DNA of 27,939 nt from a virus (taxonomy: Duplodnaviria > Caudoviricetes). Location: IMG/VR virus record IMGVR_UViG_3300045918_000020, positions 1-27,939 of that record; one strand, written 5' to 3'. The notes beneath the pieces are model-generated. The model was not told the origin of the DNA. It saw only the letters and a program-made list of their open reading frames with translations, and did not search any database. The translations under genes were made by a program, and so were the position numbers. Numbering within the stretch: the first letter of the stretch is position 1; each line of letters opens with the position of its first letter. Positions 1 through 27,939 of this stretch are shown here, piece by piece.

Positions 1-422
1 GAGATCAGTCAGCAGCTACGAATACTGGATATCAGTCAGCAGCTACGAATACTGGATATCAGTCAGCAGCTACGAATACTGGAGATCAGTCAGCAGCTAC
101 GAATACTGGATATCAGTCAGCAGCTACAAATACTGGATCTCATTCAGCAGCTACGAATACTGGAGATCAGTCAGCAGCTACGAATACTGGATATCAGTCA
201 GCAGCTACGAATACTGGATATCATTCAGCAGCTACGAATACTGGATATCAGTCAGCAGCTACAAATACTGGAAGTTATTCAGCAGCTACGAATACTGGAG
301 ATCAGTCAGCAGCTACAAATACTGGAGATCATTCAGCAGCTACGAATACTGGATATCAGTCAGCAGCTACGAATACTGGATATCAGTCAGCAGCTACGAA
401 TACTGGATATCAGTCAGCAGCT
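1..422 (+). repeat. 27-bp coding tandem repeat, about 15.7 copies
   Basis: Unit GGA TAT CAG TCA GCA GCT ACG AAT ACT with exact period 27. Non-synonymous variation is confined to codons 2-3. Confidence 0.97.
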
Positions 423-629
423 ATTGTAGAAGGTAAGAATTCTGTTGCGATGGCTACTGGATATCAGTCAAAGGCTAAGGCATCTGTTGGATCGGCAATA
501 GTATTGTGTGAATATGATGTTGATGATAATTTAACTAATATTAAATCAGCAATAATAGGTGAACGCAATAAATTAAAACCAAACACATTCTATTCATTGG
601 TCAATAATAAGTTTGTGGAGACAGAATGA
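3..629 (+). CDS. Nonapeptide-repeat phage protein (TG[Y/D/S][Q/H/Y]SAATN repeats), 5' end outside the window
   Basis: Open frame from 3 to TGA 627-629, not in the ORF track because the start is outside the window. Repeats are followed by ...SAIVLCEY...IKSAIIG...LKPNTFYSLVNNKFVE. The stop overlaps the next ATG (ATGA). Confidence 0.85.
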   Translation, partial: DQSAATNTGYQSAATNTGYQSAATNTGDQSAATNTGYQSAATNTGSHSAATNTGDQSAATNTGYQSAATNTGYHSAATNTGYQSAATNTGSYSAATNTGDQSAATNTGDHSAATNTGYQSAATNTGYQSAATNTGYQSAAIVEGKNSVAMATGYQSKAKASVGSAIVLCEYDVDDNLTNIKSAIIGERNKLKPNTFYSLVNNKFVETE

Positions 630-1270
630 AAATTAATATTGGCGAGTATAAAAATTATATTGGTCCGTATCAGATAGCAGAAAATATTCTATTCTGGTTA
701 GACCGACATGAAAGCGATACTGTTCATAATTTTGGCAGATTTTTGTCTGGTAATCACGATTCAATATTAAATAACTTTTGTGAATGGATACAATCAAAAC
801 GTAGTCGTAAGATTGATGTTAGAATTGATTCATACGATACATGGTCTATGGATTCTACGCTGTCATATATCATTGCGCCAATGCTTAAACAATTAAAAGA
901 AACTAAGCATGGAATTCCTATGTCAATGTCTGCATTTGAGTATGATTCAAATTCTACTCAAGGATCGTTTGAATTTTATTCTGATACGGACCAATGCGTA
1001 TTTGATACGGCAGAAAAACAGTGGAACGAAATTTTAGATAAAATGATATGGGCATTTGAACAGAACAATATTGGTTGGGAAGATAAGTATACAAAGCAAT
1101 CAGCCGAATTAGACATGAAAGAATATCCAGAGGATGAAGGGAAAGAATGTGTTCCTATCAGATGGAAAACAGAAGGTGAGTATGACTTGGAAGGTATGAA
1201 ATTACATCTTGAGAAAATTGAAGAAGGGTATAAATTGTTTGGTGAATATTTTTCAAATTTATGGGATTGA
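626..1270 (+). CDS. Hypothetical phage protein
   Basis: 214-aa ORF coupled to the upstream gene; C-terminus ...GYKLFGEYFSNLWD resembles conserved phage hypotheticals. Confidence 0.75.
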   Translation: MKINIGEYKNYIGPYQIAENILFWLDRHESDTVHNFGRFLSGNHDSILNNFCEWIQSKRSRKIDVRIDSYDTWSMDSTLSYIIAPMLKQLKETKHGIPMSMSAFEYDSNSTQGSFEFYSDTDQCVFDTAEKQWNEILDKMIWAFEQNNIGWEDKYTKQSAELDMKEYPEDEGKECVPIRWKTEGEYDLEGMKLHLEKIEEGYKLFGEYFSNLWD

Positions 1271-1317
1271 CTAAATAGATATCTTGCAGTAAAATAATGT
1301 CTTTAAAGGAGATACAA

Positions 1318-1902
1318 ATGGACATCACTTTACCAATGAGCAGTTTCTTTTATATTCCAACGTTTGGATTTGTTAAAAAATCTTTAATTGTAAAACCAAT
1401 AATAATATTACTGATGTTTGCTACACTTTTCTTTGTTAAGATTCCTATGATCGACACTACTATCATAGATGAAGTAAATGTTAAACAGGAACAGGTTGTG
1501 CGTTATATCATCAGCAAGCATACCGGATTAACCATATCATCAATAAAAAACATATCAGACTCAATAGTTTATGAGAGTGAGAAGCATAATATTCCAGTTA
1601 ATTTATTGCTTGGTATAATTGACGTTGAGAGTCGATATGATATGTTTGCGGTGTCTGCATCTGGTGCTATAGGACTAATGCAAATTTTACCTCAGTGGCA
1701 CAGAGATAAGATTAAAAATATGGCAGATCGTAATATCTATAATCCAAAAACAAATATCTCTCTTGGAGCAACCATATTAGATGACTGTATGAAACATACT
1801 AAATCTTTGAAGGTTAGTCTTGGTTGCTATAACGGAAATGTAAATGACAGGTCACACCGATATGCAACAAAAGTTTTGAATTCGATTCCAACATTTGATT
1901 AA
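1318..1902 (+). CDS. Lytic transglycosylase (SLT domain) with N-terminal membrane segment
   Basis: Motifs VES (catalytic Glu), AIGLMQI, NISLGA.IL and YNG; hydrophobic IIILLMFATLFFV. Start moved to ATG 1318, which follows AAGGAG. Confidence 0.88.
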   Translation: MDITLPMSSFFYIPTFGFVKKSLIVKPIIILLMFATLFFVKIPMIDTTIIDEVNVKQEQVVRYIISKHTGLTISSIKNISDSIVYESEKHNIPVNLLLGIIDVESRYDMFAVSASGAIGLMQILPQWHRDKIKNMADRNIYNPKTNISLGATILDDCMKHTKSLKVSLGCYNGNVNDRSHRYATKVLNSIPTFD

Positions 1903-1910
1903 GGAATAGT

Positions 1911-2075
1911 ATGAACTATTTTATATTTGTATTAACAACATTGGTTGGATACAACATCATGTTTAGTTCAATCATAGGACAAATTGATTCTATTAAGAAT
2001 GGAGTCGTATTTGTTGTAATATTTTTTCTAACAAGTTTTATTCAGCGCATTATCATTGAGGAGTTTAAATTATGA
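1911..2075 (+). CDS. 54-aa two-transmembrane protein (holin-like candidate)
   Basis: MNYFIFVLTTLVGYNIMFSSIIGQIDSIKNGVVFVVIFFLTSFIQRIIIEEFKL; AAGGA SD at 1901; stop overlaps next ATG. Below the ORF-track cutoff. Confidence 0.6.
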   Translation: MNYFIFVLTTLVGYNIMFSSIIGQIDSIKNGVVFVVIFFLTSFIQRIIIEEFKL

Positions 2076-2347
2076 GAGTATTAGTTCTAAAGACATTAGG
2101 TGGAGAAGAAGTCATCTCTGAGGTATCAGGTGAAACAGAATTGACATTAGTTATTGATCGACCAAGAACATTTCAGATCACAAATAATGGTGGACAGTAT
2201 GGTGCCGAATTATTTCCTTTCTTCCTATCAGATCCAGATAAAAAGAATATTACTGTTAATAAGAATTCATTAGTAGCATATTTTGATGCTAGTTTAGATT
2301 TAACTAATTCATATCTGAAGGCCACAACTGGTATATTATTGGGATGA
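2072..2347 (+). CDS. Conserved T4-like hypothetical protein (Sm-like beta fold suspected)
   Basis: N-terminal LKTLGGEEVI and C-terminal Y..ATTGI pattern seen in T4-like phage small proteins; GAGGAG SD. Confidence 0.65.
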   Translation: MRVLVLKTLGGEEVISEVSGETELTLVIDRPRTFQITNNGGQYGAELFPFFLSDPDKKNITVNKNSLVAYFDASLDLTNSYLKATTGILLG

Positions 2348-2424
2348 GCACATTAAAAGAATTGAAAGAGTCAAAACAGTCTGATGAGACAAGGTATAAA
2401 GAACAACCGCACTACAAATAACGA

Positions 2425-2452
2425 TTGACTTTGTTTGATTGCGTGCTATAAT
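2425..2452 (+). promoter_or_regulatory. Sigma70-like early promoter
   Basis: TTGACT-16 nt-TATAAT with TGn extended -10. Confidence 0.75.
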
Positions 2453-2472
2453 AACAACATCAACCAAACTAC

Positions 2473-2745
2473 ATGGAGTATGTGATGAGTTTATGTGAAG
2501 ATGTCATGCGATCAGGTATACAGCTACTTCATGAATTAGAAGAGCTTCGAGAAGATAATATAAAACTTAAACGACTGGCTATTGATGCAAATAATTCTGT
2601 TGCAAGTTTATTGGAGGAAATATCGGAATATAAAGATAAGTTTGCTTGCATACTTACACAAAATCAGCTTAATCTTGAGTATGATCTAGAGGCAGCTAAA
2701 CGAGAACTACATACTCAACGCGTGGAAAGGCGAACTGGAGATTAA
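2473..2745 (+). CDS. Hypothetical coiled-coil protein
   Basis: 90-aa ORF behind the promoter; heptad-like L/E/K content; true start may be a few codons downstream (after GGAG). Confidence 0.65.
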   Translation: MEYVMSLCEDVMRSGIQLLHELEELREDNIKLKRLAIDANNSVASLLEEISEYKDKFACILTQNQLNLEYDLEAAKRELHTQRVERRTGD

Positions 2746-2747
2746 AA

Positions 2748-3020
2748 ATGAAGATGACAGTTAACCAAGTATTTAAACTTACTGAAAAAATCAGTATTGG
2801 AATACCAGGATGTGGCTGGAGCACAGGGTTATATAGAGTAACCAGTATTGGTCCTTCGTTTGGGACTTGCAAATCTGACAGAGAAGATACACGAGCGCAG
2901 ACATATTTTGTGCAACGTATTAAGAAAGATGGAACACCATACGGAAAAATGCAAGGGTACAATGTTCAGGCGTTTGATCGTAATTACCTTGATACAAAGA
3001 AAGCAATTATCATTGAATAA
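2748..3020 (+). CDS. Hypothetical protein
   Basis: 90-aa ORF with GGAG SD. Confidence 0.7.
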   Translation: MKMTVNQVFKLTEKISIGIPGCGWSTGLYRVTSIGPSFGTCKSDREDTRAQTYFVQRIKKDGTPYGKMQGYNVQAFDRNYLDTKKAIIIE

Positions 3021-3073
3021 TTCTTGACACAATTAAACTCTAATAAATAGATAATACAACAAAGGAATTTAAC

Positions 3074-3115
3074 ATGTTTAATTATTGGCAACCGAATGAA
3101 GGATGGGAACAGTAA
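3074..3115 (+). CDS. Putative 13-aa leader peptide MFNYWQPNEGWEQ
   Basis: AAGGA SD 3062-3066, ATG 3074, TAA 3113-3115, directly followed by alternative hairpins. Confidence 0.55.
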   Translation: MFNYWQPNEGWEQ

Positions 3116-3143
3116 AGGGGCGTAAGTAGTTTTCATTTTTATG

Positions 3144-3177
3144 AAGCCCTTAATTAAATTTTAGGGTTTTTATTTTT
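3144..3177 (+). terminator. Intrinsic terminator with competing antiterminator
   Basis: AAGCCCT 3144-3150 / AGGGTTT 3163-3169 followed by TTATTTTT. Confidence 0.7.
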
Positions 3178-3181
3178 GTGC

Positions 3182-3210
3182 TTGACAAATATATTAACAT
3201 ATCATAAAAT
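3182..3210 (+). promoter_or_regulatory. Sigma70-like promoter
   Basis: TTGACA-17 nt-TAAAAT. Confidence 0.75.
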
Positions 3211-3238
3211 GGGCGTATTGAGTCAATGAAAGATACAT

Positions 3239-3502
3239 ATGAAAACAACAGTAGATTACATATTTAATAAGTTTGATCCATGTCATGCTTGTCCTATTGA
3301 AAATGACATATCAGATGAATATACGGAAGAAGTGGAAATTTTCTGTTCGTATGTTAACAAAGGACTATCTGTTAAGTATGCACTATCATGTGTAATGACT
3401 AATATGTTAGGTAAAGGTTGGAGACATACCAAAAGGTGCAATGTTATCCAACTAGAAAAGGAATTGTATGGTACAGTTGAGAGAATTAAAAGAATCTCTT
3501 GA
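3239..3502 (+). CDS. Hypothetical protein
   Basis: 87-aa ORF downstream of the promoter. Confidence 0.6.
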   Translation: MKTTVDYIFNKFDPCHACPIENDISDEYTEEVEIFCSYVNKGLSVKYALSCVMTNMLGKGWRHTKRCNVIQLEKELYGTVERIKRIS

Positions 3503-3860
3503 AGATAGTGAAGTGTCTAAACTATCTGTCTTACAATCTCAATATAAGACAACTGGTTGGACTATCAAGACTAAGGTACATGCTAGAGCAAGGGCATATA
3601 CTAGACATCCGACTCATACAGCAGAAGATTGGATAAAGTTTCACAGAAATATTGTCCACGCAGTAATAAAAAGCAGAACAAGTGGAAATCATGTAATATT
3701 TTCAAAATCGCATAATATCGGTGTTGTTGCAAATGTAGATCGTAAGAATAAAATGATTGAATATCATACAGTTCTGTCGAGTGGAAAACACCATGCTGAT
3801 GCTGATGCTAATGATACTAAATTGATGGTTGAGTATAAAATAGTTTCATTTTGTGATTGA
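3468..3860 (+). CDS. Hypothetical protein, possible virion-internal protein
   Basis: 130 aa; AAGGA SD; N-terminal LRELKES; His/Lys-rich. Confidence 0.65.
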   Translation: MVQLRELKESLEDSEVSKLSVLQSQYKTTGWTIKTKVHARARAYTRHPTHTAEDWIKFHRNIVHAVIKSRTSGNHVIFSKSHNIGVVANVDRKNKMIEYHTVLSSGKHHADADANDTKLMVEYKIVSFCD

Positions 3861-3884
3861 CAAAGATTTAAAAGAGAGTAGAAT
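3857..3884 (+). promoter_or_regulatory. Sigma70-like promoter for tRNA-Gly/Thr
   Basis: TTGACA-16 nt-TAGAAT. Confidence 0.7.
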
Positions 3885-3922
3885 AGATTCTGTTGATTGA
3901 AAGCATGTCCGACCAGTTTTAT

Positions 3923-3998
3923 GCGGGATTAACTCAGTTGGTAGAGTCACAGTTTTCCAAACTGTTGGTCAGGAGTTCGAGTCTCCTATCCCGCTCCA
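3923..3998 (+). tRNA. trnG: tRNA-Gly(TCC)
   Basis: GCGGGAT/ATCCCGC acceptor stem, ACAGT-TTTCCAA-ACTGT anticodon arm, TTCGAG T-loop, encoded CCA. Confidence 0.95.
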
Positions 3999-4004
3999 TT
4001 TTAT

Positions 4005-4079
4005 GCTATGTAAGCATTGTTAGCGATGCGCTGCTGTTGTAAAGCAGAGAACTGGCCGCAAATTCCAGCCGTAGCTCCA
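4005..4079 (+). tRNA. trnT: Atypical or degenerate tRNA-Thr(TGT)
   Basis: GCTATG/CGTAGC acceptor, CTGCT-GTTGTAA-AGCAG anticodon arm, encoded CCA; non-canonical T-arm (CTGGC-CGCAAAT-TCCAG). Confidence 0.7.
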
Positions 4080-4082
4080 AGT

Positions 4083-4218
4083 TTTGTATCATGGCAACGT
4101 CCCATTCGTAAGTGTTCTAGACGCGAGAAGATAAGAATGATTAAAGCACAGATGGACTCAGTGCGCCAAGGGTGATATGAGTAGAATTCGTCAACGCTGT
4201 CATATCACCTGATACAAA
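4083..4218 (+). ncRNA. Candidate structured ncRNA, ~136 nt
   Basis: Closing stem TTTGTATCA/TGATACAAA, 10-bp stem GGTGATATGA/TCATATCACC, nested short stems; no ORF. Confidence 0.65.
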
Positions 4219-4233
4219 TTAAACATAGATAAC

Positions 4234-4262
4234 TTGCATAAAGTATTTCGTGTTGTTATAAT
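4234..4262 (+). promoter_or_regulatory. Sigma70-like promoter for tRNA-Arg
   Basis: TTGCAT-17 nt-TATAAT with TGn. Confidence 0.75.
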
Positions 4263-4282
4263 GATCTTATCGAACATAACAT

Positions 4283-4358
4283 GTCCCTATAGCTCAGTAG
4301 ATAGAGCAGCATCCTTCTAAGATGCGGGTCGGGAGTGCAATCCTCTCTAGGGACACCA
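4283..4358 (+). tRNA. trnR: tRNA-Arg(TCT)
   Basis: GTCCCTA/TAGGGAC acceptor, GCATC-CTTCTAA-GATGC anticodon arm, TGCAATC T-loop variant, CCA. Confidence 0.93.
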
Positions 4359-4377
4359 GTATTTAAGGAGAAATGAA

Positions 4378-4488
4378 ATGCGGAATATGATTCAAGTTCA
4401 TTGTTGGAATAGAAAATCTGGTTCACATGGCAAGTCTAAGAAGGCTATGCGTAGAGCAGATAAGATGTCATTGAAGTGTGAATACTAG
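4378..4488 (+). CDS. 36-aa basic protein
   Basis: MRNMIQVHCWNRKSGSHGKSKKAMRRADKMSLKCEY; AAGGAG SD; fills the tRNA-Arg/tRNA-Phe spacer. Confidence 0.6.
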   Translation: MRNMIQVHCWNRKSGSHGKSKKAMRRADKMSLKCEY

Positions 4489-4562
4489 CCAATATATCTG
4501 AGATGGATTAGCAACGGACTGAAAATTCGTGGAGGTTGGTTCGATACCAACTGTTGGCACCA
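4488..4562 (+). tRNA. trnF: tRNA-Phe(GAA)
   Basis: GCCAATA/TGTTGGC acceptor, ACGGA-CTGAAAA-TTCGT anticodon arm, GTTGG-TTCGATA-CCAAC T-arm, CCA; weak D-stem. Confidence 0.88.
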
Positions 4563-4583
4563 AATTAAAAGTGAGGAAAAATT

Positions 4584-4940
4584 ATGAAAGATACAACAAG
4601 GCAAGAACTCAATCTGGCAGTGAAGATTGCAACAGATCAGTTATCAGCAGCGCAGAAAGCACTAGCTACATTCAAGTCGATGGCAGAGAATAACGTGTTT
4701 GACACAATTGAAATTGCACTTTGTACGATTAAGGATAAGCTCCTATCCGAAGCTAGTAACGACTGTGAAGGATCATATTCCTGTGAAGGATCATATTCCT
4801 GTGGACCAGAAAATTATACACAGGAATTTATTGTTGACGGAGTACGCTACATAGGAACACTAGAATGTGAATATGATCGACACTACAAAACATATTACTA
4901 TATTGATTGTCATAAGTTTACACACTCGGTGGTTGCATAA
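4584..4940 (+). CDS. Hypothetical protein
   Basis: 118-aa ORF with GAGG SD; internal CEGSYS duplication. Confidence 0.75.
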   Translation: MKDTTRQELNLAVKIATDQLSAAQKALATFKSMAENNVFDTIEIALCTIKDKLLSEASNDCEGSYSCEGSYSCGPENYTQEFIVDGVRYIGTLECEYDRHYKTYYYIDCHKFTHSVVA

Positions 4941-5284
4941 TGACATACTGGATGTATCAGATTGACAATCGTTTTAAAGGTGATTCTGGTGGAATGTCTG
5001 ATGCATTTCCAGTAGATGAAAACGATAAGATGGGTGAGTGTGAACATAATACTAGGCCTAGAGTCGGTGTTATGATGGTAGTCGGAGCAATTTATGCTAG
5101 ATCATATTGTAGTCAAGATTGGTGGAGAACTAATGTAATTAAGAGTATTCTGATAGATGAACCAAACTATGTTAAGTTTGAAACGTTGAGCGGATCAGTT
5201 TATGAATGGAAGTGTGACCAATCAGATATTGAAGATTCTAAACATGCGACAGATAATTTAGCGAATGCAATTGACAAAGAATAA
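4940..5284 (+). CDS. Hypothetical protein
   Basis: 114-aa ORF coupled by TAATG; ..QDWWRT..I..I......VKFET..GSVYEW pattern seen in phage hypotheticals. Confidence 0.75.
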   Translation: MTYWMYQIDNRFKGDSGGMSDAFPVDENDKMGECEHNTRPRVGVMMVVGAIYARSYCSQDWWRTNVIKSILIDEPNYVKFETLSGSVYEWKCDQSDIEDSKHATDNLANAIDKE

Positions 5285-5304
5285 GTATTAGTTAATATGA
5301 ATTA

Positions 5305-5625
5305 TAGGTTCTCTCCTATTATCCAGAGAATTAAATTAAACAGGTATTATGGTGTTTAAGCTATATAAGAACCACGTCAACTAATCATTGACTAGTTACC
5401 GGATTTAATCATATCCGAAACGATTGAAGTGGAGTGATATCCATATACAAAAAGGTTATATGTGGTACGCAATTACCATGAATGATTGATAGATTAGATG
5501 TGCAGAAGTAGACTGATGTCGATGATATCTGTATTGCTAATTTTGAAGTAAGCACATTCTTGCTAGGTCGGATATGTCGTGAGGCTATCTCTCTTATGAG
5601 GTTAGTATGTGCAGTTGCAAGAATT
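5305..5625 (+). ncRNA. Candidate structured ncRNA(s) upstream of tRNA-Trp
   Basis: About 320 nt with no convincing ORF, tiled with hairpins, behind TTGACA-16 nt-TAATAT (5271-5298). Confidence 0.45.
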
Positions 5626-5628
5626 AAT

Positions 5629-5702
5629 AGATTACTGGCGTAATGGTAGCGTAAGTGGTTCCAACCCACTTGGTTGAGGTTCGATTCCTTAGTGATCTGC
5701 CA
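5629..5702 (+). tRNA. trnW: tRNA-Trp(CCA)
   Basis: AGATTAC/GTGATCT acceptor, AGTGG-TTCCAAC-CCACT anticodon arm, TTCGATT T-loop, G73 discriminator and CCA. Confidence 0.9.
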
Positions 5703-5722
5703 TATTAAATAAAGGATTAAAC

Positions 5723-5854
5723 ATGAAAGCCAAAATGCTTATTGCAAAGTTAAACTTTGCTTGTCTTACCGGTGATAAAAAAGCAGAAAAAGATATTTGG
5801 TGGAAGCTATTACTTAAATCTTTAAAACACAAAAAGACGTTTCCAGTATCATGA
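5723..5854 (+). CDS. 43-aa hypothetical protein
   Basis: MKAKMLIAKLNFACLTGDKKAEKDIWWKLLLKSLKHKKTFPVS; AAGGGA SD. Confidence 0.6.
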   Translation: MKAKMLIAKLNFACLTGDKKAEKDIWWKLLLKSLKHKKTFPVS

Positions 5855-5863
5855 AATAATTTT

Positions 5864-5938
5864 GGATCTGTAGCTTAATGGTAAAGCAGGGTACTCATAA
5901 TGCCTCAAGTATAGGTTCAATTCCTATCAGACCCACCA
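5864..5938 (+). tRNA. tRNA(CAT): elongator Met or Ile2
   Basis: GGATCTG/CAGACCC acceptor (A3.C70 mismatch), GGGTA-CTCATAA-TGCCT anticodon arm, TTCAATT T-loop, CCA; G1-C72 paired, so not an initiator. Confidence 0.9.
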
Positions 5939-5945
5939 GTTAATA

Positions 5946-6036
5946 CTCTGACACACTAACAACCTTTTCAGGTCAAATGGTGCAAAAGATAGCCTGAATT
6001 AACAGGTGCGATATGATGACGATTATATCTACGGAG
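5946..6036 (+). ncRNA. Candidate small structured RNA, ~90 nt
   Basis: CTCTG/CGGAG closing stem with TTCAGG/CCTGAA and GATATGA/TTATATC internal hairpins. Confidence 0.4.
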
Positions 6037-6039
6037 ATT

Positions 6040-6047
6040 TATAAATA
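6040..6047 (+). promoter_or_regulatory. T4-type late promoter
   Basis: Exact TATAAATA 28 nt upstream of ATG 6076. Confidence 0.75.
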
Positions 6048-6075
6048 CTTAATACTATGATTAGGTATTCATCCA

Positions 6076-6423
6076 ATGAATAAAAGAACAGATAACAGAC
6101 TTGAAATTTATGATGACTTTTTTGCAGCATCAAGAGATATTCAAAAAGTTCTTATATCTACACAAAAGGTAACACTAGAACATATTAAAGGAGAAAAAGA
6201 TCGTGATGCTATGCTGATGGAAGAATACAATCAGCTAAACACAATTGTGGATCAATTAAATGCCACTGTCAAAATGTTGCCACATACAACAAATCTAACA
6301 AAATATAAACCAACCAAGAAGAAAGTATCAGTTACGGATTATATTAAAAAGACAGATATAACTCTATTCCTATTCATTGCAATGCTAATAATCAATTTAC
6401 TGGAGTGGTATGTCAGAAAATGA
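6076..6423 (+). CDS. Hypothetical protein with C-terminal transmembrane helix
   Basis: Coiled-coil N-terminal part and ITLFLFIAMLIINLLEWYV. Confidence 0.7.
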   Translation: MNKRTDNRLEIYDDFFAASRDIQKVLISTQKVTLEHIKGEKDRDAMLMEEYNQLNTIVDQLNATVKMLPHTTNLTKYKPTKKKVSVTDYIKKTDITLFLFIAMLIINLLEWYVRK

Positions 6424-6949
6424 TTAAGTTTAAAGAATTTCTAACTGAAGTTTTTGACAGTCCTTGGAGTATGAACTATGCCGAGGATATAACTAATGCT
6501 ATGAAAGAACATATAGCAGAAAGAATAAAGATGAAAATTTCACAAATGTTAAAGCACACAAATTAGAAGGTGATAATGGACATCTAATATCATTAGTTAG
6601 GAATGGAATGTTAGAAGCACATCATCTTGATAAAGATCAACACGCTGGACATCCTATTCATATTTCAGATAAACCAAATCCAAGATTTTATTCAACTATG
6701 ATTAGCCACATGCAAAAACATGGATTAGATAAAGGCAGAGCAGTTAGAGTAGTTTCTCATAAAGATTCAATTCTAAGTAAACGATATAAGTCAATTGTCG
6801 ATAAATTATGTAAGAAGCATGGATATAGAGCATTCAAAGGAGTAGATCATACATTAGGACATGATATGGATAAGATTTATATCCATCCCAGTTCATACAG
6901 AATTGGACTATCTGAAAACTTTGGTGGCAATCTGTCTGAAAGAAAATGA
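6420..6949 (+). pseudogene. Frameshift-split gene for a capsid-targeted protein (48-aa ORF 6420-6566 plus -1 frame to 6949)
   Basis: Starts MIKFKEFLTE; the frame of ORF 6608-6949 is open from 6497 and reads KNKDENFTNVKAHKLEG... from 6521. Confidence 0.6.
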
Positions 6950-7006
6950 TATCTTTTAAAACGTTAAACTGATATAATAACAACTCAATAACAACCGAGA
7001 TAATTT

Positions 7007-7381
7007 ATGATAAACTACCCAACAAACCCCAAAACTGATTATGCAGAGCTAATGCTACATGACTTTGATATAGCTTTGCCTAAATCTATGCCGAAGTATA
7101 TCCAAGAACAATTATACAAACAAAAGTGTATGGAGAAAGAAGTAAACGAACAGATAAGAAAGTTTGAACTTTTATTCCCTTGGTGTCATTTAGACCACAC
7201 TGAAATAAAAGTAGATAATGATACTACTGTCATAGATAAAAGCGATGGATCAATTGTTTATGATGAAACAAAAAATAAATTTTATTTGTATCGTGATGAA
7301 AAGATATTAGTTAGAGCTATATCAGTGGAAAAATTAAAACGATTAGCTACAGAAAGACACGGAATTACTTTCGATGAATGA
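7007..7381 (+). CDS. Hypothetical protein
   Basis: 124-aa ORF behind TATAAT 6973-6978. Confidence 0.7.
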   Translation: MINYPTNPKTDYAELMLHDFDIALPKSMPKYIQEQLYKQKCMEKEVNEQIRKFELLFPWCHLDHTEIKVDNDTTVIDKSDGSIVYDETKNKFYLYRDEKILVRAISVEKLKRLATERHGITFDE

Positions 7382-7730
7382 AAATAAGTTCCTTCGTAGG
7401 ATAGCCGAATTGTCTGATAATGATATCAAGTTTAAGGATGAGTCTATCCTATGGGGAACTTGTTGGATCGGCGGTATGCCTGTCGATCTAACACTGAATG
7501 ATTGTTATGTCACATTGAATACAGTAGGAGCGTTTGAAGGTGATTGGGATAAATTATCAAAATCTTATTGGAGAGGCAAAGGTAAATTTAGATCATTACT
7601 TCCTGCTATTAAACAAACTTTATCCGAGTTTGGATATGAACACAGACTTTACCTGACTCCAATATCACCAGTTTGGAAAGAAAAATATCAATTAGATTAT
7701 GATGATATTGGATATCATATTAAATTGTGA
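7374..7730 (+). CDS. Hypothetical protein, possible GNAT-like acetyltransferase
   Basis: YWRGKGKFRSLL..IK......GY...LYL resembles GNAT motif A plus the following helix and strand. Confidence 0.45.
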   Translation: MNENKFLRRIAELSDNDIKFKDESILWGTCWIGGMPVDLTLNDCYVTLNTVGAFEGDWDKLSKSYWRGKGKFRSLLPAIKQTLSEFGYEHRLYLTPISPVWKEKYQLDYDDIGYHIKL

Positions 7731-7748
7731 AAATATTAAAAAAAAGTG

Positions 7749-7796
7749 TTGTAATGTCCTAGGATGTCTGTATAATGCACACATTCGCTGAACAAA
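7749..7796 (+). promoter_or_regulatory. Early promoter cassette, copy 1
   Basis: TTGTAA-16 nt-TATAAT followed by GCACACATTCGCTGAACAAA. Confidence 0.8.
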
Positions 7797-7813
7797 CACT
7801 TAGGACAAATATC

Positions 7814-8683
7814 ATGATAACAATTAAATTCTATGCAACTAAAAATATATATCGTGCATACAACGAAGGTGGTAACTATTTTGCATCCTCTACATCAAAG
7901 GCAAAGTTGATTCAAAAATTGAAAGATCAATTCAATATCATTTATTCAGAAGAAGTGAAAACGGGAACTATTGCTAAATCAGAATTTACAGTTAAACAGA
8001 GGTTCGATTTCATTTCAACATTCACCAAGTTGGTATCCAAAGGTGTCATGAATTCATTAGTTATCACAGGTGATGGTGGACTTGGTAAGACTCATACTGT
8101 TCTTGAAACATTAGAGAAGCTTGGCCTCAAAGAGGATACGATTGGCGAAATAGATGGTGACTTCGTTTTCATTAAAGGATATTCTACTCCACGTAATCTC
8201 TACACTAGCCTATATCATAACAATGGTAAGACAATCGTATTCGATGATTGTGATAATATTACCAAAGATGCAATTGGCGCTAATATTCTAAAGGCTGCAT
8301 TGGATTCATATGAGCGCAGAATTGTGTCTTGGGGGGCAGAAAATAAAGACGACTCTGTTCCTAGCAGATTTGAATTTACTGGTAAGGTAATCTTTATCAG
8401 CAATCTGGTGCTTGATAAGTTTCCACAAGCAATTCTAAGTCGCTCTATGCTGGTTGATCTTTCATTGAACCAAGAAGAAAAGATCGAGCGGATTCAACAA
8501 GTATTTGACTCAGAAGATTTATATGAAGCAGAAGATAAAACAATTGTATTAGATTTTATCAAGCGTAATGTAGCAAAAGCAAAAGATTTGAACATTCGTA
8601 GTGCTATGAATCTTTTGAAGATTAAGCTGGCACTTGGTAAGAATTGGGAACTCCCTGCACTTTATAACTTCTCAACTAATTAA
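7814..8683 (+). CDS. AAA+/P-loop ATPase
   Basis: Walker A GDGGLGKT, Walker B IVFDDCD, sensor IFISN, AILSRS arginine finger. Start moved to ATG 7814 (AGGA SD; the track start lies within the -10 box). Confidence 0.88.
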   Translation: MITIKFYATKNIYRAYNEGGNYFASSTSKAKLIQKLKDQFNIIYSEEVKTGTIAKSEFTVKQRFDFISTFTKLVSKGVMNSLVITGDGGLGKTHTVLETLEKLGLKEDTIGEIDGDFVFIKGYSTPRNLYTSLYHNNGKTIVFDDCDNITKDAIGANILKAALDSYERRIVSWGAENKDDSVPSRFEFTGKVIFISNLVLDKFPQAILSRSMLVDLSLNQEEKIERIQQVFDSEDLYEAEDKTIVLDFIKRNVAKAKDLNIRSAMNLLKIKLALGKNWELPALYNFSTN

Positions 8684-8684
8684 T

Positions 8685-8837
8685 ATGAATACTCTTCCTG
8701 GAACGTTTACTGCTGTACATGTTTGGTGTGGAATTATCGGATTTCAATATCAGAATTCTGCTAATGTCATGTGCATATTTGCTACTCCAATAATCACATC
8801 GAACATAAAAGCAGCAAATGACGAAAAAAGTAGTTGA
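8685..8837 (+). CDS. 50-aa hypothetical protein
   Basis: ATG 1 nt after the ATPase stop; MNTLPG...KAANDEKSS. Confidence 0.45.
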   Translation: MNTLPGTFTAVHVWCGIIGFQYQNSANVMCIFATPIITSNIKAANDEKSS

Positions 8838-8881
8838 CAAGTAATCATAATACTGTATAATCCACACATTCGCTGAACAAA
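8834..8881 (+). promoter_or_regulatory. Early promoter cassette, copy 2
   Basis: TTGACA-16 nt-TATAAT followed by CCACACATTCGCTGAACAAA. Confidence 0.85.
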
Positions 8882-8899
8882 TACTTTTAGGATATAAAC

Positions 8900-9034
8900 A
8901 TGGACAGATATAATAAGTTTGATGAATGGTGGACTGCTGAACCAGTGAGCGAATTTGAAGGGGTTGACTCTGGGCATGTAGAGCGAGCATTTGCAGCAGG
9001 ACGTGAAGCGGAGCGCGAAAGTGTGGTTATGTAA
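8900..9034 (+). CDS. 44-aa hypothetical protein
   Basis: MDRYNKFDEWWTAE...AFAAGREAERESVVM; AGGA SD. Confidence 0.6.
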   Translation: MDRYNKFDEWWTAEPVSEFEGVDSGHVERAFAAGREAERESVVM

Positions 9035-9083
9035 TTACCTAATTATAATGTTTGCGCGTTAACCAAATGGAGATAATATAAAA

Positions 9084-10121
9084 ATGAGTAAATTAGTTAA
9101 GTGGCATTCAATCGGACAATTTAGACAAGCTATAAAGAATATACAATCTGTTGTCAGATATGCTGGCACAGATGAAAATGGTGATGCTATTTTCAATAAT
9201 AATCCTTTGCCTAAGTTGACATATGTTGGTACTACAAAAGTACACGGAACAAACTCTGCCATTGGAGTATCATATAATGGTGATATTTGGTATCAATCTC
9301 GTGAGCGTATTATTACAGTAGAAAGTGATAATGCTGGATTTGCTATGTTTGCAACAGCTAGAAAAGATTTGTGGAAATATATTGCCGAATTAGTTAAATC
9401 AAGTGATGACATTCTGATTTATGGCGAATTTGCTGGTAAAGGAATTCAAAAAGGAGTTGCTGTATCAGAAGTAGACAAATTCTTTGTCATCTTTGGTATT
9501 GTATTGGTTGATGCCGATGATAATAAATTTTATATGTCCAGAGAGAATATTCAAAAGATTATTCATATCGTATTCAAGGACGAAGATCGAGTATTTTCAA
9601 TTTATGATTTTCAACAGTTTGAGGTTGAGATTGATTTTGATAATCCACATCTAATCCAAAACGAATTGAATAAGCTATGTGAATTCGTTGAACAAAAATG
9701 TCCTGTTGGATCTCATTTTGGAATTGAAGGCATTGGTGAAGGTATCGTATTTAGTCCTAAAGATGATCCTTGGAGACAAGATGTTGGACTAATGTTTAAG
9801 GTTAAAGGAGAAGCACATTCAAAATCTAAGGTTAAAACATTAGCTAATGTTGATGTTGAAAAACTTAATTCACTAGATATCCTAGCAAACCTACTTGCAA
9901 ATAATGGACGACTTCAGCAAGGGTGTCAATTAGTATTTAACACCCTCAATGGTGGAGAAGTTGACATTAAAAAGATGGGTGATATGATTAAGTGGGTCAT
10001 GAAAGATATCGCCAAAGAAGAAATTGATACGATTGCAGCATCTGGATTTAATATGAAAGAACTATCTAGTCCTGTAGGTAAGATCGTTAGGAACTTTGTA
10101 ATGAAAGAGTTAGAACTGTGA
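9084..10121 (+). CDS. rnlB: RNA ligase 2 (Rnl2 family)
   Basis: Nucleotidyltransferase motifs I KVHGTN, III YGEFAG..IQKGV, IIIa FVIFGI, IV GEGIVF, V FKVK. Confidence 0.9.
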   Translation: MSKLVKWHSIGQFRQAIKNIQSVVRYAGTDENGDAIFNNNPLPKLTYVGTTKVHGTNSAIGVSYNGDIWYQSRERIITVESDNAGFAMFATARKDLWKYIAELVKSSDDILIYGEFAGKGIQKGVAVSEVDKFFVIFGIVLVDADDNKFYMSRENIQKIIHIVFKDEDRVFSIYDFQQFEVEIDFDNPHLIQNELNKLCEFVEQKCPVGSHFGIEGIGEGIVFSPKDDPWRQDVGLMFKVKGEAHSKSKVKTLANVDVEKLNSLDILANLLANNGRLQQGCQLVFNTLNGGEVDIKKMGDMIKWVMKDIAKEEIDTIAASGFNMKELSSPVGKIVRNFVMKELEL

Positions 10122-10297
10122 TTAATATTTTAAAGATCAAGACGTTTACAAACGTATCAGACTTTTATGCTTGGCAAAGAGATAAAGGTGGATACGACAA
10201 TATTGCAATCACATTGATTGATGTAGACCAAACGGATCAAACTCGAATATTAATAACAGTTCAGTATGTTGAACATGATGAACAAAAGAAGAAATGA
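10118..10297 (+). CDS. 59-aa hypothetical protein
   Basis: GTG start overlapping the ligase stop (GTGA); fills the gap up to the next promoter. Confidence 0.5.
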   Translation: MINILKIKTFTNVSDFYAWQRDKGGYDNIAITLIDVDQTDQTRILITVQYVEHDEQKKK

Positions 10298-10307
10298 TTT
10301 CAAATTT

Positions 10308-10335
10308 TTGACATAGTGAGTTATTAGTTTATAAT
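10308..10335 (+). promoter_or_regulatory. Sigma70-like promoter
   Basis: TTGACA-16 nt-TATAAT. Confidence 0.8.
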
Positions 10336-10355
10336 TAATGTATAAGGAGAAACAA

Positions 10356-10550
10356 ATGGCAGCGTATAAATTCATCGAATACACCAGTATTCTAGACAAT
10401 TCAGTTAGACTCTGGGCATTAGCTGAGGATGCAGTAATAAAGACAATTGATAACGTAAAATTTATCGAAGTAACAACAGATTTTGCATCTGCTCAACTAG
10501 CACGGATCGACAATCTTAAACCAGTAGGACAACTTGTGAGGAACTATTAA
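10356..10550 (+). CDS. Hypothetical protein
   Basis: AAGGAG SD before ATG 10356. Confidence 0.7.
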   Translation: MAAYKFIEYTSILDNSVRLWALAEDAVIKTIDNVKFIEVTTDFASAQLARIDNLKPVGQLVRNY

Positions 10551-11143
10551 TGTTTAATCTAGCAGCATTTATTCAAGGTAGAAATGCAATTAATCCAATA
10601 GCTGGAGGGTATGATACGATAGGATTTTTTGGATTCTTATGCAAAGCAGATTCTCTAGATGGTAAGAAATATTTCACAATTGATATGAATGGAAACGCGA
10701 TATCTGCATATATACCAGATAATGGATGTATTAGAATGAATTTTGTACTTGATACTCCAGATGTTGATGTTAATGATAATGTTAAACTTGATATTAATCA
10801 TAAGGAAGATAAGGTAACTGTACTTCGCCATTTCAGGTATCGTGGTGATAAAGGACAAGTTCAAAGTCACGGTGGTATGACAGCAGTGTGTATATTAGAT
10901 TATACCGATAAAGTGATTTATGTTTATCCATCATTCTGTTCAGTAGAAGATAATTTCGATAAGAAGATTGGCACAATCAATGCTATTAAGAGATTAAATC
11001 ACGGCATTGGATTTGCAGTTAGCCTTGATGTCAAAAAAACTATTTACGATAATATTAAGAATGCTGATATGGTCGTATGGCCATCAAAAGAAGCAAAGAA
11101 TATTCTTCAACGTCCTCTTGATGAATGGAATGCTCGTGGATGA
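10550..11143 (+). CDS. Hypothetical two-domain protein
   Basis: 197 aa, TAATG-coupled; C-terminal half GGMTAVC...SFCSVEDNFDKKIG...A..RL. Confidence 0.75.
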   Translation: MFNLAAFIQGRNAINPIAGGYDTIGFFGFLCKADSLDGKKYFTIDMNGNAISAYIPDNGCIRMNFVLDTPDVDVNDNVKLDINHKEDKVTVLRHFRYRGDKGQVQSHGGMTAVCILDYTDKVIYVYPSFCSVEDNFDKKIGTINAIKRLNHGIGFAVSLDVKKTIYDNIKNADMVVWPSKEAKNILQRPLDEWNARG

Positions 11144-11399
11144 TATCGTTCAAACAAAAGAGGAATTAATTGCTCTGTTCTTAAATGCAGAAAAGTTATT
11201 CATAGAGGTAGATGATCTAGTATGGAAAGATGATATTCAGTATATTGATTCCCTTATGCTTATTTGCGATGAAAAGGGAATTAATCCTGAAGATTTAGTC
11301 AGATTAGATTTGATATCTCCTAAACTGAAAATGTTTTTACAAGAAGAAGCAGAAGAGAATGGAATATTAAAAAGAGAATCGAGGTTGCCAATTGAATGA
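11130..11399 (+). CDS. gp33: Late transcription coactivator gp33
   Basis: YIDSL...CDE.GI.PE......ISPKLK..LQ.EA...GIL pattern; 33-59-32 synteny; start approximate. Confidence 0.82.
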   Translation: MLVDDIVQTKEELIALFLNAEKLFIEVDDLVWKDDIQYIDSLMLICDEKGINPEDLVRLDLISPKLKMFLQEEAEENGILKRESRLPIE

Positions 11400-11968
11400 T
11401 AACATCATACAAATTTTACCAGATTTATATGAGGTATCGGCTGCATTTCAGAACAACATTTAATATTTTAGGTCATTATGATGCTCCCAAGACTATAAAT
11501 AAAAATAACTACGAGAAAAGAGAAGATAGAGAAATATTTTCTACATGGAATTTTAAGTCTGTAAACGAATGCCAAAAATTTTGTATCTTCAATTTTGTAA
11601 AGTCTGAAAACTGGCTGTATAATAAACAATCTGATGCTTGGGATGTATATTACGAAAAGATGAAGTATTTTTCAACATTTAAAGAAAATATTAATAAAGA
11701 TTATGAGACAATCAAATTACTGCTGCGAACCAAAAACATATCATTCAATGAAATTACAAAACAAACTAAAAGTGGAGGGAGACCTCCAATTTTACAACTT
11801 CTTTTTCAAGATCATATTAGCATTGAGTTTGTTTGCATTGTCAATAATAAGTTTACTTTTGCTGATAAATGGAACACTATTGATCCTCTAATAGTTGATG
11901 CTGCATTTTTAATTAAAAAATATTCTCCACTCATAAACATTATCAGACATGGACAAAAAGTTGCATAA
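11396..11968 (+). CDS. gp59: Helicase loader gp59
   Basis: Y..Y....LHF...., PPILQL.FQ..ISIE, IKKY.P motifs; position between genes 33 and 32. Confidence 0.82.
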   Translation: MITSYKFYQIYMRYRLHFRTTFNILGHYDAPKTINKNNYEKREDREIFSTWNFKSVNECQKFCIFNFVKSENWLYNKQSDAWDVYYEKMKYFSTFKENINKDYETIKLLLRTKNISFNEITKQTKSGGRPPILQLLFQDHISIEFVCIVNNKFTFADKWNTIDPLIVDAAFLIKKYSPLINIIRHGQKVA

Positions 11969-12104
11969 ATATCATTTCAACGATACTGAAGAACAACAAG
12001 CTAATAGATTTAAGAAGCAGCGGTTGAAAGAGGAGGAAGAAGCATTAGATGAAGATGAGTTTTCTGAGGAACTTTATTATAATATCAAGAGGTTTTTAAA
12101 ATGA
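11949..12104 (+). CDS. 51-aa basic/acidic protein
   Basis: MDKKLHKY...FKKQRLKEEEEALDEDEFSEE...; fills the gap and its stop overlaps the next ATG. Confidence 0.6.
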   Translation: MDKKLHKYHFNDTEEQQANRFKKQRLKEEEEALDEDEFSEELYYNIKRFLK

Positions 12105-12382
12105 TTAAAATGGGATTTGACACAGTTTTACAGTTCATTAAACAAGGTCATAGAGTAGCTAGAGTTGGATGGAATGGCAAAGGTATGTTCATATTTTTAG
12201 TTCCAGGATCAACATTTAATGTTAATCGTTCACCATTGACGGATATCTATCCAGAAGGTACAACAATTAATTATCTGCCACATATTGATATGCGTACAGC
12301 AGATGGGTCAATTGTTCCTTGGCTTGCATCGCAGACTGATATCTTAGCAGAAGATTGGATCGTATTAATCGAACAAGTTTGA
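12101..12382 (+). CDS. tad2: DUF2829 / Tad2-family anti-defence nucleotide sponge
   Basis: F......K.G.RVAR.GWNGKGMFI...I.M.TADG..VPW.ASQTDILAEDW is the DUF2829 signature. Confidence 0.88.
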   Translation: MIKMGFDTVLQFIKQGHRVARVGWNGKGMFIFLVPGSTFNVNRSPLTDIYPEGTTINYLPHIDMRTADGSIVPWLASQTDILAEDWIVLIEQV

Positions 12383-12478
12383 GATAGGCTGTATCTCATT
12401 AAGTAGTAAATTCTAACAGCAAACAACTAGGCAAATTTAGGCGTAATGCCACTATGCCATTTATAAAGGAAGTAAAAT
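12381..12478 (+). promoter_or_regulatory. Gene 32 leader with pseudoknot(s), putative autoregulatory operator
   Basis: Two H-type pairing sets upstream of the AAGGA SD; analogous to the T4 gene 32 operator. Confidence 0.55.
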
Positions 12479-13330
12479 ATGAGTTCAGCAATGGATAAGT
12501 TACTCGGAGCAGTTAAAAAAGCTAAACAAGGATCTTTTGAACGTGAAGAAGATTTCTTTTATTATCCTCAACGTGACGTAGCAGGAAATGGTAGTGCAGT
12601 AATTCGTTTTCTACCATCAGATAAGGATGAGATTCCTTTCGTAACAACGTATAATCACGGTTTCAAAAATGCAACAACTAATAAATGGTTCGTTGATAAT
12701 TGTCTATCAACAATTGAACAAGAGTGTCCTATCTGTGCAGAAAATAGTAAACTCTATGCATCTATGTCAAAAGAGGATGCTCGTAAATTTGGCATGAATC
12801 GCAAGAAGTCTTTCATCAGTCGTATCCTTGTAGTAGAGGATAAGAAGCAGCCTGATATGGAAGGTAAAGTATTCATGTTCAAATATGGACAAAAGATTTT
12901 TGATAAGATTGTTGATAAACTTCAACCAGAGTTTGAGGATGATGTTGCATGTAATATTTTTGACCTTGTATCTGGAGCAGACTTTAAGTTGAAGTTGCGT
13001 AAGGTTGATGGTAATGTAAATTATGATAAATCAGAATTTGCCGATCCATCTGAATGTGAGGTTCTAGTATTTGAGCAATTTAATGCTGAGAATGATCCAT
13101 ATAGATTTCTTGATCCTAAGAAATTTAAGTCAGCAGAAAAGTTACAAGAACGATTTGATTTTATATCTGGTAAGAAAGGTGGATCATTACCTAGTCAACC
13201 AGTCGATGATGATATCGAATTCGATGAAGTTAAACCTACACCAAAGAAAGAATCAAAACGAGTCGAAGTCCCAAAGGACGACGATGACGATGATATGCTT
13301 GCAATGATTCAAGGTTTAGCTGACGACTAA
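12479..13330 (+). CDS. gp32: Single-stranded DNA-binding protein gp32
   Basis: GNGSAVIRFLP, zinc site HGF...NCLSTI...CPIC, FKYG.KIFDKI, GADFKLK.RKV.G..NYDKSEF, acidic tail. Confidence 0.96.
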   Translation: MSSAMDKLLGAVKKAKQGSFEREEDFFYYPQRDVAGNGSAVIRFLPSDKDEIPFVTTYNHGFKNATTNKWFVDNCLSTIEQECPICAENSKLYASMSKEDARKFGMNRKKSFISRILVVEDKKQPDMEGKVFMFKYGQKIFDKIVDKLQPEFEDDVACNIFDLVSGADFKLKLRKVDGNVNYDKSEFADPSECEVLVFEQFNAENDPYRFLDPKKFKSAEKLQERFDFISGKKGGSLPSQPVDDDIEFDEVKPTPKKESKRVEVPKDDDDDDMLAMIQGLADD

Positions 13331-15156
13331 GCAAATCTAATTACCCTAGAATTAAGATAATTGTTTAATACGTTATCTTGATTTCTAGGGGATTCTCTTC
13401 CAGTCTTATTCTCTGTATTATTTGATATGATAGGTGCTGATGTTGATGGAGCCGCAGCATTAAGATTTATAGCAGTAGATAATCTTTTATCTGCTTTATC
13501 CTCTTTAGCAACAGTAGCAGCAGCATCTTTATAGGCTAGCCTATCTGCTTTATTCTTTTTCAATTGTTCAATCTGAGCCTTACCTTCTGGAGAATTTTTA
13601 TATTTTTCGTCTGCCTCTTTTGCTGTGTCAATATGACCAAACATACTCTCCATAACACTACCAGATGCATCACGAACAGTTTCAGAATTTTCATATAAAG
13701 CAGTACCAACGGCAATGCCAGCAGCACCAGCAGCAATCAAAGGCGATGCTTTTCCTAATACACTTCCAGCATTAGATAATATTCCACCTAATCCAGTTAA
13801 TAAAGTCGATCCTAATACTGTTATAGCAGGAACTATTCCAGATATAAACGTACCCACTCCTAATAACGCGGCTAATATGGTAGCTAACATTCCACCTGAA
13901 CTTTTACTCTTTTCTGTCTCATTAATTTCCTTTAATCCTGATATAATTTCTGCATTGTCAGCATCTACTTTTTCATAATGAGTAATTTGGATCTCATTCA
14001 TTTTATCTTGTTCTTCATCCGCAGCTTCAATGGTAGAACCAGATTTTTCATTTTCTGCTAATGATCCAGGCATAACCCAACTAGCACCAGCATTAGAATT
14101 TTCTTTTGTGTATTCTTCCCACATTTTTTCTTCTTCTAATCTCTGCTTCTCCCAGACTTCCCACATCTTCTTTGTCTGATCTTCTTCTTTGATATCTTCA
14201 GCATTATCATTAGCAGGTTGAGCAAATTTAGCAGCTAATGATCCAGTAGGATTCATTGATGCTGGTAATCCATTATTCTTAACTGGATAGGTTACTGCCA
14301 TTTCAGTTTTAGGTTCAATTACAGGAACTTCTTTCTTAGATCCCATACGAGTATCTAATATTGCTCCGCCTAACTTTTTACCAGCACCAAATAATAATTT
14401 ACCTATATCATATAAAGCTGCGCCTCCTTTTGTCATACGATCTTCTGGATGGTCAATATATTTTTGAGAATTCTCTGATCTATCAGACATCTTTTTAATT
14501 TCTTTTGCTAATAGCTTTTCTTCTTTGGTAGAATCTGCTCCATTCTTATCAATATGTCTCATTAGATTAAGCATTTCTCTTCGATATGCTTCATCTTTTT
14601 GAAATGATTTCGTATCTAATGTTTGTGCTGATCCAAACGTAGCTGACTTATTATCTTTATTAGGATCGAATGTTTGCAATCTCTTACCAAATGATCCCAT
14701 GCCAATAGCAGCAAACATACCAGTACGTTTTTTCTTCTCAGGATCAACTGATATGCCTAAATCTTTCATTGAAATATTAGTAGCAGTTTCTCTTAATCTA
14801 CTTGACATAAATTCAGCACCACGTGCAGCAAATTTCTTCGTTGCTGTGTGGACTCCTAATGTTGTCATTGCTTCTTGTGATAAGATATTAGATGGTGCTA
14901 ATACACGACCTGCCTTTAGATCACCAACATATTTTGTAACGACTGGATCAAATGAATGAGGGTCTTTATCTAATTTTGTTTTGAATTCAACTATTGCTTC
15001 TTTAATCTTTTTATCTCGTTCCCCATCAGATACCTTTTGCTTACTCGTTCTAATATCTTCATCAACGAAATGGGATGCCATCTGCTCTAAGGCTTCAACG
15101 AACATTCTCTTACGTTTTCTGACAACTTCTTTTTCGATATTAGATATCAGTCCCAT
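13327..15156 (-). CDS. Putative tail length regulator / baseplate hub (gp29-like tape measure)
   Basis: 609-aa helical, Ala/Gly-rich protein with a long hydrophobic segment, directly downstream of gp26-gp51; C-terminal ..NN........PRN.D. Confidence 0.6.
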   Translation of the reverse strand: MGLISNIEKEVVRKRKRMFVEALEQMASHFVDEDIRTSKQKVSDGERDKKIKEAIVEFKTKLDKDPHSFDPVVTKYVGDLKAGRVLAPSNILSQEAMTTLGVHTATKKFAARGAEFMSSRLRETATNISMKDLGISVDPEKKKRTGMFAAIGMGSFGKRLQTFDPNKDNKSATFGSAQTLDTKSFQKDEAYRREMLNLMRHIDKNGADSTKEEKLLAKEIKKMSDRSENSQKYIDHPEDRMTKGGAALYDIGKLLFGAGKKLGGAILDTRMGSKKEVPVIEPKTEMAVTYPVKNNGLPASMNPTGSLAAKFAQPANDNAEDIKEEDQTKKMWEVWEKQRLEEEKMWEEYTKENSNAGASWVMPGSLAENEKSGSTIEAADEEQDKMNEIQITHYEKVDADNAEIISGLKEINETEKSKSSGGMLATILAALLGVGTFISGIVPAITVLGSTLLTGLGGILSNAGSVLGKASPLIAAGAAGIAVGTALYENSETVRDASGSVMESMFGHIDTAKEADEKYKNSPEGKAQIEQLKKNKADRLAYKDAAATVAKEDKADKRLSTAINLNAAAPSTSAPIISNNTENKTGRESPRNQDNVLNNYLNSRVIRFA

Positions 15157-15320
15157 TATGCTTCTTTCTCTTTATCCAACTGTTGTTCAAGTAATCCTAA
15201 GTATATGCTTCGTTCCCAAGGTAACATTTCTTCTAGCTCAGTCAATGAATATTTGTGCTTGTGCATCAAATAAAAATTAGTCCTGTAATAATCCTCAAGA
15301 CTCTCATCGCCGAGCAACAT
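15156..15320 (-). CDS. gp51: Baseplate hub assembly catalyst gp51
   Basis: MLLGDESLEDYYRTNFYLMHKHKYSLTELEEMLPWERSIYLGLL...; the YY.TNF.LM..HKYSL.E.E.M.PWER signature; missed by the ORF track. Confidence 0.88.
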   Translation of the reverse strand: MLLGDESLEDYYRTNFYLMHKHKYSLTELEEMLPWERSIYLGLLEQQLDKEKEA

Positions 15321-16003
15321 TAGAAAAAATTCTCTATGCCTTTTATATTGATAGTATTAGAACATCCACATCCACAAATATATGTTACATCTATCTGCAA
15401 ATATGGGAAATTATCAATGTATTCTTTGAATGAATTCAATTGGTTATTGTTTAAAGACTCAATAAACTCGACTCTTTCTTCTAAGGTGTAATCTTCGGTA
15501 TTCTTTAATGATTCACCCTCAATGACAGTATCTAATGATAGAGCTAATGCAATTGTTCCATCAGCAGAAGTTAACTCCATAGATTCTCTAATTGATGGAA
15601 TCTTCAATGTAACCCAAAGATTTTCTTGGATCATAATTGCTTCATTTTTCTTATCAGCATTAACAACTACGACATCTTCAAGATTTAATGTCATAGGAGT
15701 TTTTTCTTTACATTCTTTACATATGGCTCTTATTGCAGCACCTTCACCTAATGACTTATTCCTGATCTGAACAAAAAGATATTCAGCATCAACTTTATTT
15801 AAAGTGTCAATATTATGTTTGGTAAATGTACAATTTGATATGATCTGATTGATAGCATTTAACATCGCATCTGGTGAACCATCCTCTTGAGCTAAGAGTA
15901 ATATCTTTTCTTCTTTAACTGTAAATGGACGATATTCTACTTTTGCCTTTTGAACTGGTAATGTACATGTATATTTTGGTTGCGTCACAGTTGCGATTGC
16001 CAT
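15320..16003 (-). CDS. gp26: Baseplate hub assembly protein gp26
   Basis: P.Y...LP......YRPF.VKEEKILL.A, D.EYLF.QIR.KS.GE, two Cys pairs, C-terminal GIENFF. Confidence 0.9.
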   Translation of the reverse strand: MAIATVTQPKYTCTLPVQKAKVEYRPFTVKEEKILLLAQEDGSPDAMLNAINQIISNCTFTKHNIDTLNKVDAEYLFVQIRNKSLGEGAAIRAICKECKEKTPMTLNLEDVVVVNADKKNEAIMIQENLWVTLKIPSIRESMELTSADGTIALALSLDTVIEGESLKNTEDYTLEERVEFIESLNNNQLNSFKEYIDNFPYLQIDVTYICGCGCSNTINIKGIENFF

Positions 16004-16016
16004 TATTAAATCCTCA

Positions 16017-16910
16017 TTAAATTATTTTACTTGATCCATTAAACCATGCTGGAACTTTATTTAAAGCATCCTTTACAAGATTAACATTACTTATGTCAGC
16101 CGAGAACGGACCAACCTTAATCTGATTTTTATTATTCAATGTTCTAATTGCTGGAGTAGCTAATGCTTCAATTCTTGTTTGTGATGGTTGTATATTATTA
16201 CCTTCTCTCTCATTACCACTTGATACATTATTAACTATGACAGTTTCGTATATAACTTCAATAGTAACCTGCTTTATCTCAGAATCACCAGCACCGTATT
16301 GGACGTTTTGAACTGTCTTAACGAATGCGTTTTCTAAAATATATTCATTGACAGGAACAAAGTTTTCATCTGTTACAGTGATAGTCATATTAAACGCATA
16401 TTTGTCCTTATAGTAAGGAGAGTATGATTTGTCAATCGTCATTATTTTACGCTTGTATAAAAAATACTCTTCTATCGTGTGCATGATATCAACATTGAAT
16501 GTCATCCAAACTGGATCTTGTTCTAATCCAGTAACTGTCTCATATTTTAACCCATAAATTTTACCTTCTTGAGTTCTCATATGCCATCCAGGAAGAGTTA
16601 CCTTATCACACATAAACGTAAATGGAACATTATTATCGGCAACATATAACTCGATCTGATAGTAATATCCCTTCGTTAATCTAAATCCATCTCTTTTAAG
16701 TTTTGATGTAAATCCTAAAATTGAAAACGCATCATTAGATACGACAACGTTATTAGTCTTGAATGGACCTAATTCAGTATTAACATCTTTAGGAGTAGCT
16801 TTACTGCTAGTCTTATTAAAGAATGCACTGGCTGTTTGTTTAGCGACTGATATCTTACCAACAACATTGACTACATTACTTAGTTGGCCTGTTATATTAG
16901 ATAAATCCAT
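16017..16910 (-). CDS. gp54: Tail tube initiator / tail-tube-like protein (gp54-like)
   Basis: C..VTLPG, .TF.VD, Y...Y, Y.LENAF.K.V, VT.E..YE pattern of the gp19/gp54 fold; start ATG 16910 (GGAG SD, TAATG coupling). Confidence 0.7.
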   Translation of the reverse strand: MDLSNITGQLSNVVNVVGKISVAKQTASAFFNKTSSKATPKDVNTELGPFKTNNVVVSNDAFSILGFTSKLKRDGFRLTKGYYYQIELYVADNNVPFTFMCDKVTLPGWHMRTQEGKIYGLKYETVTGLEQDPVWMTFNVDIMHTIEEYFLYKRKIMTIDKSYSPYYKDKYAFNMTITVTDENFVPVNEYILENAFVKTVQNVQYGAGDSEIKQVTIEVIYETVIVNNVSSGNEREGNNIQPSQTRIEALATPAIRTLNNKNQIKVGPFSADISNVNLVKDALNKVPAWFNGSSKII

Positions 16911-17491
16911 TATACTCTCCCATCTTCCCAAACCTTCTCATTAGATGCCTTCTTGAAGTATTCTAATGGCAACCACAAAACAAAATTCCATTCTGTTGGA
17001 GGAATAATAATAAAGTTTGATTTAACCTGCTTGTTTAGATATCTCTTGATACAATGTTTAATCTCAGGCATATTTGATGCTGCCTTTAATACTTCCCACG
17101 TTACCTTAATCTTTGTCTTTGAACTTAACTTATCATTACTAGCATATTCCATCAACTTATCTAATAATGCTGCTCTCATGATAGGATGTAAGTAGTGCAT
17201 ATTTAATCCCATAAATCCAGTATCATCTGTTGCAAATGGTAGTATCATTGGAAAAGTGTCGTAGTATGGAAGAGTATCTTTTGTCTTTGGATCATAGAAA
17301 AACGATACTAATGTTCCTGGAACAATTTTAGTTGATTGATGTGCAATATTATCGCCAAGAAATTTCTGACCTGACATCTTACCAGCAGCATTACGAACAT
17401 TTGTTTCATACCATTGCCATGATCTCTTAGTATTGCCAATCTTCTTTATAACTTGATCTCTCAAATTAAATGTTGGAGTCTTAGCTTTCAT
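16910..17491 (-). CDS. gp2: DNA end protector gp2
   Basis: F.YDPKTKDTLPYYD.FP, GFMGLN.HYL, CIKRYL, LP.E.F.KA....VW. Confidence 0.92.
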   Translation of the reverse strand: MKAKTPTFNLRDQVIKKIGNTKRSWQWYETNVRNAAGKMSGQKFLGDNIAHQSTKIVPGTLVSFFYDPKTKDTLPYYDTFPMILPFATDDTGFMGLNMHYLHPIMRAALLDKLMEYASNDKLSSKTKIKVTWEVLKAASNMPEIKHCIKRYLNKQVKSNFIIIPPTEWNFVLWLPLEYFKKASNEKVWEDGRV

Positions 17492-17522
17492 CTATATCTT
17501 CCATTAGATTCTTTAAATGACA

Positions 17523-17966
17523 TCATTTCTTTATTCCCAATCCAAATTCATCTAATATCAAAAATTCAATTCCATTACGCTTACACCAATCTCTGGCAGC
17601 AGCCCATTTACTTTGATTAACCATATAAGTTTGCATCTCGGTTATCATTCGCTTAGTCTTTTTCTTCTGCGTTGGCGGAACACATTGCGCTGCTGGTTTT
17701 ATCTCAACTAATGTCTTTACTATCTTTCCATCTGCTTTTTTAACTTCTACGAGAAAATCAGGAAAATATCTGTGAGGTTTTCCATCAAGTGGACTGATAT
17801 AAGGAATAATTATTTCCTCTGAGTTCCATCTTAATATGTTAGGTTGTTCATCAAACCACAACATTGCCCGACGTTCCCATGAACTTCGGAATGAAATTTT
17901 TGTGATATCTCCAATATATTTTTCTGGATGCTTTGGTACAAACGTGCCTTGTAGATATCTCGACAT
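17523..17966 (-). CDS. gp4: Head completion nuclease gp4 (TnsA-like)
   Basis: G.F.P..PEKY.GD...I.FRSSWE, W.SEE..IPY.SP.DGK.HRYFPDF, VEIKP, NQ.KW.AA; start moved to MSRYLQG. Confidence 0.93.
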   Translation of the reverse strand: MSRYLQGTFVPKHPEKYIGDITKISFRSSWERRAMLWFDEQPNILRWNSEEIIIPYISPLDGKPHRYFPDFLVEVKKADGKIVKTLVEIKPAAQCVPPTQKKKTKRMITEMQTYMVNQSKWAAARDWCKRNGIEFLILDEFGLGIKK

Positions 17967-17999
17967 AAATAGTAACATTAATCTAACGTAATATTTATA
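17964..17999. promoter_or_regulatory. Face-to-face T4-type late promoters
   Basis: + CATAAATA 17964-17971 (to gp48) and - TATAAATA 17999-17992 (to gp4). Confidence 0.75.
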
Positions 18000-18001
18000 A
18001 C

Positions 18002-19126
18002 ATGGCATACGAGTCTAAATATCAGACATTGATTGAACAAAATGCTCCTTTACTGCATAGGGACGTAATAGACTCAATGTCAGGTGCAAATAACAAATAT
18101 GATACCTTAGAGTTTCCATCAGGAGTATTAGGTAGTACAAAATATCCTCACTACACAATCTTCTACATAAATGAATTTGAAAAGTCAGCTAAACAAGATA
18201 ATAAACCACAAATTAATTCAATCAACACCACATCTAAGACAGCAAATAATACGATGACAGCATCATTGAATGGTAATGTGGGATCATTTAAAACAAATAA
18301 TCCAGTTAGTCCATACTCATCCGATTTACTCCAGACAGGAATAAATGCTGGTAAAAATTTAGCAGGTGGTGTAATGAACAGTATCAAAGGAGCAGTTGCT
18401 CAATATTCTGCTCAGAAGAAAAGAATGCAAACTGCAATATGTTTACCTATGCCTCATCATATCAGAGCATCATACGGAGCAGAATATCAAGCAACAGATA
18501 AACTAGGTGCATTCGGTGCTGTCATAGCCGCCGCTATAAGTCCTAACTCTGATACCGCTGATACTCTTAAATTCGCATTAGCTCCTGTAGCCGCTGGAGC
18601 AGTAACCGAAATGGCTAAATCTGGTGTTGGAAATGTATCAACTGCATTAGCTAATGCTATTCCATCAGGAGCAGATGTTGAAAAGAGAACATCACAAATT
18701 CTAACTAAGATGTCAGGAAGAGTTCTTAGTGGTAGACAAGAACAGCTATTTAATAATATGAATTTTAGAACGCATCAATTTTCCTATCTATTCGTACCTA
18801 AGACACAAGATGACAGTGACCAGATTAGTAGAATAATTTATACTCTGAAATATTATATGCACCCAGAATTATCTGCTGGTACTGGATCATCTTTACTAAT
18901 TACACCAGCAGAATTTGACATCGAATTTCGTAATGGAGAAAACGAGAATCAATCTCTTCATAAGATAGCAACATGTGCATTGAAAAATATAGAAGTAAAT
19001 TATACTGCCATAGGTGAATTCATTGCATTCGCTGGCACAGATAATCCTGTTGCTATCTCAATTGATATGACATTCGTTGAGATGGAACCGCTGAATAGAG
19101 CAATGATTAAAAAGTATGGATTCTAA
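18002..19126 (+). CDS. gp48: Baseplate tail tube cap gp48
   Basis: L.FP, I.LPMP, EQLF....FR...FSY.FVP, P.EF.I.F, C.L..I.VNYT, ...F.E.E motifs. Confidence 0.88.
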   Translation: MAYESKYQTLIEQNAPLLHRDVIDSMSGANNKYDTLEFPSGVLGSTKYPHYTIFYINEFEKSAKQDNKPQINSINTTSKTANNTMTASLNGNVGSFKTNNPVSPYSSDLLQTGINAGKNLAGGVMNSIKGAVAQYSAQKKRMQTAICLPMPHHIRASYGAEYQATDKLGAFGAVIAAAISPNSDTADTLKFALAPVAAGAVTEMAKSGVGNVSTALANAIPSGADVEKRTSQILTKMSGRVLSGRQEQLFNNMNFRTHQFSYLFVPKTQDDSDQISRIIYTLKYYMHPELSAGTGSSLLITPAEFDIEFRNGENENQSLHKIATCALKNIEVNYTAIGEFIAFAGTDNPVAISIDMTFVEMEPLNRAMIKKYGF

Positions 19127-19663
19127 ATGACTACTCCTTTCTTCTCAGACTTTAATGTCATAACAGTAGACTATACGATTAAAGGAGATAAAACTCCTAT
19201 CGTAGAAAATATAGTTGATCTTCTCCAAAGAGTCAATCTAAAGATATCCGATAAAGATAAAAAACAAATGTGTGATGACTATTTGTTACCAGATGGGATG
19301 ACACCTGAACAAGCAGCATCTATTCTTTATAATGATCCATTTCTTCATTGGACAATTCTTTATATCAATAATATAGGCAGTATCATTAGTGAATGGCCTA
19401 TGCCTGAAATATCATTAGCAGCATATGTAACTAAAAATTATGGTGCAGGCAAGGAGTATGATTCACACCATTACGAAAAGATGCCAGAAAGATTAGTAAT
19501 AGACGATCAATTTTGCCTAGACAACTATGGATATCATGCACAAATTATTACCAACTATGATTATGAGTATGAACTAAATGAAATGAAAAGATTTATCAAA
19601 GTAGTTAAACCAGCTTATATTGATACATTCGTCGGCCTATTTAAAAATAGTTTGGTAGCATAA
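19127..19663 (+). CDS. gp53: Baseplate wedge subunit gp53
   Basis: FF..F, LysM-like G.TPEQ.A..LY.DP.LHW.IL..N.I....EWP, HHYE, TNY.YE..LNE.KR.IK. Confidence 0.9.
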   Translation: MTTPFFSDFNVITVDYTIKGDKTPIVENIVDLLQRVNLKISDKDKKQMCDDYLLPDGMTPEQAASILYNDPFLHWTILYINNIGSIISEWPMPEISLAAYVTKNYGAGKEYDSHHYEKMPERLVIDDQFCLDNYGYHAQIITNYDYEYELNEMKRFIKVVKPAYIDTFVGLFKNSLVA

Positions 19664-20943
19664 TGGATCAATCATTAACTCCTGGAATTAAACAAGCAGG
19701 TGATGTCGAATGTATTTCGATAAAATTATTTGACCCAAAAAATAATTATGAGTCAATTAATCTTCTAGGAGCATTTAATGGACTTACCTTTTATGAAGAT
19801 ATCTTTTCTCCCGTTGTAACTGGGCAACTAATATTAACCGAGACTCAAAACTTATTATCATCAATGCCCATAGTGAATGGTGAACGGCTTGATATCGAAT
19901 TCAAAACTCCAACACATGATACTCCACTAAAATTCTCTTTCATCGTATCAAAGGTAGGAGCTAGAGTAGAAAAAGATAAAGGTAATGCATATACGCTTGA
20001 ACTAATATCTTATGAATGTTATCTCGACCTAGATTTGAGAATTAGTAAAGCATACGTCGGTAATGCTGGCGACATAGCAAGAAAAGTTTATAAAGATTTC
20101 TTCAATGGACAAATGACAGACTCAGATATCTGTGATAATAATATAAAATTTGTTTCTCCTTATTGGGGTCCTCTGAAGATAATTAATTATGCTACCAGTA
20201 GAGCAATATTACCCAATAGCAAATTAACTACTCCAAACTTTTTATTCTATCAAACTCATTATGGACATAAGTTTAATTCGATCACAACCATGATGAATAA
20301 AACTCCAATAACAGAATATGTTTACGACAATAATCCAGCAAGAGTATCTGACAACGAAGGTAATACTGTAAGAGATATTGATCGTGAGTATCGTTCGATA
20401 TTAGGCATTGAATTTATATCAGCCCAAGATCATATGAAAAATATGATGAATGGTGCATATAATCATCGTGTATTCGGAGTTAATCTTCTGACAAAAAAGT
20501 TCGATGTGAAAACGTATAACTACACAACAGATTTTGATAAGACTACCCACACCGACAATAATCAATTAAATGTTCTAATAGCCAGTACATCATCTGGATT
20601 AGTATCAATTAGACATACGACTCCTCTCATGTTTGATGGAGTAAATGATATGTCAGATGAAATTATTGCCAAAAGAATATCGTTGTTAGCTCAATTAGAA
20701 ACATGGAAGATTAATATCAGAGCACATGGAAGAAATGATATCGAAGCTGGTGCAACAGTTTCATTAAAACTAAATCAGTTTAAGTCTGTTGATATGTCAG
20801 ATGTAGGTAAAGATTTATCTGATCCTCTTTACTCTGGTAAATATCTCATTACAGCAGTAGCACATAAATTTACTCAGGCTAAGTATGAGTGCAATATGGA
20901 ATTAATAAAAGATGCCAGTTTCTCGGAGATAAAGATTAAATGA
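19663..20943 (+). CDS. Baseplate hub protein (gp27-like)
   Basis: YEDIF.P..TG.L, P.W.P...I, FLFY.T..G..F.S, SGKYLITAV.H; located between genes 53 and 5. Confidence 0.75.
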   Translation: MDQSLTPGIKQAGDVECISIKLFDPKNNYESINLLGAFNGLTFYEDIFSPVVTGQLILTETQNLLSSMPIVNGERLDIEFKTPTHDTPLKFSFIVSKVGARVEKDKGNAYTLELISYECYLDLDLRISKAYVGNAGDIARKVYKDFFNGQMTDSDICDNNIKFVSPYWGPLKIINYATSRAILPNSKLTTPNFLFYQTHYGHKFNSITTMMNKTPITEYVYDNNPARVSDNEGNTVRDIDREYRSILGIEFISAQDHMKNMMNGAYNHRVFGVNLLTKKFDVKTYNYTTDFDKTTHTDNNQLNVLIASTSSGLVSIRHTTPLMFDGVNDMSDEIIAKRISLLAQLETWKINIRAHGRNDIEAGATVSLKLNQFKSVDMSDVGKDLSDPLYSGKYLITAVAHKFTQAKYECNMELIKDASFSEIKIK

Positions 20944-23219
20944 TTTACTTTGGTGTGATTGAAGATAAACATGGTGATGCTCTGCTCCTATGTCGATATA
21001 AAGTTAGAATAATAGGAGTTCATTCACCTAGTAAAGCCGATCTTAAAACATCTGATTTACCTTGGGCTACTCCCATTCAATCAAATTCAGCAGCTATGAG
21101 TGGTATAGGAACGTCTGCTACCGGATATCTTCAAGGTACAACCGTTGCAGTCTTATTCCTAGACACAGATAAACAGCAACCTGTCATATTAGGTGCGATA
21201 GGTGGTATACCAACAGATAATACATACTCACCTTCTTTATTTGATGGACTCGTGTCAGATTTGAAGATTATTCCTCCACAATATCCACCAGAAAATATTG
21301 TTAGATTACCTAATGGTTCATCTAAACCAATATCACAAGTAACATCTATTCCAGATGGAGCAGTCGTAGAAGAACAACCTTATATCGGATCATTAACAAA
21401 ATCTGATATCGTTAAGTTGTCAAAAAAGATTGCTGAACTGAGACAAAATAATCAACATCTATCATCAGATTTAGGCATAGGTAAGTATCAACATACTCCA
21501 GCAGAATTAAATTCATTAGGATATCTTGATGATAATTATTCATGGACAGGCCTAAACAAGATGTCATCAGAACAACAATACTTAGATAGTTCTGGAACAC
21601 AAGATGACTCAGAAGAGATATTGCTTAAATTAAATTATACGTCACTGTGTAAGTTTGGTATTGCATCAGATTCAATGCCTAGAGAAAAGTTAGCTGGACT
21701 TCTTGCAGCATCACAAGTAACTGATACAACCTCTACATATCAATATGTAGATACAGCAGCCGATGTAATTAATGATTTAGGTGAATCTGTATCATCATTT
21801 TATAAAGCAGGATATGTTTCGATCACAGGTAAATCAACAGTAGAAGAACCAACAAAAGATAATTTAGGAGTAGCAGCATCAGATAAGTTTGAACCTAATA
21901 CTGATCCTAATAAAAGTAAGTATGATGTGAAAGATACTCCAGTTGGCACATCAAATCAAGGGTTTACTGATCCTGATTCTGTATATCCATTACCATCACA
22001 TAAAAATGAACCTGATACTCCCAGACTTACATCTGGATTAAAGATAAATGAAACGATAGTTGGATTTAAAGAAAACTTTGCTATTAAATCGGTATCAATA
22101 GCTAATTCGAGTGTTAAGTGGAAACAATCTCCTATTCCTTATAATGCAAGATATGCATTTAACAATGTGTATCAAAGTGCATCTGGACATGTGATGGAAT
22201 TTGATGATACTCCAGGAGCAGAAAGAATAAACTTACACCATAAGAGTGGAACATTTTGGGAAGTTGATAATGTAGGCAATGCAGTTGATCGAACTATGGG
22301 AATTAGAACGATCATAGTGGATAAGGATGAACTCGTTTATATCAAAGGATCAGGACATATCACAATTGATGGCGACCTAAGCCTTAAAGTTAATAAAGCG
22401 ATTAACATTGAAGTCACCAATGACGTTAATATCAGAGCAAAAAATGTTAATTATGAAGTATCTGGTGATGTGAATTTCAAAGTAGGTGGATCATTTAATA
22501 TTGATGCTGCTAATAAGATTTATCTTAATTCTGGCAATTCAAAAGGATTATCTGGATTCTTTCCTACCATAACATTACCTGCTCCAGTATCTCGTAAAGA
22601 ACAACAAATGATTGAGCTAGAGGATATGTCATATACAACATCGCAGACAGATTCTCCTAAAGAGATTAAACAAGTTAATACAGATAAACCAGCAGCTAGG
22701 AATGAAGTCAAAGCTGTTAATATCTTGCCAGATGAAATAACATATCAAACAAGATTATCAGCTAACTATATCATAAAAGATATGTGTGTCGGAGTAGGTT
22801 CAGCATATCCTTTTAATGGACAACATTCTAAGACAGCTAAACAATTAGCAGATAATTTAAAAGCATTATGTTTAAATTGTTTAGAACCTATCAGAGCAGA
22901 GTACAAAGATGTATCAATTAATTCTGGTATAAGACCAGCAGGTAATCCATATTCTCAAGCAAATAAGATATCTCAACATGAGTTAGGACAAGCAGCAGAT
23001 TTAGGCTTCCCATCTGCTAAGACATCTATTGATAAGAATAAAGGTTACTATGATATAGCAGTCTGGATTAAAAATAATATTTTATTCGACCAGTTGTTAT
23101 TGGAGTATAAGGGATCTAGTGTATGGATACACATATCATTTAATACATCAGGTAATAGACAACAAGTATTAACATTGTTAAATGATAGGACTCATAATCA
23201 AGGATTAGCTTTATTATGA
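20940..23219 (+). CDS. gp5: Baseplate central spike gp5 with C-terminal peptidase M15 domain
   Basis: OB-fold G.IED....R.KVRI.G.H....LPWA; SGH..EFDDTPGAERI...H.SGTF beta-helix; M15 motifs NSG.R, SQH..GQAAD, WIHIS. Confidence 0.92.
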   Translation: MIYFGVIEDKHGDALLLCRYKVRIIGVHSPSKADLKTSDLPWATPIQSNSAAMSGIGTSATGYLQGTTVAVLFLDTDKQQPVILGAIGGIPTDNTYSPSLFDGLVSDLKIIPPQYPPENIVRLPNGSSKPISQVTSIPDGAVVEEQPYIGSLTKSDIVKLSKKIAELRQNNQHLSSDLGIGKYQHTPAELNSLGYLDDNYSWTGLNKMSSEQQYLDSSGTQDDSEEILLKLNYTSLCKFGIASDSMPREKLAGLLAASQVTDTTSTYQYVDTAADVINDLGESVSSFYKAGYVSITGKSTVEEPTKDNLGVAASDKFEPNTDPNKSKYDVKDTPVGTSNQGFTDPDSVYPLPSHKNEPDTPRLTSGLKINETIVGFKENFAIKSVSIANSSVKWKQSPIPYNARYAFNNVYQSASGHVMEFDDTPGAERINLHHKSGTFWEVDNVGNAVDRTMGIRTIIVDKDELVYIKGSGHITIDGDLSLKVNKAINIEVTNDVNIRAKNVNYEVSGDVNFKVGGSFNIDAANKIYLNSGNSKGLSGFFPTITLPAPVSRKEQQMIELEDMSYTTSQTDSPKEIKQVNTDKPAARNEVKAVNILPDEITYQTRLSANYIIKDMCVGVGSAYPFNGQHSKTAKQLADNLKALCLNCLEPIRAEYKDVSINSGIRPAGNPYSQANKISQHELGQAADLGFPSAKTSIDKNKGYYDIAVWIKNNILFDQLLLEYKGSSVWIHISFNTSGNRQQVLTLLNDRTHNQGLALL

Positions 23220-23497
23220 CAGGTGCAGTTAGATTAGGTGATATTAGTACAGGACATGATGGATTTCATTCTAGAGCAAATGACCAAGCATCGTCTGATG
23301 TTATTATTAATGGTATAGGCGCCCATAGAGTAGGAGATCATTGGCCTACACACTGTAATGTATCATGTCATGATGGAGTAGAAGCTACTGGATCAAACGA
23401 TGTAATTGTTAATGGTAAACCGTTAGCTAGAATAGGTGATAAGATATCATGTGGTGATTTTACTGCTCAAGGAAGTTCCGATGTAATTATTAATTAA
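23216..23497 (+). CDS. gp5.4: PAAR spike-tip protein
   Basis: AVRLGD, AHRVGD and LARIGD repeats with His/Cys metal ligands; GS.DV..N. Confidence 0.93.
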   Translation: MTGAVRLGDISTGHDGFHSRANDQASSDVIINGIGAHRVGDHWPTHCNVSCHDGVEATGSNDVIVNGKPLARIGDKISCGDFTAQGSSDVIIN

Positions 23498-23584
23498 AAT
23501 GTTTATGAATTTTTGACACTAATAAGTATGTAATGTAATATGATATGGTATGCTTTAAATTTAATTGAAAGTTTAACTTAGACC

Positions 23585-23947
23585 TAGATTAAATTTAATT
23601 TTAACATCTGTTTCACAAAGAACACATAGAACGATCTGAGGTAGAGGAGACTTACCTTATCAAATGTTCCACTAGAGTTGGTGACATCACTGATAGTTCA
23701 CGTATCAAAGAAAAGATCCGGCAATGTCTGATAGTATAACCGGGATATCTTCATTTTGGCTTGAATCGGAATGATGATTAGACGCATGTATTACATCGTA
23801 ATTGGGAGTCAGGATGCACCCAATCCTCTTAGATGGGAGGTTGAATATTCAAGACTACTGACGAATGCTAGGTTCGTGCGTGAGATAGTTAGATGCTGGT
23901 TGTCTAACTACGTTCAAAATAACTCTTCATGTGTGAGGGTTAATCTA
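23585..23947 (+). ncRNA. Candidate large structured ncRNA, ~360 nt
   Basis: About 12 stems, many with G.U pairs on the + strand, within a 550-nt intergenic gap. Confidence 0.6.
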
Positions 23948-24048
23948 ATATAATCAATATAATATCTCCTAAAAAAATATACGGATGAATATAATATGTA
24001 ATCGCACTGGCGAATAAATAATCTTAATTAACCTTAATACTAAATAAT

Positions 24049-24729
24049 ATGCTAACATTTAAACAATACTTAAATGAGTGTGTGAACAATACATTTGAAT
24101 CTTCATTAGGTAATCATTCTCTACCAGATAATAATCTGATTCAATCAGACATAAGAGAATCAAATACTCCTGATACATTAAATGATAAGTTAAATAATGA
24201 ATCATCTAACTTTGATAAAGATGATGTAGTACAGATAAAGAAGTATACAACAGATAGTAAAGGACTTAATTCATTTAAACATAAAAGAGCATCTGGCATA
24301 ATAGGTAAAGATCAGAAGCATCCTGAAGAAGATAAGATGAATAAACTTATATCAAAGAATAAATTAAAAGATGATGTAACAGTTTATACTGGACTAAAAG
24401 AATCTCCTAGAAAGAAGATTAAGTCTAATAAAGGAATATTAGAACATCCAGCTTATATGTCGGTATCTACATCTAAGGGAGTAGCTCAAGGATTTGCTCA
24501 TGGAGATGAGTCGGTTGCTCAATCTAATCCAACATACGGTTATAGTCATATTGCTAAGGTAATAATTCCAGCAGGTACATCATACGCCCACATAAGTGGA
24601 CATTCAGTTAGACCAGAAGAAAACGAAGGAGTATTAAAACCTGCTAGATATCACTTTAATGACAAACATGAGATAGATCATGCTAATCAAATGGTGACAT
24701 GGGAAGCAGAACATAGAGGTGAGATTTAA
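24049..24729 (+). CDS. ADP-ribosyltransferase (VIP2/Alt-like) with capsid-targeting N-terminus
   Basis: YT..S..LN, VYTG, YMSVS, A..FA, ENEGVL; MLTFKQYLNE; late boxes AATAAATA 24013 and ACTAAATA 24039. Confidence 0.8.
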   Translation: MLTFKQYLNECVNNTFESSLGNHSLPDNNLIQSDIRESNTPDTLNDKLNNESSNFDKDDVVQIKKYTTDSKGLNSFKHKRASGIIGKDQKHPEEDKMNKLISKNKLKDDVTVYTGLKESPRKKIKSNKGILEHPAYMSVSTSKGVAQGFAHGDESVAQSNPTYGYSHIAKVIIPAGTSYAHISGHSVRPEENEGVLKPARYHFNDKHEIDHANQMVTWEAEHRGEI

Positions 24730-25562
24730 TCATCTTTATGCTGTCCCATATAAGTTACATGATGTTCAATTACTCCATCTTTGTCATTATGAATTGAATG
24801 AGTATATTTAAATAAAGAATTTCTAGGATGAATGAATTCTCTTTCTGTTGGAGTAGATGAAAGATTTCCTTTTTGAAATTCATTATCATCTTCTAAGTGA
24901 TCTGATTTACCATCAACATATCCTCCTGGAGATCCTTTAGGGTGATGTATAACTATCATATGTCTAGCAGATGTATAGTTAGAATCTTTATCCATACCAG
25001 CAAAACTTTTTGCTTTTACTCTTGATAAAGATGAAGATGTAAAATTAGTTGCTCTAAATGTTTCTCCTTTCTTTATATGACGACTTAAATCCTTTCTTAT
25101 GCCAGAGTATAAGGCGAAGTCTTTTTTTGTTCTATGTTTGTTCAAAGCAGAATCTAGTGGAGCAGTCTCATCATTTATTCTGTTAACAGTTCTTTCATCT
25201 GGAGTATAAGAACGATCAATTCCATATCTTGCATGATGACTGTTTATTGCATATGATGAAGTAGTATAATTTCTAATTGCCATCTCTTCGCCTTTACTAT
25301 ACTTGTACTGTTTAGACAGCTTTTCATGTTCTTTTTGAATTTGGTCGTATGTTAATTCTTCTTTCAATTCCTTTGGCTTTTCTGAATGTTTGCCAAATAT
25401 AATGTCATTGAATATCTTTTCTTTTGGCTTTTCTGAATGTTTGCCAAATATAATGTCATTGAATATCTTTTCTTTTGGCTTTTCTGAATGTTTGCCATAT
25501 ACGACATCGTTAAATATTGGCATCTTATAAACTATCTTTTTTAATTGCTTTAATGTTGACAT
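24726..25562 (-). CDS. ADP-ribosyltransferase (VIP2/Alt-like) with N-terminal repeats
   Basis: YT.SSY.IN, LDSAL, LYSG, FTSSS, A.SFA, EREFI.PR. Confidence 0.82.
   Translation of the reverse strand: MSTLKQLKKIVYKMPIFNDVVYGKHSEKPKEKIFNDIIFGKHSEKPKEKIFNDIIFGKHSEKPKELKEELTYDQIQKEHEKLSKQYKYSKGEEMAIRNYTTSSYAINSHHARYGIDRSYTPDERTVNRINDETAPLDSALNKHRTKKDFALYSGIRKDLSRHIKKGETFRATNFTSSSLSRVKAKSFAGMDKDSNYTSARHMIVIHHPKGSPGGYVDGKSDHLEDDNEFQKGNLSSTPTEREFIHPRNSLFKYTHSIHNDKDGVIEHHVTYMGQHKDD
25372..25517 (-). repeat. 51-bp coding repeat, about 3 copies
   Basis: Encodes IFND[VVY/IIF]GKHSEKPKE[K/L]. Confidence 0.95.
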
Positions 25563-25574
25563 AATTTCTTACCA

Positions 25575-25595
25575 GATAAATAATGATTATTTATA
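25575..25595. promoter_or_regulatory. Face-to-face T4-type late promoters
   Basis: + GATAAATA 25575-25582 and - TATAAATA 25595-25588. Confidence 0.7.
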
Positions 25596-25606
25596 GGAGG
25601 TATCAA

Positions 25607-26026
25607 ATGTTAATTGAAGTAATCCGTAATATCAAAACAAATAAATCAACTGAAGGATCATTATTAGTTAATGGTAATCAATTCTGTTATACCTTAGAAG
25701 ATGTTGTACGTGAAGTAATAGGACAACCAGTATCATCATGGAAAGTTCAAAATGAAACAGCTATTCCAGCAGGATCATATAAAGTTATCATATCTCACTC
25801 TAATCATTTCAATAAATATTTGCCTGAAATATTAAATGTTCCTGAATATGCAGGAGTTCGCATTCATTGTGGTAATACTGCCGCCGATACTGAAGGATGT
25901 ATCTTATTAGGAACGTTTGAACAAGTTGATGCTATCAGTGGCTCAAGATCAGCATTTGATAAATTGTTTCCTTTGATTCAAGCAGCATATGCAGCAGGAG
26001 AGGAAATAACATTAAAGATTTCTTGA
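25607..26026 (+). CDS. DUF5675-family protein (possible cell-wall enzyme)
   Basis: CYTLE, AIPAG.Y, NVP...G.RIH.GN...DTEGCIL.G, SR.AF; AGGAGG SD before ATG 25607. Confidence 0.8.
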   Translation: MLIEVIRNIKTNKSTEGSLLVNGNQFCYTLEDVVREVIGQPVSSWKVQNETAIPAGSYKVIISHSNHFNKYLPEILNVPEYAGVRIHCGNTAADTEGCILLGTFEQVDAISGSRSAFDKLFPLIQAAYAAGEEITLKIS

Positions 26027-26097
26027 TTAGATCATTAGAGGTGATAACCTGCATTGTTATCATCTTAAATGCTTGGCATCATTGGTGAAGTATGTTT

Positions 26098-26140
26098 AAG
26101 TAGTCTTTAATAACTATAATGAGTATTAAAGACTACTTTT
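26098..26140 (+). terminator. Intrinsic terminator
   Basis: Perfect 15-bp stem AAGTAGTCTTTAATA/TATTAAAGACTACTT ending in a T-run. Confidence 0.7.
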
Positions 26141-26158
26141 TAATATCTTAAATAAATG

Positions 26159-26204
26159 TTGACATCCTATTTTGTTCATGTATAATACACATTATCTGAA
26201 CAAA
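26159..26204 (+). promoter_or_regulatory. Early promoter cassette, copy 3
   Basis: TTGACA-16 nt-TATAAT followed by ACACATTATCTGAACAAA and AAGGAG. Confidence 0.85.
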
Positions 26205-26219
26205 CTAAGGAGCAATCAA

Positions 26220-26408
26220 ATGAGTATTTATGTCGAGAACGGATACAAAAATCGTAAAGATTATCTTTATTCTGTTGCAGAAGATTATGGAGTGCCACAT
26301 CGTATCGTATTATCTTTAGCCGATTTTCTAGGACCAGATGAAGATTTTGATGGACTTGTTAATGCAGTAGAAGATTGTTATCAAGATTATGAAAGCGATA
26401 TCCTATGA
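26220..26408 (+). CDS. Conserved acidic hypothetical phage protein
   Basis: MSIY.ENGY..R.DYL.S.AEDYGV...LA..LG..EDFDGLV; AAGGAG SD before ATG 26220. Confidence 0.75.
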   Translation: MSIYVENGYKNRKDYLYSVAEDYGVPHRIVLSLADFLGPDEDFDGLVNAVEDCYQDYESDIL

Positions 26409-26947
26409 AAGTAATTTATCTTCATGGCCTAGGTTCATCTCCTAATACCAAAAAGGTTCAACTTCTAAAAGATGTTGGATTTAATGTAGTGTCGCCAATA
26501 ATTGATATTGATCCAGAAATAGCTGAACCATATCTTATCGACTTCATCTTTAATGAATTAGGTAAAGATGAAGAACGTGTCTGCCTATGTGGAACTTCTT
26601 TAGGTGGTTATTGGGTCGCTAGGATGCAAGAATTCTTTAGTATAAATGGACTTCTTATCAATCCAGCTTTATATCCACAAGAATCATTAAAAAGATTTAA
26701 CGGCTCATATAAAGATTATGCTACTGGTCAAATGAAAGATTTAACAAATGTGATTGATAAGTATTTGCCTATATCAGAAGATAATACAGCATGGCAAACA
26801 TTTTTTATCGCTGTCAATGATACTCCTATTCCAAAATTTGCTACTCAGATAAAACTTTATGATTCTGATGATCATCAAGGACTTTCATTCTTCGATGATG
26901 TCATTAAAAAGATTCGTTATTTAGATGCCCAATTTGAACCTGTATGA
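26405..26947 (+). CDS. YqiA/UPF0227-like alpha/beta-hydrolase (esterase)
   Basis: YLHG..SS, nucleophile elbow GTSLGG, LINPA, C-terminal Asp and His candidates. Confidence 0.88.
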   Translation: MKVIYLHGLGSSPNTKKVQLLKDVGFNVVSPIIDIDPEIAEPYLIDFIFNELGKDEERVCLCGTSLGGYWVARMQEFFSINGLLINPALYPQESLKRFNGSYKDYATGQMKDLTNVIDKYLPISEDNTAWQTFFIAVNDTPIPKFATQIKLYDSDDHQGLSFFDDVIKKIRYLDAQFEPV

Positions 26948-27468
26948 CCACGTAATTCTTTTGTGTGCATAGTCCCACCTATTATTCGATCATAAGTGTT
27001 ATCAGGATTAGATGTAGATTCTTTTCCTGTTAATTCCTTCACCTTAGTATTAGATATCTTAGGTGCATTAACCTTATCTGATAATCTAGCCATTCCATGT
27101 GATACCTCTCCCCATGCCCTCTTAAATTTTACATCCTCTTCAGCAGTCTTAGTTAATTGTCTTTTACCTTCATCAGATCCATCCGTAGCAGCAGCTATTG
27201 ATTTTCTTCCGTGTGACTTTTTGTAAATTCTAACAGCTACAGGAACTCCTTTAGATTTATTCAATTTTATGATGTGATTTGGATCTCTTATGTCTTTTGA
27301 TATCTCTTTATATTCCTCATCTGTATCATGTCCTAATCCACCATATCCTCCAATATTTTTATACGATGACTTTATCATTGCATGAATTGCATCATGATAT
27401 GGCTCTTTCTCTGATAACTTGTCTGTAGTTAAATAATGCTCTAATAAATATTGTTTAAAAGTTTTCAT
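26917..27468 (-). CDS. Capsid-targeted internal virion protein (hypothetical)
   Basis: MKTFKQYLLE N-terminus; GGGAG SD; - strand late box CATAAATA at 27494-27487. Confidence 0.75.
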   Translation of the reverse strand: MKTFKQYLLEHYLTTDKLSEKEPYHDAIHAMIKSSYKNIGGYGGLGHDTDEEYKEISKDIRDPNHIIKLNKSKGVPVAVRIYKKSHGRKSIAAATDGSDEGKRQLTKTAEEDVKFKRAWGEVSHGMARLSDKVNAPKISNTKVKELTGKESTSNPDNTYDRIIGGTMHTKELRGHTGSNWASK

Positions 27469-27491
27469 CTAATCTCCCTATTTTATTATTT

Positions 27492-27680
27492 ATGACGAAT
27501 ACTGAACTTTTAAATATTTCTAAAGAATTATCAAAAGGACATACCATACTAGAATTTAATTCTGTCGGTGATCCTATTAAAATATCTTTACATGATGAAG
27601 ATGGAAAATTGATAAAAGTAATTTGGGAGAAAGTTACGATAAATAATGATAATAGTTTAACTACTGAAAGATTAGAATGA
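27492..27680 (+). CDS. Hypothetical protein
   Basis: 62-aa ORF behind AATAAATA 27443-27450, coupled to the next gene. Confidence 0.55.
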   Translation: MTNTELLNISKELSKGHTILEFNSVGDPIKISLHDEDGKLIKVIWEKVTINNDNSLTTERLE

Positions 27681-27939
27681 GCGGATTAGTAAAATCAAAT
27701 ATTCAAATAGGTGATAGCACAACAGCTACTCAAAATTTTACATTATCTGTTCCGCCTTCTCCAGATGGAACAATTAAATTATCGCGTGGTAATTTTGGTG
27801 TTACTACCTCCGATATATTATCCATTAATAGTAGTGGATCAGTTTCACTATTAGCATTAGATAATACTCCTATAGGCACTACTACATCTAATACTGGTAA
27901 GTTTACCACTCTATCAGCCACATCCATCAACTCCACCCC
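27677..27939 (+). CDS. Tail fibre / structural protein, N-terminal part (truncated by window)
   Basis: MSGLVKSNIQIGDSTTATQNFTL...LDNTPIGTTTSNTGKFTTLSATSINSTP; Ser/Thr/Gly-rich, ATGA coupling, frame open to the window end. Confidence 0.65.
   Translation, partial: MSGLVKSNIQIGDSTTATQNFTLSVPPSPDGTIKLSRGNFGVTTSDILSINSSGSVSLLALDNTPIGTTTSNTGKFTTLSATSINST

Follow-up and report, generated by a model that had tools for sequence, protein, structure and literature searches.

A candidate minimal translation-coupled attenuator between a late promoter and the tRNA genes of an uncultured T4-like phage

The E. coli leaders thrL, trpL, hisL, pheL and leuL carry a short ORF led by a Shine–Dalgarno (SD) sequence and followed by competing antiterminator and terminator helices; the leader stop codon lies 43–93 nt before the U-tract, and the terminators have energies of −14 to −28.5 kcal/mol. 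In the whiB7/wblC systems of Actinobacteria, as outlined in PMC10274678, efficient translation of an upstream ORF leads to termination and inefficient translation to an antiterminator, and the response is to broad translation stress, including the loss of tRNAs and synthetases. T4-like phages carry PeSL cassettes, described in PMC2839356 and PMC4122927 as a stem-loop with a stem of the A3-4G3/C3T3-4 type, a U-tract and a TTGACA promoter in a variable region, repeated within a genome. Full-text literature searches, evaluated by titles and abstract openings, turned up no published description of phage tRNA genes controlled by a leader-peptide attenuator.

Here we analyze a candidate for such an attenuator in a 27.9-kb stretch of DNA, called the window in this report, which is part of the genome of an uncultured phage whose sequence occurs in wetland and pond metagenomes, with no RNA run among those listed. 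One of the DNA runs contains the element unchanged and is possibly its source, and in the other two no contig spans 3042–3167, which is neutral for the claim. The window has a G+C content of 33.7% and was assigned to a T4-like phage by the PHROG matches of gp59, gp32 and its baseplate and head-closure genes; its gp32 is ~40% identical to those of the best-matching cultured phages. The contig starts with a long array of 9-residue repeats (1–530), and a long ORF-poor stretch at 23600–23960, after a small gene behind gp5, folds like shuffled sequence (z 0.0). Several ORFs in a group located at 24049–24729 (+), 24726–25562 (−), 26917–27468 (−) and about 6426 have start residues resembling a capsid-targeting motif; late motifs directly precede three of this group, and two match Alt-like ADP-ribosyltransferase families.

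A sequence-only reading had proposed that a promoter, an SD, a 13-codon ORF, two mutually exclusive helices and a U-tract together form a ribosome-sensing attenuator, and all of these motifs were found in place on the + strand. The T4-type late promoter motif AATAAATA is located at 3042–3049, with a transcription start predicted near 3055 by the −13 to −6 rule of PMC1524935, where it is also described that the first T of the motif is often replaced by A in T4 relatives. Nine of the 13 other NATAAATA sites in the window precede, by 26–49 nt, the ATG that opens an ORF of at least 62 codons, gp48 and gp4 being among these ORFs, which include structural genes; the corresponding distance from the motif at 3042 to the leader ATG is 32 nt. 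In its placement, NATAAATA behaves as the late promoter of this phage. Upstream, a lone TTGACA −35 box (3024–3029) has no good −10 box at 16–18 nt and is absent from the promoter list. The SD, AAAGGA (3061–3066), lies 7 nt before the ATG of the predicted 13-codon leader ORF (3074–3115), encoding MFNYWQPNEGWEQ.

The 12 internal codons of the leader draw only on Phe, Asn, Tyr, Trp, Gln, Pro, Glu and Gly. The residues K, I, L, S, D, T, V and A are all missing, an absence seen in none of 6909 12-mers from the window's proteins, for a residue set that was picked post hoc. Two of the 12 codons encode Trp (p 0.007), but these, Trp5 and Trp11, are six codons apart and thus not in tandem. The earlier description of the leader as using many different amino acids did not hold up, as nine types in 13 codons is average (the probability of at least nine is 0.80). 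The leader encodes Trp, Phe and Gly, and tRNAs for all three are found downstream; however, the proposed match of 5 of 13 codons to the window's tRNAs wrongly counted the start ATG by way of a CAU tRNA (5864) that lacks initiator features, leaving a weak match of 4/12 codons (p about 0.05, 0.05–0.06). Five of the eight internal amino-acid types have no tRNA in the window, most of the genome being missing, and the window's tRNA-Arg and Thr-like tRNA have no matching codon in the leader.

The antiterminator 5′ arm, AGGGGC (3116–3121), is directly behind the leader stop and can pair with GCCCTT (3146–3151). Between these arms, a weak inner hairpin of TTCAT (3132–3136) and ATGAA (3141–3145) has an energy of −2.3 kcal/mol alone, and an alternative inner pairing is equally good. 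The antiterminator 3′ arm and the terminator 5′ arm are one and the same sequence, AAGCCCTT (3144–3151). In the terminator, AAGCCCT (3144–3150) pairs with AGGGTTT (3163–3169), with three G–C pairs and two extra A–U pairs; the 3′ arm and U-tract occupy 3160–3177, with 10 T in 3167–3177. The calculated energies were −9.6 kcal/mol for the antiterminator as drawn and −9.0 kcal/mol for the terminator. The terminator hairpin folds better than shuffled sequences (z −2.5), the whole 3055–3177 RNA no better than shuffles (z −0.5), and the hairpin at 3144–3177 was not reported by a strict terminator scan of the window. At equilibrium, folding of 3110–3180 gave p 0.88 for the terminator core and 0.08 for the antiterminator. 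The sequence GGGCGTA occurs twice, at 3118–3124 in the antiterminator arm and at 3211–3217, right behind the −10 box of the promoter at 3182, and these are the only copies of GGGCG on the + strand of the window.

Right behind the terminator is a sigma70-type promoter, TTGACA-17-TAAAAT (3182–3210), followed by an 87-aa ORF without a family (3239–3502), a 130-aa ORF (3468–3860, phrog_17629; ORF 3468 below) and a second sigma70-type promoter (3857–3884), directly before the first tRNA, tRNA-Gly(UCC) (3923–3998), about 750 nt behind the terminator. ARAGORN predicted five tRNAs in 3923–5938, the others being tRNA-Arg(UCU) (4283–4358), tRNA-Phe(GAA) (4488–4562), tRNA-Trp(CCA) (5629–5702) and a tRNA with a CAU anticodon (5864–5938). 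The last has a G1:C72 pair, which rules against an initiator tRNA, and would be either an elongator Met or a lysidine Ile tRNA. By inspection, we found an additional tRNA-like cloverleaf (4005–4079) with a CCA end, a would-be UGU (Thr) anticodon and an odd T arm, which was missed by ARAGORN and Rfam and has a fold z of 0.28. All of these are on the same strand as the element, with no terminator predicted in between. Indeed, no further hairpin resembling a terminator, at −8 or lower, came up in our scan of the + strand before 26100, and a strict-scan hairpin at 5744 sits within a 43-codon ORF. Sigma70-type promoters at 3182, 3857 and 5271, and a possible fourth at 4234–4262 identified by eye, can bypass the terminator. 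The tRNA cluster also contains a 136-nt structured stretch with a terminal stem (4083–4218; −38.1 kcal/mol, z −2.7) with no Rfam match, reminiscent of the stable RNAs, species I and II, that the T4 tRNA cluster encodes. A four-hairpin stretch (5940–6030, z −3.0) lies behind the last tRNA, just before a late motif at 6040.

Folding at equilibrium fails to tell true attenuators from controls, and the switch is invisible by this approach in four of the five E. coli attenuators; in the window, the terminator wins at equilibrium at every ribosome position (0.72–1.0). A prefix-folding proxy was used instead, asking for each ribosome position whether the terminator 5′ arm is already paired upstream before the 3′ arm is made, with the E. 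coli thr, trp, his, phe and leu leaders as controls. The proxy reproduced the known E. coli pattern, with sequestration of 0.71–1.0 at the sensing codons, 0.03–0.39 at the stop and 0.06–0.53 without a ribosome. In the window, sequestration was 0.96–1.0 with the ribosome at codons 2–12, 0.49–0.52 at codon 13 and the stop, and 0.20–0.33 there if the ribosome footprint was made 2–5 nt longer. As modelled, switching is confined to the last two codons and is incomplete. Without a ribosome, sequestration was 0.98, compared to the 0.06–0.53 of the controls; together with the lack of a protector helix, this predicts that an untranslated leader reads through.

A competing helix of this kind is uncommon, but not rare. 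Among random 31-mers from the window, 88/2000 sequestered the terminator arm equally (p ≥ 0.9), and 15/2000 did so as stably. Of 193 terminator-like hairpins in related phage loci, 12 had an equal competing helix, as stable in four cases. Composition-keeping shuffles of the same 31 nt sequestered the arm often, 315 and 501 times per 1000 in two sets (57 and 69 per 1000 as stably). The frequent sequestration by these G-rich shuffles shows that the signal is the G-run rather than the fine sequence.

Like the E. coli leaders, the window thus has a short SD-led ORF and competing antiterminator and terminator helices, the latter computed only in the window, and its leader stop, 54 nt before the U-tract, falls within the E. 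coli range. Unlike them, it has no run of sensing codons, no protector (1:2) helix, a terminator of only −9 kcal/mol and predicted read-through without translation; its target is a tRNA block and its promoter a phage late motif. The trp/his-type geometry suggested earlier therefore applies to the spacing, but not to the tandem sensing codons, the protector helix or the behavior of an untranslated leader, and the element falls outside the trp/his family. In our model it works most like a translation-speed attenuator of the whiB7 type, where, from the account in PMC10274678, lack of translation would likewise give read-through. The whiB7/wblC systems differ in being bacterial and in controlling a transcription factor, and a sequence relation to the window is not expected. 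Similarity to the PeSL cassettes lies in the stem-loop and U-tract (3144–3177) directly before the sigma70 promoter (3182–3210) in a variable region; however, the PeSL descriptions in PMC2839356 and PMC4122927 mention no leader ORF or antiterminator, both of which are found in the window. No second copy of the element is present in the 27.9-kb window, and the one other hairpin–TTGACA pair (26100–26164) is unrelated in sequence.

Similarly arranged elements were found before other phage tRNA arrays. Our comparison set consists of eight phage loci, of which L122 and L140 came from a scan and L098, L004 and L037 were chosen by eye among 25 stretches. The remaining loci came from two patterns derived from the arms of the window's own element. 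A search with the pattern AGGGGC...AAGCCCT...AGGGTTTT matched 31 viral loci, two of which, L173 and L182, have a leader (32 or 41 codons) and a tRNA array behind it; a related pattern matched 22 loci, two of which, L205 and its duplicate L214, carry a leader and a tRNA array. In all eight loci, a promoter, a leader ORF, an antiterminator arm at the leader end and a terminator are followed by tRNAs. The antiterminator arm is a G-run in all but L004, and in L037 the G-run is at the stop itself, as in the window, with a gapless alignment over this part. The eight loci also share with the window the CCC/GGG terminator, the lack of a protector helix, often a TTGAC promoter behind the terminator (TTGACA in L140, L098 and L205) and the spacing: from the leader stop to the terminator 5′ arm, 27 nt in the window compared to 21–29 nt, and to the U-tract, 54 nt compared to 49–57 nt. 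The base that follows the G-run varies together with its pairing partner, the pair being C–G in the window, L140, L173 and L182, U–A in L098 and L205, and U–A within GGGUC/GACCC in L037 and L122, a co-change that was read by eye in loci that need not be homologous.

The window differs from the eight loci in its much weaker helices and short leader. Its 13-codon leader is the shortest of the nine (the others have 29–43 codons) and uses nine amino-acid types compared to 13–20, mostly 17–20; the leaders of L140, L122 and L098 contain all 20. Likewise, its terminator is the weakest of the nine, at −9.0 kcal/mol compared to −14.2 to −17.7 kcal/mol. The devices at all eight loci (L140 at 11495–11665, L122 at 8863–9030, L098 at 1965–2155, L173, L182, L205, L037 and L004) are stronger than the window's copy. 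In the folding proxy, three of the eight also remain at 0.43–0.65 at the stop. The window's tRNAs lie 750 nt off behind two ORFs, for which the only precedent among the eight is L182, which has two ORFs and about 970 nt before its first tRNA and has kept its full leader. The two ORFs and two sigma70 promoters raised earlier as a caveat are indeed present, but with L182 as precedent for the ORFs and L140, L098 and L205 for the promoters, they become features of the kind and a weaker objection.

Some candidates were rejected in the course of this comparison. L123 was removed because its stop is 5 nt before the hairpin and it has no antiterminator and no nearby tRNA; the feature, at about 1630–1757 (−), has a late motif, a double SD, a 29-codon Cys/His-rich ORF and a strong terminator, and is possibly a late microprotein gene. 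Reading the window's leader as part of a longer decayed gene, with the stop taken as X (27 residues), gave one match with an E value of about 10, in a frame that would enter the terminator. The −1 frame ends K-G-R-K-stop at 3129, resembling several comparison-locus leaders, but a frameshift relic was set aside because this stop is only 13 nt before the terminator, outside the 21–29 nt range, whereas the real stop is at 27 nt.

Two background sets were used to gauge how specific the arrangement is. The first consisted of 160 loci picked by an unrelated protein (ORF 626 alignment). A mini-ORF ending 16–34 nt before a terminator was found for 4/14 tRNA-proximal terminators compared to 2/394 others, and a mini-ORF with a switch for 2/14 compared to 0/394 (Fisher p 0.001). 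The window passes this leader-plus-switch filter, whose thresholds were fixed after the window values were known, and the strict filter caught two of the five devices present in the 160 loci. The second set comprised 98 distinct hairpin-plus-TTGACA cassettes from 120 loci, sampled out of about 1300 stretches with this layout; eight were discarded for short upstream DNA or a weak hairpin, and the 90 usable cassettes included three with a mini-ORF and none with a switch. As only one cassette had a tRNA behind it, this set tests background only. Together, the eight similarly arranged loci and the two background sets lend support to the proposed ribosome-position switch and its link to tRNA genes.

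Searches for homologs of the window's own copy gave little. Degenerate patterns of the leader peptide had no matches in viral, metagenome or genome contigs, apart from two loci that we consider chance, out of frame within a restriction-modification gene in an unrelated virus. When 2400–4400 and 3020–3240 were compared with cultured phages by blastn, the only matches were to tRNAs or to short AT-rich stretches, and Rfam has no family for the element. Locus searches with single proteins did not uncover a close relative. ORF 626 has relatives of at most 57% identity, none of the 160 loci fetched with it shares the genes around the element, and ORF 3468 matched only itself in a large protein set. 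In these collections the sequence of the element has no relative, in contrast to its layout, and its case draws no support from conservation or covariation.

The best place for the element is among the leader switches before phage tRNA arrays, as a minimal variant, and we lean, by a modest degree, toward its being a working minimal translation-coupled transcription attenuator that gates late read-through. In the proposed mechanism, a ribosome at codon 13 or the stop would cover AGGGGC; otherwise this arm would pair with GCCCTT before the terminator 3′ arm has been transcribed. A ribosome reaching the leader stop in time would then cause transcription to stop near 3177, and slow or absent leader translation would allow read-through toward the two ORFs and the tRNA genes. 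What is sensed would be the speed of translation over the 12 codons, not any one amino acid. Early on, the tRNAs would presumably be transcribed from sigma70 promoters of their own; the switch would top up the tRNA block late in infection, with host-type promoters fading, if decoding is slow.

The element might instead be the eroding relic of a former full leader attenuator that stood directly before a tRNA array. Its leader would have shortened, its terminator weakened and two ORFs moved in behind, leaving late transcripts to read through for the most part regardless of the ribosome. This would fit the short leader, the weak helices, the late and incomplete switch and the bypass promoters almost as well. 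A leader and a terminator that rank last of the nine, a U–U mismatch (3151/3162) breaking what would be a 10-bp stem, just 5–6 scattered tRNAs and the lone −35 box at 3024, which resembles the degraded cassettes described in PMC4122927, all point in this direction. However, an intact late motif, SD, start, stop spacing and G-run remain, U3151 extends the antiterminator, so that tuning fits as well as decay, and L182 retains a full leader in spite of its two ORFs. We consider decay unlikely.

Slightly less probable again is that the hairpin belongs to an ordinary PeSL-like terminator-plus-early-promoter cassette ending a late micro-gene or small RNA, with the competing helix arising by chance. 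A hairpin, U-tract and TTGACA box in a variable region is the layout published in PMC2839356 and PMC4122927 and is common, occurring in about 1300 stretches of the sequence collection; 2–6% of terminators have such a competing helix, and a very large scan is bound to meet rare layouts. The terminator also wins at equilibrium at all ribosome positions, but equilibrium folding hides the switch in most true E. coli attenuators as well. The leader peptide is without a homolog, and a leader with a switch was absent from all 90 cassettes and all 394 other terminators, which argues against a chance arrangement.

It is improbable that the switch is real but has ORF 3468, a probable capsid-packaged protein needing late expression, as its main target rather than the tRNAs. 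Relatives of ORF 3468 in Aeh1, phage 65 and VmeM-32 sit behind late motifs, and the N-termini of the protein and its relatives resemble the T4 capsid-targeting sequence. The capsid-targeting concept is described in PMC3012670, and CTAAATA as the Aeh1 late motif in PMC1524935. Since the window has no NATAAATA site upstream of ORF 3468 other than that at 3042, read-through may serve this gene too. Nevertheless, the common downstream element in 8/8 comparison loci is the tRNA array, and the function of the protein is only putative, as is the targeting motif; ESM Atlas returned only unnamed clusters and weak sub-threshold leads for ORF 3468. A Trp-specific attenuator of the trpL type, as the two Trp codons and the downstream tRNA-Trp might suggest, is highly improbable, given that these codons are so far apart, that a stall at any of codons 2–12 has the same predicted outcome and that there is no protector helix.

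It has long been asked why phages carry tRNAs, and one current view, presented in PMC10264068, holds that phage tRNAs take the place of host tRNAs that defense nucleases have destroyed. In the window, the translation-coupled attenuator that we favor is smaller and weaker than every other example; it matters as the lower limit of the design and less as proof; the eight comparison loci are better candidates for bench work. More broadly, and tentatively, since we rate it at somewhat under an even chance, T4-like and other large phages may audit translation with a leader ORF and a terminator, making replacement tRNAs late only when decoding slows, for example after attack by a tRNA-cleaving defense, with the window as a minimal working form whose 12 codons are tuned to a chosen tRNA subset. 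If true, such a slow-ribosome feedback switch on tRNA transcription would make the nuclease-replacement view testable with a 125-nt reporter.
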